Position numbers and translations under genes: made by a program
NCBI RefSeq assembly: GCF_003334255.1
Contig: NZ_QOWU01000055.1
Reading direction: 5' to 3' (one strand)
DNA length: 38,946 bases
Source of the DNA: Escherichia coli
Lineage (GTDB): Bacteria > Pseudomonadota > Gammaproteobacteria > Enterobacterales > Enterobacteriaceae
Shown here: in pieces, positions 1 through 38,946 of the stretch
How positions within the stretch are numbered: the stretch's first letter is position 1
Layout of the letters: each line of letters opens with the position of its first letter
The notes under the pieces: generated by a model
What the model saw: the letters and a program-made list of their open reading frames with translations, nothing else
Databases searched by the model: none
What the model was told of the DNA's origin: nothing

Positions 1-62
1 AATCGGTGGAGCTGCATGACAAAGTCATCGGGCATTATCTGAACATAAAACACTATCAATAA
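1..62 (+). CDS. insB: IS1 transposase InsB, C-terminal fragment (5' end outside window)
   Basis: Frame starting at base 3 translates SVELHDKVIGHYLNIKHYQ with TAA stop at 60-62, matching the InsB C-terminus as remembered. Confidence 0.7.
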   Translation, partial: SVELHDKVIGHYLNIKHYQ

Positions 63-77
63 GTTGGAGTCATTACC
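1..77 (+). mobile_element. IS1 right-terminal segment (partial; element continues upstream of window start)
   Basis: Bases 1-77 match the 3' end of IS1 as I remember it: InsB C-terminal codons followed by the terminal inverted repeat ending AAGTTGGAGTCATTACC at position 77. Recognised from memory, no alignment run. Confidence 0.8.
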
Positions 78-271
78 TCTTCCTCCATCTTTTTTATTCT
101 TCGCGTTAATGCAGGTTGCGTAATATTGAGTAATTTAGCGGCATTGTTAAACGAACTGGACTCTGCCAGTATGACAAATGCCTTCATACTTGATAATTCA
201 TGCTTCATTATTACTCCGGAAAATGGAAGCGACGATTTTGGGTGGCTGGCCGTTAAAAATTTTAACTGCAT
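56..271 (-). pseudogene. ybhD: LysR-family transcriptional regulator truncated by IS1 (ybhD-like); only the N-terminal HTH remains
   Basis: Minus-strand ORF encodes a typical LysR HTH (MKHELSSMKAFVILAESSSFNNAAKLLNITQPALTRRIKKMEEE; likely start at 206-208). It crosses the IS1 end at 77, adds six IS-encoded codons (VMTPTY) and hits two consecutive stops (56-58, 53-55). The effector-binding domain is absent from the window. Confidence 0.7.
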
Positions 272-391
272 TTAGCCAACTTAAATTAATGAAAAAATGT
301 TATTAATCGTTGAGCTAAAGTCATTAGAGATGCTTTGCCCTTAATGTAACCATATCGCAATAAGTTATGTTTTTAAATTGAGGGCATTATT

Positions 392-1444
392 ATGAAAAAA
401 ATACCCTGCGTGATGATGCGAGGTGGAACCTCGAGGGGCGCGTTCCTGTTAGCGGAACATTTACCCGAAGATCAAACGCAGCGCGATAAAATATTGATGG
501 CAATTATGGGTTCCGGTAACGATCTGGAAATTGACGGTATTGGCGGCGGTAATCCACTGACCAGTAAAGTCGCCATTATTAGCCGTTCCAGCGATCCGCG
601 TGCTGATGTCGATTATCTGTTTGCGCAGGTAATCGTTCATGAGCAACGTGTCGATACCACGCCTAACTGCGGCAATATGCTGTCTGGTGTTGGGGCATTC
701 GCCATTGAAAATGGTTTGATTGCAGCGACTTCGCCAGTTACTCGCGTACGTATCCGCAACGTCAATACGGGTACGTTCATCGAAGCTGATGTGCAAACGC
801 CAAATGGTGTTGTCGAGTACGAGGGTAGCGCCAGAATTGACGGCGTACCGGGTACTGCCGCACCGGTTGCGCTCACTTTCCTGAATGCCGCTGGAACCAA
901 AACCGGAAAAGTTTTCCCGACTGATAATCAGATTGATTATTTTGACGATGTCCCGGTGACCTGTATCGATATGGCGATGCCAGTCGTCATTATTCCGGCT
1001 GAATATCTGGGAAAAACAGGTTATGAATTACCGGCGGAACTGGATGCCGACAAAGCATTATTAGCCCGCATTGAATCTATCCGTCTACAAGCGGGTAAAG
1101 CAATGGGCTTAGGTGATGTCAGTAATATGGTTATCCCTAAACCTGTGCTTATTTCTCCAGCGCAGAAAGGCGGGGCAATTAATGTGCGTTATTTTATGCC
1201 GCATTCTTGCCATCGCGCGCTGGCGATAACCGGTGCTATTGCTATTTCCAGTAGTTGTGCATTGGAAGGCACCGTCACCCGACAAATCGTCCCTTCTGTA
1301 GGATACGGCAATATCAATATTGAACACCCCAGTGGTGCGCTCGACGTTCATTTAAGTAATGAAGGTCAGGATGCCACGACGTTACGCGCATCTGTTATTC
1401 GGACGACCAGAAAAATATTTTCCGGTGAAGTTTATCTTCCCTGA
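392..1444 (+). CDS. ybhH: PrpF/methylaconitate-isomerase-family protein (putative isomerase)
   Basis: 350-aa ORF starting MKKIPCVMMRGGTSRGAFL; PrpF-like family resemblance; position divergent from the LysR gene. Confidence 0.85.
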   Translation: MKKIPCVMMRGGTSRGAFLLAEHLPEDQTQRDKILMAIMGSGNDLEIDGIGGGNPLTSKVAIISRSSDPRADVDYLFAQVIVHEQRVDTTPNCGNMLSGVGAFAIENGLIAATSPVTRVRIRNVNTGTFIEADVQTPNGVVEYEGSARIDGVPGTAAPVALTFLNAAGTKTGKVFPTDNQIDYFDDVPVTCIDMAMPVVIIPAEYLGKTGYELPAELDADKALLARIESIRLQAGKAMGLGDVSNMVIPKPVLISPAQKGGAINVRYFMPHSCHRALAITGAIAISSSCALEGTVTRQIVPSVGYGNINIEHPSGALDVHLSNEGQDATTLRASVIRTTRKIFSGEVYLP

Positions 1445-1483
1445 AAAAATTCGTTGTCAGGATAAGGACAATCAATAAAGGAC

Positions 1484-1504
1484 TTCTGTATGAGTCATAC
1501 AGAA
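1484..1504. promoter_or_regulatory. 21-bp perfect palindrome TTCTGTATGA-G-TCATACAGAA in the ybhH-ybhI spacer (operator or intercistronic RNA hairpin candidate)
   Basis: Checked base by base: positions 1484-1493 are the reverse complement of 1495-1504, centred on G1494. Lies 16 bp upstream of the ybhI ATG. Confidence 0.5.
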
Positions 1505-1519
1505 AGAACAGGATTTTAA

Positions 1520-2953
1520 ATGAATAAGAAATCGTTATGGAAGCTAATTCTGATATTAGCGATCCCATGTATTATTGGTTTTATGCCAGCTCCGGCAGGA
1601 TTAAGCGAACTGGCGTGGGTGCTTTTTGGTATTTACCTGGCGGCCATTGTGGGGCTGGTTATCAAGCCTTTCCCGGAACCTGTCGTACTGTTAATTGCCG
1701 TTGCTGCCTCAATGGTGGTGGTCGGTAACTTATCCGACGGTGCGTTTAAAACCACCGCCGTATTAAGCGGTTACTCTTCAGGTACCACCTGGCTGGTGTT
1801 CTCGGCGTTTACCTTAAGCGCCGCATTTGTGACCACCGGTTTAGGTAAACGTATTGCCTATCTGCTGATTGGTAAAATCGGTAACACCACGCTGGGTCTG
1901 GGTTACGTTACGGTATTCCTCGATCTGGTACTGGCTCCGGCAACACCGTCTAACACCGCGCGTGCGGGCGGCATTGTGTTACCGATCATCAACAGCGTGG
2001 CGGTGGCTTTGGGGTCCGAACCGGAAAAAAGTCCGCGTCGTGTCGGACATTACCTGATGATGTCCATTTACATGGTCACCAAAACCACCAGCTATATGTT
2101 CTTTACCGCAATGGCGGGGAACATTCTGGCGCTGAAAATGATCAACGACATTCTGCACCTGCAAATTAGCTGGGGTGGATGGGCGCTGGCAGCCGGATTG
2201 CCGGGCATCATTATGCTGCTGGTCACCCCGCTGGTGATTTACACCATGTATCCACCAGAAATTAAGAAGGTGGATAACAAAACCATCGCTAAAGCGGGCC
2301 TTGCCGAACTAGGACCGATGAAAATCCGCGAAAAAATGCTGCTCGGTGTCTTTGTGCTGGCGCTGCTGGGCTGGATTTTCAGTAAGTCTCTGGGGGTTGA
2401 TGAATCCACCGTGGCAATCGTTGTTATGGCAACCATGCTGCTGCTGGGTATCGTTACCTGGGAAGACGTGGTTAAAAATAAAGGCGGCTGGAATACCTTA
2501 ATCTGGTACGGCGGTATTATCGGCTTAAGCTCCTTATTATCGAAAGTTAAATTCTTCGAATGGTTAGCTGAAGTCTTTAAAAATAACCTGGCATTTGATG
2601 GTCACGGTAACGTTGCTTTCTTCGTTATTATTTTCCTCAGCATTATCGTGCGTTATTTCTTCGCTTCCGGTAGTGCCTATATCGTTGCTATGTTACCGGT
2701 ATTTGCCATGCTGGCGAACGTCTCCGGCGCACCGTTAATGTTAACCGCGCTGGCACTGTTGTTCTCCAACTCCTATGGCGGCATGGTTACTCACTATGGC
2801 GGCGCGGCAGGTCCGGTCATCTTTGGCGTGGGTTATAACGATATTAAATCCTGGTGGTTGGTCGGTGCGGTACTGACGATATTAACCTTCCTGGTGCATA
2901 TCACCCTCGGCGTGTGGTGGTGGAATATGCTGATCGGCTGGAACATGCTGTAA
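1520..2953 (+). CDS. ybhI: DASS-family (divalent anion:Na+ symporter-like) membrane transporter, putative di/tricarboxylate permease
   Basis: 477-aa highly hydrophobic ORF with multiple predicted TM segments; family assignment from sequence recognition and synteny. Confidence 0.85.
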   Translation: MNKKSLWKLILILAIPCIIGFMPAPAGLSELAWVLFGIYLAAIVGLVIKPFPEPVVLLIAVAASMVVVGNLSDGAFKTTAVLSGYSSGTTWLVFSAFTLSAAFVTTGLGKRIAYLLIGKIGNTTLGLGYVTVFLDLVLAPATPSNTARAGGIVLPIINSVAVALGSEPEKSPRRVGHYLMMSIYMVTKTTSYMFFTAMAGNILALKMINDILHLQISWGGWALAAGLPGIIMLLVTPLVIYTMYPPEIKKVDNKTIAKAGLAELGPMKIREKMLLGVFVLALLGWIFSKSLGVDESTVAIVVMATMLLLGIVTWEDVVKNKGGWNTLIWYGGIIGLSSLLSKVKFFEWLAEVFKNNLAFDGHGNVAFFVIIFLSIIVRYFFASGSAYIVAMLPVFAMLANVSGAPLMLTALALLFSNSYGGMVTHYGGAAGPVIFGVGYNDIKSWWLVGAVLTILTFLVHITLGVWWWNMLIGWNML

Positions 2954-2956
2954 ATA

Positions 2957-3083
2957 TTCTCGTCATACTTCAAGTTGCATGTGCTGCGTCTGCGTTCGCT
3001 CACCCCAGTCACTTACTTATGTAAGCTCCTGGGGATTCACTCGCTTGTCGCCTTCCTGCAACTCGAATTATTTAGAGTATATC
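2957..3083. repeat. ERIC/IRU intergenic repeat element
   Basis: Contains exact matches to both classical ERIC primer sequences: CGCTCACCCCAGTCACTTACTT (2997-3018, reverse complement of ERIC2) and ATGTAAGCTCCTGGGGATTCAC (3019-3040, ERIC1R). Outer boundaries are approximate. Confidence 0.85.
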
Positions 3084-3096
3084 CATTTATTATCTT

Positions 3097-3120
3097 TCTG
3101 CGCACTTCACGGTGCGCAGA
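3097..3120 (+). promoter_or_regulatory. Stem-loop (9-bp stem TCTGCGCAC/GTGCGCAGA, 6-nt loop) immediately upstream of the ybhJ RBS
   Basis: Inverted repeat read directly; sits between the ERIC element and the GGAG Shine-Dalgarno (3126-3129) of ybhJ. No T-run follows, so not a classical terminator. Confidence 0.4.
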
Positions 3121-3135
3121 TATCTGGAGCATTTG

Positions 3136-5397
3136 ATGATCAAGTTATCTGAAAAAGGCGTGTTTCTCGCCAGTAATAACGAAATAATTGCCGAAGAACA
3201 TTTCACCGGCGAAATTAAAAAAGAAGAAGCCAAAAAAGGCACTATTGCCTGGTCTATTCTCTCTTCGCATAATACGTCCGGAAATATGGATAAACTTAAA
3301 ATTAAGTTTGATTCATTAGCCTCTCACGATATTACCTTTGTTGGTATTGTACAGACCGCTAAAGCGTCCGGTATGGAACGTTTCCCGCTGCCGTATGTGC
3401 TGACCAACTGCCATAACTCACTCTGCGCCGTCGGCGGCACTATTAACGGTGATGACCATGTTTTTGGTTTATCGGCGGCCCAGCGTTATGGCGGTATTTT
3501 TGTGCCTCCGCATATTGCGGTCATCCATCAATATATGCGTGAGATGATGGCAGGCGGCGGCAAAATGATCCTCGGGTCAGACAGCCACACCCGTTACGGT
3601 GCATTAGGGACAATGGCAGTCGGTGAGGGCGGCGGTGAGTTGGTAAAACAGCTGCTTAATGACACCTGGGATATCGACTATCCGGGCGTGGTTGCGGTGC
3701 ATCTGACCGGAAAACCTGCGCCGTATGTGGGGCCACAGGATGTGGCGCTGGCTATCATTGGCGCGGTGTTCAAAAACGGTTACGTCAAAAACAAAGTCAT
3801 GGAGTTCGTTGGACCGGGCGTTAGCGCGCTCTCTACCGATTTCCGTAACAGCGTTGACGTGATGACCACTGAAACGACCTGTTTAAGTTCTGTCTGGCAA
3901 ACCGATGAAGAAGTCCATAACTGGCTGGCGCTGCACGGTCGCGGCCAGGATTACTGCCAGCTTAACCCTCAACCGATGGCGTACTACGATGGCTGCATCA
4001 GCGTTGATTTAAGCGCCATCAAACCAATGATTGCGCTGCCGTTCCACCCGAGCAACGTGTATGAAATCGACACACTGAACCAGAACCTGACCGACATTCT
4101 GCGTGAGATTGAAATTGAGTCCGAACGCGTGGCGCACGGTAAAGCCAAACTCTCGCTGCTGGATAAAGTGGAAAATGGTCGCCTGAAAGTGCAGCAGGGG
4201 ATTATCGCGGGCTGTTCTGGCGGTAACTACGAAAACGTCATCGCGGCGGCGAATGCACTGCGCGGTCAATCCTGTGGCAATGACACCTTCTCGCTGGCAG
4301 TTTACCCGTCATCACAGCCGGTGTTTATGGATCTCGCCAAAAAAGGTGTGGTAGCAGATTTGATTGGCGCAGGCGCAATCATCAGAACCGCGTTCTGCGG
4401 CCCATGCTTTGGCGCGGGCGATACGCCAATCAACAACGGTTTGAGTATTCGCCACACCACGCGTAACTTCCCGAACCGCGAAGGCTCTAAGCCAGCTAAT
4501 GGGCAGATGTCAGCGGTGGCGTTGATGGACGCTCGTTCTATCGCTGCGACTGCGGCAAACGGTGGCTATTTAACCTCTGCCAGCGAACTTGATTGCTGGG
4601 ACAACGTGCCGGAGTACGCCTTCGATGTAACGCCGTATAAAAACCGTGTTTATCAGGGCTTTGTGAAAGGGGCAACTCAGCAACCGCTGATTTACGGGCC
4701 GAACATTAAAGACTGGCCGGAATTGGGTGCGCTGACTGACAATATCGTCCTGAAAGTGTGCTCGAAGATCCTCGACGAAGTGACCACCACCGACGAACTG
4801 ATTCCTTCCGGTGAAACCTCTTCTTATCGTTCAAATCCGATTGGTCTGGCGGAGTTTACCCTGTCTCGCCGCGATCCCGGTTATGTTAGCAGAAGTAAAG
4901 CGACTGCTGAGCTGGAAAATCAGCGTCTGGCGGGGAATGTCAGCGAGCTGACAGAGGTGTTTGCGCGCATTAAGCAGATTGCTGGTCAGGAGCATATTGA
5001 TCCGCTGCAAACTGAAATTGGCAGCATGGTCTATGCGGTGAAACCAGGCGATGGTTCTGCGCGTGAACAGGCGGCGAGCTGCCAGCGTGTGATTGGCGGT
5101 CTGGCGAATATTGCCGAGGAGTACGCGACTAAACGCTATCGTTCTAACGTCATCAACTGGGGGATGTTACCGCTGCAAATGGCGGAAGTACCAACCTTTG
5201 AAGTGGGGGATTACATTTACATCCCTGGCATTAAAGCGGCGCTGGATAATCCGGGTACGACGTTTAAAGGTTATGTGATCCATGAAGATGCGCCGGTAAC
5301 GGAAATTACGCTCTATATGGAAAGTCTGACTGCTGAAGAGCGCGAGATTATCAAGGCGGGTAGTTTGATTAACTTCAATAAAAACCGTCAGATGTAA
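3136..5397 (+). CDS. ybhJ: Aconitase-family protein (putative hydratase/dehydratase)
   Basis: ORF track frame 3112..5397; ATG at 3136 preferred (GGAG 6 nt upstream) giving 753 aa. Aconitase-family resemblance across the whole length. Confidence 0.85.
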
Positions 5398-5409
5398 AAA
5401 GCGCCATGT

Positions 5410-5617
<208 letters not shown>

Positions 5618-5630
5618 TAGTTAATTGCTC

Positions 5631-6914
5631 TTACTTCTTCGCCTCTGCAACCACTTTACTACCCACGCCGCGGTTATTGTATTCCCACATGCGGTTGTAG
5701 TTAGTGTCATTCAGATTGCGCTGTATTTCGTCGTTATCATCTACGCTGCCGGTATTACCCGCAAACGGACGATTAGAGATCACCGCATCGGCCCACGGTT
5801 TAGCCGTGTTAAAACCTTCGTTGATGGCGCTATCACGGATCACCACCTGACCGTTGGTATTGGCATCAACATCCAGCGAGCGGCCCAGTTGCGCCACACC
5901 ATCACCGAAAGCATTGAAACGGCTGTTTACGGCGAGGAAACCGTAGTAAATGTTGGACAGCGTAGCCGGTGCAAACACATACGCTTCTTGCTGAGTACGT
6001 GAGTTCACCACGCGGAATTCGGTGTTATCGAACACCACTGCGCCGCGACCAGAAACGATATCCACATCCCCTTCAATGTAGCTGTTGGTCACCAGCGTAC
6101 GCGGCTGACGATTCGTTTCCAGACGGTTCTGCACACCGCTGTTGGTGACAAAGAAGGTGTTCTGACGACCGAGAATGTTAACGTTGTTAATCTGTACCTG
6201 GTCACCATCAGTACGCAGTGCCACCGCCGGATGGTTACCTGCATCTACGCTATCGCCCAGCGTGTTTTCGATGGTCAGATTTTGCAGTTGCAGGCCATTG
6301 TTTTGTGACCAGAAGACCGCAGAGCAGAGAACACCGATACTGTCGCTGCGTTTGCTCTGGCAGCTATCGTACATATACCACGCTGGTTTACCTGGCATAT
6401 ATTTGCCGCGCGGGTTGACGTCGTGACGCCAGTCGGCAGGGCTCATGCCACCATCAAGGGAAAGCCCAATCTTCACATCAATCGGTTTTTCACCTGTACC
6501 GTACAGAGTAATTCCACCCGGAGCGGCAGGGACATATACCGTTCCCTGATACTCACCAGGCATCACGGCAATATACTGGCGCTTGTTGGTACGCTTGATA
6601 ATTGCCGCATCTACCGCCGCCTGAATCGTGGTATGCGTTACACCTTGAGTGCCCGCCGGGCCGACAACAAAGTCAGGTTGCGCAGGCAGGGTAATCGGGG
6701 AAGGATTCCACGCTGCAGCACCTGGTGTCAGGGATGCAAAATAGTGTTGAGCATCGAAATTCTGCGCTTCTTTTGCCGACAGAATCGGGCGAGAAGAGGT
6801 ACCAGGCGCGGTTTGATCAGAAGGACGTTGATCGGGCGGGGTTGAGCTACAGGCGGTCAGCGTCACGCCAAAAGCCAATGCCAGCGCCAGACGGGAAACT
6901 GAAAATGTGTTCAC
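5631..6914 (-). CDS. ybhC: Outer-membrane lipoprotein, pectinesterase-like fold (putative esterase/thioesterase)
   Basis: 427-aa ORF with GTG start; N-terminus MNTFSVSRLALALAFGVTLTAC has a signal peptide plus lipobox (LTAC). Confidence 0.85.
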   Translation of the reverse strand: MNTFSVSRLALALAFGVTLTACSSTPPDQRPSDQTAPGTSSRPILSAKEAQNFDAQHYFASLTPGAAAWNPSPITLPAQPDFVVGPAGTQGVTHTTIQAAVDAAIIKRTNKRQYIAVMPGEYQGTVYVPAAPGGITLYGTGEKPIDVKIGLSLDGGMSPADWRHDVNPRGKYMPGKPAWYMYDSCQSKRSDSIGVLCSAVFWSQNNGLQLQNLTIENTLGDSVDAGNHPAVALRTDGDQVQINNVNILGRQNTFFVTNSGVQNRLETNRQPRTLVTNSYIEGDVDIVSGRGAVVFDNTEFRVVNSRTQQEAYVFAPATLSNIYYGFLAVNSRFNAFGDGVAQLGRSLDVDANTNGQVVIRDSAINEGFNTAKPWADAVISNRPFAGNTGSVDDNDEIQRNLNDTNYNRMWEYNNRGVGSKVVAEAKK

Positions 6915-7034
6915 AGGTTGCTCCGGGCTATGAAATAGAAAAATGAATCCGTTGAAGCCTGCTTTTTTATACTAACTTGAGCGAAACGGGAAGGTAAAAA
7001 GACAAAAAGTTGTTTTTAATACCTTTAAGTGATA

Positions 7035-7057
7035 CCAGATGGCATTGCGCCATCTGG
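7035..7057 (-). terminator. Hairpin (CCAGATGGC/GCCATCTGG) just downstream of the ybhB stop; possible terminator
   Basis: 9-bp inverted repeat with 5-nt loop, 9 bp beyond the ybhB stop on the minus strand. The downstream U-tract is weak, so confidence is low. Confidence 0.3.
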
Positions 7058-7065
7058 CAGAGTGA

Positions 7066-7542
7066 TTAACTAAACATCGCAGTAATCGAGGCGCTTGCCA
7101 GAGAGTGGAAATGAACGTTAAACCCGACCATCGCGCCGCTGGCACCTTCATCGACATCAATACGTTCTATATCCAGCGCGTGAACGGTAAAAATGTAGCG
7201 ATGAGTTTCGCCTTTCGGCGGTGCTGCGCCATCGTACCCGGTTTTACCAAAGTCGGTACGCGTCTGCAAAACGCCGTCTGGCATTGCTACCAGACCAGAG
7301 CCAAACCCTTGCGGTAATACGCGGGTATCAGCGGGTAAGTTAACAACTACCCAGTGCCACCAGCCGGAGCCGGTTGGCGCATCCGGGTCGTAGCAGGTGA
7401 CAACAAAACTTTTCGTTCCCGCAGGAACATCATCCCACGCCAGATGCGGTGAAATATTATCGCCATCGTAACCCATGCCGTTAAAGACATGACGATGCGG
7501 CAATTTATCGCCATCGCGCAGATCGTTACTGATGAGTTTCAT
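7066..7542 (-). CDS. ybhB: PEBP/Raf-kinase-inhibitor-like family protein
   Basis: 158-aa ORF; 58 bp downstream of bioA on the same strand, RBS AGGAGG upstream. Confidence 0.85.
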   Translation of the reverse strand: MKLISNDLRDGDKLPHRHVFNGMGYDGDNISPHLAWDDVPAGTKSFVVTCYDPDAPTGSGWWHWVVVNLPADTRVLPQGFGSGLVAMPDGVLQTRTDFGKTGYDGAAPPKGETHRYIFTVHALDIERIDVDEGASGAMVGFNVHFHSLASASITAMFS

Positions 7543-7600
7543 GAACCCTCCTTTCTTGTTTGCAGAAAGTGTAGCCAGAAACCCTCACGCGGACTTCTCG

Positions 7601-8890
7601 TTATTGGCAAAAAAATGTTTCATCCTGTACCGCGCGGTTAACCGCTGCGGTCAGACGCTGCAACTGTTGCGGGAGAATAATATAGGGCGGCATCAGGTAA
7701 ATCAGTTTGCCAAAAGGCCGGATCCAGACACCCTGTTCGACAAAGAATTTTTGCAGCGCCGCCATATTCACCGGATGAGTGGTTTCGACCACGCCAATGG
7801 CCCCCAGTACGCGCACATCGGCAACCATTTCGGCATCACGGGCGGGGGCAAGTTGCTCGCGCAGCTGTACTTCAATATCCGCCACCTGTTGCTGCCAGTC
7901 GCCAGATTCGAGAATCGCCAGGCTGGCGTTTGCTGCCGCGCAGGCCAGCGGATTGCCCATAAAAGTTGGCCCATGCATAAAGCAACCGGCTTCACCGTTA
8001 CTGATGGTTTCTGCAACCTCGCGCGTGGTGAGTGTGGCGGAAAGGGTCATTGTGCCGCCGGTTAAGGCTTTACCGAGGCACAAAATGTCCGGCGCGATTT
8101 CTGCATGTTCACAGGCAAACAGTTTCCCGGTACGACCAAATCCAGTGGCGATCTCGTCGGCAATCAGCAAGATACCTTCGCGATCGCATATTTTGCGGAT
8201 TCGTTTTAACCATTCCGGATGGTACATGCGCATCCCGCCTGCGCCCTGGACAATCGGCTCAATGATCACCGCCGCGATTTCATGACGATGCGCCGCCATC
8301 AGGCGGGCAAAGCCCACCATATCGCGCTCATCCCATTCGCCATCCATGCGGCTTTGCGGGGCGGGAGCAAACAGGTTTTCTGGCAGGTAGCCTTTCCACA
8401 GACTGTGCATTGAGTTATCCGGATCGCACACCGACATCGCGCCAAAGGTATCGCCATGATAACCATTGCGGAAGGTCAGAAAACGCTGGCGCGCTTCGCC
8501 TTTGGCTTGCCAGTACTGCAACGCCATTTTCATCGCCACTTCCACCGCTACGGAACCGGAGTCCGCGAGAAAAACGCACTCCAGCGGTTGCGGCGTCATC
8601 GCCACCAGTTTGCGGCACAGCTCAATGGCTGGCGCATGGGTGATACCGCCAAACATCACATGCGACATGGCATCAATTTGCGACTTCATCGCCGCATTAA
8701 GCTGCGGGTGATTGTAGCCGTGGATCGCCGCCCACCAGGACGACATACCGTCAACCAGGCGTCTGCCGTCAGACAAAATCAGCTCGCAACCTTCGGCGCT
8801 CACCACCGGATAAACCGGCAGAGGGGAGGTCATGGATGTGTATGGGTGCCAGATATGGCGTTGGTCAAAGGCAAGATCGTCCGTTGTCAT
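7601..8890 (-). CDS. bioA: Adenosylmethionine-8-amino-7-oxononanoate aminotransferase (DAPA aminotransferase)
   Basis: ORF track frame 7601..9001; start at ATG giving [17 protein letters not shown] (429 aa); class-III aminotransferase; divergent from bioB across the bio operator. Confidence 0.93.
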
Positions 8891-8894
8891 AATC

Positions 8895-8934
8895 GACTTG
8901 TAAACCAAATTGAAAAGATTTAGGTTTACAAGTC
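8895..8934. promoter_or_regulatory. bioO: bio operator (BirA-biotinyl-AMP binding site) within the divergent bioA/bioBFCD promoters
   Basis: Imperfect palindrome TTGTAAACCAAATTGAAAAGATTTAGGTTTACAAG at 8898-8932, matching the known bio operator, between divergent bioA and bioB starts. Confidence 0.85.
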
Positions 8935-8976
8935 TACACCGAATTAACAACAAAAAACACGTTTTGGAGAAGCCCC

Positions 8977-10017
8977 ATGGCTCACCGCCCACGCTGGACA
9001 TTGTCGCAAGTCACAGAATTATTTGAAAAACCGTTGCTGGATCTGCTGTTTGAAGCGCAGCAGGTGCATCGCCAGCATTTCGATCCTCGTCAGGTGCAGG
9101 TCAGCACGTTGCTGTCGATTAAGACCGGAGCTTGTCCGGAAGATTGCAAATACTGCCCGCAAAGCTCGCGCTACAAAACCGGGCTGGAAGCCGAGCGGTT
9201 GATGGAAGTTGAACAGGTGCTGGAGTCGGCGCGCAAAGCGAAAGCGGCAGGATCGACGCGCTTCTGTATGGGCGCGGCGTGGAAGAATCCCCACGAACGC
9301 GATATGCCGTACCTGGAACAAATGGTGCAGGGGGTAAAAGCGATGGGGCTGGAGGCGTGTATGACGCTGGGCACGTTGAGTGAATCTCAGGCGCAGCGCC
9401 TCGCGAACGCCGGGCTGGATTACTACAACCACAACCTGGACACCTCGCCGGAGTTTTACGGCAATATCATCACCACACGCACTTATCAGGAACGCCTCGA
9501 TACGCTGGAAAAAGTGCGCGATGCCGGGATCAAAGTCTGTTCTGGCGGCATTGTGGGCTTAGGCGAAACGGTAAAAGATCGCGCCGGATTATTGCTGCAA
9601 CTGGCAAACCTGCCGACGCCGCCGGAAAGCGTGCCAATCAACATGCTGGTGAAGGTGAAAGGCACGCCGCTTGCCGATAACGATGATGTCGATGCCTTTG
9701 ATTTTATTCGCACCATTGCGGTCGCGCGGATCATGATGCCAACCTCTTACGTGCGCCTTTCTGCCGGACGCGAGCAGATGAACGAACAGACTCAGGCGAT
9801 GTGCTTTATGGCAGGCGCAAACTCGATTTTCTACGGTTGCAAACTGCTGACCACGCCGAATCCGGAAGAAGATAAAGACCTGCAACTGTTCCGCAAACTG
9901 GGGCTAAATCCGCAGCAAACTGCCGTGCTGGCAGGGGATAACGAACAACAGCAACGTCTTGAACAGGCGCTGATGACCCCGGACACCGACGAATATTACA
10001 ACGCGGCAGCATTATGA
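8977..10017 (+). CDS. bioB: Biotin synthase (radical SAM)
   Basis: 346-aa ORF with CxxxCxxC radical-SAM motif (CPEDCKYC). Confidence 0.95.
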
Positions 10018-11168
10018 GCTGGCAGGAGAAAATCAACGCGGCGCTCGATGCGCGGCGTGCTGCCGATGCCCTGCGTCGCCGTTATCCGGTGGCGCAAGGA
10101 GCCGGACGCTGGCTGGTGGCGGATGATCGCCAGTATCTGAACTTTTCCAGTAACGATTATTTAGGTTTAAGCCATCATCCGCAAATTATCCGTGCCTGGC
10201 AGCAGGGGGCGGAGCAATTTGGCATCGGTAGCGGCGGCTCCGGTCACGTCAGCGGTTATAGCGTGGTGCATCAGGCACTGGAAGAAGAGCTGGCCGAGTG
10301 GCTTGGCTATTTGCGGGCACTGCTGTTTATCTCTGGTTTCGCCGCTAATCAGGCAGTTATTGCCGCGATGATGGCGAAAGAGGACCGTATTGCTGCCGAC
10401 CGGCTTAGCCATGCCTCATTGCTGGAAGCTGCCAGTTTAAGCCCGTCGCAGCTTCGCCGTTTTGCTCATAACGATGTCACTCATTTGGCGCGATTGCTTG
10501 CTTCCCCCTGTCCGGGGCAGCAAATGGTGGTGACAGAAGGCGTGTTCAGCATGGACGGCGATAGTGCGCCACTGGCGGAAATCCAGCAGGTAACGCAACA
10601 GCACAATGGCTGGTTGATGGTCGATGATGCCCACGGCACGGGCGTTATCGGGGAGCAGGGGCGCGGCAGCTGCTGGCTGCAAAAAGTAAAACCAGAATTG
10701 CTGGTAGTGACTTTTGGCAAAGGATTTGGCGTCAGCGGGGCAGCGGTGCTTTGCTCCAGTACGGTGGCGGATTATCTGCTGCAATTCGCCCGCCACCTTA
10801 TCTACAGCACCAGTATGCCGCCCGCTCAGGCGCAGGCATTACGTGCGTCGCTGGCGGTCATTCGCAGTGATGAGGGTGATGCACGGCGCGAAAAACTGGC
10901 GGCACTCATTACGCGTTTTCGTGCCGGAGTACAGGATTTGCCGTTTACGCTTGCTGATTCATGCAGCGCCATCCAGCCATTGATTGTCGGTGATAACAGC
11001 CGTGCGTTACAACTGGCAGAAAAACTGCGCCAGCAAGGCTGCTGGGTCACGGCGATTCGCCCGCCAACCGTACCCGCTGGTACTGCGCGACTGCGCTTAA
11101 CGCTAACCGCTGCGCATGAAATGCAGGATATCGACCGTCTGCTGGAGGTGCTGCATGGCAACGGTTAA
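10014..11168 (+). CDS. bioF: 8-amino-7-oxononanoate synthase
   Basis: 384-aa PLP-dependent acyltransferase-like ORF; 4-bp overlap with bioB stop. Confidence 0.95.
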
Positions 11169-11910
11169 TAAACAAGCCATTGCAGCGGCATTTGGTCGGG
11201 CAGCCGCACACTATGAGCAACATGCAGATCTACAGCGCCAGAGTGCTGACGCCTTACTGGCAATGCTTCCACAGCGTAAATACACCCACGTACTGGACGC
11301 GGGTTGTGGACCTGGCTGGATGAGCCGCCACTGGCGGGAACGTCACGCGCAGGTGACGGCCTTAGATCTCTCGCCGCCAATGCTTGTTCAGGCACGCCAG
11401 AAGGATGCCGCAGACCATTATCTGGCGGGAGATATCGAATCCCTGCCGTTAGCGACTGCGACGTTCGATCTTGCATGGAGCAATCTCGCAGTGCAGTGGT
11501 GCGGTAATTTATCCACGGCACTCCGCGAGCTGTATCGGGTGGTGCGCCCCAAAGGCGTGGTCGCGTTTACCACGCTGGTGCAGGGATCGTTACCCGAACT
11601 GCATCAGGCGTGGCAGGCGGTGGACGAGCGTCCGCATGCTAATCGCTTTTTACCGCCAGATGAAATCGAACAGTCGCTGAACGGCGTGCATTATCAACAT
11701 CATATTCAGCCCATCACGCTGTGGTTTGATGATGCGCTCAGTGCCATGCGTTCGCTGAAAGGCATCGGTGCCACGCATCTTCATGAAGGGCGCGACCCGC
11801 GAATATTAACGCGTTCGCAGTTGCAGCGATTGCAACTGGCCTGGCCGCAACAGCAGGGGCGATATCCTCTGACGTATCATCTTTTTTTGGGAGTGATTGC
11901 TCGTGAGTAA
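11155..11910 (+). CDS. bioC: Malonyl-ACP O-methyltransferase
   Basis: ORF track frame 11116..11910; start at ATG 11155 ([13 protein letters not shown], 251 aa); SAM-methyltransferase motif DAGCGPG; overlaps bioF end. Confidence 0.93.
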
Positions 11911-12580
11911 ACGTTATTTTGTCACCGGAACGGATACCGAAGTGGGGAAAACTGTCGCCAGTTGTGCACTTTTACAAGCCGCAAAGGCAGCAGGCTACCG
12001 GACGGCAGGTTATAAACCGGTCGCCTCTGGCAGCGAAAAGACCCCGGAAGGTTTACGCAATAGCGACGCGCTGGCGTTACAGCGCAACAGCAGCCTGCAG
12101 CTGGATTACGCAACAGTAAATCCTTACACCTTCGCAGAACCCACTTCGCCGCACATCATCAGCGCGCAAGAGGGCAGACCGATAGAATCATTGGTAATGA
12201 GCGCCGGATTACGCGCGCTTGAACAACAGGCTGACTGGGTGTTAGTGGAAGGTGCTGGCGGCTGGTTTACGCCGCTTTCTGACACTTTCACTTTTGCAGA
12301 TTGGGTAACACAGGAACAACTGCCGGTGATACTGGTAGTTGGTGTGAAACTCGGCTGTATTAATCACGCGATGTTGACTGCACAGGTAATACAACACGCC
12401 GGACTGACTCTGGCGGGTTGGGTGGCGAACGATGTTACGCCTCCGGGAAAACGTCACGCTGAATATATGACCACGCTCACCCGCATGATTCCCGCGCCGC
12501 TGCTGGGAGAGATCCCCTGGCTTGCAGAAAATCCAGAAAATGCGGCAACCGGAAAGTACATAAACCTTGCCTTGTTGTAG
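11903..12580 (+). CDS. bioD: Dethiobiotin synthetase
   Basis: GTG start at 11903 giving [17 protein letters not shown] (P-loop), 225 aa; overlaps bioC stop by 8 bp. Confidence 0.93.
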
Positions 12581-12593
12581 CCATTCTGTATTT

Positions 12594-12641
12594 GGTTAAA
12601 TTGCGAGCGAGATCGCGTCTTCGATTGACTGCAATTTAACC
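12594..12641 (+). terminator. Large stem-loop (11-bp stem GGTTAAATTGC/GCAATTTAACC, 26-nt loop) after bioD; candidate bio operon terminator
   Basis: Perfect 11-bp inverted repeat read directly, 14 bp after the bioD stop, followed by an A/T-rich tract. Confidence 0.4.
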
Positions 12642-12739
12642 AATTAAATTCTAAAATAATCACGAAAAAAATTTTACTTCCGCCTCATGCGGCGAATGTG
12701 GGAATTGCCCAGGCGGCGGGGGATAGGGGCTGGAGACAG

Positions 12740-12762
12740 TTATCCACTATTCCTGTGGATAA
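12740..12762. promoter_or_regulatory. Pair of inverted DnaA boxes (TTATCCACT, then TTATCCACA on the opposite strand) upstream of uvrB
   Basis: TTATCCACT at 12740-12748 (8/9 match to the DnaA-box consensus TTATNCACA) and TGTGGATAA at 12754-12762 (perfect consensus on the minus strand), 5-bp spacer. Confidence 0.6.
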
Positions 12763-13064
12763 CCATGTGTATTAGAGTTAGAAAACACGAGGCAAGCGAG
12801 AGAATACGCGGCTTGCACGCGAATTGGCGTTAAAGACGGCTCAAAGAAATATCTTTTATTTTTTAACTGGTTAGATAAATGCAATGGCAGTCACTGAACA
12901 GGCATCTCTTGCCATAAAACTGTCATCACTCATCTTGACAAATGTTAAAAAAGCCGTTGCTTTGGGGATAACCCGGTAAGGCCGGAGTTTTATCTCGCCA
13001 CAGAGTAAATTTTGCTCATGATTGACAGCGGAGTTTACGCTGTATCAGAAATATTATGGTGATG

Positions 13065-13084
13065 AACTGTTTTTTTATCCAGTA
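13065..13084. promoter_or_regulatory. LexA (SOS) box of uvrB overlapping a perfect TATAAT -10 hexamer
   Basis: AACTGTTTTTTTATCCAGTA with CTG-N10-CAG spacing (13067-13082); TATAAT at 13083-13088; 70 bp upstream of the uvrB start. Confidence 0.85.
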
Positions 13085-13158
13085 TAATTTGTTGGCATAA
13101 TTAAGTACGACGAGTAAAATTACATACCTGCCCGCCCAACTCCTTCAGGTAGCGACTC

Positions 13159-15180
<2,022 letters not shown>

Positions 15181-15217
15181 CAGGATAGCGAAGAAGACTG
15201 ATGACAAACGGAAAACA

Positions 15218-15315
15218 GCCTGATGCGCTACGCTTATCAGGCCTACATTTTCTCCGCAATATATTGAATTTGCGCGGTTTGTAGGCCGGATAAGGCGTTC
15301 ACGCCGCATCCGGCA
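15218..15315. repeat. BIME (two inverted REP elements) downstream of uvrB
   Basis: GCCTGATGCGCTACGCTTATCAGGCCTAC (15218-15246) and GTAGGCCGGATAAGGCGTTCACGCCGCATCCGGCA (15281-15315) with a conserved linker. Confidence 0.85.
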
Positions 15316-15371
15316 TAAACAACGCGCACTTTGTCTTCAATAGGAAGCCGGAATTTTCCTTCGGATTTCCG

Positions 15372-16340
<969 letters not shown>

Positions 16341-16477
16341 TTAACCTGCCAATATTGAGGATACAAACTATTTTCTTCTACCTCTAAAGGACGATGCACG
16401 CTATGCCTCCCTGATGATGTATATCAAAGTAAAACCGCCATTTTCCCTTATTCTGTAGCGAAATAGCACGATCATGA

Positions 16478-16501
16478 CGCTATATACATGATTACATAGC
16501 G
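16478..16501. promoter_or_regulatory. ModE-type operator palindrome upstream of moaA
   Basis: CGCTATATA-CATGAT-TACATAGCG inverted repeat, resembling the known molybdate-regulator operator architecture. Confidence 0.55.
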
Positions 16502-16529
16502 AAAGTGTGGATGGTAAAAATCTCATTTA

Positions 16530-16676
16530 CACGCTAGTATCGGCATAACCACTAAACACTCTAGCCTCTGCACCTGGGTCAACTGATACGGTGCTTTGGC
16601 CGTGACAATGCTCGTAAAGATTGCCACCAGGGCGAAGGAAGAAATGACTTCGCCTCCCGTATCTGGAAAGGTGTAC
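16530..16676 (+). ncRNA. Moco riboswitch (cis-regulatory RNA) in the moaA 5' leader
   Basis: Leader ends with GAAGGAAGAAATGACTTCGCCTCCCG just before the moaA start, as expected for the molybdenum-cofactor RNA motif. The 5' boundary is approximate and no structure was computed. Confidence 0.55.
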
Positions 16677-17666
16677 ATGGCTTCACAACTGACTGATGCA
16701 TTTGCGCGTAAGTTTTACTACTTGCGCCTGTCGATTACCGATGTGTGTAACTTTCGTTGCACCTACTGCCTGCCGGATGGCTACAAACCGAGCGGCGTCA
16801 CCAATAAAGGCTTTCTTACCGTCGATGAAATTCGCCGGGTTACGCGCGCCTTCGCCAGTCTGGGCACCGAAAAAGTGCGCCTGACAGGAGGAGAGCCGTC
16901 TTTACGCCGCGACTTTACCGATATCATCGCCGCTGTGCGGGAAAACGACGCTATCCGCCAGATTGCGGTCACAACCAATGGTTACCGTCTGGAACGCGAT
17001 GTGGCGAGCTGGCGCGATGCGGGACTTACTGGCATTAACGTCAGTGTCGACAGTCTGGACGCCCGCCAGTTTCACGCTATTACCGGGCAGGATAAATTCA
17101 ACCAGGTCATGGCAGGGATTGATGCTGCATTTGAGGCCGGTTTTGAGAAGGTCAAAGTCAATACCGTGCTGATGCGTGATGTTAATCATCACCAGCTCGA
17201 CACCTTTCTGAACTGGATCCAGCATCGCCCTATCCAGCTGCGTTTCATCGAACTGATGGAAACGGGCGAGGGCAGCGAGCTCTTCCGTAAGCATCACATC
17301 TCTGGTCAGGTTCTGCGTGACGAGCTACTGCGTCGCGGCTGGATCCACCAATTACGTCAACGCAGCGACGGTCCCGCGCAAGTCTTTTGCCATCCAGATT
17401 ACGCCGGAGAGATTGGCCTTATCATGCCGTATGAAAAAGACTTCTGCGCCACTTGCAACCGCCTGCGCGTTTCCTCCATTGGTAAACTCCATCTCTGCCT
17501 GTTTGGTGAAGGCGGCGTTAACCTGCGCGATCTGCTGGAAGACGATACCCAGCAACAGGCGCTGGAAGCGCGTATTTCAGCGGCGCTGCGGGAGAAGAAA
17601 CAGACCCATTTCCTGCATCAAAACAACACCGGTATTACGCAAAACTTATCGTACATTGGCGGCTAA
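16677..17666 (+). CDS. moaA: GTP 3',8-cyclase (molybdenum cofactor biosynthesis protein A, radical SAM)
   Basis: ORF track frame 16596..17666; ATG at 16677 ([31 protein letters not shown]) giving 329 aa. Confidence 0.95.
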
Positions 17667-17687
17667 AACGTCAAAAGGAGAGATCAG

Positions 17688-18200
17688 ATGAGTCAGGTAA
17701 GCACTGAATTTATCCCGACCCGTATTGCTATTCTTACGGTTTCTAATCGTCGCGGTGAAGAAGACGATACCTCCGGTCACTATCTGCGCGATTCGGCGCA
17801 AGAAGCGGGCCATCACGTTGTCGATAAAGCCATTGTGAAAGAAAACCGCTACGCTATTCGCGCTCAGGTATCTGCGTGGATCGCCAGCGACGATGTACAA
17901 GTGGTATTGATTACGGGTGGTACTGGCCTGACGGAAGGTGATCAGGCTCCCGAAGCATTGCTGCCGTTGTTCGACCGTGAAGTTGAAGGTTTTGGTGAAG
18001 TGTTCCGGATGTTGTCGTTTGAAGAGATTGGCACTTCCACGTTGCAATCTCGTGCGGTAGCGGGCGTCGCCAACAAAACGCTGATTTTCGCCATGCCGGG
18101 TTCGACCAAAGCGTGCCGTACCGCATGGGAAAATATCATCGCGCCGCAGCTGGATGCCCGTACGCGTCCGTGTAATTTCCATCCACATTTGAAGAAATAA
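17688..18200 (+). CDS. moaB: Molybdenum cofactor biosynthesis protein B
   Basis: 170-aa MoaB/MogA-fold ORF in the moa operon. Confidence 0.93.
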
Positions 18201-18202
18201 GT

Positions 18203-18688
18203 ATGTCGCAACTGACCCATATCAACGCCGCTGGCGAAGCGCACATGGTGGATGTCTCCGCCAAAGCGGAAACCGTGCGTGAAGCGCGGGCGGAAGCCTT
18301 TGTCACCATGCGCAGCGAGACGCTGGCGATGATTATTGATGGTCGCCACCACAAAGGCGACGTATTTGCCACTGCGCGTATTGCCGGTATTCAGGCGGCA
18401 AAACGCACCTGGGATCTGATCCCGCTCTGTCATCCGCTGATGCTCAGCAAAGTTGAAGTCAATTTACAGGCCGAGCCGGAGCACAATCGGGTGCGTATAG
18501 AAACCTTATGCCGCCTGACCGGGAAAACCGGTGTCGAAATGGAAGCATTAACCGCGGCCTCCGTGGCGGCGCTGACCATTTATGACATGTGCAAAGCGGT
18601 GCAAAAAGATATGGTGATTGGTCCGGTACGTTTGCTGGCGAAGAGCGGCGGCAAGTCGGGTGACTTTAAGGTGGAAGCGGATGATTAA
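18203..18688 (+). CDS. moaC: Cyclic pyranopterin monophosphate synthase accessory protein
   Basis: 161-aa ORF; operon position. Confidence 0.93.
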
Positions 18689-18926
18689 AGTTCTTTTTTT
18701 CGCCCAGGTGCGCGAGTTGGTGGGAACAGATGCAACCGAAGTGGCTGCGGATTTCCCAACTGTTGAAGCGTTACGCCAGCACATGGCTGCGCAGAGCGAT
18801 AGCTGGGCGCTGGCGCTGGAAGATGGCAAATTACTGGCTGCCGTCAACCAGACGCTGGTGAGTTTTGACCATCCGCTGACTGACGGCGACGAAGTAGCTT
18901 TCTTCCCGCCGGTAACCGGAGGTTAA
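18681..18926 (+). CDS. moaD: Molybdopterin synthase sulfur-carrier subunit
   Basis: ORF track frame 18618..18926; ATG at 18681 ([12 protein letters not shown]) giving 81 aa ending in GG; overlaps moaC stop by 8 bp. Confidence 0.9.
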
Positions 18927-18927
18927 G

Positions 18928-19380
18928 ATGGCAGAAACCAAAATTGTTGTTGGTCCGCAGCCGTTCAGCGTAGGAGAAGAGTACCCGTGGCTGGCGGAGC
19001 GTGACGAAGACGGTGCGGTAGTCACCTTTACTGGTAAGGTGCGCAACCATAACCTGGGCGACAGCGTCAACGCATTAACCCTCGAACACTATCCGGGGAT
19101 GACTGAAAAAGCACTGGCAGAAATTGTTGATGAAGCGCGTAACCGCTGGCCGCTGGGGCGCGTCACTGTGATTCACCGCATCGGGGAATTATGGCCGGGC
19201 GATGAAATCGTTTTTGTCGGTGTCACCAGTGCGCATCGCAGCAGTGCGTTTGAAGCCGGGCAGTTTATTATGGATTATCTCAAAACCCGCGCACCGTTCT
19301 GGAAGCGCGAAGCCACGCCGGAAGGCGACCGCTGGGTTGAAGCTCGGGAGAGCGATCAGCAGGCGGCAAAACGCTGGTAG
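18928..19380 (+). CDS. moaE: Molybdopterin synthase catalytic subunit
   Basis: 150-aa ORF starting 2 bp after moaD. Confidence 0.93.
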   Translation: MAETKIVVGPQPFSVGEEYPWLAERDEDGAVVTFTGKVRNHNLGDSVNALTLEHYPGMTEKALAEIVDEARNRWPLGRVTVIHRIGELWPGDEIVFVGVTSAHRSSAFEAGQFIMDYLKTRAPFWKREATPEGDRWVEARESDQQAAKRW

Positions 19381-19390
19381 TTTTTTGTTA

Positions 19391-19418
19391 GCCGGATAAG
19401 GCACCGCTGCGTCCGGCA
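19391..19418. repeat. REP-like palindrome after moaE (likely operon 3' stem-loop)
   Basis: GCCGGATAAGGCACCGCTGCGTCCGGCA, preceded by a T6 tract directly after the moaE stop. Confidence 0.5.
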
Positions 19419-19516
19419 ATTTCACCGCTCAGTACATACGTTTACGCTGCGTCGATGCACAGCCTCATCATTTTGCAGTATCCTTAAGATATTCCTTATA
19501 TCTTCAGGAGATCGTC

Positions 19517-20221
19517 ATGGACAGATTCCCACGTTCTGATTCAATCGTACAACCCCGGGCTGGCTTGCAAACTTATATGGCTCAAGTCTATGGCTGGATG
19601 ACCGTTGGCTTGTTGCTGACCGCATTTGTTGCCTGGTATGCGGCTAATTCCGCGGCCGTGATGGAGCTGTTGTTCACTAACCGTGTCTTTTTAATCGGTC
19701 TGATCATCGCGCAATTAGCATTGGTTATTGTGTTATCAGCGATGATTCAAAAGCTGAGCGCAGGTGTAACGACGATGCTCTTTATGCTTTATTCGGCGCT
19801 GACGGGTCTTACGCTTTCCAGTATATTCATTGTCTATACCGCTGCTTCTATCGCCAGTACTTTCGTCGTTACTGCCGGGATGTTCGGCGCAATGAGCCTG
19901 TACGGTTACACCACGAAGCGCGATTTAAGTGGCTTTGGCAATATGCTGTTTATGGCGTTAATCGGCATTGTGCTGGCATCGCTGGTCAACTTCTGGTTGA
20001 AAAGCGAAGCATTGATGTGGGCAGTTACCTACATCGGCGTGATTGTCTTTGTCGGATTGACGGCGTATGACACGCAGAAACTGAAAAATATGGGTGAGCA
20101 GATTGATACCCGCGACACGTCGAACCTGCGCAAATATTCCATTCTTGGCGCGTTAACCTTGTATCTGGACTTCATCAACCTGTTCCTGATGTTGTTGCGG
20201 ATCTTCGGCAACCGCCGTTAA
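19517..20221 (+). CDS. ybhL: BAX-inhibitor-1 (TMBIM) family inner membrane protein
   Basis: 234-aa multi-TM ORF; family resemblance. Confidence 0.85.
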   Translation: MDRFPRSDSIVQPRAGLQTYMAQVYGWMTVGLLLTAFVAWYAANSAAVMELLFTNRVFLIGLIIAQLALVIVLSAMIQKLSAGVTTMLFMLYSALTGLTLSSIFIVYTAASIASTFVVTAGMFGAMSLYGYTTKRDLSGFGNMLFMALIGIVLASLVNFWLKSEALMWAVTYIGVIVFVGLTAYDTQKLKNMGEQIDTRDTSNLRKYSILGALTLYLDFINLFLMLLRIFGNRR

Positions 20222-20239
20222 TTCTTTTTCACCATCACT

Positions 20240-20267
20240 ATCCCGGCCATGTGTCGGGATTTTTTTC
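20240..20267 (+). terminator. Rho-independent terminator of ybhL
   Basis: Stem ATCCCG/CGGGAT with 9-nt loop followed by a T-run (20260-20266), 19 bp after the ybhL stop. Confidence 0.7.
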
Positions 20268-20425
20268 TTACTAAAAACGACACTTAACAAGTACCAGGTA
20301 TAAAATATGCCTTATGGACGAGCGGAAGCGTTTTCTGTATCCATAAATGCAAAAGTATTTTGTATGCGTGGTTTTAAATTTATTGATGGTGAATATTAAT
20401 ATTTTTTCTAAGGATAACTAAAAGA

Positions 20426-21139
20426 ATGGAATCATACTCGCAAAACAGCAATAAATTAGATTTTCAGCACGAGGCCAGGATATTAAACGGTATATGGCTC
20501 ATTACCGCTTTAGGTTTGGTGGCAACCGCAGGACTAGCCTGGGGAGCTAAGTATCTCGAAATTACGGCAACCAAATATGATTCACCACCAATGTATGTCG
20601 CCATAGGGTTATTATTACTTTGTATGTATGGCTTAAGTAAGGATATCAACAAGATAAATGCCGCCATCGCGGGCGTAATATATCTGTTTTTACTCTCTTT
20701 GGTGGCGATTGTCGTTGCAAGTTTAGTTCCTGTATATGCCATTATCATCGTGTTCAGCACTGCGGGCGCGATGTTTTTAATCAGTATGCTGGCCGGTTTA
20801 TTATTTAATGTTGATCCTGGTTCTCACCGTTTTATCATTATGATGACGTTGACAGGGTTGGCCCTGGTAATCATCGTGAATGCGGCATTAATGAGTGAAC
20901 GGCCCATTTGGGTAATAAGTTGCTTAATGATTGTGTTATGGTCAGGCATTATCTCGCATGGACGAAATAAGCTCCTTGAATTGGCGGGGAAATGCCATAG
21001 TGAAGAGTTGTGGAGTCCGGTTCGTTGCGCTTTTACAGGTGCATTAACACTCTATTACTATTTTATCGGCTTCTTTGGGATACTTGCCGCGATAGCTATA
21101 ACGCTTGTCTGGCAAAGGCATACGCGTTTTTTTCATTAG
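20426..21139 (+). CDS. ybhM: Inner membrane protein, BI-1/YccA-like paralogue of YbhL
   Basis: 237-aa multi-TM ORF; visibly AT-rich with many TTA/ATA/AAT codons compared with its neighbours. Confidence 0.8.
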   Translation: MESYSQNSNKLDFQHEARILNGIWLITALGLVATAGLAWGAKYLEITATKYDSPPMYVAIGLLLLCMYGLSKDINKINAAIAGVIYLFLLSLVAIVVASLVPVYAIIIVFSTAGAMFLISMLAGLLFNVDPGSHRFIIMMTLTGLALVIIVNAALMSERPIWVISCLMIVLWSGIISHGRNKLLELAGKCHSEELWSPVRCAFTGALTLYYYFIGFFGILAAIAITLVWQRHTRFFH

Positions 21140-21174
21140 CCGTAAATGCACATACTAAAGAACTTAACTAAACT

Positions 21175-22131
21175 TCACATCGCCGCTTCATTTTTCGCCC
21201 GTAGCTTCTTCGCCTGGCTTTCCAGCAACAGGTAACAGATCAGCGCCAGCAGCAGTGGGATAAAGTAATACAGCACACGGTAAGCGAGTAGGGCGGCGAT
21301 AATTGTACCTTTGGAGGTATGCTCCCCAGCCAGTAGTGCGATAAACACCGCTTCCAGCACACCGATCCCCGCCGGAATATGCACGATGACGCCAGCAATA
21401 CTACTAACCAGTAACACGCCCAGTACAAAGAAATAGTTCACGCTTTGACCAAGTAACAGCCAGATAATCGCCCCCATTACCATCCAGTTAACGCTGGAAA
21501 TCAGCATCTGAGCGAGGGCGAATTTCCATGAAGGCAGCACCAGCTTTTGCCCTTTGATGGTCATATGGCGGTGCTTCGCGAAAGCGCAAAACCACAAATA
21601 AACCGCGATAATCATCAGTAAGCCAATGCCGAGAATACGCAGCGTAGTTTGATCGACATACCAGTGATCCGGCAACTCCACCACGCCTGCGGTAAAGATA
21701 ATCCCTGCCAGTAAAATGTAGCCCAGCCAGTTGGTGGTAATACTGAGCGAGAAAATCCGCGTAATAGTGCTACCGGGCAACCCCAGACGAGAGTACAAAC
21801 GATAGCGCATACCAATGCCGCCGACCCAGGTACTGAGCGTCAGGTTGAAGGCGTAGCAGATAAACGACACCAGCATCACCTGGCGCTTCGCCAGTTTGTG
21901 ACCGCAGTAAAAGCGGGCGAGCAGGTCATAGCAGCCGTAAATCAGATAGCTGACGACCACCAGCCCGACCGCACTAAGCAGCGCAACGCGATTGTAGTCG
22001 CGGATGACCTTCCAGACCTCTTCCCAGTCCACTTTTTTGGCGTAGACCACCAGCAACACAATCACCGCGATAAAAAACAGCCAGGTGAGGATCTTCTTTG
22101 CTAAGCGCCAGCGCGGGTGTGATTTACTCAT
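21175..22131 (-). CDS. ybhN: Inner membrane protein, MprF-flippase-like (UPF0104/LPG-synthase TM) family
   Basis: 318-aa multi-TM ORF; start overlaps the clsB stop (TGATG). Confidence 0.8.
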   Translation of the reverse strand: MSKSHPRWRLAKKILTWLFFIAVIVLLVVYAKKVDWEEVWKVIRDYNRVALLSAVGLVVVSYLIYGCYDLLARFYCGHKLAKRQVMLVSFICYAFNLTLSTWVGGIGMRYRLYSRLGLPGSTITRIFSLSITTNWLGYILLAGIIFTAGVVELPDHWYVDQTTLRILGIGLLMIIAVYLWFCAFAKHRHMTIKGQKLVLPSWKFALAQMLISSVNWMVMGAIIWLLLGQSVNYFFVLGVLLVSSIAGVIVHIPAGIGVLEAVFIALLAGEHTSKGTIIAALLAYRVLYYFIPLLLALICYLLLESQAKKLRAKNEAAM

Positions 22132-23372
22132 CAGGGTTTTACCCCCGTGTTTTCAGTTTCTACCCGATCCTGCGTTTCCATTGTCGGTTGTGCGGGCGGA
22201 TCAACCTGCGCCAGACGTGGCGTGTGTGCCGGAAGCCAGCCAACCAGCGCCGGGAAGTGGCGTAAAAAGTGGAACGCCAGTACGCTTTTGGTCAGGTTCC
22301 ACCAGGTGCGTTTGGGCAGCATGGTTTCATCCACCTGCTGACAATCTGCGGCAATAATGCCGTTCAGATTATCGCGCAGCGTCTGGTTAAAATGACGATC
22401 GTGGATGATGACATTTGCTTCGAGATTCAGTGACAAACTGAGCGGATCGAGATTACTGGACCCTACTGTCGCCCAGTGATCGTCCATCAATGCCACTTTG
22501 CCGTGGAGCGGGCGGCGGCGGTACTCAAAAACCTGAACGCCGCCTTTAACCAGATAGTTATACAGCAAGCGCGCACCGACTCTGACAATCGGCATATCCG
22601 GTTCGCCCTGAATGATCAGTTTGATCCGCACCCCGCGCCGTGCCGCTTTACGCAAGGCGTGTAAAAATCGATAGCCGGGGAAGAAGTAGGCGTTGGCGAT
22701 AATCACTTCCCGCCGCGCCTGAGTGAGCATTTTCAAATAATGGCGTTCAATATCATCGCGATGTTCTTCGTTATCGCGCCAGACCAGCAATACCTGCGCT
22801 TCTCCCGGCTGGCGGTTCTCTTCCGCTTTGTGATGACGTCGCCACCAGCGTCGTGCCGCGCTCTGTCCAGGCAGGTTTTCCAGCTCAAACTGGAGAATAT
22901 CTTCGACAATCGGCCCTTCAAGGCGTACCGCGTAATCCTGTTTAGCCTCTGGACCGTAGCTGGACATATGCTCGGCGGAGTAATTCAGCCCGCCAATAAA
23001 GGCTATACGCGCGTCGATCACCACAATTTTGCGATGCATCCGGCGAAACACATTGGTGCGCATACCAAAAAGGCGAGGGCGGGGATCGTAGTAGCGGAAC
23101 ACTACGCCAGCTGCCGTCAGTTCATTGACAAACTCATCGCTGAGATCCGGCGAACCGTAGCCATCCAGCAAGACTTCCGCTTTAACCCCGCGTTGCGCTG
23201 CTGCCAGTAGTGCCGCATGCAGTTGTTTGCCGACGTCATCCTCAAACCAGATAAACGTTTCAAGAATGATGCGTTCTTGTGCCTCGCCAATCGCCTTAAA
23301 CACCGCGGGATAATATTGCTCGCCGTTTTCCAGCAACTGGATCTTATTGCCTTCGCGCCAGCTACATTTCAT
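22131..23372 (-). CDS. clsB: Cardiolipin synthase B (phospholipase-D superfamily, two HKD motifs)
   Basis: 413-aa ORF with HRKIVVID and [12 protein letters not shown] motifs. Confidence 0.9.
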
Positions 23373-24130
23373 AAATGAATCTCCGCACTTAAAGGGGCAT
23401 GATCAGAAAGGTGTCGCCATGTCCGCAGCGGCAACGCGGTTGGCGCGCTGGCGCTGGCATTTTTGACGTAGATCCTGTCCAGTCGTAGTAGAGGAAATTG
23501 CACCGGAAACGTGCGCGCCGGGCGTCCGTGGGCGCGGGTAAAAATCTCATCCAGTCCGGCCTGCACTTTTAACGGATGATTAGCTTTTTGCCGCCAGTCA
23601 TTGAAATCACCCGCCACCAATACCGGTTCGCCGTCCGGTAGCTCATTCACCCATTCGGCGAGCATCGCAAGCTGCGCCTGACGGTGCGCCTCACGCAGGC
23701 CCAGATGTACGCACATCACATGAATCGCTTTTCCGGTCATCGGCGGCACAATGCGGCAGTAGAGCACGCCGCGCTTTTCCGCACCATCGACCGAAACATC
23801 GCGATTCTCATAATGTTCAATGGGATAACGCGACAGTACGGCGTTGCCGTGATGCCCTTCCGGGTATACGGCATTGCGACCGTAGGCAAAATCGCTCCAC
23901 ATAGTGTCGGCGAGAAACTCGTAGTGCGAGGTATCGGGCCAGTTTTCCACATGCAGCGGATGAACTTCGTGCGCGCCCATCACTTCCTGCAGGCAAACAA
24001 TATCGGCGCTGACGGTACGCACGGCGTCGCGAAGTTCCGGCAAAATGAAGCGTCGGTTAAACGCGGTAAAGCCTTTGTGAATATTGATGGTGAGCACCTT
24101 GAACGAAAATTGTTGTGTTTGATCGGGCAT
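23369..24130 (-). CDS. ybhP: Endonuclease/exonuclease/phosphatase (EEP) family protein
   Basis: 253-aa ORF; 4-bp ATGA overlap with the clsB start; first gene of the ybhP-clsB-ybhN operon. Confidence 0.85.
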
Positions 24131-24196
24131 AATTTTCCTGTCTTTGCCTCTTATCTCATTGAAATAGTGTAGTCGGCGTCACAAAAAGGTGCGGTC

Positions 24197-24214
24197 TTAC
24201 GGAATTTTCCGTAA
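24197..24214. promoter_or_regulatory. Inverted repeat TTACGGAA-tt-TTCCGTAA in the ybhP/ybhQ divergent promoter region (operator candidate)
   Basis: Perfect 8-bp arms with 2-bp spacer read directly; lies between the ybhP start (24130) and ybhQ start (24263). Confidence 0.4.
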
Positions 24215-24262
24215 AGTTCGGTACTCTGAGTAAGTAGAGATAAATTCTTCAGGAGAGAAGCC

Positions 24263-24673
24263 ATGAAGTGGCAACAACGTGTTCGTGTCGCAACGGGTCT
24301 AAGTTGCTGGCAGATTATGTTGCATTTACTGGTAGTGGCGCTGCTGGTGGTGGGCTGGATGAGTAAGACTCTGGTTCACGTCGGCGTGGGATTATGCGCA
24401 CTGTATTGTGTCACGGTAGTGATGATGCTGGTGTTTCAGCGCCACCCCGAGCAACGCTGGCGTGAGGTGGCAGACGTGCTGGAAGAGCTGACCACGACCT
24501 GGTATTTTGGCGCAGCGCTGATTGTGCTGTGGCTGTTGTCCCGCGTTCTGGAAAACAACTTTTTGCTGGCAATTGCAGGGCTGGCAATCCTTGCCGGCCC
24601 GGCGGTAGTGTCTTTGCTGGCGAAAGATAAGAAGTTACATCACCTTACGTCTAAACATCGCGTACGCCGCTGA
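24263..24673 (+). CDS. ybhQ: Small inner membrane protein
   Basis: 136-aa ORF with predicted TM helices; its 3' end overlaps the convergent ybhR by 39 bp. Confidence 0.8.
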
Positions 24674-25741
24674 CCCTGTCGTGGCCGTTATCACCAGTAG
24701 CGGCCACAAACTATTCCACACAATATCCAGACTCGCATCCTTCAAATAAATCTGCTTGGTAATGTCCGTAAAGTGGCGAATAGGGTTAATCCACGTCAGG
24801 TTTTGCAGCCATACCGGCATGTTTTCCACCGGAGAAACGTAACCGGAAAGGAGAATGGCGGGCATCATAAAGACAAACACGCCGATAAACGCCTGCTGTT
24901 GTGTTGAACAGAGTGATGAAATCAACAGACCGAATCCCACCAGCGATAAACCATAAATCACCATCGTAAAGTAGAACAGCGCCAGCGATCCGGCGAAGGG
25001 GATTTGATACGCCCAGATACCAATCGCCAGCACAATGGTGGCCTGGAAGGTGGCGACAATTAACGCCGGTACGGCTTTGCCGATGAAGATCTGCCAGGTG
25101 GTGAGCGGCGAAACCAGTAGCTGATCGAGCGTACCTTGTTCACGTTCGCGGGCGACGGAAAGTGAAGTGACGATCATTACGCCGATAGTGGTGATCATGG
25201 CGATCAGTGACGGCACCACAAACCATTTGTAGTCGAGATTCGGGTTATACCAGTTGCGTACCACCAGCTCGCTGTTGTTAGGTTTCGGTTTTCCTTCCAG
25301 CAGCTCCTGCTGATAATTTTTGACGATCTGTTGCAGGTAGTTGGCGGCAATTTGCGCACTGTTGGAGTTACGCCCGTCGAGGATCAACTGCAAAGGCGCG
25401 GTCTGGAAGGTATCCAGTTTGCGCGAGAAGTCAGCCGGGAAACGCACCAGTAGTAACGCCTTTTGTGTGTCGATGGTTGGGCGGATCTCCTGTGGGCTTT
25501 TCAGCAGCAGCACATGAGTAAAGGCGCTGGCGCGGGCAAAACGTTGGGTCAGCTCCACCGAATGCTCGCCGTTATCTTCATCGTAGATGGCGATGGTGGC
25601 GTTAGTCACTTCCAGCGTGGCGGCGAACGGGAACAGGATCACCTGAATTAGCACGGGTAAAATCAGAATCGCGCGGGTTTGCGGTTCGCGCAGCAACGAC
25701 TGCAACTCTTTGCGGATTAACGTCCATAAGCGATGAAACAT
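24635..25741 (-). CDS. ybhR: ABC-2 type transporter permease
   Basis: 368-aa multi-TM ORF, last gene of the cecR-ybhGFSR cluster. Confidence 0.88.
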
Positions 25742-25751
25742 GCTCTTCTCC

Positions 25752-26877
25752 CTAATCCAGCCGACGTTTGGTTTTCAGCCACGTCAGGCCGATAAACATC
25801 ACCGCCGAAGCGATCAAAAACAGCACGTTTACCACCAGCACCACTGGAATATTCCCGGCGAGGAACAGGCTTTGCAGGGTGCTGACGAAATAACGAGCGG
25901 GAATAATGTACGTCACCGCGCGGATCACCGCGGGCATACTGTCGATCTGAAAAATAAAGCCGGAAAGCATAATCGACGGCAGAAAAGCGGCGTTCAGGGC
26001 GACCTGAGCGGCATTGAACTGGTTGCGGGTAATCGTGGAAATCAGCAGCCCCATCCCCAGGGTACTGAGTAAAAACAGGCTGGAGATAAAAAACAGAATC
26101 AGCAGCGACCCGCGATACGGCACGCCGAGAATAAACACTGACACCAGCATACACAGCAACATCGCCAGCATCCCGAGAAAGTAATAAGGGATCAGCTTAC
26201 ACAGCAGCAGTTCCGTGCGGGTAATCTCCGTAGAGAGCAGAGCCTCCATGGTGCCGCGTTCCCATTCTCGCGCCACCACCAGCGAGGTGAGAATCGCGCC
26301 GATGACCGTCATGATAATGGTCACCGCACCGGGGATAATGAAGTGCTGGCTAATCGCCGCCGGGTTAAACCAGTAGCGGGTTTGTACATCAATAAGCGGT
26401 TCAAAAGTCTGCCCGTTGTCCTCCGCTCGCTGCATTTGCCAGATCTGCCAGATCCCTTCGACATACCCCTGTACAAAGTTAGCGGTATTCGGCTCACTGC
26501 CGTCGGTGATCACCTGAATCGGTGCGGTGGCGTTGGCGCGCTCCATCTGTTCCGCAAAATCCACCGGAATAACCACCAGACCGCGAATTTTCCCCGCCTG
26601 CATTTTGGCGATCAGTTCCTGACGGTTATCGCTGATGGTGGCGTCGATGTAGGGCGAACCGGTCATGGTGTGGGTGAAATCCAGCGCCGCTTCGCTACGC
26701 TGTTCCAGTAAAATCCCGACCCGCAGCTTGCTGGAGTCGAGGTTAATGCCGTAACCAAAAATAAACAGCAGTAGCAGCGGGATCACTACCGCAATCAGCC
26801 AGCTACTCGGATCGCGAACGATCTGCCGCGTCTCTTTAACGCACAGCGCCCGTACGCGACGCCAGGACAGGATCGGG

Positions 26878-26885
<8 letters not shown>
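25752..26885 (-). CDS. ybhS: ABC-2 type transporter permease
   Basis: 377-aa multi-TM paralogue of YbhR. Confidence 0.88.
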
Positions 26886-30276
<3,391 letters not shown>

Positions 30277-30289
30277 CGCACAGTCCATT

Positions 30290-30311
30290 CTTAATCAAAT
30301 GATTGATTAAG
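30290..30311. promoter_or_regulatory. Candidate TetR-type operator: CTTAATCAA-atga-TTGATTAAG inverted repeat just upstream of cecR
   Basis: Perfect 9-bp arms with 4-bp spacer, 14 bp upstream of the cecR start codon in the cecR/rhlE divergent region. Confidence 0.5.
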
Positions 30312-30504
30312 ATTATGACTCCATAGGGGAGTTGTCCAGTATGGCTAAGAATTTTAGCAACGCCAGTCACAGGGATAATTTATGCGCTGCGTCACAAAAA
30401 CTGCTACACTCCGCTCCCTCATGACATTGTGGTTTTTGTCATTTTCCTTTTCAGTATCTCCCTGAAAACTACACCGGTAACGGTCGGGGCGGTTCGGAGT
30501 AGTT

Positions 30505-31869
30505 ATGTCTTTCGATTCTTTGGGTTTAAGCCCTGATATCCTGCGCGCCGTTGCCGAGCAGGGTTACCGTGAACCCACCCCTATTCAGCAGCAGGCGATC
30601 CCTGCGGTGCTGGAAGGCCGCGACCTGATGGCTAGCGCCCAGACCGGCACCGGCAAAACAGCGGGCTTTACGCTGCCGCTGTTGCAACACCTGATCACTC
30701 GCCAGCCGCACGCCAAAGGGCGTCGTCCGGTACGTGCGCTCATTCTTACCCCGACCCGTGAACTGGCGGCGCAGATTGGCGAAAACGTCCGTGATTACAG
30801 CAAATACCTGAACATTCGTTCGCTGGTGGTGTTTGGTGGTGTGAGTATTAACCTGCAGATGATGAAACTGCGTGGCGGCGTTGATGTGCTGGTGGCAACC
30901 CCGGGACGTTTGCTGGACCTGGAACATCAGAATGCAGTGAAGCTGGATCAGGTTGAAATCCTCGTCCTCGATGAAGCTGACCGCATGCTCGACATGGGCT
31001 TTATCCACGATATCCGTCGCGTGTTAACAAAACTACCTGCGAAGCGCCAGAACCTGTTATTCTCCGCGACCTTCTCTGACGATATTAAAGCCCTGGCGGA
31101 AAAACTGTTGCACAACCCGCTGGAAATCGAAGTGGCACGCCGCAATACCGCGTCTGATCAGGTGACCCAGCACGTTCACTTTGTCGATAAGAAACGCAAA
31201 CGCGAATTGCTGTCGCACATGATTGGGAAAGGGAACTGGCAGCAGGTGCTGGTGTTTACCCGTACCAAACACGGCGCTAACCATCTGGCTGAACAGCTCA
31301 ATAAAGATGGCATCCGTAGTGCGGCGATCCACGGCAATAAATCGCAAGGTGCGCGTACTCGTGCGCTGGCTGATTTTAAATCGGGCGATATTCGTGTACT
31401 GGTGGCAACTGACATCGCTGCGCGCGGCCTGGATATTGAAGAGCTGCCGCACGTCGTCAACTATGAACTGCCAAACGTACCTGAAGATTATGTCCACCGT
31501 ATCGGGCGTACCGGTCGTGCGGCTGCTACCGGTGAAGCGTTGTCGCTGGTGTGTGTTGATGAACACAAACTGCTGCGTGATATCGAAAAACTGCTGAAAA
31601 AAGAGATCCCGCGCATTGCGATTCCGGGCTATGAGCCGGACCCGTCAATCAAAGCCGAACCGATCCAGAACGGTCGCCAGCAACGTGGCGGCGGCGGTCG
31701 TGGGCAAGGTGGTGGTCGCGGTCAACAGCAACCACGCCGTGGGGAAGGTGGCGCAAAATCTGCAAGCGCGAAACCTGCAGAAAAACCGTCTCGCCGCCTC
31801 GGCGATGCCAAACCGGCAGGCGAACAACAACGTCGCCGCCGTCCGCGTAAACCTGCCGCTGCGCAGTAA
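30505..31869 (+). CDS. rhlE: ATP-dependent DEAD-box RNA helicase
   Basis: 454-aa ORF with Q-motif, Walker A (AQTGTGKT), DEAD box (LVLDEADRM) and an Arg/Gly-rich C-terminal tail. Confidence 0.95.
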
Positions 31870-31875
31870 TCTTTT

Positions 31876-31896
31876 ATGCCGGGCTATGCCCGGCAT
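31876..31896 (+). other. Stem-loop (ATGCCGGGC/GCCCGGCAT, 3-nt loop) directly after the rhlE stop
   Basis: Perfect 9-bp inverted repeat; no T-run follows, so probably a 3' stabilising hairpin rather than a classical intrinsic terminator. Confidence 0.45.
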
Positions 31897-31921
31897 CAGG
31901 CTGATGAACAAACGCAAAACT

Positions 31922-32020
<99 letters not shown>

Positions 32021-32100
32021 TTTCACAACAAGCACTTGTCAGCAATTTGAGAACACGGGAAAAAATTTATCTGTTTTACCGCCCATAAGCCACCGAGACG

Positions 32101-32583
32101 TTACTTCTCTATAGCCAATTGTTCGCGCAACTCCATTAAAAGGTAGCCCAGTCGATTCTTGCCCTTACCATGACCACCGTCTCCCCAGTAAGCATCGTTT
32201 TCCGTATGCTCAACCAGTTTTGCGGGCGCGGTTGCCAGCAAGAGCGCACGCAGTTCTGCATGCTGTTCGAATTTAGCGCGAAGTGCTTTTCGCATCACCT
32301 GTTCTTTGACCGACTCCCAGTTTTTACGCAGAGGCTTAGAACGATCGCGCCCCATGCGTGCGGCGACCATAGGGGAAGAAACCCGACGGATCTCTTCGCG
32401 GTATTTTTCATCAAGGAATTTTTGTGCCTGAAAATAGTGTTCTGAGGTGGGCCAGGTTTTCCCGTCAACCTTGATGGGCCAGGCGGCAAAGTTAGAAAAA
32501 TCACCGTAGTCATCGCTGGTGCTGTAGAAATTTATGATGGTGTCTTGCATGACGTGTTGGATCCTTTGTGCTCGAACGGGCAT
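32101..32583 (-). CDS. ybiA: NADAR/DUF1768-family N-glycosidase (riboflavin-intermediate hydrolase)
   Basis: 160-aa ORF; divergent from dinG. Confidence 0.85.
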   Translation of the reverse strand: MPVRAQRIQHVMQDTIINFYSTSDDYGDFSNFAAWPIKVDGKTWPTSEHYFQAQKFLDEKYREEIRRVSSPMVAARMGRDRSKPLRKNWESVKEQVMRKALRAKFEQHAELRALLLATAPAKLVEHTENDAYWGDGGHGKGKNRLGYLLMELREQLAIEK

Positions 32584-32668
32584 TAAACCGCATTATGTTG
32601 GTGGTTATTGCGAGCCGCTTTCCAGAAACAGAAAAACCATTACCCCTGAAAACCGAAAAATGCCACAA

Positions 32669-32688
32669 TATTGGCTGTTTATACAGTA
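32669..32688. promoter_or_regulatory. Non-canonical LexA box of dinG (TTG-N10-CAG)
   Basis: TATTGGCTGTTTATACAGTA, 15 bp upstream of the dinG ATG; the left half-site is TTG rather than CTG. Confidence 0.7.
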
Positions 32689-32702
32689 TTTCAGGTTTTC
32701 TC

Positions 32703-34853
32703 ATGGCATTAACCGCCGCGCTTAAAGCGCAAATTGCCGCCTGGTATAAGGCGCTTCAGGAACAGATCCCCGACTTTATTCCCCGTGCGCCGCAGCGGCA
32801 GATGATTGCGGACGTCGCCAAAACGCTGGCCGGAGAAGAAGGGCGACATCTGGCGATTGAAGCCCCCACCGGCGTTGGGAAAACGCTCTCTTATTTGATT
32901 CCCGGCATCGCCATTGCCCGCGAAGAGCAAAAAACGCTGGTGGTGAGTACCGCCAACGTGGCATTGCAGGATCAGATTTACAGCAAAGATTTACCGCTGC
33001 TGAAAAAGATCATTCCCGATCTTAAATTCACTGCCGCTTTTGGGCGTGGGCGCTACGTTTGTCCGCGTAATCTGACGGCGCTCGCCAGTACTGAACCCAC
33101 GCAACAGGATCTGCTGGCGTTTCTTGACGACGAACTGACGCCGAACAATCAGGAAGAGCAAAAACGTTGTGCGAAGCTGAAGGGCGATCTCGATACTTAT
33201 AAATGGGATGGTCTGCGCGATCATACTGATATCGCTATAGATGACGATCTCTGGCGTCGTTTAAGTACCGACAAAGCCAGCTGCCTCAACCGCAATTGTT
33301 ACTACTATCGTGAATGCCCGTTTTTTGTCGCTCGTCGGGAGATTCAGGAAGCGGAAGTGGTGGTGGCAAACCATGCGCTGGTGATGGCGGCGATGGAAAG
33401 CGAAGCGGTATTGCCTGACCCGAAAAATTTACTGCTGGTGCTGGACGAAGGCCATCACCTGCCGGATGTGGCGCGGGATGCGCTTGAGATGAGCGCCGAA
33501 ATCACCGCGCCGTGGTATCGGCTACAGCTGGACTTGTTCACGAAACTGGTCGCTACCTGCATGGAGCAGTTTCGCCCGAAGACCATCCCACCGCTGGCGA
33601 TCCCTGAACGTTTGAATGCGCATTGTGAAGAGTTGTATGAGCTTATCGCCTCGTTAAACAACATTCTCAATCTCTACATGCCTGCCGGGCAGGAGGCAGA
33701 GCACCGTTTTGCGATGGGCGAACTGCCAGATGAAGTGCTGGAGATCTGCCAGCGGCTGGCAAAACTCACCGAGATGCTGCGTGGCCTGGCGGAGTTATTT
33801 CTTAACGATTTAAGTGAGAAAACCGGCAGCCATGACATTGTACGTCTGCATCGGTTGATTTTGCAGATGAACCGCGCGTTGGGGATGTTCGAGGCGCAAA
33901 GCAAACTCTGGCGGCTGGCTTCGCTGGCGCAATCTTCCGGTGCACCGGTGACCAAATGGGCGACGCGGGAAGAGCGCGAAGGGCAGCTACACCTCTGGTT
34001 TCACTGCGTGGGAATACGTGTCAGCGATCAGCTGGAAAGGCTGCTGTGGCGCAGTATTCCGCACATTATTGTCACCTCCGCAACCTTGCGTTCGCTGAAC
34101 AGTTTTTCGCGTTTGCAGGAGATGAGTGGTCTGAAAGAGAAAGCGGGCGACCGTTTTGTGGCGCTGGATTCCCCCTTTAACCACTGCGAACAGGGCAAAA
34201 TTGTTATTCCCCGGATGCGCGTTGAGCCTTCCATCGACAACGAAGAGCAGCATATTGCCGAAATGGCGGCCTTTTTCCGTAAGCAGGTGGAGAGCAAAAA
34301 ACATCTCGGTATGTTGGTACTGTTTGCCAGCGGACGGGCGATGCAGCGCTTTCTCGACTATGTGACGGATTTACGTCTGATGTTGCTGGTTCAGGGCGAT
34401 CAGCCGCGTTACCGTTTAGTTGAACTGCACCGCAAACGCGTCGCCAACGGTGAGCGCAGCGTGCTGGTGGGCTTACAGTCATTTGCCGAAGGGCTTGATT
34501 TGAAAGGTGATCTGCTCAGCCAGGTGCATATCCACAAAATCGCTTTTCCGCCCATCGACAGCCCGGTGGTGATCACCGAAGGGGAATGGCTGAAAAGCCT
34601 CAACCGCTATCCGTTTGAGGTGCAAAGCCTGCCGAGCGCCTCGTTTAACCTGATTCAGCAGGTTGGGCGACTGATTCGAAGCCACGGTTGCTGGGGCGAA
34701 GTGGTTATCTACGACAAACGCTTGCTGACCAAAAATTATGGCAAGCGACTACTGGATGCATTACCGGTATTTCCGATAGAGCAACCGGAAGTCCCTGAAG
34801 GTATAGTTAAAAAGAAAGAAAAAACGAAATCCCCACGCCGTCGGCGGCGTTAA
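32703..34853 (+). CDS. dinG: ATP-dependent DNA helicase DinG (Fe-S, XPD-like)
   Basis: ORF track frame 32568..34853; start MALTAALKAQIAAWYKAL giving 716 aa; Walker A (APTGVGKT) and DEGH box. Confidence 0.95.
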   Translation: MALTAALKAQIAAWYKALQEQIPDFIPRAPQRQMIADVAKTLAGEEGRHLAIEAPTGVGKTLSYLIPGIAIAREEQKTLVVSTANVALQDQIYSKDLPLLKKIIPDLKFTAAFGRGRYVCPRNLTALASTEPTQQDLLAFLDDELTPNNQEEQKRCAKLKGDLDTYKWDGLRDHTDIAIDDDLWRRLSTDKASCLNRNCYYYRECPFFVARREIQEAEVVVANHALVMAAMESEAVLPDPKNLLLVLDEGHHLPDVARDALEMSAEITAPWYRLQLDLFTKLVATCMEQFRPKTIPPLAIPERLNAHCEELYELIASLNNILNLYMPAGQEAEHRFAMGELPDEVLEICQRLAKLTEMLRGLAELFLNDLSEKTGSHDIVRLHRLILQMNRALGMFEAQSKLWRLASLAQSSGAPVTKWATREEREGQLHLWFHCVGIRVSDQLERLLWRSIPHIIVTSATLRSLNSFSRLQEMSGLKEKAGDRFVALDSPFNHCEQGKIVIPRMRVEPSIDNEEQHIAEMAAFFRKQVESKKHLGMLVLFASGRAMQRFLDYVTDLRLMLLVQGDQPRYRLVELHRKRVANGERSVLVGLQSFAEGLDLKGDLLSQVHIHKIAFPPIDSPVVITEGEWLKSLNRYPFEVQSLPSASFNLIQQVGRLIRSHGCWGEVVIYDKRLLTKNYGKRLLDALPVFPIEQPEVPEGIVKKKEKTKSPRRRRR

Positions 34854-34880
34854 TGATGTGAGTCAGGTAAGGAGTCGTAA

Positions 34881-35843
<963 letters not shown>

Positions 35844-35849
35844 TTCTTT

Positions 35850-35926
<77 letters not shown>

Positions 35927-35971
35927 ACGCCCGGCGTGCAGCATAAAAATACAACAAACACATAACATAAA

Positions 35972-37067
<1,096 letters not shown>

Positions 37068-37069
<2 letters not shown>

Positions 37070-37097
37070 AAAAAAGCCCGTCCAGTGGCGGACGGGC
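37068..37097. terminator. Bidirectional terminator between convergent hcxB and ybiJ
   Basis: A8 tract, then stem GCCCGTCC/GGACGGGC with 6-nt loop; on the minus strand this reads as hairpin plus U8. Confidence 0.75.
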
Positions 37098-37165
37098 AAA
37101 CAAGGGTAACATAGGATCAATGAGGGTTAGAGCATATGCGTCTGTCGGCAAACAGACAGGGAAAT

Positions 37166-37294
37166 ACTTGTGCTGGACGTAGCGTAAACGCCTGATCCGT
37201 CCAACGGTTCGGATTTTGTAGGCCTGATAAGACGCGGTAGCGTCGCATCAGGCATCTGTTGCCGGATGCGGCGTAAACGCCTTATCCGTCCTAC
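37166..37294. repeat. REP/BIME cluster downstream of ybiJ
   Basis: GTAGGCCTGATAAGACGCGGTAGCGTCGCATCAGGC (37218-37253) and GCCGGATGCGGCGTAAACGCCTTATCCGTCCTAC (37261-37294), plus a partial REP-like segment upstream. Confidence 0.8.
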
Positions 37295-37297
37295 GAA

Positions 37298-37558
37298 TTA
37301 CTTATAAATTACCGCAGTACCGCTTAATTTATTGTTGTTGGTGGCGGAAGTGATGCTGTATCCACTGGCACCGGCTGCCGCGGCTTTCTCAGCCAGTTTC
37401 GCTTCCAGGGCATCGAGGGTGGATGCGCCATCGGCAGAAACCACGCCGATTTTATTCATGTTCTGTGCCTGGGATGCCGTTACCGGTTCCGCCGCGAACA
37501 CGCCAAATGACAGAGTTGAAAGAGCCATAGCAGCAACAACAGTATTGATAGTTTTCAT
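37298..37558 (-). CDS. ybiJ: Small secreted DUF1471 (YhcN/BhsA-like) stress protein
   Basis: 86-aa ORF with N-terminal signal peptide (MKTINTVVAAMALSTLSFGVFA). Confidence 0.85.
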   Translation of the reverse strand: MKTINTVVAAMALSTLSFGVFAAEPVTASQAQNMNKIGVVSADGASTLDALEAKLAEKAAAAGASGYSITSATNNNKLSGTAVIYK

Positions 37559-37605
37559 AATTAATCTCTCGCAGGTGATTTTTGTATAAGTGACGTTGTT
37601 TCGTC

Positions 37606-37630
37606 GATGTGATGAGTATCACGTTTTTTT
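37606..37630 (+). terminator. Orphan plus-strand terminator-like hairpin plus T7 between ybiJ and ybiI
   Basis: Short stem (GTGAT/ATCAC, extendable with wobble pairs) followed by TTTTTTT at 37624-37630, oriented opposite to both flanking genes. Confidence 0.3.
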
Positions 37631-37822
37631 ACGAGAGATAAAATCGAAGAGAATTGACCGCCTTGTTCAAATAAATTGATTGATATCTAACCTACTGATA
37701 AACCATTTATTTGTTGTACTTATGAACTTGTTTTATACCGCGTGGCAGTCACAGCAGCGTTAAAGGCACGGAATGACACGCAAAATACAAATTATACTCG
37801 CTATGCATCTCGCCAGTTGTAG

Positions 37823-38089
37823 TTAACGTAACTGGCTGTCTTTCGAACCTCTGCGATTATATCCTGTATAAGCTGGTTTTTGTAAATCTTTCTCCTGCTG
37901 ACAATGAATACATAAGCGCACGCCAGGAATGGCTTCCCGACGGGCCTGCGGGATGGGGGCACCGCACTCTTCACATTCATCCAGGCTTTCGCCGCGCGGA
38001 ATTTCACCCCGAGCGCGGGCAATCGCATCTTCAATTGTACTGTTGATCTGTTCGTTGACGGCGTCATCGTTAGCCCAACCGGATGCCAT
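37823..38089 (-). CDS. ybiI: DksA/TraR-family C4-type zinc-finger protein
   Basis: 88-aa ORF with CxxC...CxxC (CEECGAPIPQARREAIPGVRLCIHCQ). Confidence 0.85.
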   Translation of the reverse strand: MASGWANDDAVNEQINSTIEDAIARARGEIPRGESLDECEECGAPIPQARREAIPGVRLCIHCQQEKDLQKPAYTGYNRRGSKDSQLR

Positions 38090-38162
38090 ATCGACCTCCC
38101 CATATCAATACTTGTACAGTTAAGTGTAGCTAATCCAGGGACGAACTCGGGCAGTTCAAGCA

Positions 38163-38840
38163 TCAGATCTCCGACCATTCCCGCAGCAGATTATGATAAA
38201 GATTAAGCAGCGACAGGATCTCTTCACTTTCGCCGTAGCGGCTTTTCAGCGACTGAATATTGTTGTCCAGTTCAAACAGCATGGCGCGCTTTTTATCATC
38301 GCGGATCATCGACTGGATCCACATAAATGATGCCACTCGTACGCCGCGGGTTACGGGTGTCACGCAATGCAGGCTGCTGGAGGGATACAACACGAGATCG
38401 CCTGCCGGGAGTTTTACCCGATGTTGTCCGAAGGTGTCATTAACGACCAGTTCGCCGCCGTCGTAGCTTTGTGGATCGCTTAAAAACAGCGTGGCAGAAA
38501 GGTCAGTACGCATCCAGCCGTTTTGTGGATGGCTGCGTACTGCGCCATCCACATGGAAACCATAGGTTTCATTGTTCTGATAGCGATTAAACAGCGGCGT
38601 GGAAAGGGTACGCGGCAAGGCCGCGGCAAAGAATAAAGCATGTTGGTTAACCGCGTTCAGCACCTCATTTTGCAGGGCGGCGTATAACGTGCTGCGGGTG
38701 TCGACCTGTTGATTGTTCTTAACTTGCGCACCTTGTGCGCCGGTGGTGACGCGTCCATCCACCCATTCGGCTTGTTCCAGTTGTTCGCGAAAACGAGCGA
38801 CGTCCTGTGGCGATAACACGCCGGGAATGTGGTACATCAT
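38163..38840 (-). CDS. ybiX: PKHD-type Fe(II)/2-oxoglutarate-dependent hydroxylase
   Basis: ORF track frame 38163..38873; start [17 protein letters not shown] giving 225 aa. Confidence 0.85.
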
Positions 38841-38883
38841 ACAATTTCTCCAAAAAGTGGGGCCTGCGCCCATAAGCGCTAAC

Positions 38884-38946
38884 TTAAGGGTTGAACCATC
38901 TGAAGAATGCGACGCCTCGGTGCCTCGTTAAGACGATGCCTCGCGT
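38884..38946 (-). CDS. 3' end of an upstream minus-strand gene (by synteny possibly the catecholate siderophore receptor fiu); partial
   Basis: Open minus-strand frame entering from the window edge and stopping at 38884-38886, 43 bp upstream of ybiX. Too short to identify from sequence; the assignment rests on synteny only. Confidence 0.25.

Follow-up and report, generated by a model that had tools for sequence, protein, structure and literature searches.

An IS1 insertion at codon 44 of ybhD, most likely a null allele of a LysR-type regulator in a K-12-like lineage of Escherichia coli

The window analysed here (the whole stretch of Escherichia coli DNA, 38,946 nucleotides in length) begins inside an IS1 element which interrupts ybhD, a LysR-type regulator gene divergent from ybhHIJ. 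The best overall explanation of the evidence, which we regard as probable, is an insertion of IS1 at codon 44 that most likely leaves ybhD null and ybhH and ybhI derepressed. Under this explanation a 768-bp IS1 would have transposed into ybhD codon 44 in a sublineage of phylogroup-A, K-12-like E. coli, and the rest of the element, together with the distal 273 codons of ybhD, would most probably be found on another contig. The relevant features, in window coordinates, are:

1–77, plus strand: right end of IS1, cut by the contig start, with the last 19 InsB codons and their stop at 3–62 and the terminal inverted repeat at 55–77.
56–208, minus strand: truncated ybhD', 50 codons and a TGA stop, with residues 1–43 native, D44E, then VMTPTY.
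78–86, no strand assigned: TCTTCCTCC, the first 9 target bases, with the junction placed by alignment to K-12; expected right-hand copy of an 8–9 bp target-site duplication.
209–391, no strand assigned: divergent intergenic control region between ybhD and ybhH, identical to K-12.
392–1444, plus strand: ybhH, a PrpF-family isomerase annotated as 4-oxalomesaconate tautomerase; intact, and the expected derepressed target.
1520–2953, plus strand: ybhI, putative tricarboxylate/anion permease; intact.
3136–5397, plus strand: ybhJ, aconitase-family hydratase; intact, with the start annotated in K-12.
38871–38946, no strand assigned: IS186 terminus (annotated IS421 family), 76–77 nt, between ybiX and fiu; absent in K-12.

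The original prediction had read the first 77 bp as the right end of IS1, with C-terminal codons of InsB, a stop at 60–62 and a terminal inverted repeat ending at base 77, and comparison with annotated copies is in full agreement. Bases 1–77 agree at every position (77/77) with the right end of the IS1 copies that RefSeq annotates as 'IS1-like element IS1A family transposase' in strains E8 and P276M, and the DNA of the InsB end in the window is that which lies under the annotated IS1 transposase CDS in both strains. Frame 3 of the plus strand translates as the C-terminus of the DDE transposase InsB, SVELHDKVIGHYLNIKHYQ followed by the TAA stop at 60–62. The terminal inverted repeat of IS1 is 23 bp long, and window 55–77 is the reverse complement of this repeat, which reads GGTAATGACTCCAACTTATTGAT on the inward-reading strand, and matches the ends of the IS1A copies exactly. 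Against complete E. coli genomes the query as a whole matches at 76,443 places, with a median of 10 per genome, and almost all of these are ends of IS1. Alignment confirmed that K-12 carries no IS1 at the ybhD junction, as had been supposed, and the 5,426 complete RefSeq E. coli genomes likewise all lack the codon-44 junction. AT-rich targets are expected for IS1, and the surroundings of the junction are AT-rich, with 32% GC within 25 bp on either side as against 52.5% for the window. We also observed that K-12 positions 800,425–800,444, just past the insertion point (CAAATAGTTGAACATGTAAA), loosely resemble the IS1 terminus (CAATAAGTTGGAGTCATTACC, window 58–77), a weak resemblance that falls in the top 4% of 24-mers in the region; because the displaced target resembles the IS1 end, megablast carries wild-type alignments 20 nt past the true junction (query 58–77).

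On the other side of the junction, bases 78–391 do not differ from the K-12 sequence of ybhD and the adjoining intergenic region, and ybhHIJ follow downstream. This establishes the gene as the orthologue of K-12 ybhD, divergent from the operon that it targets, and upholds the earlier view that IS1 interrupts a LysR-type gene in this position. The start of ybhD at window 208 on the minus strand is the start annotated in K-12. The junction lies inside codon 44, where a hybrid codon is formed (GAT to GAG, D44E); IS1 contributes the third base of this codon and six full codons (VMTPTY), followed by a TGA at 58–56. The tail and stop are therefore as originally described, but the reading frame had been taken as a 71-aa ORF extending to an upstream ATG at base 271, and the real product is 50 aa long. 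The 50-aa version is on record in public gene calls, whilst the 71-aa product is not on record and its start is used neither by the K-12 annotation nor by public gene calls; with the K-12 start at 208 and only the 50-aa version on record, we rejected the longer frame as a real product.

The truncation falls within the DNA-binding domain. Intact K-12 YbhD matches Pfam HTH_1 at residues 6–64 (model positions 2–60 of 60) and LysR_substrate at residues 91–290, whereas the stub matches only HTH_1 model positions 2–42 of 60 (E = 7e-13), and the linker helix and LysR_substrate domain are absent from the product encoded in the window. The N-terminal region of YbhD aligns with the solved DNA-binding domains of the LysR-type regulators BenM (3M1E/4IHS) and CbnR (5XXP); the stub keeps helix 2, the turn and most of recognition helix 3, but loses the end of helix 3. 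The helix-turn-helix had been called intact, which holds for its core, but the winged domain as a whole is incomplete, with the wing lost. A conserved TxxG motif marks the passage from the DNA-binding domain to the linker helix in LysR-type regulators (PMC11495319), and in YbhD this motif is TKAG at residues 60–63, past the break. Domain loss was judged from Pfam model coordinates, from the matches to solved LysR DNA-binding domains and from a review of the family (PMC11495319); a single-sequence AlphaFold model of YbhD had a pLDDT of 32.5 and was unusable for mapping the break. The locus is a disrupted LysR-type gene and not a functional member of the family.

Whether such a fragment could still act on the divergent promoter depends on what has been removed. 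The wing of a LysR-type regulator touches the minor groove and holds the helices in position, dimerisation proceeds through the linker helix, dyad T-N11-A sites are bound by dimers or tetramers, and no regulator of the family that acts as a monomer is known (PMC11495319). The truncation after residue 43 takes away the end of helix 3, the wing and the linker helix, together with the domain for effector binding and tetramerisation. The original prediction had left two outcomes side by side, a null allele or a fragment that binds without responding to inducer. Judged by domain architecture, the codon-44 allele is far more likely to be null than to encode a constitutive, effector-blind binder, because the wing and the dimerising linker helix are lost and no monomeric LysR regulator is known. 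It is true that helix 2, the turn and most of helix 3 are kept, that HTH_1 still scores at the E-value given above, and that the promoter and start codon are untouched, all of which would suit a 50-residue fragment that acts as an effector-blind repressor at the divergent promoter or interferes with regulation by another route. Such a fragment would however have to function after the loss of a third of its DNA-binding domain, a part that contains the end of helix 3 and all of the wing, and without the dimerising linker helix and the tetramerisation domain in a family in which no monomer is known to act (PMC11495319), and we consider an active stub very unlikely.

The distal part of ybhD is a separate matter, since it depends on where the contig ends. 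Window positions 78–38871 are colinear with K-12 MG1655 800,445–839,238, with 14 mismatches and no gaps in 38,794 bp (99.964% identity); the first mismatch is at base 10312, and all earlier K-12-derived bases, from 78 onwards, are identical. The match breaks off abruptly at 38871/38872, where the IS186 terminus begins, and this ybiX–fiu IS186 junction is common to 87 complete E. coli genomes. Both contig ends are thus repeats, with 77 nt of IS1 on the left and 76–77 nt of IS186 on the right. The same contig, at 39,032 bp and thus 86 nt longer overall, is present in GCA_965136505.1, an independent NCBI assembly; over the 10,208 bases that were compared it shows 100% identity with the window, and at the ybhD end it reaches 120 nt into IS1 rather than 77. 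We infer that the window is a whole short-read contig, each end of which lies about one k-mer (77 nt) inside a multicopy element, and that the contig stops 77 nt into IS1 because short reads cannot bridge this multicopy sequence. As the contig breaks inside repeats, the earlier statement that the whole effector-binding domain is missing from the locus describes an assembly edge and carries no evidence on the genome; as worded it is not supported. More generally, a gene that meets exactly one k-mer of a multicopy IS at a contig end should be treated as a short-read product and not as evidence of a deletion. Elsewhere in the window, the ybhJ–ybhC spacer (5421–5615) contains two tandem repeats of ~100 bp, 92% identical to each other, with short relatives at 15195–15335, 31898–32040 and 37259–37295 in BLAST searches against the window itself and K-12; these are probably REP/BIME-type intergenic repeats, as in K-12.

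A simple insertion makes definite predictions for the sequence to the left of IS1. Here ybhD codons 42–317 would be found with a repeated (T)CTTCCTCC, the duplicated bases being window 78–86 (TCTTCCTCC) or 79–86 (CTTCCTCC). The left junction would read ...AACATGTAAATCTTCCTCC|GGTGATGCTGCCAAC..., that is, distal ybhD, the duplication and then the IS1 left end, and the partner contig would end ...GTTGAACATGTAAATCTTCCTCC|GGTGATGCTGCCAACTTACTG. The comparison that bears most directly on this is with IS1 elsewhere in ybhD or in the ybhD–ybhH spacer, which we found in ten complete genomes representing seven independent events, all in the same orientation. Five of the seven are inside ybhD, at codon 30 in TUM9757, codon 86 in UTME-9, codon 93 in E8, codon 101 in 2020S05-235 and about codon 148 in 100416, and in these both gene halves are annotated beside the element (as RefSeq pseudogene halves). 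The remaining two, in P276M and TW14425, are in the ybhD–ybhH spacer; in P276M no more than 36 bp separate the end of IS1 from the ybhH start codon downstream of it, so that the control region is split and ybhD is intact. In all seven events the element is 768 bp long, is bordered by an 8- or 9-bp duplication and has intact flanks on both sides. The codon-44 allele shares element, gene, orientation and outcome with the five insertions inside ybhD, but differs from them in its position and in that only the right-hand junction is visible here.

That single visible junction also suits an IS1-associated rearrangement, in which the element borders a deletion or inversion, through an adjacent deletion or IS1–IS1 recombination, and distal ybhD is absent or relocated. 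The genome has several IS elements, the contig itself being bounded by IS1 and IS186, and the product expected at the distal junction, translated from a TTG in the IS1 left end (MAASPEEDLHV...), is not on record; this query, however, depended on a guessed start codon. Neither a metagenome scan for the distal junction, in which the duplication could be 0–14 nt long, nor a control scan for the known junction gave a match; with both scans empty, the collection is one without the lineage and the scans carry no information. Distal products from internal starts, 252 aa and 231 aa long, are on record in 414 and 1,979 blocks of the protein collection, respectively, but this look-up covered the longest contigs only, every one of which had a ybhD null allele other than this one. 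The empty searches thus add no weight to a rearrangement, and the seven other IS1 insertions in the region, without exception, are simple, with 8–9 bp duplications and intact flanks. By analogy with these, a simple insertion with target-site duplication appears very probable, and a rearrangement unlikely.

The junction itself is not confined to one assembly. The exact 50-aa product occurs on at least seven contigs, which come from at least 17 samples and were built with different assemblers; carriers include GCA_965136505.1 and the Logan assemblies ERR271233 (the same contig in 13 samples), ERR1948968 and SRR17308685. All contigs with this product end shortly after the junction, the Logan contigs carrying ~30 nt of IS1. 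The position of the junction at the extreme end of a contig is where a misjoin might be suspected, in which case ybhD would be intact in the real genome; but the same junction, recovered by different assemblers in at least 17 samples with up to 120 nt of IS1 in the NCBI assembly and ~30 nt in the Logan contigs, argues against a chimera, which we regard as having almost no chance of being correct. The assembly artefact which the original prediction had named as its possible refutation was therefore not borne out. Its suggestion that the insertion is strain-specific needs amendment, as the allele is lineage-specific, and the same site has also been hit in an unrelated background.

Among complete genomes, strain G1/2 is nearest to the window: over 23 kb the two agree at 100.0% (a value rounded by the tool), and ybhD is intact in G1/2. 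From this we conclude that the insertion is recent, within a sublineage of phylogroup-A-like (K-12-like) E. coli. The contig from SRR17308685 is of a different kind. Its positions 2777–2936 correspond to window 49–208 and place IS1 at the same ybhD nucleotide and in the same orientation, yet its flanks share only 97.1% identity with the window (84 mismatches in 2,936 bp) and its IS1 end differs by one base. These flanks best match other complete genomes at 99.8%, among them MS6198, ECONIH1 and IMT16316, and in five checked genomes from this best-matching group ybhD is annotated without interruption. The preferred reading of SRR17308685 is that IS1 struck this site a second time, independently, in an unrelated background, although one same-site coincidence in an enormous collection does not strongly support site specificity. 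A literature search on the sample accessions gave no match, and a bioRxiv match for ybhD was set aside as irrelevant, since it concerns E. coli DNA carried into a mouse transgene; the codon-44 IS1 allele is a previously undescribed one of a well-known kind.

The consequences expected for the neighbouring genes follow from published work on K-12. The control region at 209–391, ybhH, ybhI and ybhJ are all identical to K-12 in the window. Deletion of ybhD in strain BW25113 strongly upregulates ybhH and causes a growth phenotype on glycerol and L-malate (Rodionova et al. 2022, PMC9068703), and YbhD has a ChIP-exo site and predicted sites at ybhH and ybhI (PMC9068703); the repressor role comes from one RNA-seq study in BW25113 under one growth condition. 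Loss of YbhD would derepress ybhH and ybhI constitutively, and possibly ybhJ. Since the published deletion raises ybhH expression, derepression of ybhH and ybhI is the most likely state of the codon-44 lineage, by analogy with that mutant. YbhD function is lost in both and the expected phenotype carries over; however, the codon-44 allele is a natural one which keeps the promoter and 43 codons, and its added IS1 may have polar or antisense effects.

The orientation of the element raises a further way in which ybhHIJ might be expressed. The insA and insB genes read toward ybhH, with the insertion 314 bp upstream of the ybhH start, and a 1986 report by Prentki and colleagues is said to describe hybrid promoters created by IS1 ends in some contexts. 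Read-out from IS1, or a hybrid promoter formed at the junction, could on this basis drive ybhHIJ regardless of the loss of YbhD. A sigma-70 consensus scan of bases 1–450, however, found no plus-strand site, its single match being on the minus strand inside ybhD and no better than in shuffled sequence. A mobile promoter is thus highly improbable, and loss of the repressor is the preferred route to ybhH and ybhI derepression.

The gene is often found broken in nature, among contigs carrying C-terminal YbhD fragments. Other null alleles comprise nonsense changes (E43* in locus L021 and E72* in locus L010), a −1 frameshift at nt 120 in strain 536, a −1 frameshift at nt 189 in strain ED1a and locus L028, and a +1 frameshift at nt 221 in four assemblies (L012, L013, L014 and L019). 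In the protein collection the intact K-12 allele accounts for 10,383 blocks and the codon-44 allele for seven, alongside the 1,979 and 414 blocks of the 231-aa and 252-aa fragments. Like the codon-44 allele, the other nulls (ED1a, 536 and the nonsense alleles) disrupt the gene at codons 40–75, within the DNA-binding domain or shortly past its end, and leave ybhHIJ apparently intact where checked, but they are point mutations or single-base indels in A-runs, whereas here the break is due to a mobile element. For some of these natural nulls the cause could be sequencing error in homopolymers; ED1a and 536 belong to the early genomes to be finished.

Such recurrence invites the idea that ybhD is a target of repeated, possibly selected loss, with frameshifts, nonsense mutations and IS1 insertions as convergent routes to constitutive ybhHIJ expression and codon 44 as a true IS1 hot spot. 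The last element of this idea comes from the finding that the same nucleotide was hit in the same orientation in two unrelated backgrounds (97.1% identical flanks and a different IS1 variant). In complete genomes, IS1 was observed in the 1.1-kb ybhD region in 10 genomes (the seven events above), against roughly 7–13 expected by rough arithmetic from the genome-wide density of IS1. We rejected ybhD as a hot spot for IS1 in general, as this count is about that expected, without enrichment, and the resemblance of the target to the IS1 end is weak. A dispensable gene in neutral decay, together with the very many genomes searched, explains the data equally well, and we hold selected loss to be unlikely. 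If it were true, constitutive ybhHIJ expression would mean that a tricarboxylate- or malate-related substrate is taken up and metabolised.

In the codon-44 case an IS1 insertion has turned the gene of a little-studied, dispensable repressor into an ordinary pseudogene, a routine gene loss with little import beyond annotation. The correct label for the locus is an IS1-interrupted ybhD pseudogene, rather than a short helix-turn-helix protein or a deleted regulator. The isolates which carry the allele are natural ybhD nulls, and as such they provide material for testing the lone published claim that YbhD represses ybhH and ybhI, and are also useful in seeking the substrate of the YbhHIJ system.

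Follow-up and report, generated by a model that had tools for sequence, protein, structure and literature searches.

A candidate module for the catabolism of an aconitate-type tricarboxylate encoded by ybhD and ybhH-ybhI-ybhJ of Escherichia coli

The ybhH-ybhI-ybhJ cluster of Escherichia coli raises the question of which acid its three products take up and convert. The window analyzed here, a stretch of 38,946 nucleotides, matches E. coli K-12 MG1655 at 100% identity from position 78 to 7633; its features are collected in Table 1. All three genes lie intact on the + strand and are co-oriented, as originally predicted, and the proteins that they encode are identical to their K-12 counterparts. 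Profile and Pfam matches likewise bear out the predicted families: an isomerase of the PrpF type, a transporter of the DASS family and an aconitase-family protein of full length. RefSeq still names the K-12 products 'putative isomerase', 'putative tricarboxylate transporter' and 'putative hydratase', and the searchable literature establishes no substrate for YbhH, YbhI or YbhJ, in line with what had been stated before. Because at least 5,239 of the 5,426 E. coli genomes carry the cluster and its synteny is kept in E. albertii, Citrobacter, Edwardsiella and Klebsiella (in the last at a different chromosomal site), it is not a chance arrangement. The dN/dS values of 0.02-0.10 across the three genes point to strong purifying selection, and linkage of all three is confined to the Enterobacterales. 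The cluster is an ordinary kind of catabolic module and a long-known orphan locus, for which the present analysis provides a hypothesis open to direct testing.

Table 1. Features of the ybhD-ybhHIJ region in window coordinates.
Feature	Position	Strand	Basis or remark
IS1 3′ end including terminal inverted repeat	1..77	+	100% match to IS1 copies
ybhD remnant, LysR-type regulator	78..208	-	translation compared with intact YbhD of strain CM13
Candidate YbhD operator, ATTAAT-N11-ATTAAT dyad	285..307	.	LTTR T-N11-A type
Further conserved control-region block, AAAGTCATTAG	317-327		ybhD/ybhH spacer
Further conserved control-region block, ATGTAACCAT	344-353		ybhD/ybhH spacer
ybhH, PrpF-fold allylic isomerase, 350 aa	392..1444	+	identical to PDB 6OTV
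Hairpin, perfect 10-bp stem, ybhH-ybhI spacer	1483..1505	+	fold z = -2.5
ybhI, DASS-family anion transporter, 477 aa	1520..2953	+	TIGR00785
ERIC/IRU-type dispersed imperfect palindrome, between ybhI and ybhJ	2956..3082	.	inverted arms
ybhJ, aconitase-family [4Fe-4S] hydro-lyase, 753 aa	3136..5397	+	Pfam Aconitase and Aconitase_C
REP/BIME repeat cluster, between convergent ybhJ and ybhC	5417..5628	.	tandem-like ~100 bp repeats

The description of the genes as closely spaced calls for a qualification: ybhH and ybhI are 75 bp apart, and the 182-bp gap between ybhI and ybhJ consists mostly of a dispersed repeat of ~127 bp (2956-3082). This element, which we take to be ERIC from its consensus, matches Rfam V_AS5 weakly and has a median copy number of 11 in E. 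coli genomes; the gaps of Citrobacter and Edwardsiella measure 68-73 bp and are free of such a repeat. The hairpin between ybhH and ybhI has no T-run 3′ of its stem and is more likely to be an intercistronic RNA structure than a terminator; in E. albertii the stem is retained with an altered loop, and in Citrobacter and Edwardsiella the hairpin is missing. The REP/BIME cluster, which matches the REP-derived Rfam family naRNA4 at 60.7 bits (gathering threshold 59.5), marks the 3′ end of the ybhHIJ unit.

The other end of the locus is altered in this strain. The IS1 end, with its transposase reading toward ybhH, abuts the 5′ remnant of ybhD; IS1 family transposase annotations underlie the genome matches of positions 1-77, and the K-12 match starts only at position 78. 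The LysR gene had been predicted to be disrupted and is indeed cut after codon 43, so that of its 317 codons only 1-43, part of the N-terminal HTH, are left before the frame runs through IS1-derived codons to a stop at 56. This exact junction occurs in none of the 5,426 complete E. coli genomes. Deletion of ybhD strongly up-regulates ybhH, from which it follows that YbhD represses this gene, and a ChIP-exo site of YbhD lies at ybhH/ybhI (PMC9068703). With ybhD destroyed by IS1, constitutive de-repression of ybhHIJ is expected in this strain, and the earlier suggestion of deregulated expression was a reasonable one. The ATTAAT dyad in the divergent ybhD/ybhH control region is a candidate for the YbhD operator. 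The dyad and the other control-region blocks are invariant in E. coli, E. albertii, Citrobacter and Edwardsiella, while the rest of the spacer has diverged.

YbhH has the sequence of PDB chain 6OTV_A, 'putative isomerase YbhH', matches the structures of LigU, Mii and PrpF, and falls in superfamily PF04303. Its nearest characterized relative is LigU (46% identity, E = 3e-93), and it passes the profile for the GalD/LigU 4-oxalomesaconate tautomerases (NF033377, 515.2 bits, cut-off 440). An assignment as PrpF proper, the 2-methylaconitate isomerase, was rejected, because YbhH fails the prpF equivalog (TIGR02334, 187 bits, cut-off 440.55) and has neither prp nor acnD genes in its vicinity. The profile scores thus place YbhH nearer to the LigU/GalD-type isomerases than to PrpF itself, and methylitaconate isomerase (3G7K) also matches it better than PrpF does (E = 2e-67). 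K59 and C93 of YbhH, in the motifs TSK59 and NC93GN, align with K73 and C107 of SoPrpF, the catalytic Lys/Cys residues shown to be essential in that enzyme (PMC5690661). We propose that YbhH may act as an aconitate isomerase, converting trans- to cis-aconitate. For YbhI, the DASS profile TIGR00785 gives 553.9 bits (cut-off 198.6) over residues 23-468, and full-length alignment with the CitT and TtdT antiporters shows 33-34% identity. Among proteins of solved structure, YbhI is best matched by the DiT1 and DiT2 carriers of chloroplasts and by bacterial DASS exchangers, and we propose for it a putative exchange of tricarboxylate for C4-dicarboxylate.

Translation of YbhJ is taken by RefSeq and by the NCBIfam profile to start at the ATG at 3136, which has a GGAG 7 nt upstream; an alternative GTG lies at 3112. 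PF00330 matches residues 41-470 (E = 6e-88) and PF00694 residues 638-684 (E = 6e-6), and pig mitochondrial aconitase aligns with the protein in three blocks. The original prediction was to be abandoned if YbhJ had lost the Fe-S ligands and active-site residues of aconitase. In this alignment the ligands C360, C421 and C424 (C358, C421 and C424 of the mitochondrial enzyme) are present, and all 77 aligned family members have them; nearly all of the active-site residues are present as well. H131, D149/S150/H151, E246, R443, R448, S641 and R643 are all retained and invariant; in pig numbering, as read from the alignment, they correspond to H147, D165/S166/H167, E262, R447, R452, S642 and R644, which have catalytic or substrate-binding roles in aconitase. 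YbhJ keeps the three cluster ligands and 14 of the 17 catalytic positions checked, and this fingerprint is invariant in 71 orthologs. The canonical Asp100-His101 pair, kept as D-H in AcnA, LeuC, mitochondrial aconitase and PRK07229-type proteins, is changed in the YbhJ family to N-C-H-N, with C92 in place of the Asp; MAFFT and phmmer differ by one column at this residue, and the phmmer register, which sets CHN on DHN, was preferred. Other changes are Q72 to His, N258 to Val and S643 to Ala. YbhJ scores 1541 bits against its own model, NF008503 ('hydratase'). Membership in the curated aconitate hydratase equivalogs was rejected, since all scores are under the cut-offs: 343 bits against 612 for PRK07229, at most 96 against at least 686 for AcnA, at most 51 against at least 782 for AcnB, and 63 against 1420 for AcnD. 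The dN/dS of ybhJ is 0.03-0.04, and the relatives P0148 and P0156 are degenerate, with neither the Cys ligands nor the DSH motif left. The gene context of its orthologs leads us to propose that YbhJ may be an aconitase that interconverts cis-aconitate, citrate and isocitrate.

This context was surveyed at 80 species-representative loci, 77 of them non-enteric. The YbhJ orthologs of gut Clostridia are 67-73% identical to the E. coli protein and carry exactly its catalytic fingerprint. Citrate synthase adjoins the YbhJ ortholog at 15 of the 80 loci (PRK14032, 588 bits, cut-off 426), an isocitrate-dehydrogenase-like gene is present at 17, and citrate lyase genes are present at 8 (CitF, 645 against 501 bits; CitD, 116 against 63.5); 38 loci have no informative neighbor. 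Three clostridial loci, L020, L064 and L068, show the series CitMHS permease, PrpF-like protein, YbhJ and citrate lyase subunits, with a divergent LysR gene as well at L020 and L068, and probably encode trans-aconitate fermentation via citrate. Härtel and Buckel reportedly described such a fermentation in Acidaminococcus fermentans in 1996. The PrpF-like genes linked to YbhJ in Clostridia are only 34-41% identical to YbhH and are not its orthologs, and no DASS gene is linked to ybhJ outside the Enterobacterales at any of the 80 loci; both observations, together with the 38 uninformative loci, count against trans-aconitate as the substrate in E. coli. In a second clostridial clade, the PrpF-like genes have additional aconitase paralogs, an ICDH-like gene and a Pgl-like lactonase gene as neighbors, so that modules related to ybhHIJ probably act on several substrates.

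The closest non-enteric relatives of YbhH (61-64% identity) have neighbors of a similar kind. Pseudomonas has the arrangement LysR/YbhH-like–SDF–CitMHS–OprD porin and Dickeya LysR/YbhH-like–MFS–FAH–citC-citD-citE-citF, the cluster of Azotobacter adjoins tcuR-tcuA-tcuB (tricarballylate to cis-aconitate), and the full ybhDHI(+CitMHS)J module of Klebsiella aerogenes neighbors the citrate-fermentation locus, with a citAB-like sensor and oadAB next to it. No ring-cleavage dioxygenase, GalB/LigJ or GalC/LigK gene was found within 7-10 kb of the YbhH-clade genes examined, in E. coli, Klebsiella, Pseudomonas, Dickeya and Azotobacter. The context in other taxa thus points specifically to aconitate and citrate chemistry.

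Based on this gene context, we consider the chances about even that ybhD and the divergent ybhH-ybhI-ybhJ form a regulated module that catabolizes an external tricarboxylate of the aconitate type, with trans-aconitate as the likeliest. In the proposed sequence of events, the LysR-type YbhD would hold the operon off through its presumed operator, in keeping with the published repression of ybhH, and YbhI would import the acid, probably against succinate or malate. The Lys/Cys pair of YbhH would then shift the double bond by allylic proton transfer, turning trans- into cis-aconitate, and YbhJ, as a divergent [4Fe-4S] aconitase, would hydrate cis-aconitate to citrate or isocitrate. The product could pass to citrate lyase (citCDEFXG) anaerobically or to isocitrate dehydrogenase aerobically; citT-citCDEFXG is present in E. 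coli itself. trans-Aconitate is a plant-type tricarboxylic acid; that E. coli K-12 is not known to use it for growth speaks against it as the substrate.

A different acid might fit the same enzymes. NCBIfam files YbhH as a 4-oxalomesaconate (OMA) tautomerase equivalog, which speaks against trans-aconitate, and the 515 bits against a cut-off of 440, together with LigU as the nearest characterized structure (46%, E = 3e-93), favor a module for lignin- or gallate-derived acids, in which YbhI would import OMA or a close analog, YbhH would be a LigU/GalD-type OMA Δ-isomerase and YbhJ would stand in for the LigJ/GalB hydratase to yield 4-carboxy-4-hydroxy-2-oxoadipate. OMA is structurally the oxalyl homolog of trans-aconitate, so that its hydration by an aconitase-type enzyme is chemically plausible. 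However, the neighbors of YbhH-clade genes in the five taxa examined have citrate and tricarboxylate functions and include no dioxygenase, LigJ/GalB or LigK/GalC, the module has no linked CHA aldolase gene, and YbhJ orthologs with the identical fingerprint lie in citrate synthase–isocitrate dehydrogenase operons, all of which makes the OMA pathway unlikely. We regard as similarly doubtful another unsaturated or branched di- or tricarboxylate, such as 2-methylaconitate, methylitaconate/dimethylmaleate (as in the Mii–DmdAB steps of nicotinate fermentation), homoaconitate, citraconate/mesaconate, or a hydroxycitrate/isocitrate lactone product. All of these allylic isomerizations fall within the PrpF family, 3G7K fits YbhH better (E = 2e-67) than PrpF, and the second clostridial clade with its aconitase paralogs, ICDH-like gene and lactonase would accord with such a substrate, as would the name '2,3-dimethylmalate dehydratase large subunit' borne by some YbhJ orthologs. 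Such names, however, are automatic transfers rather than tests, the prpF score of 187 bits is far under 440, dimethylmalate lyase, prp genes and CoA-transferases are not linked, and it is citrate lyase, citrate synthase, CitMHS carriers and tcuAB that recur as partners.

The published ΔybhD phenotype, which concerns L-malate and not aconitate, also counts against trans-aconitate. It is a growth effect seen in minimal medium with glycerol, and only if L-malate is supplied, and a role in L-malate use was proposed from it (PMC9068703). On that account YbhI would be a carrier of the C4-dicarboxylate malate, as the 2-oxoglutarate/malate and dicarboxylate translocators among its best solved relatives would allow, with YbhH and YbhJ accessory or unrelated. 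But malate use has no need of an allylic isomerase or of an aconitase-type enzyme, malate as a mere counter-substrate of the exchanger explains the phenotype equally well, and the three genes are conserved and move as one unit, which leaves this account improbable. YbhJ might, on the other hand, be non-catalytic, for example a redox or iron sensor or an RNA-binding protein, with the three genes not forming one pathway. Blank, Green and Guest (2002), whose paper is cited in PMC4054840, are reported to have seen no share of ybhJ in the residual aconitase activity of acnAB mutants, which was unchanged in the ybhJ knock-out. On that basis Krisko et al. term YbhJ 'catalytically inactive', and they find a ΔybhJ strain to be H2O2-sensitive with lowered NADPH (PMC4054840). 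The exchange of Asp100 for Cys and the existence of the truly degenerate P0148 and P0156 fit such a role, and the negative acnAB result, the scores under the aconitate hydratase cut-offs and the replacement of Asp100, Asn258 and Ser643 by Cys, Val and Ala weigh against trans-aconitate too. In the strain of Blank et al., though, ybhD was intact, so that ybhJ was probably silent or repressed and its expression was not ensured, and low NADPH would also be expected from a lost supply of isocitrate. A protein that retains three cluster ligands and 14 of 17 catalytic positions, is identical at the checked positions to orthologs in citrate synthase/ICDH and citrate lyase operons, and evolves at a dN/dS of 0.03-0.04 is very unlikely to be non-catalytic.

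The proposed trans-aconitate module resembles several known systems in part. Like AcnD–PrpF of the 2-methylcitrate cycle in Shewanella (PMC5690661), it pairs an aconitase-family hydro-lyase with a PrpF-family isomerase having the same catalytic Lys/Cys motifs, but it scores far under both equivalog cut-offs (187 against 440 bits for prpF, 63 against 1420 for AcnD), lies outside any prp operon, includes a transporter and would likely run isomerase first, then hydratase. With LigU/GalD of the protocatechuate 4,5-cleavage and gallate pathways, YbhH shares 46% identity, fold and Lys/Cys pair, whereas the dioxygenase, LigJ/GalB and LigK/GalC of those pathways are missing from every YbhH-clade neighborhood inspected. 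Within E. coli, ttdR/ttdA-ttdB-ttdT likewise has a divergent LysR gene, an Fe-S hydro-lyase and a DASS exchanger, although TtdAB is of the fumarase class and YbhJ of the aconitase class, and citT-citCDEFXG encodes the citrate lyase that is the likely downstream step; unlike ybh, neither the ttd nor the cit module has an isomerase. The clostridial L020/L064/L068 operons place a YbhJ of ~70% identity and the same fingerprint after a permease and a PrpF-family gene, but the permease is CitMHS instead of DASS, the PrpF-like protein belongs to another clade (34-41% identity), and citrate lyase is in the same operon rather than encoded elsewhere as in E. coli. The closest proven trans-aconitate system is tarR–tarAB of Bacillus velezensis, in which a LysR gene is divergent from the genes for a PrpF-family aconitate isomerase and an importer (PMC11495376). 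According to Table S6 of that paper, PrpF-family proteins of enterobacteria share only ~37-40% identity with TarA, and the Enterobacteriaceae are listed there for no more than a broad tarA homolog. The importer is the MFS protein TarB where ybh has the DASS protein YbhI, TarR is a trans-aconitate-dependent activator (PMC11495376) while YbhD behaves as a repressor of ybhH (PMC9068703), and ybh has an aconitase-type gene of its own. In both systems, nevertheless, the LysR gene is divergent, a PrpF-family isomerase gene comes first and that of an inner-membrane importer comes right after it, and the substrate and first step that we propose for ybh, trans- to cis-aconitate, are those of tar.

The ybh locus is very probably a regulated module for taking up and converting an unsaturated tricarboxylate. 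Its three structural genes are present and intact, as originally predicted, and their products are identical to YbhH, YbhI and YbhJ of K-12. RefSeq names the K-12 proteins 'putative isomerase YbhH', 'putative tricarboxylate transporter' and 'putative hydratase YbhJ', and so the earlier description of a PrpF-like isomerase, a DASS-family transporter and an aconitase-family protein equals the present curated but putative annotation; the accompanying statement that none of the three has an established substrate agrees with the searchable literature mentioning these names, which gives none. All three are core genes of E. coli and are under strong purifying selection, with dN/dS values of 0.02-0.03 against E. 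albertii and 0.04-0.10 against Citrobacter and Edwardsiella.

Features of the window, and gene order at comparison loci in other genomes
Sequence	Feature	Coordinates	Details
Window	IS1 3′ end	1-77	100% match to IS1 copies; K-12 match begins at 78
Window	Candidate LysR-type operator	285-307	ATTAAT-N11-ATTAAT dyad; one of three invariant control-region blocks
Window	ybhH	392-1444	
Window	Hairpin	1483-1505	Perfect 10-bp stem, no T-run after it; in ybhH-ybhI gap
Window	ybhI	1520-2953	
Window	ERIC/IRU-type dispersed imperfect palindrome	2956-3082	About 127 bp; median 11 copies per genome; in ybhI-ybhJ gap
Window	ybhJ	3136-5397	753 aa; ATG at 3136 is the RefSeq start, where the NCBIfam profile begins; GGAG 7 nt upstream
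Window	REP/BIME cluster	5417-5628	3′ of ybhJ, ahead of convergent ybhC
Window	Multi-copy element end	38872-38946	Median 3 copies per genome carrying the element; just after GC-rich K-12 sequence near ybiX/fiu
Pseudomonas	YbhH-clade locus		LysR, then YbhH-like–SDF carrier–CitMHS carrier–OprD-family porin
Dickeya dadantii 3937	YbhH-clade locus		LysR, then YbhH-like–MFS–FAH-family enzyme–CitC–CitD–CitE–CitF
Azotobacter	YbhH-clade locus		LysR, then YbhH-like–CitMHS–TerC–OprD, directly adjoining tcuR-tcuA-tcuB
Klebsiella aerogenes (L100)	Whole ybh module		Extra CitMHS-family permease between ybhI and ybhJ, 5683-6945
L020	YbhJ locus		LysR, then permease–PrpF-like–YbhJ–CitE–CitF–CitG–CitC
L068	YbhJ locus		LysR, then PrpF-like–permease–YbhJ–CitD–CitE–CitF
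L064	YbhJ locus		Arrangement similar to L020 and L068
L009 (metagenomic)	YbhJ-like locus		LysR, then ICDH-like–PrpF–YbhJ-like

The 75-bp gap between ybhH and ybhI holds a hairpin; E. albertii keeps the stem but has another loop, and in Citrobacter and Edwardsiella the stem was not found. The ybhI-ybhJ gap of 182 bp is largely occupied by an ERIC/IRU-type repeat present in Escherichia, including E. albertii; Citrobacter and Edwardsiella are without it, and their gap is 68-73 bp. An Rfam scan gave REP- and ERIC-related matches only. Because neither spacer contains a plus-strand terminator-like site (scan of 1-7700) and a REP/BIME cluster follows ybhJ, co-transcription of ybhH-ybhI-ybhJ is plausible; a promoter scan of the same interval gave fewer promoter-like sites than did shuffled sequence, and the two scans do not decide the operon structure. 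A GTG at 3112 is merely the longest-ORF start for ybhJ.

The divergent, minus-strand regulatory gene ybhD (start 208) retains 43 native codons, followed by IS1 sequence and a stop at codon 56. Since the remnant is shorter than the winged-helix domain and has wholly lost the effector domain, the ybhD::IS1 allele should be null. The IS1-ybhD junction, as one contiguous match, was absent from all 5,426 complete E. coli genomes searched. Three blocks of the ybhD/ybhH control region are invariant across four genera, and ybhH is strongly up-regulated in a ΔybhD mutant, with a YbhD ChIP-exo site at ybhH/ybhI and regulation by Nac also reported (Rodionova et al. 2022, PMC9068703); the supplements of that paper contain no fold-changes for ybhI or ybhJ, strong de-repression being reported for ybhH only. 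As the IS1 transposase direction at 1-77 is toward ybhH, IS1 read-through could add to de-repression. In other E. coli, including the L002 locus (2843-3540) and genomes H5-H9 and H12, which match the window, IS1 lies at other sites of the ybh locus: between ybhD and ybhH in the spacer, or inside ybhI, which it splits into two 'anion permease' fragments. The idea of an IS1 hotspot was dropped, the IS1-bearing matches owing their top rank to the query's own 77 IS1 bases.

The window represents the gal–bio region of a K-12-like chromosome. Its match to MG1655 is 100.000% over 78-7633, and only 14 scattered single-base differences separate the two over 78-38871, all within 10312-32449 (bioB/bioF to rhlE/ybiA) and none in the first 7.5 kb. 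The insertions at the left and right ends are both absent from MG1655, and the strain is K-12-like, not MG1655. Because each end of the window is the end of a multi-copy IS element, the right-hand one presumably IS186, the window seems to be an assembly contig that breaks off at, and is bounded by, IS copies.

The specific model of trans-aconitate import, isomerisation to cis-aconitate and hydration by YbhJ has, in our estimation, an even chance of being correct. YbhI would import the aconitate-type tricarboxylate, probably in exchange for succinate or malate; YbhH would shift an allylic proton to turn trans- into cis-aconitate; and YbhJ would add water to yield citrate or isocitrate, whereupon citrate lyase, which is present in K-12, or isocitrate dehydrogenase would take over. 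YbhI scores 554 bits on the DASS model TIGR00785 and is 33-34% identical to the E. coli antiporters CitT (citrate:succinate) and TtdT (tartrate:succinate), its closest solved relatives being chloroplast dicarboxylate translocators. YbhH is identical to the solved chain 6OTV_A, 'putative isomerase YbhH', and our literature search found no publication for PDB 6OTV. Its next-best structure is LigU, a (4E)-oxalomesaconate Δ-isomerase (E = 3e-93, 46% identity), followed by methylitaconate isomerase (E = 2e-67) and PrpF (E = 7e-48), and its TSK59 and NC93GN motifs align with the essential Lys and Cys of Shewanella PrpF (PMC5690661).

The likeness of YbhH to LigU, together with its call by the NCBIfam 4-oxalomesaconate (OMA) tautomerase equivalog (515 bits, above the cut-off of 440, versus 187 bits on prpF, far below that model's cut-off of 440), supports an OMA-type substrate, the main rival to trans-aconitate but an unlikely one; every gene context seen contradicts it. 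The closest relatives of YbhH outside the Enterobacteriaceae are 61-64% identical to it, closer than LigU, and gallate- or protocatechuate-pathway genes are absent from the YbhH-clade loci of Pseudomonas, Dickeya, Azotobacter and Klebsiella. The tcu genes beside the Azotobacter cluster encode conversion of tricarballylate to cis-aconitate, and the K. aerogenes module, which is not in the gal-bio region, adjoins a citA/citB-type sensor pair and oxaloacetate decarboxylase genes (oadAB). In Pseudomonas and Azotobacter the isomerase is the sole enzyme gene encoded with the transporters, an arrangement that, by analogy with tarRAB of Bacillus velezensis, would fit a substrate one isomerisation away from a central metabolite. 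Other branched or unsaturated acids as substrates appear improbable to much the same degree as OMA. A role in malate metabolism is a still poorer prospect: ΔybhD has a growth phenotype upon addition of L-malate, and its authors propose a 'malate-related' role (PMC9068703), yet exchange with malate by YbhI in the trans-aconitate model would also account for that phenotype.

The remaining rival holds that YbhJ is non-catalytic. YbhJ possesses Pfam Aconitase and Aconitase_C domains and an NCBIfam model of its own, NF008503, and falls below the cut-off of every curated aconitase, isopropylmalate and homoaconitase model in NCBIfam. Relative to pig mitochondrial aconitase, the cluster cysteines C360, C421 and C424 are retained, the loss of Fe-S ligands that would have told against the original prediction not being seen, and so are D149/S150/H151, H131, E246, R443, R448, S641 and R643. 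The substitutions are Cys92 for Asp100 (motif N-C-H-N), His64 for Gln72, Val for Asn258 and Ala642 for Ser643 (pig numbering for the replaced residues). A MAFFT register pairing H93 with Asp100 was rejected in favor of the phmmer register of CHN to DHN, which is the better local match. YbhJ has been termed a 'catalytically inactive' aconitase paralog, with Blank, Green and Guest 2002 as the source, in a study in which ΔybhJ was H2O2-sensitive and low in NADPH (Krisko et al. 2014, PMC4054840). We regard inactivity as very unlikely. In an acnAB mutant, the ybhJ knock-out of Blank, Green and Guest is said merely to have left residual aconitase activity unchanged. As ybhJ was probably silent in that work, ybhD being intact, this result does not show that YbhJ is inactive. 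Expression of ybhJ rises 18-fold in co-culture with Chlamydomonas (PMC10972114). The protein in the window has L54, the reference allele of the known laboratory polymorphism ybhJ(L54I), which appears in PMC13192712 only as a strain-genotype entry; truncated YbhJ proteins of 634-648 aa occur in many E. coli records.

A scan of YbhJ loci at one genome per species yielded 80 loci, whose neighbouring genes were clustered and then identified with NCBIfam and Pfam. Only the Enterobacterales loci (3 of 80) have ybhD, ybhH and ybhI beside ybhJ. The other orthologs, 67-73% identical to YbhJ, come from gut Clostridia (Enterocloster, Hungatella, Lacrimispora, Blautia, Butyrivibrio), Collinsella, Megasphaera, Erysipelotrichaceae and Synergistales, and 71 of 71 orthologs carry the same residue as E. 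coli at all 17 catalytic positions checked. Citrate synthase lies directly beside the ortholog at 15 loci (PRK14032, 588 bits versus 426), and nearby genes include an isocitrate-dehydrogenase-like gene at 17, citrate lyase subunits at 8 (CitF, 645 bits versus 501; CitD, 116 versus 63.5; CitE-like), and a PrpF-family gene and a CitMHS/MatC-family permease at 7 each. L020, L064 and L068 can be read, from their gene content, as complete pathways. The simplest reading of these neighbourhoods would be that YbhJ-type proteins are genuine aconitases which, in the permease–PrpF-like–citrate lyase operons, join imported aconitate to citrate lyase. An identity of 67-73% between E. coli and Clostridia, Collinsella (Actinomycetota), Megasphaera and Synergistales (loci L013-L092) is far above the expectation for vertical descent, which suggests horizontal spread among gut bacteria. 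Jointly, these findings might describe a distinct, horizontally spread aconitase subfamily with Cys-His in place of Asp-His that acts as the working TCA-branch aconitase in many gut anaerobes and, in E. coli, as a third true aconitase for the cryptic, YbhD-repressed fermentation or assimilation of dietary trans-aconitate via citrate lyase; we advance this composite tentatively, and consider it somewhat likelier to fail than to hold in full.

Several other arrangements were seen among YbhJ relatives. In Collinsella, ybhJ stands alone near hspR-dnaK-dnaJ-clpB. In the distant homologs P0148 and P0156 (L010 8001-10966, L011 1175-4287; 38-39% identity) the Fe-S cysteines and the DSH motif are gone, and a Macro-domain gene follows each with overlapping stop and start codons; their contexts are uninformative, and they may represent a non-catalytic offshoot of the family. 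Another distant homolog, P0121, is on a short contig. A second PrpF-like clade (L009 199-10202; L058 9265-15872; L029 9259-12432), 63-79% identical among themselves, occurs with two to three different aconitase-family paralogs (YbhJ-like, 48%; PRK07229-like, 27%) and an ICDH-like gene, and probably belongs to a separate pathway. Two clostridial loci (L029 14534-16963; L060 18375-22031) have a gene for a Pgl-like seven-bladed lactonase homolog ahead of the CitMHS permease gene, and in L060 a PrpF-like gene comes after the permease. By sequence these homologs cluster with E. coli pgl, the neighbour of ybhD (L005 3587-4582); their presence may be a coincidence or a hint that some modules begin from a lactone.

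The three genes belong to the 'y-genes' that still lack a known function in E. coli K-12, the best-studied bacterium. Grasses, cane and maize are rich in trans-aconitate, which is therefore present in herbivore and human guts; the acid is also a potent inhibitor of aconitase. If the proposed pathway is true, there is a third aconitase in E. coli, along with a hidden capacity to use trans-aconitate, a nutrient-niche or detoxification trait bearing on gut colonisation; the '4-oxalomesaconate tautomerase' label of YbhH and the 'catalytically inactive' description of YbhJ would be corrected, and the aconitase subfamily that is widespread in gut Clostridia and Collinsella would gain a function. The value of the locus lies in a specific, cheaply testable hypothesis combined with a natural allele, ybhD::IS1, which makes this strain a ready-made mutant that is expected to be de-repressed.

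The ybh locus is a long-known K-12 orphan made of known families, and its proteins fall outside the curated PrpF, AcnA/AcnB/AcnD and TarB families. YbhH matches the GalD/LigU profile, but its loci lack the corresponding pathway context. The module would work like the tar-type trans-aconitate system, proven for tarRAB of B. velezensis, in which a divergent LysR gene accompanies a PrpF-family aconitate isomerase and an importer; a supplementary table of that study lists several Enterobacteriaceae with a 'tarA homolog' of 37-40% identity, obtained with a very broad profile (PMC11495376). It would also work like AcnD–PrpF, in pairing an aconitase-family enzyme with a PrpF-family isomerase, and like the ttdR and ttdAB-ttdT genes of E. 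coli itself, in combining a LysR regulator, an Fe-S hydro-lyase and a DASS exchanger.

Follow-up and report, generated by a model that had tools for sequence, protein, structure and literature searches.

A conserved interrupted dyad at the ybhH–ybhI boundary of Escherichia coli, probably a small cis-acting regulatory element

The ybhD-ybhH-ybhI-ybhJ genes of Escherichia coli form a poorly understood carboxylate-utilisation cluster. Here, we describe a short symmetric element at the boundary of two of these genes, ybhH and ybhI, in a stretch of E. coli DNA of 38,946 nucleotides (the window); gene names follow the RefSeq annotation under our BLAST hits, and positions are listed in Table 1. The two genes are co-directional, and the end of ybhH and the start of ybhI leave a spacer of 75 bp, in which a perfect palindrome ends 15 nt before the ybhI start codon. 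Deletion of ybhD relieves the repression of ybhH, and the two genes have been treated as a conserved cluster (PMC9068703).

Table 1. Features of the ybhH–ybhI boundary, in positions of the window.
Feature	Position	Strand	Remark
ybhH, upstream cistron	392..1444	+	PrpF-family isomerase, RefSeq '4-oxalomesaconate tautomerase'
Perfect palindrome TTCTGTATGA-G-TCATACAGAA	1484..1504	+	Arms of 10 nt, 100% complementary; 1 central nt
Conserved left arm TCTGTA	1485..1490	+	Invariant in 10/10 motif-bearing Escherichia/Citrobacter sequences
Variable centre (TGAGTCA in E. coli)	1491..1497	+	Hairpin loop and loop-proximal pairs, or spacer between half-sites
Conserved right arm TACAGA	1498..1503	+	One change among ten motif-bearing sequences (MGH106)
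CAGGA, ybhI Shine-Dalgarno region	1510..1514	+	5 nt 3′ of the palindrome, 5 nt 5′ of the ATG at 1520
ybhI, downstream cistron	1520..2953	+	DASS-family anion permease

The upstream edge of the window is rearranged. Positions 1–77 are the end of an IS1 element (annotated as IS1A/IS1B transposase, with IS1 copies matched at a median of 10 sites per genome), which truncates ybhD after ~43 codons and leaves a remnant at 78–208 on the minus strand, so that this strain probably has no active LysR repressor of ybhH. The exact IS1–ybhD junction, as one contiguous piece, occurs in no complete genome among the matches listed. A second, independent disruption of the cluster is found in E. coli E69, where an IS1-sized insertion of ~770 bp (locus L004, ~2226–2995) splits ybhH. 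The ybhD–ybhH intergenic region holds an invariant ATTAAT-N11-ATTAAT (285–307) followed by an invariant AAAGTCATTAG (317–327), both kept from Escherichia to Edwardsiella. Judged by its sequence, the former (a classic LysR T-N11-A box) is likely to be the YbhD operator; the published study of YbhD (PMC9068703) contains no description of it.

The first-pass annotation of this DNA, made from its letters alone, had reported an exact palindrome with CTG-N11-CAG spacing between ybhH and ybhI, and both descriptions are accurate, the arms being complementary over their full length. No other perfect palindrome in the window reaches an arm length of 10 nt. The same annotation had judged it unlikely by chance in a 75-bp spacer, which is true locally but does not carry over to the scale of a genome: at least one such palindrome arose in 8.5% of first-order Markov simulations of a 39-kb window, and this chance rate (0.09 per 39 kb), scaled by our own arithmetic, amounts to about ten per genome of ~4.6 Mb. 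Perfection alone is therefore weak evidence, and no proof, of function. Selection is indicated instead by conservation, which is stronger evidence than perfect symmetry.

An orthologue scan with one genome per species recovered 50 loci, with ybhD-ybhH-ybhI synteny kept in Escherichia, Citrobacter, Intestinirhabdus, Edwardsiella, Klebsiella and Entomohabitans. Among the scanned loci, E. coli and E. whittamii alone have the perfect 21-mer. At the same place, other Escherichia lineages, together with Citrobacter youngae, On2M and koseri, carry TCTGTA-N7-TACAGA around a freely varying centre. In these three Citrobacter, all 12 arm positions are identical to those of E. coli and the rest of the spacer is ~43% identical (Fisher p ~2e-4 for arms versus rest of spacer), while the central 7 nt agree at just 1–3 of 7 positions; centres seen in orthologues are TGAATAA, TGAGTAA, CTAACCA, TTAACAA, TTACCCG, CTTAATA and TAACGAA. 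Because the centre varies freely, perfect symmetry over 21 nt is peculiar to E. coli and E. whittamii, and in this comparison the selected object is a 6+6 interrupted dyad, not the perfect 21-mer. The initial stress on the 21-mer was thus misplaced, since outside those two species only TCTGTA-N7-TACAGA is kept.

The N7 spacing is found in nine of the ten aligned motif-bearing sequences (a set that excludes C. sedlakii as diverged). The tenth, Citrobacter sp. MGH106, combines an N6 spacing with TACGGA, which is the sole arm change in the set. Just downstream, every one of the ten motif-bearing orthologues has CAGG, and nine of them extend it to CAGGA, C. koseri alone having CAGGG. Elsewhere the motif has changed or is missing: the C. 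gillenii group has lost the right arm, the motif of C. sedlakii has diverged, that of Intestinirhabdus has been lost or reshaped, and among the scanned loci it is absent from the ybhH–ybhI spacers of Klebsiella and Edwardsiella.

Several of these loci have features of their own. In C. koseri NCTC10786 (L044, 2856–5435), the only matches to ybhH, ybhI and ybhD are several frameshifted pieces, probably of pseudogenes, and the TCTGTA-N7-TACAGA dyad is intact. Klebsiella carries a different conserved dyad, TGTGAATRCGTTYCAC, with CRP-like half-sites ~40–55 nt 5′ of ybhI (L013, 3948–3963; same place in L014, L016 and L017). In K. indica this Klebsiella dyad is kept and ybhH is reduced to a fragment, which suggests an independent ybhI control region there. 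Upstream of the 60%-identical YbhI paralogues of Enterobacter, Lelliottia, Raoultella and C. werkmanii (L026, L027, L029, L032, L033 and L023, ~3930–4000) lies a conserved long hairpin with the block ATTCAGGGACCCTTTTCTCATGGGTGAGATATG, possibly a structured leader.

Within E. coli, BLAST with a 201-nt query found the locus in 5334 of 5426 complete genomes. The palindrome and the 9 nt that follow it (1484–1513) show no difference in 5315 of the 5336 E. coli records; the adjoining 30 nt of the same spacer (1450–1479) are identical in only 3453, with 4 mismatches in ~1000 records and no detectable match in ~850 genomes. In an alignment with three divergent strains, likewise, the palindrome is unchanged and 7–8 substitutions cluster on its 5′ side. 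The spacer is thus unusually polymorphic over its 5′ half (1450–1479) in E. coli, directly beside the invariant palindrome. Part of this stretch, GATAAGGACAATCAATAAA at 1461–1479 (GATAATGACAATCAATAAA in B2-type strains), agrees with 14–15 of 19 positions of what we take to be the Fur-box consensus, which may be chance in A/T-rich DNA; its GTGAT..GGA.AATC is partly kept in Citrobacter.

The element is single-copy on every scale that was searched. Further copies of TGTATGA-N-TCATACA, a search for which had been suggested at the outset, did not turn up: at up to 3 mismatches the window holds no meaningful second site, nor does it for TCTGTA-N7-TACAGA at up to 2, and BLAST of the 30-nt segment against the 5426 E. 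coli genomes found no additional near-perfect copy (the 30-nt and 201-nt queries each match one place per genome, median 1, maximum 2). The 9.4-kb orthologous loci contain no second conserved non-coding CTG-N11-CAG. A REP/ERIC-type repeat is ruled out by this single-copy status. Rfam 15 gave no match in the palindrome region at the gathering threshold, and at E ≤10 one meaningless snoRNA hit of 17 bits. An intrinsic terminator was also rejected, as the stem has 3 G-C pairs and the plus-strand tail, AGAAAGAACAGG, is not a U-tract; a terminator-like score appears on the minus strand only, where no gene converges. A promoter and terminator scan found neither a sigma-70-like promoter nor a plus-strand terminator in the ybhH–ybhI spacer, and the K-12-type spacer, read directly, has no TANNNT hexamer near the dyad. 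The palindrome is undescribed in the searchable literature, where searches for the sequence itself gave nothing relevant and searches for transcript-mapping data on ybhH–ybhI found none.

We regard the element as real, selected, single-copy and cis-acting and, on comparative grounds, as probably a small regulatory element, either an mRNA hairpin or a protein site. These are the two options, a dimeric regulator site and an intercistronic RNA hairpin, that the first-pass annotation had put forward; both still lead, and the data do not separate them decisively; the motif-bearing sequences show no covariation that would distinguish hairpin from operator. In our ranking the stem-loop comes first and the operator second, followed by an element with no dedicated function and then, well below these, by a small upstream open reading frame (uORF), a YbhD site and a LexA box, in that order.

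Our preferred explanation, held tentatively, is a cis-acting stem-loop in a polycistronic ybhH-ybhI mRNA that affects the stability of ybhI mRNA or its expression. The spacer would be transcribed from the YbhD-controlled ybhH promoter, and in the transcript the arms UUCUGUA and UACAGAA would pair into an A/U-rich hairpin of 7–10 bp, 5 nt 5′ of the ybhI Shine-Dalgarno sequence. The most likely role of such a hairpin would be to adjust how strongly ybhI is expressed compared with ybhH, through an effect on mRNA stability or processing where the two cistrons meet; the hairpin could shield the 5′ end of a processed ybhI segment, or serve as a 3′ barrier for the ybhH segment. Intercistronic stem-loops are known to set differential stability and expression within operons, as in papB-papA processing and with the REP hairpins in malEFG. 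The ybhI element shares with them a short (here predicted) hairpin in the spacer between co-directional cistrons, the lack of a U-tract and a position just 5′ of the downstream ribosome binding site. It differs in being single-copy (not REP), in its A/U-rich stem of 7–10 bp and in the conservation of its arm sequence without compensatory change.

Folding predictions speak for a stem-loop: as RNA, the 21-mer gives a predicted 9-bp stem closed by a 3-nt loop, at −9.3 kcal/mol in a local segment of 62 nt, and the hairpin is present in both the minimum-free-energy and the centroid structures of its 111-nt context. It is also the predicted local minimum-free-energy structure in E. coli and most motif-bearing orthologues (−5.6 to −9.7 kcal/mol). 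Counting against the stem-loop, the folding z-scores are unremarkable (−0.1 to −2.1). At pair 9–13, E. coli has G-C, two sister lineages have G.A and E. albertii has U-A; read as RNA, C. youngae (pair 8) and MGH106 (pair 4, from TACGGA) would each have a U.G wobble, and MGH106 has lost one loop base and retains the hairpin. The free loop, the series at pair 9–13, the two wobbles and the MGH106 loop deletion are compatible with a stem-loop. The covariation test on the motif-bearing orthologues found no covariation beyond shuffled controls on any measure: 82.8% of cells are paired, equal to the controls, and five of the ten pairs never vary. At pair 8, two lineages have a C.A mismatch, so that a G.U signal specific to the plus strand is missing. 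In favour of the stem-loop, species that lack the motif have other hairpins in this spacer, namely ATCGCGAA...TTCGCGAT in the C. gillenii group and CUCUGC...GCAGAAG in Intestinirhabdus.

How the stem-loop might act was approached by mutating the arms in silico. The predicted accessibility of the Shine-Dalgarno sequence, 0.34 in the wild type, was 0.44 and 0.34 with shuffled arms; it barely changed, and a translational role is therefore without computational support. Occlusion of the ribosome binding site is probably not the mechanism, and these models suggest that the element, if it acts as RNA, more likely affects processing or stability than ribosome access. An anti-Shine-Dalgarno or decoy arrangement, in which the left arm UUCUGU pairs with ACAGGA, was also considered and dropped: one designed right-arm mutant lowered accessibility from 0.34 to 0.14, but 30 random right-arm shuffles had a mean of 0.34.

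The second possibility, to which we give somewhat less credence, is an operator for a putative dimeric DNA-binding protein. Reading the half-sites TCTGTA and TACAGA at a fixed N7, the protein would regulate ybhI either as a roadblock or through a weak internal promoter. Invariant arms around a free centre, with N7 in nine of ten sequences, are the classic signature of two protein half-sites and not of a constraint on structure alone, and all 12 arm positions are conserved where the rest of the spacer is near 43% identity. The outer CTG-N11-CAG moreover recurs after rearrangement, as CCTG-N11-CAGG in C. gillenii and Res13 and as TTCTG-N11-CAGGA in C. sedlakii, and Intestinirhabdus has TCTGC-N9-GCAGA 22 nt further upstream (chance of ~0.001 per spacer for the 8-base pattern). 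This argument from recurrence is post hoc, however, and the spacing is not strict: from CTG to CAG it is N10 in FP75 and MGH106, and N12 between the orthologous arms of C. sedlakii. The recA SOS box has the same arms, CTGTAT and ATACAG, and the Klebsiella dyad in the same spacer, together with a K. indica ybhI that lacks an intact ybhH beside it, hints at a control region of ybhI's own. Against an operator stand the failure to detect a promoter-like site in or near the spacer, the unusual position 26 bp 5′ of the second gene of an operon, and the want of a second copy in the window, in the 9.4-kb orthologous loci or (near-perfect) in E. coli genomes.

No known E. coli regulator motif fits such an operator; of those compared, LexA, lux-box, HexR, NikR and LysR-type (LTTR) sites each fail in a defining feature. 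Lux-type boxes (LuxR/SdiA) have the form CTG-N10-CAG; the ybhI dyad has the same arms, CTGTA and TACAG, but an odd total length, with N11 instead of N10. The HexR/YebK consensus is TGTAAT-N3-ATTACA, whose outer TGTA/TACA and N7 match, but whose fifth base is T or C in all ybhI orthologues, never A; the palindrome shares only the outer TGTA...TAC bases with TGTAATTTTCTTACG and TGTACTGCTTTTACG, candidate sites that were picked upstream of zwf and are not annotated operators. NikR binds GTATGA-N16-TCATAC; GTATGA and TCATAC are both present in E. coli but lie 1 bp apart, and their TGA/TCA parts are not conserved in orthologues. NikR, lux-box, CRP, MatP, SlmA, Fis, Nac and sigma-54 sites were all set aside on spacing or key bases. 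A more specific proposal, that TCTGTA-N7-TACAGA is the operator of an unassigned enterobacterial regulator, with SOS/lux-like half-sites at one extra bp, gating the YbhI carboxylate transporter independently of YbhD, is speculative and in our view rather doubtful.

It is less probable again, though by no means negligible, that the element has no dedicated function and is a chance palindrome or a relic (for example a decayed SOS-type box), the conservation of its arms reflecting limited divergence or a constraint unrelated to symmetry. By chance alone, a genome should contain some ten perfect palindromes of such length; the element is single-copy and free of covariation; the C. gillenii group, C. 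sedlakii and Intestinirhabdus have lost it or altered its form; and Klebsiella and Edwardsiella lack it. The dyad also persists in C. koseri despite the frameshifted pieces of ybhH and ybhI. Such an account sits poorly with the retention of 12 of 12 arm positions in two genera whose flanking spacer sequence is near random, and with 30 nt that are near-invariant in 5315 of 5336 E. coli records right beside a hypervariable stretch.

Further down the ranking, the palindrome overlaps a mini-ORF of nine codons at 1490–1519 (ATG AGT CAT ACA GAA AGA ACA GGA TTT TAA, encoding MSHTERTGF). The hairpin could in principle gate this uORF, from the ATG at 1490 to the TAA that ends at 1519, and couple ybhI translation by termination-reinitiation, which we consider very unlikely. 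An AAGGA lies 7 nt 5′ of its ATG, the ATG lies within the left arm, the TAA directly abuts the ybhI ATG, and an unbroken frame is found in E. coli, E. whittamii, Escherichia sp. E1V33 and SCPM-O-B-8794. E. albertii, Escherichia sp. MOD1-EC7003 and every arm-bearing Citrobacter, however, lack both ATG and TAA, so that a uORF cannot explain the conserved feature, and the peptide differs at 5 of 9 positions among close relatives.

The adjacent LysR-type regulator might bind the palindrome, as the first-pass annotation had surmised; such a distal or internal site of YbhD is a slimmer prospect still. YbhD does repress ybhH, and Table 6 of PMC9068703 lists 'ybhH, ybhI' in its column of ChIP-exo/predicted binding sites; neither the paper nor its supplements give a site sequence. 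The palindrome resembles LTTR boxes loosely, being likewise an interrupted dyad, with 4-nt arms and an N7 spacer, beside a LysR gene. Its symmetric positions are G-N11-C, however, and not T-N11-A; it lies ~1.2 kb from the divergent promoter; and the locus has a LysR box of its own at 285–307, which, with the AAAGTCATTAG block, is invariant upstream of ybhH and shares nothing with TCTGTA-N7-TACAGA. The surmise is thus unsupported, and in this strain ybhD is in any case cut by IS1.

The least likely reading is a LexA (SOS) operator that would make ybhI damage-inducible. LexA half-sites are present, CTGT at 1486–1489 and ACAG at 1499–1502, and the recA operator has identical arms: the ybhI site reads CTGTATGAG-T-CATACAG and the recA SOS box CTGTATGAGCATACAG, so that the palindrome equals the recA box (its sequence was verified) with one extra central T. 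The earlier remark that the palindrome is like a LexA box at a non-canonical spacing was therefore apt. LexA measures half-site spacing strictly, as is known from the LexA–DNA complex, and it is on spacing that a LexA box is rejected: E. coli and 8 of the 9 other motif-bearing orthologues have CTGT-N9-ACAG (CTG-N11-CAG) and not N8 (CTG-N10-CAG), MGH106 being the one both-arm lineage that departs from N9. The site further differs from the recA box in its flanks (TT/AA, not TA/TA) and in not lying at a promoter. An internal comparison is offered by CTGTTTTTTTATCCAG at 13067–13082, an SOS box in the same window, presumably the one upstream of uvrB, which has the canonical N8. The literature search shows no LexA link to ybhI or ybhH, the co-mentions of LexA and ybhH being unrelated.

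Whichever of the two leading readings holds, a conserved cis element at the ybhH/ybhI boundary would imply that the levels of transporter and enzyme are set separately. As an mRNA hairpin, it would be one more case of intra-operon tuning. As a protein site, it would point to an uncharacterised regulator with SOS-box-like half-sites at +1 spacing and, were the operator reading true, to a new regulator–operator pair, possibly with a small regulon. For the wider field the finding is a modest one, and the element is of a familiar kind.

Other features of the window were recorded along the way. An ERIC element lies between ybhI and ybhJ (~2960–3085), and what we take to be the ERIC2 primer sequence matches 2997–3018 exactly, on the minus strand. 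At 6961–6975, GCTTTTTTATACTAA is present once; we take it to be the core of the phage lambda attachment site attB, which fits the gal-bio region. Rfam matches comprise a Moco riboswitch at 16545–16689 (103.6 bits), presumably the moaA leader, and two naRNA4 and two ES036 hits (5492–5562, 37221–37291, 15239–15280 and 31943–31985), both of which are presumably families of REP-type repeats.

Follow-up and report, generated by a model that had tools for sequence, protein, structure and literature searches.

A fixed ERIC element and an apparently older, covarying RNA stem-loop in the ybhI–ybhJ spacer of Escherichia coli

The closest described counterparts of the spacer considered here are the ERIC/IRU/RU-1 elements (MITEEc1 in ISfinder) and, as regards effects at the RNA level, the ERICs located at the 3' ends of genes in Yersinia. 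According to reviews, ERIC/IRU elements in E. coli go back to Sharples & Lloyd (1990) and Hulton et al. (1991), and Wilson & Sharp (2006) surveyed them. The reviews also state that ERICs are transcribed together with neighbouring genes, form folded structures in the RNA and can influence how stable an mRNA is. As these reviews relay the work of De Gregorio (2005), ribosomes block the folding of 3'-end ERICs in Yersinia, whereby an RNase E site within the 3' terminal repeat becomes accessible; the upstream transcript is lowered, and the effect depends on the orientation of the element. E. coli contains approximately 10–20 ERIC copies, whereas Yersinia contains many more. A second group of comparable structures is formed by intercistronic stem-loops, such as the REP in malE–malF, and by the 5' stabiliser of ompA.

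The window analyzed here, that is, the whole stretch of 38,946 nt from E. coli contig NZ_QOWU01000055.1 (assembly GCF_003334255.1), carries three co-oriented genes: ybhH, encoding a putative isomerase (392–1444), ybhI, encoding a putative tricarboxylate transporter (1520–2953, plus strand), and ybhJ, encoding a putative hydratase of the aconitase family (ATG at 3136–3138, end at 5397, plus strand). Their limits were taken from the RefSeq record of K-12 and, in the case of ybhI and its stop codon TAA (2951–2953, plus strand), also from the open reading frame. The divergent regulator gene ybhD is located upstream of ybhHIJ. The spacer between ybhI and ybhJ comprises 182 nt (2954–3135), and the 701 bases around it show 100% identity to E. 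coli K-12 MG1655 and its derivatives. In the K-12 RefSeq record, no repeat feature is annotated within this spacer. A genome paper published in 2021 reports, using MobileElementFinder, one MITEEc1 between ybhJ and ybhI and classes it as a MITE of the IS630 family and as an ERIC sequence; the ERIC copy at this locus is already published, and the element itself has been catalogued in E. coli since 1990–91.

As the earlier note on this DNA had stated, both ERIC primer sequences occur in the spacer verbatim. ERIC1R (ATGTAAGCTCCTGGGGATTCAC) has an exact match at 3019–3040 on the plus strand and ERIC2 (AAGTAAGTGACTGGGGTGAGCG) at 2997–3018 on the minus strand, whereas 100 shuffles of the window contained neither. 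The two strings appear together in 246 papers, being the standard ERIC-PCR pair. Their sites make up the conserved 44-bp ERIC core (2997–3040), which includes the core inverted repeat (3003–3016/3021–3034). The boundaries of the element were set by alignment with a second E. coli copy, located between cusC and cusF, the sequence common to both extending from 2953 to 3080. According to this alignment and the primer sites, the body of the ERIC/IRU/MITEEc1 element has a length of 123 bp (2957–3079, minus strand) and is flanked by a TA dinucleotide on the left (2955–2956) and another on the right (3080–3081). Both are putative target-site duplications, since reviews give TA at ERIC termini; in the cusC–cusF copy, the left dinucleotide is TA and the right one is TG. 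The ybhI–ybhJ spacers of Citrobacter were too diverged to reveal the pre-insertion sequence of the site. Body and flanking TAs together measure 127 bp, which is the canonical ERIC size quoted in reviews. The spacer had been described as almost entirely ERIC; the element is indeed present, but its 127 of 182 nt amount to approximately 70%.

The inverted-repeat finder and the RNA fold placed the terminal inverted repeat arms, each of 26 nt and 77% complementary to one another, at 2954–2979 (left) and 3057–3082 (right). The right arm is AU-rich in the mRNA (UGCAACUCGAAUUAUUUAGAGUAUAU) and contains a candidate RNase E site, GA|AUU, at 3065–3069. Relative to the ERIC consensus as usually published, the mRNA holds the reverse-complement strand, which places the AU-rich arm (…CUCGAAUUAUUUAGAGUAUAU) on the 3' side. 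K-12 has a private A-to-T change at 2958; neither the other strains compared nor E. albertii nor the cus copy has it. The element resembles ERIC/IRU/RU-1 (MITEEc1) in length, in the 44-bp core, in the terminal repeats that bound a unit of about 127 bp, in the TA dinucleotides, in the dispersed copies and in its intergenic, RNA-foldable character, with nothing substantial unlike. Judged by its sequence, it is a complete, ordinary ERIC/IRU (MITEEc1) copy.

The only match in a search of Rfam was a full-length one (model positions 1–129) to RF02818 (V_AS5, Vibrio RNA AS5) at 2959–3082 on the minus strand, with a score of 46.9 bits (E = 9.3e-09) that is well below the gathering score of 96. The core and the stem architecture are alike in both cases; however, the matching strand is antisense to ybhI–ybhJ, and the family was defined in Vibrio. 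It is possible that this "antisense RNA" family itself represents an ERIC-type repeat.

An E. coli B strain without the ybh locus has its best ERIC match between cusC and cusF, in a copy with 99.2% identity. This copy (L092, 2501–2628, E. coli B C3029) is located inside the cusCFBA copper-efflux operon, where it begins 4 nt past the cusC stop codon, ends 25 nt short of the cusF start codon and has the same orientation to transcription as the copy at ybhI–ybhJ. Since cusCFBA is well expressed and inducible, it would be better suited to tests of how an ERIC acts on mRNA. The ERIC core also varies between strains: some of them, such as E. coli p11A (L093), contain GTGAC in place of GCTCC at the equivalent of window positions 3026–3028. 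This variant makes the central palindrome perfect and shifts the predicted sense fold from approximately −42 to −53 kcal/mol. To judge by the sequences, the change looks like a templated or gene-conversion event rather than three independent substitutions.

The distribution of the element was assessed in all 5426 complete E. coli genomes. The ERIC alone matched a median of 11 similar places per genome (maximum 21). A 211-nt query consisting of the ERIC with both flanks, at least 80% of which had to be covered, was found in 5332 of the 5426 genomes, and the hairpin region described below was found in 5339, which means that nearly every genome with the spacer also has the ERIC. The other 87 genomes appear to miss the whole region. 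Precise removal of the ERIC would leave the sequence ...CTGTAAATATCCATTT...; the empty site was sought with a 47-nt artificial junction, in which each flank is too short to seed in ERIC-bearing genomes, and this query, which presumes the exact empty-site sequence, had no matches in the E. coli genomes.

Outside E. coli, the same ERIC at the same site was found in E. albertii and in one metagenome contig. Spacers of 62–102 nt without an ERIC were found in Citrobacter youngae, C. gillenii, Citrobacter sp. FP75 and two Citrobacter-like contigs, as well as in Edwardsiella hoshinae and E. tarda. Three Citrobacter-like contigs (L083, L087 and L088) have a spacer of 25 nt and no hairpin. By these comparisons, the ERIC insertion is Escherichia-specific, older than the split of E. 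coli and E. albertii, and effectively fixed. Since the ERIC is fixed, E. coli offers no natural contrast between presence and absence, and the comparison of spacers suggested in the earlier note works between genera but not within E. coli and E. albertii. The spacer of Intestinirhabdus alba (L006, 3304–3499; 196 nt) is unrelated to ERIC, is GC-rich and contains several inverted repeats; it may hold a different inserted element.

Between the ERIC and ybhJ, an AU-rich, single-stranded linker (3082–3096, plus strand) is followed by a separate stem-loop (3097–3120, plus strand). Its arms (3097–3105/3112–3120) form 9 bp with 100% complementarity around a loop of 6 nt, and a U3106–G3111 wobble pair is present beyond the nine Watson–Crick pairs. 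The predicted RNA fold has an energy of −17.0 kcal/mol (z = −6.9), and one match to the hairpin pattern was found in the window, where 0.02 would be expected by chance. The stem-loop ends 5 nt before the Shine–Dalgarno sequence of ybhJ (GGAG, 3126–3129, plus strand, read from the sequence), and the A of the AUG codon follows 16 nt downstream of its 3' end. Both the perfect 9-bp stem and its distance from the Shine–Dalgarno sequence had been reported correctly beforehand; the hairpin had also been said to overlap the initiation region of ybhJ, whereas it adjoins the Shine–Dalgarno sequence without overlapping it.

The hairpin is a single-copy structure, with a median of one place per genome in the 5339 E. 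coli genomes, and Rfam gave no match to it even at E ≤ 10. A REP/BIME repeat was considered as its possible identity and was ruled out by this median of one place per genome together with the single match in the window. In addition, an imperfect inverted repeat of 16 nt (3117–3132/3136–3151, 81% complementary) spans the Shine–Dalgarno sequence and the first ybhJ codons and has four nucleotides (CAGA) in common with the 3' arm of the hairpin. It could provide an alternative pairing that hides the ribosome-binding site; it is missing from the minimum-energy fold.

A stem-loop is predicted to end 2–6 nt before GGAG in all ten spacers of at least 60 nt (nine lineages), although the stem-loop sequences differ, and GGAG itself is unchanged in every orthologue with a spacer of this length. 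The AU-rich tract also precedes the hairpin in orthologues that lack the ERIC. In each of the ten spacers the sense strand gives the more stable fold, with a margin of 1.0 to 10.1 kcal/mol over the antisense strand that results from G–U pairs. In a small alignment of seven sequences from five lineages, with a structure derived from those same sequences, 94.3% of cells were paired and changes on both sides were observed at 6 of 10 pairs; none of 500 shuffles reached these values, and shifted registers of the alignment collapsed. Within E. coli and E. albertii, variation is limited to positions of the loop. These data indicate that the hairpin is probably an RNA-level structure on the ybhJ leader.

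The position of the hairpin follows the downstream Shine–Dalgarno sequence and not the upstream stop codon. From the comparison of lineages, the hairpin predates the ERIC and is not an accessory of it. No such hairpin was found upstream of distant YbhJ homologues (Klebsiella, Enterobacter and Firmicutes), and on this sampling it is specific to the ybhHIJ-type cluster. It is seemingly dispensable in some backgrounds, since three lineages have the 25-nt spacer and no hairpin. In comparison with known intercistronic stem-loops (the malE–malF REP) and 5' stabilisers of the ompA type, the ybhJ hairpin is likewise stable, covarying and located between co-oriented genes, after AU-rich sequence of the kind at which RNase E typically enters; unlike them, it is a single-copy structure, is not a REP, is tied to a Shine–Dalgarno sequence and is missing in the three lineages with 25-nt spacers.

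Scans for the sigma-70 consensus and for intrinsic terminators predicted no promoter-like or terminator-like sites in the spacer, which makes co-transcription of ybhI and ybhJ through the ERIC likely; the ERIC is probably part of the ybhI–ybhJ transcript. The element adjoins the upstream stop codon: the stop occupies 2951–2953 and is followed by the terminal repeat from 2954 and the body from 2957, so that a ribosome terminating on ybhI can reach the left arm. Since the 5' arm of the ERIC follows directly after the stop codon, terminating ribosomes could keep this arm open. In the mRNA, the 3' arm is AU-rich and carries GA|AUU, and the orientation class of De Gregorio (2005) is assigned to this copy by analogy.

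Like the stop-proximal ERICs of Yersinia enterocolitica, the ybhI–ybhJ copy is operon-internal, with its 5' arm at the stop codon and an AU-rich 3' arm; it differs from them in that it is known from its sequence geometry, from which we infer the orientation class. By this analogy, it would have the right geometry for the Yersinia mechanism. The assignment to the destabilising orientation also leans on what the abstract of the 2005 Yersinia study reportedly states.

It is very probable, in our estimate, that the spacer comprises layers of two ages, an old native leader with the hairpin and a younger ERIC; the way in which they would most likely work, with the ERIC promoting mRNA decay, is inferred. 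The older layer would consist of the AU-rich tract, the GC-rich stem-loop, the Shine–Dalgarno sequence and the ybhJ start codon. The ERIC, as a non-autonomous element, would have entered a TA located two bases past the ybhI stop codon in the common ancestor of E. coli and E. albertii. The genes ybhH, ybhI and ybhJ would be carried on one transcript that reads through the ERIC, whose RNA would form a long imperfect hairpin. Ribosomes terminating at the ybhI stop codon would hold the 5' arm open and leave the AU-rich 3' arm exposed to RNase E, with the outcome that ybhHI mRNA would be lower relative to ybhJ. The conserved stem-loop would then be situated near the 5' end of the ybhJ fragment, which it would protect, and it may also keep the ribosome-binding site free of long-range pairing. 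Even without the ERIC, the native spacer would resemble an entry point for RNase E with a protective structure behind it. Against this model, if the ERIC were cut in its 3' arm, 20–30 unpaired nucleotides would remain before the hairpin, which exceeds the tolerance of classical 5' stabilisers such as that of ompA.

The size of the ERIC effect is probably modest, and a neutral passenger is nearly as likely. The earlier note supposed that the ERIC could alter the stability or translation of ybhJ mRNA and may decouple ybhJ from ybhHI. Its general premise that ERICs are transcribed and form RNA hairpins is backed by reviews of De Gregorio (2005); however, the effect that these reviews describe is destabilisation of the upstream transcript, here ybhHI, and not a direct effect on downstream translation. 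The functional idea should point mainly to the stability of ybhHI mRNA rather than to ybhJ translation.

Among the other explanations, the one that survives best is that the ERIC is a neutral passenger, inert, fixed and without measurable influence on either ybhHI or ybhJ; its persistence would be due solely to the lack of an excision mechanism in E. coli and to the tolerance of the site. We regard this as a substantial possibility, though not quite an even one. The predicted ERIC RNA is a long imperfect hairpin, separate from the small one, and its sense-strand fold (−39.6 kcal/mol, z = −4.8) is weaker than the antisense fold (−49.3 kcal/mol), by approximately 10 kcal/mol in K-12 and in every variant examined. 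That the transcribed strand has the weaker fold is consistent with an inert element, and so is the lack of compensatory variation in the ERIC stem inside E. coli. Orthologues work with spacers of 25–102 nt that contain no ERIC, and the ERICs of E. coli are few and static (median 11 per genome), the ybhI–ybhJ copy being fixed. However, stop-adjacent ERICs of Yersinia have, according to the reviews, a demonstrated orientation-dependent effect, and both of the operon-internal copies considered here (2 of 2) have the same orientation and the same proximity to a stop codon, a sample that is far too small. A candidate compensatory pair in the ERIC stem of an O121 strain (2990 C>T, 3043 G>A) was rejected, as the two positions are not a predicted pair; with these changes unpaired, there is no sign of selection on the sense ERIC fold within E. 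coli.

The two-layer reading can also be taken further, in that the stem-loop would be a selected post-transcriptional element of ybhJ and the ERIC would have acquired a role in adjusting the ratio of ybhHI to ybhJ, by way of an RNase E site whose exposure depends on translation. We consider this stronger version unlikely. If true, the stem-loop would be a processing-site anchor or a 5' stabiliser through which the expression of ybhJ is set without dependence on ybhHI, and at this locus the ERIC mechanism of Yersinia would for the first time be seen to function in E. coli. In a study of YbhD, deletion of ybhD raises ybhH, and ybhHI is named as Nac-regulated while ybhJ is treated separately, which hints at uncoupling of ybhJ from ybhHI. 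Data sets of 5' and 3' ends, namely the table of Adams et al. (2021) and the SMRT-Cappable-seq supplements, in which the genes are not mentioned, contained nothing in the spacer, probably because YbhD represses the operon.

Separate treatment of ybhJ would also fit an internal promoter, formed by AT-rich sequence in the linker and at the right ERIC end (for example TATTAT, 3088–3093), that drives a ybhJ transcript from approximately 3098–3102. In that case the hairpin would stabilise a primary transcript at its 5' end, and ybhJ would be decoupled from YbhD/Nac control. The hexamer, as read from the sequence, agrees with the −10 consensus in five of six positions, an AT-rich tract precedes the hairpin in every orthologue, and the one study that gives ybhHI as the YbhD/Nac-regulated unit mentions ybhJ apart. 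On the other hand, the consensus scan found no promoter in the spacer, there is no acceptable −35 hexamer at 16–18 nt upstream (GAATTA), and a start 7 nt past the hexamer would land within the stem, in its 5' arm. Nor is a start listed here in the table of Adams et al. (2021). An internal promoter is, on balance, improbable.

A stable GC-rich stem (−17 kcal/mol) between two genes could in principle serve as a terminator or attenuator, with ybhHI transcripts ending at 3097–3120 before ybhJ. This is highly improbable, as no U tract follows the stem in E. coli (AUAUCUGGAG; tail AUAUCUGG) or in any orthologue, the terminator scan did not call the site, and the position is kept relative to the downstream Shine–Dalgarno sequence and not to the upstream stop codon. 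It is hardly credible that the hairpin is instead a DNA palindrome for a regulator such as YbhD: the dyad of 9 bp is perfect in E. coli and the divergent LysR-type regulator YbhD controls the cluster, but the pairing is conserved between genera while the sequence is not, the reported YbhD binding is at ybhH and ybhI, and the orthologues use one to four G–U pairs, with antisense folds weaker by up to 10 kcal/mol, which would be unexpected for a double-stranded DNA site.

The ERIC at ybhI–ybhJ is thus a known element at a known locus and matters little by itself. The one small new point concerns ybhJ, a poorly characterised gene of the aconitase family, whose leader would carry the older, covarying stem-loop as an RNA structure. 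The spacer would be a clean test bed for whether stop-proximal ERICs influence mRNA decay in E. coli in the way described for Yersinia.

Several minor observations concern the surrounding genes. In at least two E. coli genomes, an IS1A insertion splits the match to the region of approximately 2700–3400. YbhJ is patchily distributed in Enterobacteriaceae, being found in Escherichia, some Citrobacter, Edwardsiella and Intestinirhabdus; the next-best genome matches after these belong to Lachnospiraceae and other Clostridia (67–74% protein identity), and the YbhJ homologues of Klebsiella and Enterobacter (74–76% identity) are located in another gene context. This pattern in the sequence matches suggests horizontal transfer of the gene or of the cluster. 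A supplementary table of Adams et al. (2021) also contains an entry antisense to ybhJ (K-12 position 805363, minus strand; approximately 4996 in the window), at which a simple scan of the minus strand found no sigma-70 consensus. In addition, Shinhara et al. (2011) described a cis-antisense sRNA candidate, ECS012, inside the ybhJ coding region, with a Northern band of approximately 120 nt.

Follow-up and report, generated by a model that had tools for sequence, protein, structure and literature searches.

In Escherichia coli the gene ybhB, which encodes a protein of the PEBP family, lies directly downstream of the biotin biosynthesis gene bioA, raising the question as to whether ybhB is transcribed and regulated with bioA, and whether the pairing of the two genes reflects a common function. 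We have examined this in a stretch of E. coli DNA of 38,946 nucleotides (contig NZ_QOWU01000055.1), referred to here as the window, for which an original prediction made from the sequence alone had proposed that ybhB is co-transcribed with bioA and regulated by BirA together with it, and that this constitutes an unexplained functional pairing.

The bioA-ybhB junction is already known, its gene order having been known since the bio operon was sequenced; in that work, reportedly by Otsuka et al. in 1988 in J Biol Chem, the leftward unit is said to consist of bioA and a downstream 158-codon 'ORF1', now ybhB. Positions 6900 to 9100, the part of the 38.9-kb window to which the comparison was limited, are 100% identical to E. 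coli K-12 MG1655, and the same stretch occurs in all but one of the 5,426 complete genomes of E. coli (5,425). The locus, gene order, operator and end of the unit after ybhB are those of the leftward unit of the divergent E. coli bio operon, and the sequence is without any difference. What the present analysis adds to the known bioA-ORF1 unit is evidence against a purely passive dependence of ybhB on the bioA promoter.

Table 1. Features of the bioA-ybhB locus and of related loci. Positions are those of the window unless a locus is named.
Feature	Position	Strand	Basis or remark
ybhC	5631-6914	-	Next gene after ybhB and its 3′ hairpin
End of transcription unit: 11-bp hairpin (7059-7033) and mapped RNA 3′ end at ~7030	7030-7059	-	Fold and Term-seq
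ybhB, 158 aa, cytoplasmic PEBP / YbhB-YbcL family protein	7066-7542	-	PF01161, NF007609 and PDB matches
bioA-ybhB intergenic spacer, 58 nt	7543-7600	-	No terminator-like site, no Rfam match
ybhB ribosome-binding site AGGAGG	7547-7552	-	4 nt before ATG
Hairpin of the original prediction, CUUUCU-N7-AGAAAG	7551-7569	-	6-bp stem, 7-nt loop
Putative -10-type promoter element GGCTACACTT (7576-7567)	7565-7576	-	Conservation and fit to sigma-S consensus
First spacer hairpin: AGAAGUCC, 6-nt loop, then GGGUUUCU	7577-7598	-	Minimum-free-energy fold of spacer
bioA (adenosylmethionine-8-amino-7-oxononanoate transaminase), 429 aa	7601-8890	-	RefSeq annotation of identical MG1655 stretch, translation
bio operator (BirA binding site)	8895-8934	.	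40-bp imperfect palindrome between divergent bioA and bioB
IS element in E. coli A37	L094 4712-6000; junction at window ~7543-7546		InsQ/TnpB frameshifted
Cluster curA, DJ-1-like gene, ybhB	L016, L020, L093		
Cluster DJ-1-like gene, ybhB	L011, L012, L017, L090, L092		

The features that bear on the question are collected in Table 1. At the head of bioA is an inverted repeat with arms at 8895-8909 and 8920-8934 that are 93% complementary, which we take to be bioO from established knowledge of the E. coli bio operon; the bioA unit begins with this BirA operator, and a direct reading of the spacer reveals no second copy of it near ybhB. A longer bioA reading frame of 466 aa is a mechanical upstream extension that crosses the operator. 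The bioA stop codon (TAA, 7601-7603) and the ybhB start codon (ATG, 7542-7540) are on the same strand and separated by 58 nt, as had been predicted, and the AGGAGG proposed as ybhB's own ribosome-binding site is indeed in place at 7552-7547. Of 21 related loci for which this was computed, 20 have a GGAG/GAGG core 5′ of the ybhB start codon; in the one remaining (L082) it is GAGG, picked by the same rule. The gene product is YbhB itself, of the bacterial YbhB/YbcL branch of the PEBP/RKIP family (crystal structures 1FJJ and 1FUX, the latter being the paralogue YbcL). It matches PF01161 over residues 23-157 (E = 6.9e-42), NCBIfam NF007609 at 343.5 bits (cut-off 226) and TIGR00481 at 196 bits (cut-off 57.75), and its full length matches PDB entries 1FJJ_A and 1VI3_A (E about 1e-110), YbhB being a crystallised protein with a solved PEBP fold.

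The spacer contains no terminator-like site in a terminator scan, and neither of its hairpins is followed by the U run that characterizes an intrinsic terminator. In Term-seq (Adams et al. 2021) ybhB has a 3′ end that is strong and classed as 'primary', at position 807397(-) of NC_000913.3, and bioA has none listed. Both the scan and Term-seq agree with the original prediction, to which no terminator was evident between the two genes. The sequence printed with the ybhB 3′ end corresponds to the hairpin at 7059-7033, which has a folding energy of -19.4 kcal/mol (z = -5.7), with none of 200 shuffles as stable. We presume the 3′ end to lie at about window position 7030, as judged from the printed 61-nt string and K-12 coordinates. 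The stable hairpin and the mapped 3′ end just downstream of it are what is expected of an intrinsic terminator after ybhB; its poor U tract (UAUCACUU) explains why it escaped the consensus scan. Beyond this terminator hairpin another hairpin (AAGGUAUUAAAAACAACUUUUUGUCUUUUUACCUU) is predicted at 6990-7030 on the minus strand, with the mapped 3′ end on one side of it and the lambda attachment core described below on the other, and the 81-nt region has a fold z-score of -6.97.

We have compared the expression of the two genes in 24 conditions taken from PRECISE, an RNA-seq matrix in the supplement of Sastry et al. (2019), in which ybhB is b0773 and bioA is b0774. Log TPM values in these conditions correlate at 0.88 for bioA and bioB, at 0.44 for ybhB and bioA, at 0.29 for ybhB and bioB, and at 0.76 for ybhB and ybgS. 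Across the same 24 conditions bioA varies 12-fold and the ratio of ybhB to bioA TPM extends from 0.86 to 6.7, so that ybhB is never clearly under bioA, the lowest ratio being 0.86. A ratio near 1 is seen only when bioA is derepressed; in all seven of the conditions with bioA above 250 TPM it lies between 0.86 and 1.21. There are also increases in ybhB in which bioA takes no part. At pH 5 ybhB rises 2.3-fold with bioA unchanged, for a ratio of 3.5-4.3, and with cytidine or glutamine as a poor nitrogen source the ratio is 4.8-6.7 (6.7 with glutamine), with bioA unchanged or lower. Relative to bioA, the rise of ybhB at pH 5 and on poor nitrogen sources is 2- to 7-fold. By its r values and these bioA-independent changes, ybhB in these conditions does not follow the other bio genes as a member of the bio regulon would.

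Two matched pairs of conditions are informative as to read-through. Between the control and the condition with no trace elements bioA gains 177 and ybhB 152, and between wild type with iron and delta-fur with iron bioA gains 223 and ybhB 126; in both pairs the ybhB gain is ~0.6-0.9 of the bioA gain and the stress marker is little changed. The marker, ybgS, is sigma-S dependent, and in a log-space model of these conditions bioA adds nothing to ybhB once ybgS is included. A read-through term in a linear-space regression has a t of 0.9-2.3, which is weak support, and the highest-bioA conditions among the 24 are those of iron chelation, which are also stress conditions. An older array study lists ybhB with rpsV, osmC, yciEF, yjbJ and dsrB among the genes induced by lethal stresses. 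The observations that bear on possible co-transcription are the lack of a terminator, the lack of a mapped 3′ end and, within the 24 conditions, a TPM floor near 1:1. The pattern of ybhB relative to bioA is the one expected for read-through combined with an independent promoter.

The spacer contains a candidate for such a promoter. Within GGCTACACTT is the hexamer TACACT, at 7573-7568, with a C at position -13, and GCTACACTTTC at 7575-7565 fits the consensus KCTAYRCTTAA at 9 of 11 positions, the -13 C included. This is the sigma-S -10 consensus of Weber et al. 2005, as quoted in PMC5650638, and the fit, with its C at -13, is conserved across genera. There is no -35 element at GGCTACACTT, which accounts for the absence of a call there in a sigma-70 scan; the sole minus-strand hit of that scan, at 7484-7456, is inside ybhB and downstream of its start codon, and is irrelevant.

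For comparison we gathered ybhB loci from one genome per species together with assembled contigs. Spacers that directly separate bioA from ybhB are 36-70 nt long and unalignable beyond close relatives. CTAYRCT is present in 14 of the 18 direct spacers, 24-37 nt 5′ of the ATG (shuffles give a mean of 0.18 and a maximum of 3), and two more are one base off the motif; four of the 18 lack an exact match. Judged by these comparisons, GGCTACACTT is the one conserved feature of otherwise diverged spacers. The same site was described by Tsoy & Mushegian (2022; PMC8793217), who reported TACACTT upstream of enterobacterial ybhB with no nearby -35 and left its significance open; we found it independently, and add to their description the -13 C and sigma-S -10 flanks, the fixed distance to the start codon, and a shift of the element to the head of a curA or DJ-1-like gene in loci described below. 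With its match at 9 of the 11 consensus positions, its -13 C, its lack of a -35 and the induction of ybhB by stress, it resembles -10-only promoters of sigma-S (RpoS), although the corresponding Yokenella sequence, CTAAAAT, is equally suited to sigma-70. We infer sigma-S dependence of the ybhB promoter from the motif fit and from covariation with a single marker gene, ybgS, and the predicted start site is at about 7560-7562. The limited supplement text available for SMRT-Cappable-seq, Cappable-seq and sigma-S ChIP-seq, which possibly lacks gene names, does not name ybhB.

An alternative explanation is that the CTACACT element is a regulator binding site or an RNA processing signal and not a promoter, with which the lack of a -35, the lack of a retrieved start site and the open meaning in PMC8793217 would agree. 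However, the element has no palindromic symmetry, it keeps a fixed distance of 24-37 nt to the start codon, conservation falls on the -13 C and on the T, A and last T that mark a -10 hexamer, and it always heads the first gene after bioA. We regard this explanation as distinctly improbable.

Two variants of the spacer are of note. E. coli E118 (L098) has a natural CTGCACT for CTACACT, at the equivalent of window position 7572 and in this one of seven aligned E. coli strains; it replaces with G the -11 A of the putative -10 hexamer, as a rule the most critical of its bases. In a Pantoea genome (L083, 2935-2960) the spacer opens with CGCCGC-N8-GCGGCG followed by GTTTTG, which is terminator-like and lies directly after bioA, and the CTAYRCT motif is missing. 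From this hairpin and the missing motif, the coupling of bioA to ybhB probably differs between families.

The original prediction drew attention to a small hairpin, CTTTCT...AGAAAG, at about 7552-7570. The hairpin is there, one base from this position (7551-7569), with its arms at 7569-7564 (CTTTCT) and 7556-7551 (AGAAAG); the 5′ arm takes in the final two bases of the -10 hexamer, and the 3′ arm shares 2 nt with the ybhB ribosome-binding site. It is unremarkable and not beyond chance expectation: the bare stem has an energy of -3.9 kcal/mol, a perfect 6-bp stem occurs in 6% of spacer shuffles, and fold z-scores are -0.63 for the whole spacer and -0.87 for an 86-nt context, with -1.86 for a 31-nt piece that was chosen after the hairpin had been seen. 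The other spacer hairpin, at 7577-7598, contains G-U pairs and has no U tract behind it, and given the whole-spacer z-score of -0.63 it is not distinguishable from chance. The arms of the 7551-7569 hairpin are invariant among seven E. coli strains and differ in E. albertii by one C-to-U change, giving a G-U pair. The Citrobacter spacer folds differently and those of other genera are unalignable, and by this comparison the hairpin appears not to be kept outside Escherichia. Compensatory changes in the arms were looked for in E. coli and E. albertii, the distant spacers being unalignable, and there is no covariation evidence either way. An Rfam scan of 6800-9100 gives no match in the spacer; a weak match to DicF inside bioA, at 8610-8664 on the minus strand (E = 0.37), reaches 19.6 bits where the gathering score is 48, and was taken as chance.

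The position of this hairpin raises the possibility that it is a regulatory RNA element, masking the ybhB ribosome-binding site in read-through transcripts only. Since the hairpin begins inside the element, an RNA started ~7 nt past GGCTACACTT, near 7561, would be without its 5′ arm, and the hairpin would thus be missing from a short mRNA. Partition functions were computed for 21 loci, with shuffled upstream sequence as the control. The ribosome-binding sites of L008, L012 and L018 are predicted to be paired in the long RNA but not in the short one, which lends this some encouragement, as does Kluyvera, where a perfect 14-bp helix ends within the ribosome-binding site. In E. coli, however, the core of the site is predicted to be 0.72 unpaired in the read-through RNA, which is more open than 95% of controls, ranks against shuffles run from 0.00 to 0.99 over the 21 loci with no trend, and the stem itself, at -3.9 kcal/mol, is equalled in 6% of shuffles. 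Masking restricted to read-through RNA was accordingly rejected, there being no consistent effect and E. coli going the opposite way; we give a regulatory role scarcely any credence, and on this modelling the hairpin appears incidental, with no detectable role.

A different structure is seen in the spacers of Kluyvera and Pseudocitrobacter (L008, L009 and L029), which have in common the perfect palindrome TTAATCAGTA(A/G)ATTAA; E. coli does not have it. It lies between the -10 motif and the ribosome-binding site, half of it is found in L082, and in Kluyvera it forms the centre of the 14-bp helix mentioned above. An operator is one possibility, an RNA structure another, in either case peculiar to these genera.

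Whether the pairing of bioA and ybhB is functional can be approached through its distribution, and the proposed functional pairing does not hold up as a conserved association. At 60 loci from orders other than Enterobacterales, no bioA is found within 4 kb of the ybhB homologue (48-63% identical). Among 5,426 complete E. coli genomes, 342 (6%), with Nissle 1917 among them, have an IS element between the two genes. The inserted element is 1.29 kb long and of IS200/IS605 type, with an InsQ/TnpB gene in the opposite orientation, and lies between the AGGAGGG of the ribosome-binding site and the ybhB ATG; the reading frame of the split-off ybhB is intact and the IS end provides a new GGAGG 7 nt before the ATG. 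In E. coli RM14721 (L095), IS1A and prophage-type genes (essD, rrrD and trkG) abut the end of bioA with a break at window ~7586, cutting the spacer within its first 15 nt, and ybhB no longer adjoins bioA. Pantoea sp. Nvir, a symbiont of Nezara viridula, retains only the last 65 codons of bioA (L014, 3714-3908; 55% identity) beside a full-length ybhB (74% identity), with uvrB about 1.4 kb further upstream and bioBFCD not detected; from the remnant and the undetected bioBFCD, the bio genes have apparently been lost and ybhB kept. The far side of ybhB varies among genera, being occupied by ybhC, pgl, a permease or a mechanosensitive channel, and the bioA side is kept in many, but since the kept adjacency traces to one ancestral arrangement it counts as a single data point. 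The bioA-ybhB linkage is most likely positional, a feature of Enterobacterales gene order, and a biotin-related function of ybhB is not supported; in the literature searched, ybhB occurs with BirA, biotin or bioA only in mentions of strain construction.

Other genes are also found between bioA and ybhB. A 226-aa DJ-1/PfpI-like gene is so placed in Siccibacter, Buttiauxella and two other enterobacteria, and in Erwinia billingiae and Acerihabitans it is preceded, still between bioA and ybhB, by curA. Rahnella (L020) has curA, the DJ-1-like gene and ybhB with no bioA within 4 kb. The Rahnella curA matches NF058644 at 595 bits (cut-off 440), and that of Acerihabitans shares 64% identity with the Rahnella gene; the curA of Erwinia billingiae was identified by its alcohol-dehydrogenase Pfam domains only. 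In several Enterobacterales a tight cluster ends in ybhB, preceded by a DJ-1/PfpI-like gene, with or without curA (an NADPH-dependent enone reductase). CTAYRCT stands before the DJ-1-like gene in L011, L012, L090 and L092, before curA in L016 and L093, and also 5′ of curA in Rahnella; the DJ-1-like gene is 10-45 nt from ybhB in these clusters, with no motif between. In Erwinia endophytica, where a DJ-1-like gene also lies between bioA and ybhB, there is no motif in the 386-nt gap. Neither curA nor a DJ-1-like gene occurs within 4 kb of the ybhB homologue at any of the 60 loci outside Enterobacterales. The simplest reading of these arrangements would be a stress-type unit with its own promoter beside bioA, of which only ybhB is left in Escherichia, Citrobacter, Kluyvera and others.

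We think it probable that ybhB has two inputs, bioA read-through and a spacer promoter, that its co-regulation with bioA is only partial, that the linkage is positional, and that the hairpin is incidental. Transcripts from the BirA-controlled bioA promoter would pass unterminated through the 58-nt spacer and continue across ybhB as far as the hairpin at about 7030, providing a biotin-responsive floor of ybhB expression at roughly the level of bioA. The spacer promoter, -10-only (GGCTACACTT) and of the type read by sigma-S RNA polymerase, would start near 7561 and be the main driver of ybhB in ordinary, biotin-replete conditions, giving a short ybhB-only mRNA with a ~19-nt leader that would be translated from its own AGGAGG. 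The adjacency to bioA would then be a remnant of a stress-type (curA)-(DJ-1-like)-ybhB unit, reduced to ybhB alone in Escherichia. Such an arrangement is not a special class; operons with an internal promoter for a distal gene likewise have two inputs and no terminator between the genes, and ybhB is likewise at or above the level of bioA in the 24 conditions (lowest ratio 0.86), read-through with an own promoter being the usual architecture.

Two other accounts of ybhB transcription warrant consideration. One is that bioA and ybhB form a true operon, expressed essentially only from the BirA-repressed promoter, with a role for the PEBP protein in biotin metabolism. Consistent with this are the common strand, the 58-nt gap with no terminator, the operator upstream of bioA, the approximate equality of ybhB and bioA under bioA derepression in the conditions sampled, and the adjacency of the genes, which persists in 19 additional loci representing over 12 named Enterobacterales genera despite the changing far-side gene. 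It does not account for ybhB at 3.5-6.7 times bioA with bioA unchanged, for an r of 0.44 as against 0.88 for bioA and bioB, for the conserved -10 element in the spacer, for the lack of linkage outside Enterobacterales, for the IS insertions and other genes between bioA and ybhB, or for the keeping of ybhB after bioA decay, and we consider it very improbable. Of the proposal that ybhB is co-transcribed with bioA and BirA-regulated, co-transcription is plausible, with no terminator or 3′ end between the genes, the operator at the head of bioA and the ratio floor of 0.86, but sole control by BirA is unsupported given the conserved -10 element, the bioA-independent rises and the r of 0.44. The original prediction had named an independent ybhB promoter among the findings that would speak against it, and the conserved -10 element and bioA-independent expression go most of the way to providing one.

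The other account is that ybhB is fully separate, the bioA RNA ending or being degraded before ybhB, with no response to biotin and with the tracking of bioA due to shared stress induction. In the sampled conditions bioA explains no extra ybhB variance in log space with the stress marker in the model, the highest-bioA conditions are those of iron-chelation stress, and a terminator-like hairpin does lie directly after bioA in Pantoea. E. coli, however, has neither a terminator-like structure nor a mapped 3′ end between the genes; the ratio never falls under 0.86 across the 12-fold range of bioA, and ybhB rises with bioA in the delta-fur with iron and no-trace-element conditions with the marker little changed. 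We consider full separation unlikely, and favor the combination of read-through with a spacer promoter.

A functional basis for the adjacency can nonetheless be imagined, in which curA, the DJ-1-like gene and ybhB form a damage-control module for a by-product of BioA. S-adenosyl-4-methylthio-2-oxobutanoate decays to a reactive unsaturated 2-oxo acid. It is the by-product of BioA, for which S-adenosylmethionine is the amino donor, and is a dead-end metabolite with no known consuming enzyme in EcoCyc or the iJO1366 model. More speculatively, the three genes would suit the detoxification of reactive carbonyl compounds, and a small-molecule action has been proposed for the PEBP family (Tsoy & Mushegian; PMC8793217). 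If this were true, read-through would furnish ybhB at just those times when BioA is produced, and the PEBP protein would act on a small molecule, but we regard it as a long shot.

The far side of ybhB has a feature of its own. The 15-bp lambda attachment core GCTTTTTTATACTAA occurs once in the window, at 6961-6975 on the plus strand, and has exactly the sequence annotated as the attP core of lambda (NC_001416, 27724-27738). Located ~55 nt past the ybhB terminator, with the 3′ end of ybhB on one side and ybhC on the other, it may explain both the variable far side of ybhB and the ybhB-bioAB deletions in lambda-derived engineering strains.

As a discovery these findings are of small value, the gene order being long known and the conserved upstream element having been published in 2022, but there are practical consequences. 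Annotation of ybhB as a BirA-only operon member is to be avoided, and engineered strains with a ybhB-bioAB deletion or with markers placed between ybhC and ybhB touch a stress-type unit beside the lambda attachment site. For the function of bacterial PEBP proteins, the partnership with curA and the DJ-1-like gene is a better lead than the link to biotin.

Follow-up and report, generated by a model that had tools for sequence, protein, structure and literature searches.

The closest described systems to a hairpin that follows the last gene of an operon differ in what the hairpin is taken to do. Canonical intrinsic terminators combine a GC-rich stem of about 5-14 bp, a loop of 3-8 nt, and a U tract of about 7-8 nt directly 3' of the stem. 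In Rho-dependent E. coli transcripts, on the other hand, 3' ends are defined and protected by stable stem-loops that lack a U tract, for which protection from PNPase and RNase II is the proposed role (Dar & Sorek 2018, PMC6061677). In MG1655 noncoding DNA, perfect inverted repeats whose arms reach 13 bp or more occur in about 150-fold excess and are conserved beyond expectation, and both the excess and the conservation have been ascribed to template switching (Lavi et al. 2018, PMC5941160); template switching is also proposed as a creator of RNA hairpins in a bioRxiv preprint (10.1101/2021.04.15.439925). A further point of comparison is the CRP operator, a palindrome of the form TGTGA-N6-TCACA. 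The hairpin downstream of bioD in E. coli shares features with each of these.

Our comparison shows that the Escherichia hairpin is a single-copy, genus-specific element at the 3' end of bioBFCD that formed around a CRP-type operator already in place. Most Enterobacteriaceae have this operator beyond an NtrC/sigma-54 control region belonging to an ABC ATPase gene that converges on bioD. With the gene and its control region lost in Escherichia, the bioD stop came to lie no more than about 20 nt from the box, and the flanking sequence on the right of the box then turned into the exact complement of its left flank. The locus thus offers a stepwise view in which gene loss strands an operator and a perfect 13-bp hairpin then forms around the box in one genus, and it provides a clean natural case for asking whether template switching or selection is the maker of transcript-end hairpins.

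The inverted repeat after bioD and its distribution

The window analyzed here (the whole 38.9-kb stretch of DNA) contains the E. coli bioBFCD-uvrB region and is 95-100% identical to E. coli chromosomes across bioD-uvrB. The bioD stop codon (TAG) occupies 12578-12580 on the plus strand and uvrB starts at 13159, leaving a spacer of 578 bp with a GC content of 41.9% against 52.5% for the window, in agreement with the AT-rich spacer of about 580 bp given in a preliminary description of this DNA. The RefSeq record of MG1655 carries no annotation between bioD (end 812947) and uvrB (start 813526). The perfect stem begins 12 nt after the stop codon and is 13 bp long (TTGGTTAAATTGC / GCAATTTAACCAA, 12592-12604 / 12631-12643). 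The 11-bp stem originally described (12594-12604 / 12631-12641) is therefore real and understated, since it sits within this 13-bp perfect repeat. Allowing one mismatch, the stem extends to 16-nt plus-strand arms of 94% complementarity, the left arm TATTTGGTTAAATTGC at 12589-12604 and the right arm GCAATTTAACCAATTA at 12631-12646, with 26 nt between them. A relic of a CRP-type box, TGCGA-GCGAGA-TCGCG (12602-12617, no strand assigned), shares 3 nt with the end of the left arm and then fills the loop's first half, and the variable half of the loop, TCTTCGATTGACT, follows at 12618-12630 on the plus strand. To the right of the arms lies an A-rich plus-strand tail without a U tract (12647-12663), the RNA right after the 13-bp core reading UUAAAUUCUAAAAU.

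The repeat after bioD is non-random and exceeds what chance would produce. With arms set at 11 bp or longer and the loop at 40 nt or shorter, the window has only two perfect repeats, this hairpin and the bioO operator; in dinucleotide shuffles of the window, repeats of 11 bp or more number 0.305 on average and those of 13 bp or more 0.025. The bare stem has a folding energy of -14.3 kcal/mol and the full RNA fold reaches -20.8 to -20.9 kcal/mol. Folded as RNA, the 75 nt after the bioD stop give -20.9 kcal/mol (z = -3.87, matched by 1 of 200 shuffles), and as DNA -14.2 kcal/mol (z = -4.39); in a longer frame of 106 nt, z is only about -2.2 on either strand. In the three lineages given shuffle controls (K-12, L005, and L009), z for the RNA ranges from -3.9 to -5.2.

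The other long repeat of the window, the bioO operator at 8895-8934, reads GACTTGTAAACC-N16-GGTTTACAAGTC. The two longest perfect repeats of the window therefore bracket bioBFCD, with no significant similarity between them. A BirA operator consists of a pair of TTGTAAACC half-sites in facing orientation with 16 bp between them, and kinship of the hairpin with bioO was ruled out: its best half-site match carries mismatches at 4 of 9 positions, and 42% of shuffles equal or beat the local alignment of the two elements.

Of 5426 complete E. coli genomes, 5425 carry the 70-nt element, each at a single site; the hairpin is present in all Escherichia species sampled, and the 38.9-kb window holds no second copy. 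Neither the window nor its Enterobacter counterpart gave an Rfam match near any gathering score. Being single-copy and having no Rfam match, the element is not a REP sequence, a MITE, a phage att site, or a mobile element. Matches in phages are records carrying host bio DNA, together with one short partial match at chance level (E = 0.01) in a Leptospira phage. The host-carrying phage records are MF374379.1 (28468-28537) and ON470605.1 (1-4680); phage DN1 is annotated with a transduced bio locus, and the "partial genome" of vB_EcoP-720R6 opens with host uvrB, bioD, bioC, and bioF. Scored over the 13 stem positions, 12-13 pair in all eight Escherichia lineages as against 4-9 in 22 other genera. 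The overall pairing of 63.6% in the whole alignment is driven by the eight Escherichia rows, and conservation of the stem outside the genus was ruled out, as the 51% of cells that pair there compare with a background of 35-46% when the partner column is slid. These alignments indicate a stem specific to the genus Escherichia.

The CRP-type box and the neighboring ABC ATPase gene

A scan of one genome per species covered 80 Enterobacteriaceae bioD loci, in 71 of which uvrB was located. The gap between bioD and uvrB measures about 1.4-1.7 kb in 48 of the 71, a layout that accommodates an ABC ATPase gene. In Enterobacter cloacae, for example, the gap (L034, 3665-4600) holds a lone 240-aa ABC ATPase gene on the opposite strand, overlapping the bioD stop; its product is UrtE/LivF-like (E = 8.7e-54), with a score under the equivalog cut-off. 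Upstream of this gene on the minus strand, a sigma-54-type motif, TGGCA-N6/7-TTGCA, is present in 48 of 48 loci and NtrC-like TGCAC-N6-GTGC motifs in 40 of 48. A CRP-type palindrome, counted across loci with the pattern [TC]G[TC]GA-N6-TCNCN, is found upstream of the gene in 35 of 48, and 33 of these 35 copies are placed at -553 to -561 relative to the uvrB ATG. Reading upstream from the gene, the order is the sigma-54 -24/-12 motif (TGGCAGGCGTTTTGCA), the NtrC-like sites, and then the CRP-type box. The ABC ATPase gene and the sigma-54/NtrC region are absent from Escherichia, Salmonella, Kluyvera, and some Citrobacter (23 of 71 loci), and the box is kept in 12 of these 23.

Boxes from other genera, such as Enterobacter (TGTGATTAAGATCTCA), Pluralibacter (TGTGACCCAAATCACA), Kosakonia (TGTGATGGGTATCTCA), and Pseudocitrobacter (TGTGAGGGCTGTCACG), keep the half-sites and vary in the spacer. 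The E. coli box is orthologous to the TGTGA-N6-TCNCA palindrome located about 557 nt upstream of uvrB in other genera, and in K-12 it matches the CRP consensus at 7 of 10 core positions. Strains of phylogroup B2 have TGTGA in place of TGCGA (L087, NGF1; L088, EPEC O127:H6), an allele that restores the consensus of the CRP half-site and replaces C-G by U.G at the top of the stem. The box predates the hairpin, and in E. coli it is a stranded relic of a CRP-type operator. The loop had been called unusually long, and at 26 nt it is; its length is explained because its first half is this conserved and older CRP-type box. For C. koseri, C. amalonaticus, and C. sedlakii, convergent evolution of a hairpin at the box was considered and rejected, as the predicted structures fold no better than shuffles (z = -1.3 to +0.3).

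A further block, TTAGCTGATAAAWATCAAAAAWTAGCGATAATTTTTTTTTA (L017 4620-4662 and counterparts; window 12636-12680), shows strong conservation in Citrobacter, Pluralibacter, and Pseudocitrobacter and partial conservation in Kosakonia, Kluyvera, and Salmonella. In Escherichia the block is decayed, and its left end is taken up by the hairpin's right arm. The block includes a promoter-like CTGATA-16-GATAAT that is lost in E. coli.

Origin, constraint, and possible role of the arms

The counterpart of the left arm in other genera is the left flank of the CRP-type box (Leclercia TTGGTTAAAATGT, Pluralibacter ATGGTTAAAATGT). The outgroup consensus for this arm, ATGGTGAAAATGT, differs from E. coli at four positions, so that most of the left arm is ancestral. 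Of the 13 positions of the right arm, 8 have changed relative to its outgroup consensus, TTTCGTTAGCTGA, and each change produced a Watson-Crick pair with the left arm; an ancestor represented by that consensus has 3 Watson-Crick and 4 G.T pairs among the 13. By our own arithmetic, independent substitution would give eight pairing changes out of eight with a chance of (1/3)^8, or about 1.5e-4, and the pattern therefore points to selection for pairing or to a single template-switch event. Like repeats made or maintained by template switching (Lavi et al. 2018; quasipalindrome mutagenesis), the hairpin is a long perfect repeat in noncoding DNA shared by related genomes, and one of its arms has become as a whole the complement of the other. 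The pattern is equally expected under selection for pairing, and with the lineages sampled a single-step origin is indistinguishable from selection, which sets the hairpin apart from those template-switch repeats.

Among the eight Escherichia lineages, 4 of 13 columns vary in the left arm, 2 of 13 in the right arm, and 4 of 13 in the remainder of the box, as compared with 10 of 11 in the segment preceding the left arm and 10 of 13 in the loop spacer. Together, the arms vary at 6 of 26 columns and the adjoining pre-arm and loop-spacer segments at 20 of 24. With a spacer-wide mean of 0.37 changes per site, the arms are unexceptional against the spacer as a whole, and the sharp contrast is only with their immediate neighbors. 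No compensatory double substitution was found in the stem among the Escherichia lineages compared; what is conserved is the sequence of the arms and not pairing alone. Three of the six variable arm sites give G.U pairs in plus-strand RNA, one gives G.U on the minus strand only, and two break pairing on both. This 3:1 excess leans toward a stem acting in plus-strand RNA and is statistically not significant. Within E. coli, the sampled variants fall in the pre-arm and the loop, the exception being one C-to-T change that yields a G.U pair at the top of the stem.

Our preferred reading, to which we give a probability of roughly 40%, is that the hairpin is a U-less 3' stem-loop of the bioBFCD mRNA that blocks exonucleases and is a weak terminator at most. 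In the mRNA, the stem-loop would begin 12 nt beyond the bioD stop, with an energy of -14 kcal/mol for the stem by itself and -21 kcal/mol for the complete structure. Efficient intrinsic termination is excluded in this reading because there is no U tract, and leaky pausing or termination over the AU-rich tail is the most that would be expected. The hairpin would mark the steady-state 3' ends of bio transcripts that are terminated by Rho or read through, and by blocking 3'-to-5' exonucleases it would stabilize the bioD mRNA. The significance of the repeat, its location on the plus strand, its presence in every species-level lineage of Escherichia, and the constraint on its arms all support such a role, and a stable stem-loop (-20.9 kcal/mol, z = -3.87) immediately after the last coding sequence and without a U-rich tail resembles those described for Rho-dependent transcripts (PMC6061677). 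Unlike those typical 3' stem-loops, it has an AU-rich stem (31% GC), a 26-nt loop, and downstream sequence that is not clearly C-rich. C outnumbers G by only 11 to 8 in 12647-12700, and G-rich sequence follows (12 C and 23 G in 12701-12760), so that the region would make a poor loading site for Rho. The lack of covariation also counts against a protective stem-loop, as do the position of each arm within a block conserved in other genera too and the finding that perfect inverted repeats can last through mutational bias alone (PMC5941160).

A long-read-based study places bioB through uvrB in one maximal transcription-unit cluster. Across 807397-817046, the Term-seq data of Adams et al. call neither a 3' end nor a Rho region and are uninformative either way for the hairpin, because the whole bio-uvrB region is without calls; the other 3'-end datasets consulted gave no entry for bioD or uvrB. 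Our literature search on a bioBFCD terminator or an element between bioD and uvrB returned nothing relevant. Related lineages provide a comparison. Salmonella has a canonical terminator after bioD, GCAGGATC-AGAC-GATCCTGC, followed by TGTTCTCT. Kluyvera cryocrescens (L045, 3682-3724) and three further loci (L049, L074, and L077) have an unrelated 13-bp hairpin, UUUUUGCGGGUUA ... UAACCCGCAGAAA, with a 17-nt loop; it begins 3 nt after the bioD stop (z = -4.1) and is also without a U tract, and in K. sichuanensis and K. ascorbata its left arm is missing. Some 3' structure after bioD therefore recurs in lineages without the convergent gene, in favor of a transcript-end role. If the Escherichia hairpin does stabilize the 3' end of bioBFCD, it would set BioD output and limit transcription into the uvrB control region, a role that would be unsurprising and of use for annotation and for engineering of the bio operon.

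It is also possible, at a somewhat lower probability, that the hairpin is a neutral product in which a template switch (quasipalindrome correction) copied the complement of the left flank to the right side and the same bias has since kept the repeat perfect. All eight right-arm differences complement a largely ancestral left arm, as a template switch would leave them, and the inferred ancestor was already a weak repeat surrounding a palindromic core; that the arms do not covary is also in keeping with such a history, as are the about 150-fold excess and the conservation of perfect repeats in MG1655 (PMC5941160). A neutral origin accounts less readily for arms that are about four times less variable than their neighbors in lineages whose neutral sites are near saturation. 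Correction should also sometimes fix a mutant on both arms, and no such double changes are seen, and the position exactly at the end of the operon is that expected of a functional hairpin.

Protein-site, terminator, and minus-strand readings

The preliminary description mentioned a protein-binding site as an alternative, and the CRP-type box in the loop gives this some basis, although in E. coli the box would be only a relic. In the form considered here, which we judge unlikely, either CRP or a CRP-family protein binds the box or the arms are half-sites for a dimer or tetramer, and the complex acts as a regulator or as a roadblock that insulates the uvrB upstream region from the bio operon. 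The loop's first half resembles a CRP operator in being orthologous to a conserved palindrome at a fixed distance from uvrB, with a clear phylogenetic footprint in other genera. It also keeps the four critical G/C positions (TG.GA-N6-TC.C.), matches the arms in conservation within Escherichia, and reads TGTGA in B2 strains. The repeat folds significantly as DNA too, and arm sequences conserved without compensatory change are what a DNA site would show. The box differs from a CRP operator in its 7 of 10 core matches in K-12, in drift at key positions among Escherichia species (TATGA...TCACG in L004; TGCGA...ACGTG in E. albertii), and in the lack of an identified partner promoter: pattern scanning and reading of both strands found none at a CRP-compatible distance and none convincing within or beside the hairpin, and the -35/-10-like motif of other genera noted above is lost in E. 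coli. None of uvrB, bioD, and ybhU is named in the main text of the genomic-SELEX study of CRP. The centers of the arms are 39 bp apart, a spacing unmatched to any known operator, and similarity to bioO is at chance level.

The preliminary description also named a bioBFCD terminator or insulator as a possibility. A stable structure on the bioD strand, 12 nt beyond its stop, fits a transcript end, as a strong stem directly after the last gene of an operon would; the hallmarks of an intrinsic terminator are absent, and an efficient Rho-independent terminator is, in our judgment, quite improbable. Only 4 of the 13 pairs are G-C (31% GC), the base of the stem is U-A/U-A, and the tail UUAAAUUCU has at most two contiguous U. 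The AU-rich tail would still form a weak RNA:DNA hybrid, and folding inside the 26-nt loop could shorten its effective length, although the loop sub-folds only weakly. A terminator consensus scan of the spacer did not call the hairpin and called only the DnaA-box repeat (12739-12763) and 12973-12985. That bioB-uvrB forms one maximal transcription-unit cluster argues against efficient termination here, as does Salmonella, in which a true example of the canonical form, with GC-rich stem, short loop, and U tract, occupies the same position.

A minus-strand role, in which the hairpin ends antisense or ybhU-direction transcripts ahead of bioD, is very improbable: minus-strand RNA folds equally well (-22.7 kcal/mol), and the hypothetical ybhU ORF is oriented in that direction, as is an RpoS-holoenzyme SELEX peak (PMC5493296), but no U tract follows the hairpin on this strand (AUACAGAAUGG) and three of the four wobble-compatible substitutions are C.A mismatches there. 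Equally remote is a lineage-specific composite insulator, in which a template-switch RNA stem around a still-occupied CRP-family operator would let DNA roadblock and RNA hairpin jointly stop bio transcription before the DnaA/LexA-controlled uvrB upstream region, and which would link carbon status to read-through.

The spacer has other features of its own. A 45-aa ORF on the minus strand (12747-12884), without current RefSeq annotation, is probably ybhU, a hypothetical gene divergent from uvrB. The RpoS-holoenzyme SELEX peak is at old coordinate 812472, corresponding to about 12882 of the window (PMC5493296), and ybhU has been reported to be UV-induced (PMC3009722). A 69-aa minus-strand ORF that crosses the hairpin (12454-12663) was dismissed as spurious, as it has no Shine-Dalgarno sequence and runs antisense into bioD. 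In strain ZH063 (L003, 3527 onward), the match to the spacer ends at about window position 12926 and prophage genes follow (P27-family terminase); judged from this strain, the spacer appears to be a prophage integration site. In strain VL7S7 (NZ_CM177009.1, equivalent of window 12400-13200), the match is in two pieces, with an annotated IS1 transposase within the spacer. The DnaA-box inverted repeat, GTTATCCAC-N7-GTGGATAAC (12739-12763), which the scan found terminator-like, has 0 of 25 columns variable across all Escherichia lineages and the same sequence in Enterobacter, Salmonella, and Kluyvera. The block around it (12730-12810) is near-identical in Enterobacter, including a 48-aa plus-strand ORF (12687-12833).

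Follow-up and report, generated by a model that had tools for sequence, protein, structure and literature searches.

Why two facing DnaA boxes should stand in front of the repair gene uvrB is the question raised by positions 12740-12762 of the window, i.e. the whole stretch of Escherichia coli DNA that was analysed (38,946 nucleotides of contig NZ_QOWU01000055.1), which read TTATCCACT-ATTCC-TGTGGATAA. The left box, hereafter box I (12740-12748, + strand, TTATCCACT), agrees with TTATNCACA at 8 of 9 positions, the mismatch being at position 9, and has one mismatch to TTWTNCACA. A 5-bp spacer (ATTCC, 12749-12753) separates it from box II (12754-12762, - strand), which has the perfect consensus TTATCCACA and is the sole perfect TTATNCACA within the 38.9-kb window. 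The first-pass annotation had described two facing boxes, one of them a perfect consensus, 5 bp apart and about 400 bp upstream of uvrB; the window sequence confirms the pair, and the distance from the end of box II to the uvrB ATG (13159) is 396 bp. Both of the claimed boxes are real, but a third one was overlooked. Box III (12766-12774, - strand, TAATACACA, one mismatch) begins exactly 3 bp past box II and has the same orientation as box II, bringing the number of boxes to three. The strands of boxes I, II and III are +, - and -, the first two boxes being head-to-head and the last two head-to-tail. Box I corresponds to DnaA-box7 as Wurihan et al. 2018 number the boxes of the uvrB promoter, and boxes II and III to DnaA-box6 and DnaA-box5 of the uvrB promoter region, respectively.

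We identify the facing pair as boxes I and II of DARS1, the core of which is completed by box III, in the bioD-uvrB intergenic region, and we put the probability of this reading at about 95%. The boxes lie between bioD (CDS 11903-12580, + strand, the upstream neighbour) and uvrB (CDS 13159-15180, + strand), both assigned by annotation and ORF. The locus is identical to 812700-813800 of K-12 MG1655 at 1101 of 1101 positions; window position x corresponds to MG1655 position x + 800367, which sets the three boxes at MG1655 813107-813141. The double DnaA box cTAATACACAtggTTATCCACAg assigned to DARS1 in a ChIP-seq study (PMC11317965) corresponds exactly to 12753-12775 of the window on the - strand, and the primer sites of the DARS1 deletion in PMC4585315, at 12557-12591 and 13034-13073, enclose the boxes. 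[quoted passage not shown] Three boxes, the opposite orientation of box I, spacers of 5 and 3 bp and the identity with the experimental DARS1 locus are all found in the window. The window element and DARS1 of E. coli K-12 are the same element, with no difference in boxes, orientations, spacers or flanks.

The founding DARS paper is reportedly that of Fujimitsu et al. 2009, which is said to place DARS1 in the bioD-uvrB intergenic region at 17.5 min. The element is already known and well characterised, and its re-finding brings nothing new on E. coli; its pick-up shows that a functional element of this kind is recognisable from sequence alone. The first-pass annotation had read the boxes as a site of DnaA control over a distal uvrB promoter, which is published, and missed both the DARS1 identity and the main established function of the site, as well as the specific tie of the inverted box I to nucleotide release. 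In what follows, binding, ADP release, initiation-mass effects and promoter repression are taken from the papers cited, while sequence identity, architecture and selection were computed here.

The bioD-uvrB intergenic region was matched in 5425 of 5426 complete E. coli genomes. Most of the "plasmid" matches to DARS1 are megabase-sized records, probably mislabelled chromosomes. Rfam returned no family at the gathering threshold for the intergenic region. For the DARS1 ChIP-seq peak a coordinate of 813,331 was published, which is off the boxes by about 200 bp, and motifs are said to lie at most 100 bp from peak centres (PMC11317965); either a misprint or the occupancy of weaker boxes downstream accounts for this offset.

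Single DnaA boxes are common in DNA of this composition, and the pair might be considered a chance meeting of DnaA-box-like words. The window contains 57 DnaA-box sites with at most one mismatch (63 expected); perfect boxes are expected 1.28 times per window, and at least one was present in 80 of 100 shuffles. The facing pair TTATCCAC-N7-GTGGATAA, however, occurred in none of 100 dinucleotide-preserving shuffles of the window, even when two mismatches were allowed, whereas three boxes (at most one mismatch) within 35 bp, in any orientation, occurred in 43 of 300 Markov simulations. It is therefore the exact architecture that is non-random and not the density of boxes, and the loose statistic of three boxes in 35 bp was set aside because it is not significant. 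A chance origin is further contradicted by a 50-bp core query (12732-12781), for which 5423 of 5425 E. coli genomes show 100% identity wherever it aligned (48-50 of its 50 bases, some alignments beginning at base 3), by the conservation of the element upstream of uvrB across orders and by the experimental demonstration of DnaA binding (PMC11317965, PMC6015884). We consider the probability of a mere coincidence negligible.

The conservation is not confined to the boxes. Over the whole intergenic region (578 bp), 2327 of the E. coli genomes reach only 95-99% identity, and in three divergent E. coli haplotypes it shows 9, 13 and 18 differences, with none of them falling in 12734-12837. This SNP-free zone of 104 bp agrees with the published DARS1 of 101 bp, which consists of the core and a stimulatory region of about 50 bp (PMC5742627), and from it we infer the approximate extent of DARS1 as 12734-12837, comprising the core and a flank of about 50 bp on the uvrB side. 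Escherichia albertii shows 53 differences over 358 aligned bases, but 12737-12786 is free of them. When uvrB-linked loci are aligned, GAGTTAGAAAAC just past box III and the block GAGAATACGCGGCTTGC (12800-12816, within the flank) persist from Escherichia to Photorhabdus. Core and flank are under strong purifying selection. In vitro the flank stimulates the release of ADP, and it is as strongly conserved as the boxes, although its role in vivo is described as undetermined (PMC5742627).

What drives the contact between DnaA protomers and the release of ADP in DARS1 is that boxes I and II are arranged head-to-head. According to the mechanism published for this very sequence (PMC6868365), ADP-DnaA binds the consensus box II first, and the bound molecule recruits further ADP-DnaA to box III in head-to-tail and to box I in head-to-head fashion. 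Where the AAA+ domains of the box I and box II protomers meet head-to-head (a modelled, Gln208-dependent interface), the nucleotide pocket is loosened and lets ADP out, and the resulting apo-DnaA leaves the DNA and rebinds ATP, so that more ATP-DnaA is at hand when oriC next initiates. [quoted passage not shown] Stable binding of DnaA in vivo correlates with double boxes of the same orientation 2-3 bp apart (PMC11317965), and in DARS1 stable occupancy depends mainly on boxes II and III with their 3-bp spacer. Few non-coding elements of chromosomes are known to alter catalytically how active a replication initiator is, and DARS1 is among them.

The published phenotypes agree with reactivation. 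Deletion of DARS1 raises the initiation mass by about 20%, as does deletion of DARS2, and results in enlarged cells that have fewer origins and whose dnaA promoter is more active, while extra copies lower the initiation mass and high-copy DARS clones are deleterious. With DARS1 deleted, ATP-DnaA is lower and initiation comes later, and additional copies have a stimulating effect on initiation (PMC5742627 and other published work); the share of DARS1 in vivo is modest, below that of DARS2 (PMC5742627). A consensus box with cooperative neighbours could also work mainly as a passive sink that titrates DnaA, like datA in the titration model, instead of reactivating it catalytically, and deletion of DARS1 was indeed published to drop the chromosome-bound fraction of DnaA from about 75% to about 69%. 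The same study, however, puts this drop down to the lower ATP-DnaA. Removal of a sink should advance initiation, yet deletion of DARS1 delays it, and extra copies of DARS1 stimulate initiation where additional sinks should inhibit it. That titration is the main role of the site is, in our opinion, quite improbable.

The site of DnaA reactivation coincides with a promoter. The proposal of the first-pass annotation that DnaA, in addition to LexA, controls a distal uvrB promoter is partly supported: the control is real and has already been published, first in 1985. Later papers reportedly trace the link between DnaA and this promoter to van den Berg et al. 1985, where P3 is said to have been detected mainly in vitro. 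P3 is reportedly placed there at about 320 bp upstream of P2, a distance that would set it near 12776.

The distal promoter, uvrBp3, which the literature maps to this site, has its region at approximately 12740-12790 (+ strand, toward uvrB). The DnaA boxes overlap uvrBp3, and ATP-DnaA strongly protects DARS1 in DNase I footprints (PMC6015884). As the DARS1 boxes overlap the promoter, DnaA represses it: a TG-to-CA change in the consensus box (DnaA-box6, box II) raises uvrBp3-lacZ activity 5.9-fold, and 13.4-fold without LexA, and the activity of uvrBp3 is about 2-fold higher in dnaA(A345S) (PMC6015884). Expression of chromosomal uvrB, too, is published to be more than 3-fold higher in dnaA(A345S). 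Both DnaA and LexA repress uvrBp3, where boxes II and III share sequence with a weak LexA box (PMC6015884). We place this box, LexA-box4 (CTGTGGATAACCATGTGTAT), at approximately 12752-12771 (+ strand) from its description in PMC6015884 as having CTG at the left end, lacking CAG at the right and lying over DnaA-box5/6. Bound DnaA represses the weak uvrBp3 and competes there with LexA at the weak LexA site, the role that the first-pass annotation had proposed. The DnaA footprints and the 5.9-fold derepression speak for the proposed control, the quantitative importance of which is restricted by uvrBp3 being a minor promoter that, on a low-copy plasmid, supplies about 20% of full promoter activity (PMC6015884).

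A consensus scan of 12500-13250 returned no sigma-70-like hexamer pair at 12700-12800, hence none for uvrBp3, a silence that fits a weak, non-consensus promoter, since activity has been measured there (PMC6015884). Closer to uvrB, the consensus LexA box1 at uvrBp2 (AACTGTTTTTTTATCCAGTA, 13065-13084, + strand) matches exactly the sequence given in PMC6015884, and the promoter-like site TTGGCA-17-TAAAAT (13092-13120, + strand), with 10 of 12 consensus positions, is consistent with uvrBp1. Between uvrBp3 and uvrBp2 there are two secondary weak DnaA boxes on the - strand, TTTTTAACA (12943-12951) and TTATCCCCA (12963-12971), which are probably some of the DnaA-boxes 2-4 of PMC6015884.

These data might mean that the boxes serve only or primarily as a DnaA operator of uvrBp3, by which nucleotide excision repair is tuned to the state of the initiator, reactivation being incidental. 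The footprint, the derepression caused by mutation of box II and the raised uvrB expression in dnaA(A345S) are what such an operator would produce. The isolated DARS1 fragment, however, releases ADP from ADP-DnaA in vitro with no promoter function involved, deletion and extra copies of DARS1 shift the initiation mass and the ATP-DnaA level, and the promoter in question contributes only the fifth of activity mentioned above and was missed by the consensus scan. In addition, the inverted box I is superfluous for a simple operator, because a double box of the same orientation suffices for stable binding in vivo (PMC11317965). We regard a purely or primarily regulatory site as unlikely; the operator and the reactivation roles are not mutually exclusive, and DARS1 remains the reading that we adopt.

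The two facing boxes also constitute a 9-bp inverted repeat, which could form an RNA or DNA hairpin, e.g. a terminator for read-through from the bio operon, in place of a protein-binding site. A terminator scan flags 12739-12763 with a 9-pair stem and a 7-nt loop, and the predicted RNA fold has an energy of -15.5 kcal/mol (z = -2.5). Against this, only 4 of the 9 pairs of the stem are G-C, the stem is followed by CATGTGTATT and not by a U-tract, and both arms are specifically DnaA-box sequences. A hairpin cannot account for a third box at a fixed distance of 3 bp, which accompanies 69% of the facing pairs listed in the survey described below, nor for the presence of DnaA on the site in ChIP-seq (PMC11317965) and footprints (PMC6015884). 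A stronger candidate for the bio terminator, a hairpin with 16-nt arms and -20.9 kcal/mol, is situated directly 3' of bioD (12589-12646). An intrinsic terminator at 12739-12763 was rejected on the grounds of the stem composition, the lacking U-tract, the third box and the DnaA occupancy, and a hairpin function of any kind is very improbable.

DARS1 is best compared with DARS2, which is situated upstream of mutH at 64 min and, like DARS1, promotes the release of ADP from ADP-DnaA (PMC5742627). In MG1655, DARS2 has the structure TTATTCACC-5-TGTGGATAG-3-TGTGAAGAA, with box III on the mutH side; an inverted box I and spacers of 5 and 3 bp are common to both elements, and in both of them box III is on the side of a DNA repair gene. 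They differ in box sequences (CTATCCACA and TTCTTCACA in DARS2 versus TTATCCACA and TAATACACA in DARS1), and DARS2 comprises 455 bp with IHF and Fis sites and requires both proteins, whereas DARS1, at 101 bp, is cofactor-free in vitro (PMC5742627). DARS2 is also about 10 times more active than DARS1, stronger in vivo and cell-cycle regulated (PMC5742627). The DARS of plasmid ColE1 (Fujimitsu and Katayama 2004) is described as a 70-bp, plasmid-borne element; of its three DnaA boxes, two are indispensable and must have a defined orientation, and like DARS1 it promotes the exchange of ADP for ATP on DnaA. At dnaAp, nrdA, mioC, polA and purH, which are repressed by DnaA through a double DnaA box, the arrangement is the same as that of boxes II and III of DARS1 (PMC11317965), but these sites lack an extra inverted box at 5 bp and have not been reported to release ADP. 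Similarly to DARS1, datA is a non-coding cluster of DnaA boxes that alters the nucleotide state of DnaA away from oriC (PMC11317965, PMC5742627); unlike DARS1, it converts ATP-DnaA to ADP-DnaA, needs IHF, has another box arrangement and shows the opposite deletion phenotype (PMC5742627).

The distribution of the triad outside E. coli was surveyed by scanning one genome per species (GTDB representatives) for exact TTATCCAC-N7-GTGGATAA, which resulted in at least 120 loci with at least 123 pairs, the listed loci belonging mostly to Gamma- and Betaproteobacteria. Among the 123 pairs listed, a third box with at most two mismatches is found exactly 3 bp off one side in 85 (about 1.4% expected by chance) and one with at most one mismatch in 47 (about 0.14% expected), and TGTG is found exactly 3 bp past one box in 79 (0.8% by chance); the histogram of third-box spacers for the listed pairs has a sharp peak at 3 bp. 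According to ORF calls, 76 of the 85 triads listed are intergenic. In the uvrB-linked orthologues listed, position 9 of box I is never A, while in most other contexts box I is a perfect TTATCCACA.

Neighbouring genes were assigned by NCBIfam annotation and tblastn. The triad adjoins repair or replication-restart genes, eight in all, in 44 of the 120 loci listed, which suggests that its placement at promoters is not accidental and to that extent favours an operator role. The gene most often found is priA, with 16 of the loci listed; it is always on the box I side, 3-330 bp downstream of the triad in 14 loci (tblastn), and in the other two (L074 and L102) the triad is upstream of the gene by ORF position. 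Next comes uvrB, with 14 of the loci listed, in 3 of which only bioD is visible. Among the matches listed, uvrB-linked triads were found in E. albertii, Citrobacter, Enterobacter, Superficieibacter, Photorhabdus, Providencia, Vibrio, Shewanella, Pseudoalteromonas and Aliidiomarina, and box III invariably points to the uvrB side; the distance of the triad to the start codon is usually 350-590 bp. The remaining loci among those listed adjoin xseA (4 loci, on the box III side at about 200 bp), uvrC (4 loci, in Acetobacteraceae), recG (3 loci, in Legionella, where the triad is at the 3' end of the gene), mutS (1 locus with two triads upstream), mutH (1 locus, in Psychromonas) and ung (1 locus). 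The upstream region of E. coli priA contains no triad; consequently, the priA association seen in other genomes is not valid in E. coli.

That the DARS-type triad is a widespread module in the promoters of repair and restart genes across Proteobacteria, beyond the two loci of E. coli, is a possibility that we put forward tentatively and hold to be somewhat doubtful. Since the gene associations are not phylogenetically independent and derive from exact matches only, at no fewer than 120 loci, they are to be taken as a lead and not as a result. No paper describing an association of the triad with repair or restart genes was found in a literature search that did not cover Fujimitsu et al. 2009, and this cross-species association is the only part of the present analysis that might be new. 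If true, the position of DARS1 beside uvrB and of DARS2 beside mutH would represent an ancient, selected coupling of the nucleotide state or availability of DnaA to the expression of repair and restart genes; alternatively, transcription of repair and restart genes could gate the reactivation of DnaA. The placement of the two elements beside uvrB and mutH has long been noted, and should the association be confirmed and prove unreported, it would become a testable regulatory principle instead of a coincidence.

One triad locus is conserved in Pseudomonas. Its adjoining 316-aa ORF, for which neither NCBIfam nor Pfam gave a match, is probably spurious and due to high GC, and its other neighbour encodes a DUF1232 protein.

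DARS-type triads, in which DnaA box I, a 5-bp spacer, box II, a 3-bp spacer and box III follow one another, adjoin DNA repair or replication-restart genes in other Proteobacteria at 44 of 120 loci, counted among the matches listed (L003-L122, the exact matches to the facing pair of boxes I and II from a scan of one genome per species). Among these listed matches the neighbour is priA at 16 loci, on the box I side every time, and uvrB at 14; xseA and uvrC account for four each, the 3' end of recG for three, and mutS, mutH and ung for one locus each. Examples of such triads are located at L068:1780-1802, L081:2219-2241, L029:3707-3729, L031:5157-5379 and L042:3569-3591.

In all uvrB-linked orthologues of DARS1 (L033-L110), position 9 of box I (12740-12748) is T, C or G and never the consensus A, and box I of E. 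coli DARS2 likewise has a non-A residue at this position. Most priA- and xseA-linked triads, in contrast, have a perfect TTATCCACA as box I. The flank of DARS1 (12775-12837), which was reported to boost ADP release in vitro (PMC5742627), includes the block GAGAATACGCGGCTTGC (12800-12816), which is kept from Escherichia to Photorhabdus and is free of SNPs in E. coli.

The DnaA ChIP-seq peak assigned to DARS1 is printed with the coordinate 813,331 (PMC11317965), about 200 bp downstream of its listed double box (12753-12775, MG1655 813120-813142) and on a weak box, TTATCCCCA, at 12963-12971 (MG1655 813330-813338). Either the coordinate is a misprint for 813,131, or it reflects true occupancy of the downstream boxes.

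The facing pair is present in six copies in Legionella rowbothamii (L094-L098) and in eight in L. nagasakiensis (L111-L117), most of them with a third box. In at least five of the L. nagasakiensis copies the resemblance extends some 45 bp into the flank on either side, so the triad belongs to a dispersed repeat family in that species. Seven sampled Pseudomonas species (L009, L017, L021, L025, L052, L099 and L122) share one conserved triad locus, adjoined by a DUF1232 gene, with the sequence TTATCCACA-caaat/ttaat-TGTGGATAA-cct-TGTGAACAG.

Two E. coli strains carry insertions between DARS1 and uvrB. In VL7S7 (L124), an IS1 element with a 9-bp target duplication at 13056-13064 lies directly upstream of LexA box1 and uvrBp2, and places about 0.8 kb between the intact DARS1 with its overlapping distal promoter uvrBp3 and the proximal promoters uvrBp1-2 with uvrB itself. 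In ZH063 (L128), foreign DNA with a gene for a terminase large subunit breaks the bioD-uvrB intergenic region after 12926 (~12926/12927); the insert is a prophage, integrated so that DARS1 lies on one side of it and the proximal promoters of uvrB on the other. DARS1 was also found in phage records that match 12700-12860 (H41/H42), namely in the “transduced bio-locus” of Escherichia phage DN1 (100% identical) and in vB_EcoP-720R6 (98.8% identity). Since phages carry DARS1, infection by such phages would bring extra copies of it. The attB core of phage lambda, GCTTTTTTATACTAA, has an exact match at 6961-6975, upstream of bioA.

An A+T-rich long inverted repeat (12589-12646) starts 9 bp past the bioD stop codon; its 16-nt arms are 26 nt apart and its predicted folding energy is -20.9 kcal/mol (z = -3.6). 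No clear U-tract was found after this repeat, which may mark where the bio operon transcript ends. Rfam matches at the gathering score comprise a Moco riboswitch before moaA (16545-16689), two copies of the REP-derived naRNA4 (5492-5562 and 37221-37291) and two of ES036, one directly downstream of uvrB (15239-15280) and the other at 31943-31985.

Follow-up and report, generated by a model that had tools for sequence, protein, structure and literature searches.

The REP pairs that follow uvrB and rhlE in Escherichia coli are, with a probability of roughly 90%, independent, old and ordinary members of the BIME-1 (RIB/RIP) family, which are alike through the closeness of each to the family consensus and have undergone no recent copying or conversion. 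A preliminary description of this DNA had presented them as near-identical BIME units that share their linker as well as their REP palindromes. The REP pairs are indeed BIMEs; the shared linker, however, is not peculiar to the pair, being the L motif of the whole BIME-1/RIB family and also the subject of an Rfam family. The literature has described BIME-1/RIB elements, their IHF-binding L linker and rearrangements mediated by REPs since the early 1990s, and the kind of element is already known.

Both copies lie in a 38,946-nt stretch of DNA, referred to here as the window, which spans ybhH to ybiX. The window is K-12-like and is 99.96% identical to MG1655 (NC_000913.3) over positions 78-38871.

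Anatomy of the two copies and of their family

The segments at 15218-15315 (copy 1) and 31922-32020 (copy 2) are direct repeats, both running from Y to Z1 on the plus strand, with an offset of 16,704 bp. This agrees with the earlier account of two REP pairs in the same orientation, about 16.7 kb apart, and the gene context given there, the 3' ends of uvrB and rhlE, is also correct: each element lies between convergent genes. Copy 1 occupies the uvrB>/<ybhK gap, where the Y REP begins 38 nt past the uvrB stop at 15180, and copy 2 occupies the rhlE>/<ybiA gap, where the Y REP begins 53 nt past the rhlE stop at 31869. There is one unit per locus, in single, non-tandem form.

A pairwise alignment of the two segments, which the preliminary description had proposed as a check, yields 90 identical columns of 100 when the 98 nt of the first are aligned globally with the 99 nt of the second. 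The exact runs shared by the copies measure 29, 22, 18 and 15 nt. The description of the copies as alike almost base for base holds for the REPs (29/29 positions in the Y REP; 34/35, or 97%, in the Z1 REP) and for the linker core GCAATATATTGAATTTGC (18/18), but it fails at the linker edges, the entire linker being only 74% identical. Similarity extends about 24 nt to the left and about 32 nt to the right of the two segments. Family BLAST matches have corresponding limits, starting at about 15195 and ending at about 15341-15349 for copy 1, and starting at about 31898 and ending at about 32046-32051 for copy 2. Because the conserved flanks belong to it, the repeat unit measures about 154 nt (15194-15347; 31898-32051), and over these full units the copies are 83.5% identical (132/158 columns).

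Read along the plus strand, the unit is composed of a flank with CTGATGAcAAACGnAAAAC, an inverted Y REP running to CAGGCCTAC, a linker of 34 or 35 nt, a Z1 REP that in both copies runs from GTAGGCCGGATAAGGCG to CATCCGGCA, and a flank ending in ACAACnnGCACTTTGTCnnCAAT (Table 1). The GTAG/CTAC tags at the feet of the REP stems are readable in both copies, and both match the strict REP-end pattern. The diagnostic sequence of copy 1 is CCTACATTTTCTCCGCAA, and the unique sequence to the right of copy 2 is TTTGAGAACACGGGAAAAAATT. For both strands of both copies the predicted folds, which consist either of two REP hairpins or of one long Y:Z1 stem, have z-scores of -4.1 to -5.1, and none of 200 shuffled sequences folds as well. 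Each linker also contains a site that resembles the IHF consensus. The pattern is matched 39 times in the window against about 30 expected, a match by itself being weak; the site falls on the best-conserved linker columns of a 102-copy alignment.

Table 1. Features of the two BIME-1 units and of the native hairpins beside them (positions in the window)
Feature	Position	Strand	Basis
Copy 1, complete BIME-1 unit, 154 nt	15194..15347	+	Family BLAST limits and empty-site allele
Copy 1, left flank motif CTGATGACAAACGGAAAACA	15198..15217	+	102-copy alignment, columns mostly ~60-80%; 90% identical to copy 2
Copy 1, Y-type REP, inverted, ending CAGGCCTAC (complement of GTAG)	15218..15246	+	Read from sequence; hairpin in predicted fold
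Copy 1, L linker, 34 nt	15247..15280	+	Family core TGCAATATATTGAATTTGCA; Rfam RF02751 match
Copy 1, IHF-consensus-like site ATTCAATATATTG, 1 mismatch to WATCAANNNNTTR	15257..15269	-	Pattern match
Copy 1, Z1-type REP GTAGGCCGGATAAGGCGTTCACGCCGCATCCGGCA	15281..15315	+	Sequence, repeat family D1; hairpin in predicted fold
Copy 1, right flank motif TAAACAACGCGCACTTTGTCTTCAATAGGAAG	15316..15347	+	Family consensus TGAACAAAGCGCACTTTGTCAGCAATCT, ~60-80% per column
Right half of native uvrB/ybhK intergenic hairpin, split by the BIME-1 unit	15348..15371	+	Intact in empty-site allele; terminator-like scan match 15348-15364
Native rhlE 3' hairpin ATGCCGGGCTATGCCCGGCAT, outside the repeat; BIME-1 unit starts directly after	31877..31897	+	Kept in SCU-109, E. 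albertii and SCPM-O-B-8794
Copy 2, complete BIME-1 unit, 154 nt	31898..32051	+	Family BLAST limits and SCU-109 divergence point
Copy 2, Y-type REP, inverted	31922..31950	+	Sequence, alignment to copy 1
Copy 2, L linker, 35 nt	31951..31985	+	Family core; Rfam ES036 match
Copy 2, IHF-consensus-like site ATTCAATATATTG, 1 mismatch to WATCAANNNNTTR	31961..31973	-	Pattern match
Copy 2, Z1-type REP	31986..32020	+	Repeat family D1; 97% identical to copy 1

The extent of the family was determined by scanning one genome per bacterial species with the pattern CAGGCCTAC-N28-42-GTAGGCCGGATAAG, in which the REP ends are fixed and the linker is free. Among the matches listed there are at least 128 Y-linker-Z1 elements at no fewer than 120 loci and in at least 6 taxa, among them E. 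albertii, E. coli-like species, Escherichia sp. E1V33, Pseudocitrobacter, Citrobacter and others. The linker is 35 nt long in 81 of the 128 listed elements and 34 nt long in 21 (102/128 together), and about 100 of the 128 contain the core TGCAATATATTGAATTTGCA. An alignment of 102 copies with their flanks gives a consensus of 147 columns, in which the linker core is 80-99% conserved and the outer flanks mostly about 60-80%. The core found in both of the present copies is the family consensus. Within E. coli, megablast with a 156-nt query places the sequence at a median of at least 40 sites per complete genome, partial REP matches included. A perfect enterobacterial BIME-1 was also found on a 262-nt contig of the Firmicute Desulfosporosinus sp. 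OT, most likely as E. coli contamination of that assembly.

BIME-1 is defined as a z1 and a y REP present in a single copy, with a long, well-conserved L linker and a frequent IHF site (PMC3333891; PMC2817692). Its literature, under the names BIME-1, RIB (reiterative IHF BIME) and RIP, is represented by Gilson 1991, Boccard and Prentki 1993, and Bachellier 1994 and 1999, as cited in PMC3333891. Binding of IHF to the L linker has been published for the family (Boccard and Prentki 1993, as cited in PMC3333891; PMC2817692), and an IHF ChIP-seq paper (PMC3333857) makes no mention of REP or RIB sites. Like BIME-1/RIB elements, both copies consist of Y and Z1 REPs in inverse orientation with the GTAG/CTAC tags at the stem feet, and both have the long L linker (34 and 35 nt) with its conserved core and IHF-type consensus site in a single, non-tandem element that lies at a transcription unit's 3' end. 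No difference from BIME-1/RIB was found; what is added here is the unit of about 154 nt, which includes conserved outer flanks. These flanks we take to be, in all probability, the published outer 'A/B' motifs of BIME-1.

The same linkers match an Rfam model of a different description, ES036 (CssrF; RF02751), on the minus strand at 15239-15280 (43.4 bits) and 31943-31985 (43.3 bits), both above the gathering score of 37.6. Since ES036 is filed as an sRNA family, and the linker core can form a predicted 5-bp hairpin, the linkers might be taken for sRNA genes with minus-strand transcripts, to which the REPs are incidental. This is unlikely. The 43-nt model corresponds to no more than the L motif, read in reverse complement, plus the CTAC end of the Y REP. 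No promoter-like site was found around either copy on either strand, and on the minus strand the elements fall in the 3' regions of ybhK and ybiA, so that a 3'-UTR fragment is the simplest interpretation of any RNA from them. A literature search on ES036/CssrF found nothing relevant, and the sRNA paper of Shinhara 2011 uses other names. The Rfam matches are consistent with the identification of both linkers as the BIME-1 L motif.

Occupied and empty sites

Alleles that lack the repeats mark the ends of the unit. In strain 2020S05-235, exactly the 154 nt of copy 1 are absent, and an intact hairpin, ACGAAGCCGGAAtattcTTCCGGCTTCGT, is present between uvrB and ybhK; since both edges have GAAG, the boundary can be fixed only to within 4 nt. 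In strain SCU-109, which is without the rhlE BIME, similarity to K-12 ends at 31897/31898, just past the rhlE 3' hairpin. Each unit sits in or beside a native 3' hairpin. In strain E69 the hairpin sequence flanks the BIME of the uvrB gap on both sides.

In its context, the uvrB copy occurs in 3,676 (68%) of 5,426 complete E. coli genomes. About 32% of the genomes lack it at this site, and most of these show the exact 154-nt absence. The rhlE copy is present in its context in 4,301. The uvrB-ybhK gap (15181-15371) has at least three alleles in E. coli: the BIME-1 unit, an empty gap of 37 nt with the intact hairpin, and a distinct G+C-rich repeat, CCCCTCGCCCCTCCGGAGAGAGGGTTAGGGTGAGGGG.

The rhlE-dinG gap (31870-32600) is also variable among strains. 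O157:H7 has an espX2 effector island in place of the BIME-1 and the ybiA segment, and SCU-109 has a RelE/ParE toxin-antitoxin module there; other strains, and also E. albertii, have a truncated ybiA. Two strains, LI60C3 and B7A, have insertions of the REP-specific elements IS1397 (IS3 family) and IS621 (IS110 family) within or adjacent to the rhlE BIME-1; similarity there breaks off within 31947-32002, where the Y REP ends and inside the Z1 REP. The partial matches to the rhlE copy that result were considered as recombination breakpoints and rejected, since they are these IS621 and IS1397 insertions.

As between gain and loss as the origin of the polymorphism at the uvrB gap, the unit at the same site in E. 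albertii favours loss. The uvrB-ybhK unit acts as a discrete 154-nt element whose ends lie beyond the REPs, and the empty allele could be the product of a natural, footprint-free excision of a BIME-1, an explanation that we consider rather doubtful. Copy 1 resembles the REPIN/RAYT (TnpA-REP) elements in being an inverted REP doublet and a discrete unit with occupied and empty sites. It differs from them, as does copy 2, in that the insertion is ancient and, from one species to the next, fixed at one site, and mobility here is putative. There is no tnpA-REP gene within the window.

Possible recombination between the copies

The preliminary description had proposed the two copies as potential recombination substrates, whose exchange would delete or duplicate ybhK through rhlE. 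Their direct orientation and the documented exchanges between other REPs agree with this proposal, but recombinants between them do not appear among sequenced genomes. The two predicted junctions were built as sequences of 1.3 kb each, with the crossover inside the shared linker, and were searched for in the 5,426 complete E. coli genomes at a cover of at least 80% in one place. The deletion junction (uvrB-BIME-ybiA) occurs in 0 of the 5,426 genomes, as does the duplication junction (rhlE-BIME-ybhK), while the parental uvrB junction, used as a positive control in the same search, was recovered from 5,390. Thus, the strains with deletions or duplications bounded by these BIMEs for which the preliminary description had suggested a search are not among these genomes. 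The moaABCDE genes (16596-19380), which lie in the middle of the interval, are present in 5,425 of the 5,426. The exceptions are the single genome with no match to moaABCDE, two matches on plasmids and a few chromosomes with two places, and none of these, the genome without the genes included, is tied to a BIME-BIME junction. Upstream of moaA, at 16545-16689 on the plus strand, Rfam RF01055 identifies a molybdenum cofactor riboswitch (103.6 bits).

Rearrangements between REPs are well documented elsewhere and include a deletion of 37.9 kb between REP320 and REP324 in MG1655 (PMC7193553) and REP-mediated or REP-bounded lac duplications of 18-49 kb on F'128 (cited in PMC8763031). These events resemble the present case in that direct REP/BIME repeats tens of kb apart serve as short homologies; they differ in that their recombinants are documented, whereas none is found between these two copies in 5,426 genomes. 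Efficient RecA-dependent exchange requires a minimum of about 23-27 bp of uninterrupted identity. The longest exact run between the copies, 29 bp, is barely at this threshold, and because uninterrupted identity is so near the RecA minimum, any exchange should be inefficient and rare.

The two copies are also surrounded by other possible partners. With a median of at least 40 matching places per E. coli genome, partial REP matches among them, this pair is one of many that could recombine. Two further BIME clusters, tandem and of the BIME-2 or an atypical kind, lie in the window itself at 5421-5616 and 37171-37297, and match Rfam naRNA4 (RF02564) at 5492-5562 (plus strand) and 37221-37291 (minus strand). 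REPs at 5486-5616 and 37171-37297 match the Z REPs of both copies, or their complements, at 92-97% identity, and these clusters are therefore equally plausible recombination partners. BIME-2 and atypical clusters (gyrase-binding; naRNA4) share their REP building blocks with both copies, but differ from them in tandem iteration, in Z2 REPs and in short S linkers without the L/IHF motif. The naRNA4 model also scores 38.3 bits over 15284-15320, under its gathering score of 59.5.

If the pair were a significant recombination hot spot, it would recurrently delete or amplify the ybhK-moa-ybh-rhlE interval. Besides the direct orientation and the events in MG1655 and on F'128, this explanation can draw on the count that at least 2,551 of the 5,426 genomes must carry both copies (by inclusion-exclusion, 3,676 + 4,301 - 5,426). 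It is nevertheless distinctly unlikely, given the 5,426 genomes free of either junction, the near-universal moaABCDE, the short exact identity, the dozens of other BIME and REP partners per genome, including the two clusters in the window, and the coexistence of the copies since before the E. albertii split with no fixed exchange. Finished genomes are poor evidence on transient duplications, which are unstable and in assemblies often appear collapsed, or on deletions, which lose molybdenum cofactor synthesis and would be removed by selection; rare transient events may for these reasons still occur. Unequal crossover of the 16.7-kb interval is thus possible in principle, as a rare and generic property of all REP/BIME copies that has left no trace in sequenced genomes.

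Colinearity with MG1655 breaks down at both ends of the window. The matches to positions 1-77 carry an annotated IS1 transposase, and this stretch is the end of an IS1 element; at the other end, 38872-38946, the sequence opens with CATAAGCGCTAACTTAAGGGTTG, which is the terminus of a multi-copy element. In the source strain, the K-12-like segment of 38.8 kb therefore lies between two IS elements, the second of which is presumably IS186-like. The junction at ybiX is identical in 87 genomes.

Relation of the copies to each other and to their family

Over the 147 family columns, the two K-12 copies are 85.7% identical to each other, against a mean of 75% for all pairs of the family, and each is closer still to the family consensus (87.8% for copy 1 and 89.8% for copy 2). 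An identity this high or higher is shown by 11% of all family pairs, and 21 members of the family match copy 2 no less closely than copy 1 does. When the BIME-1 pairs of a single Escherichia genome are compared, 4-6% of them attain 85.7%. The two copies are thus more alike than is usual in the family without being an outlier.

Comparison with other species separates the two loci. The K-12 uvrB copy has identities of 0.94 to its ortholog in E1V33 and of 0.90 to those in E69 and E. albertii, and the K-12 rhlE copy has identities of 0.96 to the ortholog in E. albertii and 0.92 to that in SCPM-O-B-8794. The paralogs are less alike, at 0.857 in K-12 and 0.864 for the uvrB and rhlE copies of E. albertii. 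Each locus has its own diagnostic bases and 1-nt indels common to several species, and neither insertion point differs between K-12, E. albertii and the cryptic clades. Orthologs that are closer (0.90-0.96) than the partner copy (0.857), together with the shared insertion points, argue that the copies evolved independently since before the split of E. coli and E. albertii, and nothing in these alignments indicates gene conversion or recent copying.

A special relation between the two, in which recent local copying or ongoing gene conversion keeps them near-identical, is highly unlikely in view of these comparisons. It could be suggested by the short distance of just 16.7 kb, by an identity in the top 4-6% of within-genome Escherichia pairs, and by the few states common to both copies that differ from the family consensus. 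However, the consensus is dominated by Pseudocitrobacter copies, so that the shared non-consensus states may just mark an Escherichia subfamily. Furthermore, each copy is nearer to its ortholog in E. albertii or the cryptic clades than to its partner, the locus-specific substitutions and 1-nt indels have been kept across species, and both insertions, at identical points, are older than the split of E. coli and E. albertii. A recent duplication or conversion was rejected on the same ground, orthologs being closer than paralogs. Because the two are among the more similar pairs within a genome, one of the neighbouring copies may still have been the ancient source of the other. A chance likeness of G+C-rich palindromes is rejected outright, since hundreds of homologous copies exist and BLAST aligns the two over 150 nt with E = 5.6e-39.

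What ordinary BIME-1 members would do at these loci is suggested by the literature on the family. In the 3' untranslated RNA of uvrB and rhlE, or on the opposite strand in that of ybhK and ybiA, each of the two REPs would fold into a stable stem-loop, with the effect of slowing degradation by 3'-exonucleases or of attenuating transcription. At the DNA level, the L linker would be bound by IHF. BIMEs are targeted by the REP-associated transposase TnpA-REP and by REP-specific IS elements (PMC3333891), and the two copies may likewise be among their targets.

The identity of the linkers is a trait of the family and matters little beyond correct annotation. The useful outcome is a negative one: there is no sign of gene conversion, and among 5,426 finished genomes not one has a deletion or duplication that runs from one copy to the other. 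Presence or absence of the unit varies at both gaps, as is typical of BIME loci, and this variation could be used to mark strains. If the empty uvrB-ybhK allele did arise by excision of a discrete unit, this polymorphism, and likewise that of the rhlE copy, would offer a route to study the mobility of REP doublets, for example by TnpA-REP, in E. coli populations.

Follow-up and report, generated by a model that had tools for sequence, protein, structure and literature searches.

The window analysed here is a stretch of Escherichia coli DNA of 38,946 nucleotides. It carries uvrB (plus strand), yvcK/ybhK (minus strand) and the moaABCDE operon (plus strand) in that order, and the region of interest is the yvcK–moaA intergenic region (16281–16676), together with the beginning of moaA, which encodes GTP 3',8-cyclase. 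Positions 16341–16700 are an exact match to E. coli K-12 MG1655 (NC_000913.3), in which the corresponding coordinate is the window position plus 800367. Of 5426 complete E. coli genomes, 5425 matched a 501-nt query for the moaA control region, 5065 of them with at least 99% identity. In the E. coli collection there are 5438 matching places, two of them on plasmids; some genomes have the region twice, and a single one of the 5426 lacks it. RefSeq places a feature at the same position in E. coli ('riboswitch | moaA', with the note 'molybdenum cofactor riboswitch'). The features discussed below are listed in Table 1.

Table 1 Features of the moaA control region, in window coordinates. Promoter hexamers, and the GGA motifs as CsrA contacts, are putative assignments.
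Feature	Position	Strand	Details and basis
FNR-type box	16414..16427	.	ATGATGTATATCAA; pattern, conservation, literature
Distal promoter S2 (putative)	16449..16461	+	-10 TATTCT 16449-16454; start ~16460-16461
ModE site	16478..16501	.	CGCTATATA-CATGAT-TACATAGCG; consensus match, conservation
Proximal promoter S1 (hexamers putative)	16512..16547	+	weak -35-like TGGTAA 16512-16517; -10 TAGTAT 16535-16540; start A16547
Moco riboswitch aptamer with built-in expression platform	16545..16689	+	RF01055, covariation, RefSeq annotation
P1	16547-16561 with 16670-16683
P2	16564-16600		internal loop UCU/UUU 16567-16569/16595-16597
P3	16602-16606 with 16623-16627
P4	16630-16655		GAAA tetraloop 16641-16644
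P5	16656-16657 with 16665-16666		two pairs, CC (of CCUCCC) with GG
GGA motifs (candidate CsrA contacts)	16637..16667	+	16637-16639 (P4) and 16665-16667 (P5/ribosome-binding tract); the only two in the S1 leader
Purine tract and start codon	16665..16679	+	GGAAAGGUG 16665-16673; AUG 16677-16679
moaA CDS	16677..17666	+	first gene of moaABCDE

The whole window was scanned against Rfam 15 at the gathering threshold. Directly upstream of moaA, and overlapping its start, the scan gave a full-length match to the Moco RNA motif RF01055 (model positions 1–135 of 135), which scores 103.6 bits (gathering score 36; E value 6.5e-25). An earlier note, made from the sequence by eye, had proposed a molybdenum cofactor riboswitch here and suggested a covariance-model search, and the match bears it out. 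That note had placed the right-hand boundary at 16676, which cuts off the outer pairs of P1, as the match extends into the moaA coding sequence by about 12 nt.

The stem coordinates in Table 1 were obtained by transferring the structure of the RF01055 model onto the E. coli sequence. The core of P1 pairs ACAC-C (16556–16561) with GGUGU (16670–16674), leaving U16560 bulged. P4 is capped by a GNRA tetraloop, and P2 contains an internal loop as its putative receptor. The E. coli moaA leader is the very sequence studied when the motif was described (Regulski et al., 2008), and the element found here shares with it stems P1 to P5, the GAAA loop on P4, the internal loop of P2, the ribosome-binding site in P1 and the start of a 131-nt leader, without any substantial difference. 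Regulski et al. tentatively separate a form containing P3 from one that lacks it and possibly senses the tungsten cofactor (PMC2408646); the E. coli moaA riboswitch is of the P3-containing form.

The conservation of the element was analysed using 80 gammaproteobacterial loci (Enterobacterales, Vibrionaceae, Aeromonas, Pasteurellaceae and Moritella). These were collected by their MoaA protein alone, and the retrieval was therefore blind to the leader. RF01055 was found directly upstream of moaA in 79 of the 80 loci, with scores of 65–106 bits; only the Rosenbergiella gaditana locus (L069) had no match. The 79 leaders were aligned using MAFFT (alignment A1), which was not fitted to any structure, and the pairs of the E. 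coli-derived structure were then counted on the alignment. Paired cells make up 79.9% of the total, compared to 35–44% when the 3' partners are slid by one to three columns. Compensatory double changes are found in 28 of the 41 pairs (389 cells), and the covariation score of 0.350 compares with 0.08–0.11 for the slid partners and 0.189 for shuffled alignments, none of 500 shuffles reaching the observed value. The bulk of the signal comes from P2, P3 and P4, where 9 of 11, 5 of 5 and 8 of 11 pairs, respectively, show double changes. The low score of P1 arises because MAFFT misaligns two variants of its 5' strand: E. coli, E. albertii and Citrobacter have the form with a bulged U (ACAC-U-C), whereas most relatives have AACUCC. 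The GAAA loop (G97 A98 A99 A100) is invariant in all 79 sequences, and CCUCCC and AAAGG-GU vary little or not at all. The covariation is decisive for the consensus riboswitch structure.

The consensus structure bears directly on the ribosome-binding region. The last bases of the purine tract belong to the 3' strand of P1, and its first two G's are paired in P5. In the model, the ribosome-binding site is sequestered mainly by P1 (16555–16561 with 16670–16675), with a minor share for P5, in agreement with the published statement that it lies within the nucleotides forming P1 (PMC2408646). Sequestration of the ribosome-binding site had been put forward in the earlier note, and stands; the hairpin held responsible there, in which GAAGGAAG pairs with CTTCGCC (GAAG/CUUC), does not, being P4, which makes no contact with the ribosome-binding site. 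GAAGGAAG is found at 16634–16641, and CTTCGCCTCCC at 16648–16658.

Folding of single sequences gives a more mixed picture. For the E. coli leader, the minimum free energy (MFE) fold has -42.0 kcal/mol (z = -1.5) and differs from the consensus structure, which when enforced has an energy of -33.2 kcal/mol, a cost of about 9 kcal/mol. In the competing fold, which replaces both P1 and P2, the 5' strand of P2 (UGCACCU, 16569–16575) pairs with the Shine-Dalgarno (SD) strand (AGGUGUA, 16669–16675), the core being CACCU 16571–16575 with AGGUG 16669–16673. Across the 79 leaders, the MFE fold contains P1 in 64, the alternative between the P2 strand and the SD strand in 9, and other arrangements in 6. 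The nine are E. coli, E. albertii, two Citrobacter and five others. In none of the MFE folds of the 79 leaders is the SD strand open. The expectation in the earlier note that the leader would fold into the conserved structure is therefore borne out by the MFE folds of 64 of the 79 leaders and by the covariation, but not by the MFE fold of E. coli itself. We considered whether single-sequence folding counts as evidence against the riboswitch, and rejected this, given the P1 of 64 of 79 orthologues and the covariation in favour of the consensus. The competing fold in the E. coli clade is a small residual point, and fits the published need for CsrA in activating translation.

Two promoters have been described for the operon. 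Two published constructs that start at S1 begin with (A)ACCACTAAAC (PMC2408646; PMC7815308 supplement), and the S1 leader is stated to be 131 nt long (PMC2408646); together these place the S1 start at A16547. The same paper places the distal start S2 at -87 from S1 (PMC2408646), hence at about 16460. The hexamers assigned to S1 and S2 in Table 1 are inferred. A generic scan of the region yielded no sigma-70 consensus promoter. Such a scan is uninformative here, since both moa promoters deviate from the consensus, and the absence of a strong sigma-70 match fits a dependence of S1 on an activator.

Upstream of S2 there is a box with one mismatch to the FNR pattern TTGAT-N4-ATCAA, the mismatch being in the left half-site (ATGAT). 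Its centre precedes the S2 start by about 40 bp (-39.5 to -41.5, the position of S2 being derived indirectly), and in this it resembles FNR-activated promoters of the class II type. Within the window the FNR pattern was found four times against 1.3 expected, which is near chance level. The pattern within the window alone is thus weak, and the support for the box comes from its conservation and from the literature: it is invariant at 10 positions across 11 genera of Enterobacteriaceae, an FNR ChIP-seq peak has been assigned to moaA (PMC3688515), and the distal promoter is described as FNR-dependent (Anderson 2000, as cited in PMC2408646).

The conservation of the intergenic region was obtained from an unbiased alignment of 11 Enterobacteriaceae genera (alignment A2). 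The conserved blocks are the FNR box, TATTCTGTAG, the two ModE half-sites discussed below, the TGG of the S1 -35 and CGCTAnTATCGGCATAACC around the S1 -10 and start. TATTCTGTAG is conserved and CGCTAnTATCGGCATAACC nearly invariant in the 11 genera, and the blocks are almost free of indels, with single-base gaps in three genera only. In other Enterobacteriaceae genera (loci L005, L007, L018, L014 and others; A2 columns ~300–330), the conserved TCGGCATAACC start region is separated from P1 by a variable insert, at most about 35 nt long. This insert at the 5' end of the S1 leader is missing in E. coli and E. albertii. In the two Citrobacter loci the insert resembles a small hairpin (ACTCGACGTATGACGAGT).

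The second element recognised by eye was a palindrome about 175 bp upstream of moaA, and its position proved accurate, the site ending at 16501, 176 nt before the ATG. No other inverted repeat was reported in 16340–16700. The halves, CGCTATATA (16478–16486) and TACATAGCG (16493–16501), are complementary at 8 of 9 positions and separated by a gap of 6 nt. The E. coli ModE consensus is ATCGNTATATA-N6-TATATANCGAT (PMC545781). The window was scanned with the consensus core CGNTATATA-N6-TATATANCG, allowing up to three mismatches, and the only match in the 38.9 kb is this site, with one mismatch; 0.06 matches are expected from shuffled sequences. Expressed as CGnTATATA-N6-TATATAnCG, 15 of the 16 specified positions are matched. 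The gene for ModE itself (modE, b0761) is at K-12 793856–794644, which is beyond the window and precedes the site by about 22 kb.

In the 250 bp upstream of the riboswitch, a ModE site with at most two mismatches is present in 51 of 55 Enterobacterales moaA loci. The half-sites are near-invariant across these loci, while the 6-nt spacer drifts: half-site columns carry 1.2–2.0 bits and spacer columns 0.2–1.0, mostly 0.2–0.6, values that are inflated by selection of the loci with the pattern. The unbiased alignment A2 shows the half-site blocks to be conserved in the same way. By contrast, there is no site with three or fewer mismatches among the Vibrio, Aeromonas and Pasteurellaceae loci; a Haemophilus locus (L079) has a match with four mismatches. 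The loci of all Vibrionaceae, Aeromonas and Pasteurellaceae have the riboswitch without a recognisable ModE palindrome, and the same is true of L026, L042 and L053 (Pantoea stewartii, Tatumella and an Enterobacteriaceae MAG) and of L071 and L082 (Arsenophonus). The identification of the site as ModE-type, made in the earlier note, agrees with the consensus match, with the conservation in Enterobacterales and with the likeness to the modA operator.

This operator, CGTTATATTGTCGCCTACATAACG, was found with the same ModE pattern in K-12, 20–43 bp upstream of the modA start codon, and we take it to overlap the modA promoter or start region. The ModE operator of modABC and the moaA site have the same inverted-repeat architecture, CGnTATAT-N-TAcATAnCG, and presumably bind the same molybdate-ModE dimer. 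They differ in their reported effect. The modA operator represses, whereas the moaA site, centred at about -57.5 from S1 and beside a weak -35, is reported to be an activator site: the proximal promoter of the moa operon is described as activated by molybdate-ModE (Anderson et al. 2000, as cited in PMC2408646), and a review statement agrees (PMC10845959). Counted from S2, the site occupies about +18 to +41 of the transcript. It is thus a ModE site as the earlier note supposed, but not in general an operator in the leader, since it lies upstream of the S1 start and within the S2 transcript only.

The distance between the ModE site and the start of the RF01055 match scatters from 35 to 141 nt across loci. 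The possibility that there is no fixed promoter geometry was considered on this account and rejected, as alignment A2 traces the scatter to the insert between the start region and P1.

Functional data on the leader have been published. One study of exactly this sequence describes Moco-dependent repression, disruptive and compensatory mutants, and in-line probing; because the ligand is too unstable, it did not demonstrate that Moco itself binds the RNA (PMC2408646). A review calls the exact effector of the riboswitch still unidentified (PMC10845959). Two sites within the aptamer are bound by CsrA, which activates translation of moaA (PMC7652899; PMC4347634). On sequence grounds, the two GGA motifs of the S1 leader are candidate contact sites for it. 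An abundant 3' end was mapped by Term-seq at K-12 817052 (PMC7815308), which is window position 16685, 8 nt into moaA and just beyond the outer P1 pairs; it implies that an aptamer-sized RNA of about 139 nt accumulates. In the same work a bicyclomycin-sensitive Rho region is placed at K-12 817336 (window 16969, some 290 nt into moaA), and a moaA fusion rises more than 2-fold in rhoR66S (PMC7815308).

On the basis of these observations, the stretch is almost certainly the native regulatory region of the E. coli moaABCDE operon, with three stacked controls: FNR at S2, ModE at S1, and the Moco riboswitch. The present analysis shows that the sequence is identical to K-12, that the RNA matches the covariance model and covaries among relatives, and how the DNA sites are conserved and arranged; the dependence on ModE and FNR, the repression by Moco, and the effects of CsrA and Rho are as reported in the literature. 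In this arrangement, the FNR box would serve S2 and give more transcription under anaerobiosis. A molybdate-bound ModE dimer would bind just upstream of the weak -35 of S1 and activate that promoter, and every transcript from S1 would start with the riboswitch aptamer. With plentiful molybdenum cofactor the five-stem fold would be stabilised, and P1 and P5 would keep the ribosome-binding tract (16665–16674) base-paired, leaving moaA untranslated. According to published work, CsrA, at two sites in the aptamer, promotes translation, and Rho terminates transcription inside the untranslated moaA message. The region is a good example of layered control, with FNR, ModE, riboswitch, CsrA and Rho on one stretch of 260 bp.

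Other explanations concern both the RNA and the DNA site. The repression by Moco may be indirect, with a protein or other factor, CsrA and/or Rho, acting as the real switch on a conserved RNA. The absence of demonstrated direct ligand binding (PMC2408646) and the effector described as unidentified (PMC10845959) leave room for this, as do the binding of CsrA to the aptamer with its effect on translation and the Rho-dependent termination within moaA. The SD strand is moreover paired in both the consensus and the alternative predicted folds, which would call for an additional factor to reach the ON state. On the other hand, the RNA has the hallmarks of a metabolite aptamer, namely a conserved multi-stem junction, a GNRA tetraloop with its receptor and covarying stems, and to our knowledge many of the lineages in which the motif occurs lack CsrA. 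In distant phyla the motif is likewise associated with Moco and Tuco genes, its expression platforms vary, and no protein factor was found (PMC2408646). We thus regard indirect repression as distinctly improbable.

It could likewise be argued that the palindrome is a repressing operator that blocks elongation from S2, instead of or besides activating S1. Arithmetic from -87 does place the ModE site downstream of S2, the spacing between the S2 element and the ModE site is conserved, and the site strongly resembles the modA operator, where ModE represses. The published role, however, is activation by molybdate-ModE at the proximal promoter; a fixed geometry between ModE site and S1 explains the conserved spacing equally well, and roadblock data were not found. 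We consider a repressing role of this kind very improbable. It is hardly conceivable that the palindrome arose by chance or serves some other, unrelated regulator. The site is indeed short and AT-rich, but only 0.06 matches per window are expected even at three mismatches; at most two mismatches are seen in 51 of 55 orthologous regions despite the drift of the spacer; and its absence from the Vibrio, Aeromonas and Pasteurellaceae loci, which have different flanks, indicates a specific, lineage-restricted site. The conservation pattern effectively refutes a chance origin, as judged from sequence comparison.

Within the preferred reading of three stacked controls, two variants may be added, and it is rather unlikely that either applies. 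In E. coli, E. albertii and Citrobacter the SD alternative might form in vivo, in which case the ligand-free RNA would also be OFF; or ModE at +18 to +41 might act as a roadblock to S2. If the fold of the P2 strand with the SD strand were real, the ON state would need CsrA or co-transcriptional kinetics, and the element of this clade would be a three-state rather than a simple two-state switch. If there were a roadblock, molybdate would switch promoter usage from S2 to S1.

A ModE site and a Moco riboswitch at moaA are both already known, as the earlier note recognised: the riboswitch is the type Moco riboswitch and the ModE site a classical one. There is nothing novel in their presence, and nothing new on the regulation of molybdenum cofactor follows from it. 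The region serves rather as a positive control, in which two textbook elements of moa were recognised from raw sequence and then confirmed.

A few further matches in the window are worth recording. A terminator-like hairpin (GCGTACGATTGCGC) with a T-poor tail is found on the plus strand at 16265–16278, just within the 5' end of the yvcK coding sequence; it is probably a chance match (one found, 0.4 expected). The Rfam family ES036 (CssrF), a repeat-like small-RNA family, matches with about 43 bits at 15239–15280 (-), which is the uvrB–yvcK intergenic region, and at 31943–31985 (-). Matches to naRNA4 (CssrE) are found at 5492–5562 (+), with 60.7 bits, and at 37221–37291 (-), with 78.4 bits; both are intergenic palindromic repeat units of the REP type.

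Follow-up and report, generated by a model that had tools for sequence, protein, structure and literature searches.

The ybhL-ybhM locus

We examined ybhL and ybhM in a 38,946-nucleotide stretch of Escherichia coli DNA (the window), which is 99.9-100% identical to K-12-type E. coli; there, both genes are annotated "Bax inhibitor-1/YccA family protein." A first-pass annotation made from the sequence alone had described them as tandem BI-1-like paralogues, and the coordinates it gave for both genes are exact. The features of the locus are as follows:

19456..19484, plus strand: putative sigma-70 promoter of ybhL (TGCACA-17-TATCCT) in the moaE>ybhL spacer, located by reading the sequence
19517..20221, plus strand: ybhL, canonical BI-1/TMBIM gene, 234 aa, sensor aspartates D185 and D218 present
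20222..20425, plus strand: ybhL-ybhM spacer, 204 bp, AT-rich, reported H-NS binding region
20240..20267, plus strand: intrinsic terminator of ybhL, 8-bp GC-rich stem (hairpin 20240-20260), 5-nt loop, T7
20277..20304, plus strand: putative sigma-70 promoter of ybhM (ACGACA-16-TATAAA), from a consensus scan and the SELEX-chip promoter list (PMC3946193)
20410..20414, plus strand: Shine-Dalgarno-like AAGGA, 11 nt 5' of the ybhM ATG, as read from the sequence
20426..21139, plus strand: ybhM, divergent BI-1 paralogue, 237 aa, AT-rich, rare codons, H-NS silenced, Escherichia-restricted
21175..22131, minus strand: ybhN, convergent, LPG_synthase_TM family, conserved right boundary of the variable interval

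Both proteins match Pfam family PF01027 (Bax1-I), YbhL at 1.1e-62 over model positions 1-207 and YbhM at 1.1e-20 over positions 3-205 of 207, and they align to each other with 25% identity across 151 aa (BLASTP E 1e-12). They are true paralogues of the BI-1/TMBIM family, as the earlier reading had it, and of very different status. YbhM matched no NCBIfam profile and no chain in a phmmer search of the PDB, and a fold search returned nothing significant. Its AF2 model (pLDDT 89.4, pTM 0.84) is predicted to contain 7 helices.

The terminator and AT-rich spacer that had been described between the two genes are both present. The intrinsic terminator has a folding energy of -11.6 kcal/mol (z -3.0 versus shuffles), and its hairpin is kept in E. 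coli alleles, in other Escherichia loci (L084, L002, and L003), and weakly in Salmonella. The GC content of the spacer is ~0.37 (300-bp windows over the spacer) versus 52.5% for the whole window, and part of it aligns at 72% with the region 5' of an E. albertii ybhM remnant. Even with a permissive threshold, Rfam gave no match within 19300-21300, and thus no known RNA lies in the spacer. A 24-codon ORF at 20347-20421 was rejected as chance because its reading frame is broken in another allele. We also ruled out that the K-12 spacer is a remnant of gene A, the extra paralogue described below; the alignment is confined to the terminator and the parts near ybhM. The consensus scan parsed the putative ybhM promoter differently, with an 18-nt spacer and TAAAAT.

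Composition and silencing of ybhM

The first-pass annotation had called ybhM more AT-rich than its neighbours, with rarer codons, and the gene deviates in this way from both the window genes and a K-12 sample. Its GC content (0.426) is the lowest among the 36 window genes (z -4.6), and its GC3 (0.454, versus 0.617 for ybhL) is the second lowest. Our genome-scale reference was a sample of 204 ORF-called K-12 genes, with CAI weights after Sharp & Li 1987. In this sample, ybhM lies at the 6th percentile for GC, the 15th for GC3, the 1st for CAI (0.156), and the 97th for rare codons (16%). GC3 alone is just moderately low at genome scale.

Such a composition might be an artefact of encoding a hydrophobic membrane protein. 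GC1 is near equal in ybhM and ybhL (0.433 and 0.451, both in the lowest 5%) and GC2 is equal (0.391 in both), and the low GC of ybhM indeed stems in part from an amino acid bias common to ybhL. However, the GC3 of ybhM is below that of ybhL and below the mean of 26 membrane-like K-12 ORFs (0.62), GC and CAI of ybhM are both the lowest within this subset, and the noncoding spacer is AT-rich too. The synonymous-site statistics thus refute protein type as the cause of the composition, and we consider an artefact of this kind very improbable.

Published data agree with the earlier suggestion of H-NS-type regulation. ybhM was classed as horizontally acquired (58% AT) and belongs to an H-NS-bound gene set; in delta-hns it is up, with a log2FC of 3.15 (~9-fold, P 2e-17), while ybhL is unchanged (PMC8894471). 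Genomic SELEX identified an H-NS site and a sigma-70 promoter within the ybhL>ybhM spacer (PMC3946193, Shimada 2014), and the SELEX list gives the ybhL promoter as a constitutive RpoD promoter (PMC3946193). In ChAP-seq of K-12, SE11, and SE15, ybhL is flagged as H-NS bound (S2 Table of PMC4720273). With its AT-rich promoter region bound by H-NS, ybhM is thus transcriptionally silenced during laboratory growth. In O157 on lettuce, ybhM was induced 4.6-5.1-fold at day 5 (PMC6891304). In the mechanism we propose, ybhM would be expressed only when silencing is relieved.

Distribution, divergence, and origin

For K-12, two annotated BI-1 genes and an AT-rich, H-NS-silenced ybhM flagged as acquired were already public. 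What is new here is the absence of ybhM from the junction in other genera, its relatives, the copy-number variation, the loss of the sensor, the fast evolution, and the rate of disruption.

ybhL is a core gene, conserved across Enterobacterales, under strong purifying selection, and with the di-aspartate pH sensor kept. It was found in 80 of 80 Enterobacterales loci (71-100% identity) and, at >=80% coverage, in 5425 of 5426 E. coli genomes, and its dN/dS is 0-0.03. The distribution of ybhM is that of a gene outside the enterobacterial core, absent at the syntenic site beyond Escherichia. It is missing from the ybhL/ybhN junction in ~35 other enterobacterial genomes (Citrobacter, Enterobacter, Klebsiella, Trabulsiella, Lelliottia, Pantoea, Erwinia, and others), and where it is absent the ybhN 3' end lies 50-100 bp from ybhL. 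Within Escherichia, ybhM tracks its flanks, which places it already in the ancestor of the genus.

We searched for relatives in several ways. Among 5.8 billion proteins searched with a word index, the source-named matches to YbhM came from Escherichia and Shigella only. In an exhaustive phmmer search of 1.84 billion representative proteins, the relatives found after the Escherichia cluster were at 20-35% identity, the next-best hits at 25-35%; those that could be named came from Escherichia, Salmonella, Kluyvera georgiana, Pseudocitrobacter, and Superficieibacter, with a few clusters from metagenomes. When the 5.8-billion-protein set was searched with a profile, E. coli alleles swamped the results, and the only members added were from Phytobacter and Pseudocitrobacter. 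The protein annotated as "ybhM" in Salmonella is ~27-31% identical to E. coli YbhM and thus should not be treated as its orthologue. The YbhM-like proteins have a median pairwise identity of 29% and are monophyletic in 170 of 200 neighbor-joining replicates. ybhM is an accessory, Escherichia-only gene of a small monophyletic subfamily limited to the Enterobacteriaceae.

The array at this site is variable, and the tandem pair is just one of its states, an aspect the first-pass annotation had missed, along with the sensor loss described below. YbhM-like genes that could be placed lie directly downstream of ybhL, in at least five genera, with the exception of one Salmonella module, which lies in a different island (the guaA island). 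Beside ybhL there may be no copy, a single one (as in K-12), two (in 14% of E. coli), or three. Gene A is present in 750 of 5426 E. coli genomes; gene C and DUF3969 gave matches in 29 genomes, just one of them over 80% of the query; and one Escherichia lineage has an empty ybhL/ybhN site. K-12 retains the middle copy of an A-ybhM-C array. The fuller Escherichia island (A-ybhM-C-DUF3969) includes partner genes with a GC content of 30-36%, and these look truly foreign. The array comprises zero to at least three copies, and its members have been gained and lost over time.

Sequence alignment placed YbhM G179 at the position of YbhL D185 and YbhM Y212 at that of D218. Chang et al. reportedly described, in 2014, a di-aspartate pH sensor in TM6/TM7 (D171/D195 of YetJ). 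No YbhM-like protein keeps both aspartates. YbhM is thus a family member by homology that lacks the di-aspartate functional signature, and because both sensor aspartates are missing it is unlikely to work as a pH-gated Ca2+/H+ leak.

ybhM evolves ~10x faster than its neighbours. Its dN/dS is 0.10-0.64, compared to <=0.06 for ybhL and ybhN and likewise for moaE and clsB, save one moaE pair at 0.29 (1 versus 1 change). Of the 5426 E. coli genomes, 4788 (88%) have ybhM at >=80% coverage, and the gene is disrupted or missing in ~12%, with alleles that carry IS1, IS5, and IS200 insertions and deletions. Within Escherichia, YbhM variation is concentrated in the cytoplasmic N-tail and TM5 and not in the periplasmic loops.

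The recurrent IS insertions, the genomes without an intact copy, the many truncated protein clusters, the elevated dN/dS, the loss of the sensor residues, and the silencing by H-NS would all suit a decaying, functionless duplicate, a silenced relic nearing loss whose composition reflects AT-biased mutation without selection. Nevertheless, a dN/dS of 0.1-0.4 still means purifying selection, and both E. albertii (88% identity) and most E. coli genomes retain the 237-aa frame. At 20-35% identity, the subfamily still shares motifs of its own and a nearly invariant Cys201, and ybhM is induced on lettuce. We think it unlikely that ybhM is such a relic.

Ancient horizontal acquisition, the other suggestion of the first-pass annotation, fares well as to the accessory status of ybhM, which is also published as horizontally acquired, and poorly as to a foreign donor, since no relative above 35% identity was found outside the Enterobacteriaceae. 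In its full form, this history would have ybhM, or the whole A-ybhM-C-DUF3969 island, arriving from an AT-rich donor outside the Enterobacteriaceae, inserting between ybhL and ybhN in the Escherichia ancestor, and being silenced by H-NS since. The low GC and CAI, the abundant rare codons, the flags in HGT databases and the binding by H-NS (PMC8894471), the absence from sister genera, and the AT-rich island partners would all be expected, and the presence of the Salmonella three-gene module at two loci indicates that cassettes move. The neighbor-joining tree provides no link to YbhL: the subfamily grouped with enterobacterial YbhL in 0 of 200 replicates and has no sister group, with saturated distances (>2.2), and in a single-sequence search with YbhM two unrelated canonical BI-1 proteins outscored YbhL. 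Against such a transfer, the 1.84 billion representatives contain no donor, and the named relatives are all Enterobacteriaceae. It is also improbable that a foreign BI-1 gene would insert by chance next to the resident one in five or more genera. At its junctions, the ybhM site has neither integrase nor tRNA nor flanking repeats, and a search of plasmids and phages yielded no ybhM copies. GC3 of the YbhM-like gene is 0.13-0.34 below that of the adjacent ybhL in all genera except Phytobacter, where it is host-like (0.76). We see acquisition from such a donor as a possible but not a probable history.

With relatives sitting beside ybhL and none above 35% identity outside the Enterobacteriaceae, rapid divergence and AT drift after a local duplication are at least as strongly indicated. 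It is position alone, and not the tree, that makes duplication the most likely history. Tandem duplication of a ybhL-like gene would have come first; the sensor aspartates would then have been lost, selection would have become relaxed or partly diversifying, and the sequence would have drifted to AT. The AT-richness of ybhM may thus be secondary. The paralogy, composition, distribution, array variation, rate of evolution, and loss of the aspartates are observed, as are, in published work, the binding by H-NS and the derepression; we infer the duplication origin, the cause of the AT-richness, and the biochemical role. Taken as a whole, we consider it likely that ybhL is the core gene and ybhM a silenced, sensor-less, duplication-derived accessory copy in a variable array. 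A core gene has then produced, or attracted, a lineage-restricted, hypervariable paralogue array without the signature sensor of its family. The locus further provides a clean natural setting in which AT-richness and H-NS binding as a mark of foreign origin can be set against relaxed selection on a local duplicate.

Possible role and comparison with known systems

Two different Salmonella loci each have genes for two 4-TM-type proteins after the paralogue. These four partners all match NCBIfam NF053812 (Sip4) over nearly the whole model, with E values of 8e-8 to 3e-4, although their scores of 21-34 bits compare to a curated cutoff of 240. The two partner types are mutually related (hhalign 82%); we rejected a BI-1 derivation for them (hhalign 0.2-2%), and YbhM itself did not match NF053812. 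A search with the partner proteins returned Salmonella sequences only. Sip4 is an inner membrane immunity protein against the pore-forming T6SS effector Ssp4 of Serratia (PMC12669606), and the Sip4-like co-travelling genes hint at a protective role. They are a concrete, testable lead to the function of ybhM.

One reading built on this lead is that YbhM-like proteins are orphan, self-protective inner membrane proteins against membrane-targeting interbacterial toxins, such as pore-forming T6SS effectors, colicins, and CDI ionophores. They might mimic YbhL as decoys or block the insertion of pores, and arms-race selection would account for the array, the divergence, and the patchiness. The variable tandem arrays, in which multi-pass paralogues have diverged deeply and small unknown ORFs also occur, fit this reading, as do the mutually related Salmonella partners at two loci, the function of Sip4 itself (PMC12669606), TsiV near the Salmonella copy in the guaA island, and one array ORF with a weak match to MafI immunity proteins. 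However, the Sip4 matches are far under the cutoff. Pfam returned only DUF3969 on the island partners and nothing on the Sip4-like ones, and PADLOC and PHROGs gave nothing relevant on YbhM and nine island partners. None of the loci examined has an effector gene next to the YbhM-like gene, and ybhM of K-12 stands entirely without partners. The dN/dS values stay under 1, and the location of the variable sites, mainly cytoplasmic or in TM5, does not favour an outward-facing arms race. Our literature search found no paper that ties BI-1 to immunity and none on DUF3969. We regard this role as doubtful.

The boldest form of the idea would make the YbhM-like proteins a new class of BI-1-derived, sensor-less inner membrane proteins, kept in variable orphan arrays beside the housekeeping gene ybhL to shield Enterobacteriaceae from membrane-depolarising interbacterial toxins and acting in Salmonella jointly with Sip4-like immunity proteins, with ybhM of K-12 as the silenced, single-copy remnant of a defence island. 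We would back this conjecture only faintly. Our best guess, held with low confidence, is that YbhM is a conditionally expressed, dispensable inner membrane protein with a protective or modulatory role.

Among known systems, orphan immunity gene arrays such as those of Sip4 resemble this locus in that small or membrane proteins are encoded in tandem, in varying number, with no cognate toxin, and the Salmonella partners are weakly similar to Sip4. They differ in that the YbhM-like proteins are unrelated to the Sip4-like partners, no effector lies near, and the K-12 gene is partnerless. With the H-NS-silenced, xenogeneic-type genes of K-12, ybhM shares its AT-richness, low CAI, H-NS binding, and derepression in delta-hns, as well as a narrow distribution and frequent IS hits. 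Unlike those genes, it has no mobile-element signature, and its closest relatives adjoin the resident paralogue.

E. coli YccA, a BI-1 homologue that is both substrate and inhibitor of FtsH/HflKC (PMC9379554, PMC7876416), shares Pfam family and organism with YbhL and YbhM, although yccA lies outside this window. The remark in the first-pass annotation that family members modulate FtsH-dependent proteolysis is correct for YccA (PMC9379554) and holds for YccA only. FtsH acts on YccA through the N-terminal tail, and in YbhM this tail varies more than any other segment (14 of 18 sites).

The solved bacterial BI-1/TMBIM protein is YetJ of B. subtilis (PDB 4pgr and others), a pH-sensitive Ca2+ leak channel. 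YbhL aligns to it over residues 34-231 (E 1e-8) and retains both motif aspartates (YD... and LYLDF); by analogy to YetJ and YccA, YbhL is probably a pH-sensitive cation-leak or membrane-homeostasis protein. YbhM resembles YetJ in Pfam family and in its predicted helices, and departs from it in carrying glycine and tyrosine at the two aspartate sites.

The ybhL/ybhM pair and its composition

The window is a K-12-type E. coli chromosome segment running from ybhH to ybiX, 99.9 to 100% identical to K-12 derivatives. The two open reading frames (ORFs) match those of the first-pass annotation exactly, and they are separated, as it described, by a putative terminator within an AT-rich spacer of 204 bp (~37% GC).

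Features of the ybhL/ybhM interval (window coordinates)
19517-20221, plus strand: ybhL, 234 aa
20240-20260: putative intrinsic terminator, an 8-bp GC-rich hairpin followed by T7
20426-21139, plus strand: ybhM, 237 aa

Both products match the whole Pfam model PF01027 (Bax1-I; YbhL, 1e-62; YbhM, 1e-20). Compared directly, they share 25% identity across 151 residues (E 1e-12) and are thus genuine but very distant paralogues. The tandem BI-1 observation is confirmed. The hairpin (-11.6 kcal/mol; z of -3.0 against shuffles) and its T tract look like an intrinsic terminator, and no Rfam family matched the ybhL-ybhM region. A 24-codon ORF (MQKYFVCVVLNLLMVNINIFSKDN; 20347-20421) ending 4 nt ahead of the ybhM start codon is probably a chance occurrence, because a 1-nt indel breaks its frame in the E. 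coli allele L086. Farther upstream, a REP-like palindrome (GCCGGATAAGGCACCGCTGCGTCCGGC; 19391-19417), read from the sequence, lies between moaE and the ybhL promoter; similar elements are located in the ybhL/ybhN spacer of Citrobacter. A molybdenum-cofactor riboswitch (16545-16689) upstream of moaA is annotated in the matching RefSeq record (locus L001, 17146-17290).

Composition was compared among the 36 annotated genes fully inside the window and, after adding four 50-kb stretches sampled elsewhere on this chromosome, among 204 ORF-called genes, with codon adaptation index (CAI) weights after Sharp & Li 1987. Within the window, the GC content of ybhM is the minimum (z of -4.6) and its GC3 the second lowest, that of ybhL being 0.617; only ybhH (392-1444) has a lower GC3 (0.439).

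Composition of ybhM relative to 204 ORF-called genes
GC: 0.426, 6th percentile
GC3: 0.454, 15th percentile
CAI: 0.156, 1st percentile
Rare codons: 16%, 97th percentile

Among 26 membrane-like ORFs, GC and CAI are both minimal in ybhM, which shares its compositional tail with CPS-53 prophage genes, yhhZ-yrhA, the yad fimbrial genes, and evgAS/emrKY. The hydrophobic nature of both proteins makes GC1 about as low in ybhL (0.45) as in ybhM (0.43). Thus, the real ybhM signal lies in synonymous sites and codon choice, where CAI departs strongly and GC3 moderately, and the statistics fall outside the normal range, as expected from the initial description of the gene as atypical.

Silencing by H-NS

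The first-pass annotation offered two readings of this composition, H-NS-type silencing or ancient horizontal acquisition. The silencing-prone reading is correct and already known, based on published SELEX, binding, and delta-hns data. In the ybhL-to-ybhM spacer, Shimada et al. 2014 report an H-NS SELEX site together with a constitutive sigma-70 promoter (ACGACA-16-TATAAA; window 20277-20304); the moaE-to-ybhL spacer has a promoter without an H-NS mark (PMC3946193). In Forrest et al. 2022, ybhM belongs to the H-NS-bound gene set, is listed as horizontally acquired ("yes") with 58% AT, and rises in delta-hns cells (log2FC 3.15, P 1.9e-17); ybhL is listed as "no" with 51% AT, and changes little (log2FC 0.20, P 0.57) (PMC8894471). 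ChAP-seq of K-12, SE11, and SE15 marks ybhL as H-NS bound (Higashi et al. 2016, S2 Table; PMC4720273), suggesting that binding spreads leftwards out of the spacer. At the left end of the window, ybhD, ybhH, and ybhI look like a second silenced patch, being in the H-NS-bound list with delta-hns log2FC of 2.0-3.1 (PMC8894471).

Distribution and origin of the YbhM-like subfamily

A YbhL scan of one genome per species found 80 Enterobacterales loci (71-100% identity), and ybhM was absent from the ybhL/ybhN junction in Citrobacter, Enterobacter, Klebsiella, Trabulsiella, Lelliottia, Pantoea, Erwinia, and others, where only 50-100 bp separate ybhL from the 3' end of the convergent ybhN. A clean empty site retaining the ybhL terminator is found in L002 (8.7 kb, moaA-clsB, ~92.5% identical to K-12), a record labelled E. 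coli SCPM-O-B-8794 that probably represents another Escherichia species. In a word-index search of 5.8 billion proteins, all source-named matches to YbhM at 68% identity or more were Escherichia/Shigella. When 1.84 billion cluster representatives were searched exhaustively with phmmer, the only matches beyond the Escherichia cluster and its fragments were relatives at 25-35% identity, mostly named Escherichia, Salmonella, Kluyvera georgiana, Pseudocitrobacter, and Superficieibacter, with a few unnamed metagenome sequences; a profile search added Phytobacter. No phage copies were found, and "plasmid" matches were rejected as mislabelled chromosomes or chromosome fragments. The Salmonella "ybhM" (STM14_0938) encodes a product only ~27-31% identical to E. 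coli YbhM; the shared name implies an orthology that the sequences do not support.

Placeable relatives lie directly downstream of ybhL, except for a second Salmonella module.

Gene orders downstream of ybhL (A and C, extra YbhM-like paralogues; K-12 keeps the middle copy)
E. coli, 750 of 5426 complete genomes: ybhL - A - ybhM - ybhN
Another Escherichia lineage (L084; flanks 94-96% identical to K-12): ybhL - A - ybhM - C - DUF3969 - 73 aa - ybhN
E. albertii: ybhL - EptA-like gene - ybhM remnant - C - DUF3969
Salmonella: ybhL - paralogue - 202 aa - 186 aa - ybhN
K. georgiana: ybhL - paralogue - ybhQ
Pseudocitrobacter and a metagenomic contig: 1 to 3 paralogues interleaved with small ORFs
Phytobacter: ybhL - paralogue (GC3 0.76, host-like) - ybhN

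The second Salmonella module (238, 203, and 184 aa; a BI-1-like gene and two Sip4-like genes at 4600-10700 of L093/L094) belongs to an island on the downstream side of guaA, which shows that cassettes are able to move. This island also carries TsiV, transposase, Sel1-repeat, DUF1266, and DjlB-type genes. The E. albertii EptA-like gene (L003, 5063-6724; 553 aa, 37% GC) resembles EptA/CptA phosphoethanolamine transferases (NCBIfam 1e-41, far under cut-offs). Unrelated insertions of 0.8-3.4 kb occupy the convergent ybhL/ybhN gap in Pluralibacter (L028, 4706-8100), Silvania (L016, 4709-6750), Siccibacter (L038, 4706-5460), and Kosakonia (L032, 4706-5650), and the gap seems to be a hot spot for insertions in general.

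YbhM-like types share 20-44% pairwise identity (median 29%); YbhL across the same genera shares 84-87%. The subfamily has motifs absent from canonical BI-1 proteins, such as IW.LTA.G.W.TAG.AW, NPGS, and AR.LY..EF.TL.RC, the last including a Cys that hardly varies. The subfamily forms a single clade in 170 of 200 neighbor-joining (NJ) bootstraps. Its distances to all canonical members are saturated, and the NJ tree resolved no sister group (0 of 200 bootstraps with YbhL). A subfamily HMM ranks E. coli YbhL among the top three of ~60 canonical sequences, but with YbhM alone as query two unrelated sequences outscore it. Thus, the evidence for an origin of ybhM by tandem duplication of ybhL is positional. 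The earlier interpretation is partly supported: H-NS silencing and accessory status hold, but foreign origin is not shown.

Evolution and possible function

Divergence from K-12 follows the same rank order in ybhM and flanking DNA, with ybhM 92% identical in L084 (flanks 94-96%) and 87-88% in E. albertii (flanks 90%), indicating vertical inheritance from the genus ancestor. The dN/dS of ybhM is 0.10-0.64, mostly 0.2-0.35, at a dS similar to its neighbours; ybhL, ybhN, moaE, and clsB are at or below 0.06, except one moaE pair (0.29, from 1 non-synonymous and 1 synonymous change). At least 80% of the gene is in one piece in 4788 of 5426 genomes for ybhM and 5425 for ybhL; alleles 90-95% identical to K-12 make up 23% for ybhM and 3% for ybhL. 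Insertions of IS1, IS5, and IS200 and IS-mediated deletions also occur. Variable sites concentrate in the N-terminal tail (14/18), the 128-133 loop, and TM5 (17/21). Conservation is higher in TM1, TM2, TM6, and TM7, and little variation falls in the predicted periplasmic loops, which are short. These features are consistent with relaxed purifying selection and not with a pseudogene, and an outward-facing arms race is not an obvious match either.

A protective, orphan-immunity-like role for YbhM-like proteins is conceivable but unlikely. It is suggested by the four Salmonella partner proteins, whose matches to NCBIfam Sip4 span almost the full model (E 8e-8 to 3e-4, all far under the cut-off), by the TsiV gene near the guaA-island module, and by a weak MafI-like match of one array ORF. 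Sip4 is a four-TM inner-membrane immunity protein against the pore-forming T6SS effector Ssp4 (PMC12669606). However, no effector gene adjoins any of the YbhM-like loci examined, K-12 ybhM lacks the partner genes, and PADLOC, PHROGs, and Pfam lend the role no support. The two Salmonella partner types probably share a common origin (hhalign 82%); kinship with YbhM-like proteins was rejected, as no relation was found. The Salmonella Sip4-like genes (L082) lie just downstream of the moa operon, and moaC was the one gene whose loss gave modest Ssp4 resistance in P. fluorescens Tn-seq (PMC12669606), probably a coincidence.

The K-12 facts on ybhL and ybhM are already public; the comparative result is a sensor-less, fast-evolving BI-1 subfamily, tied to ybhL and variable in copy number, of which the literature searched seems to hold no account. 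YbhL can be aligned to the YetJ structures of B. subtilis and keeps both motif aspartates (D185 of AYDTQK, D218 of LYLDF); YbhM has G179 and Y212 at these positions, where the remaining subfamily members keep one acidic residue at most.
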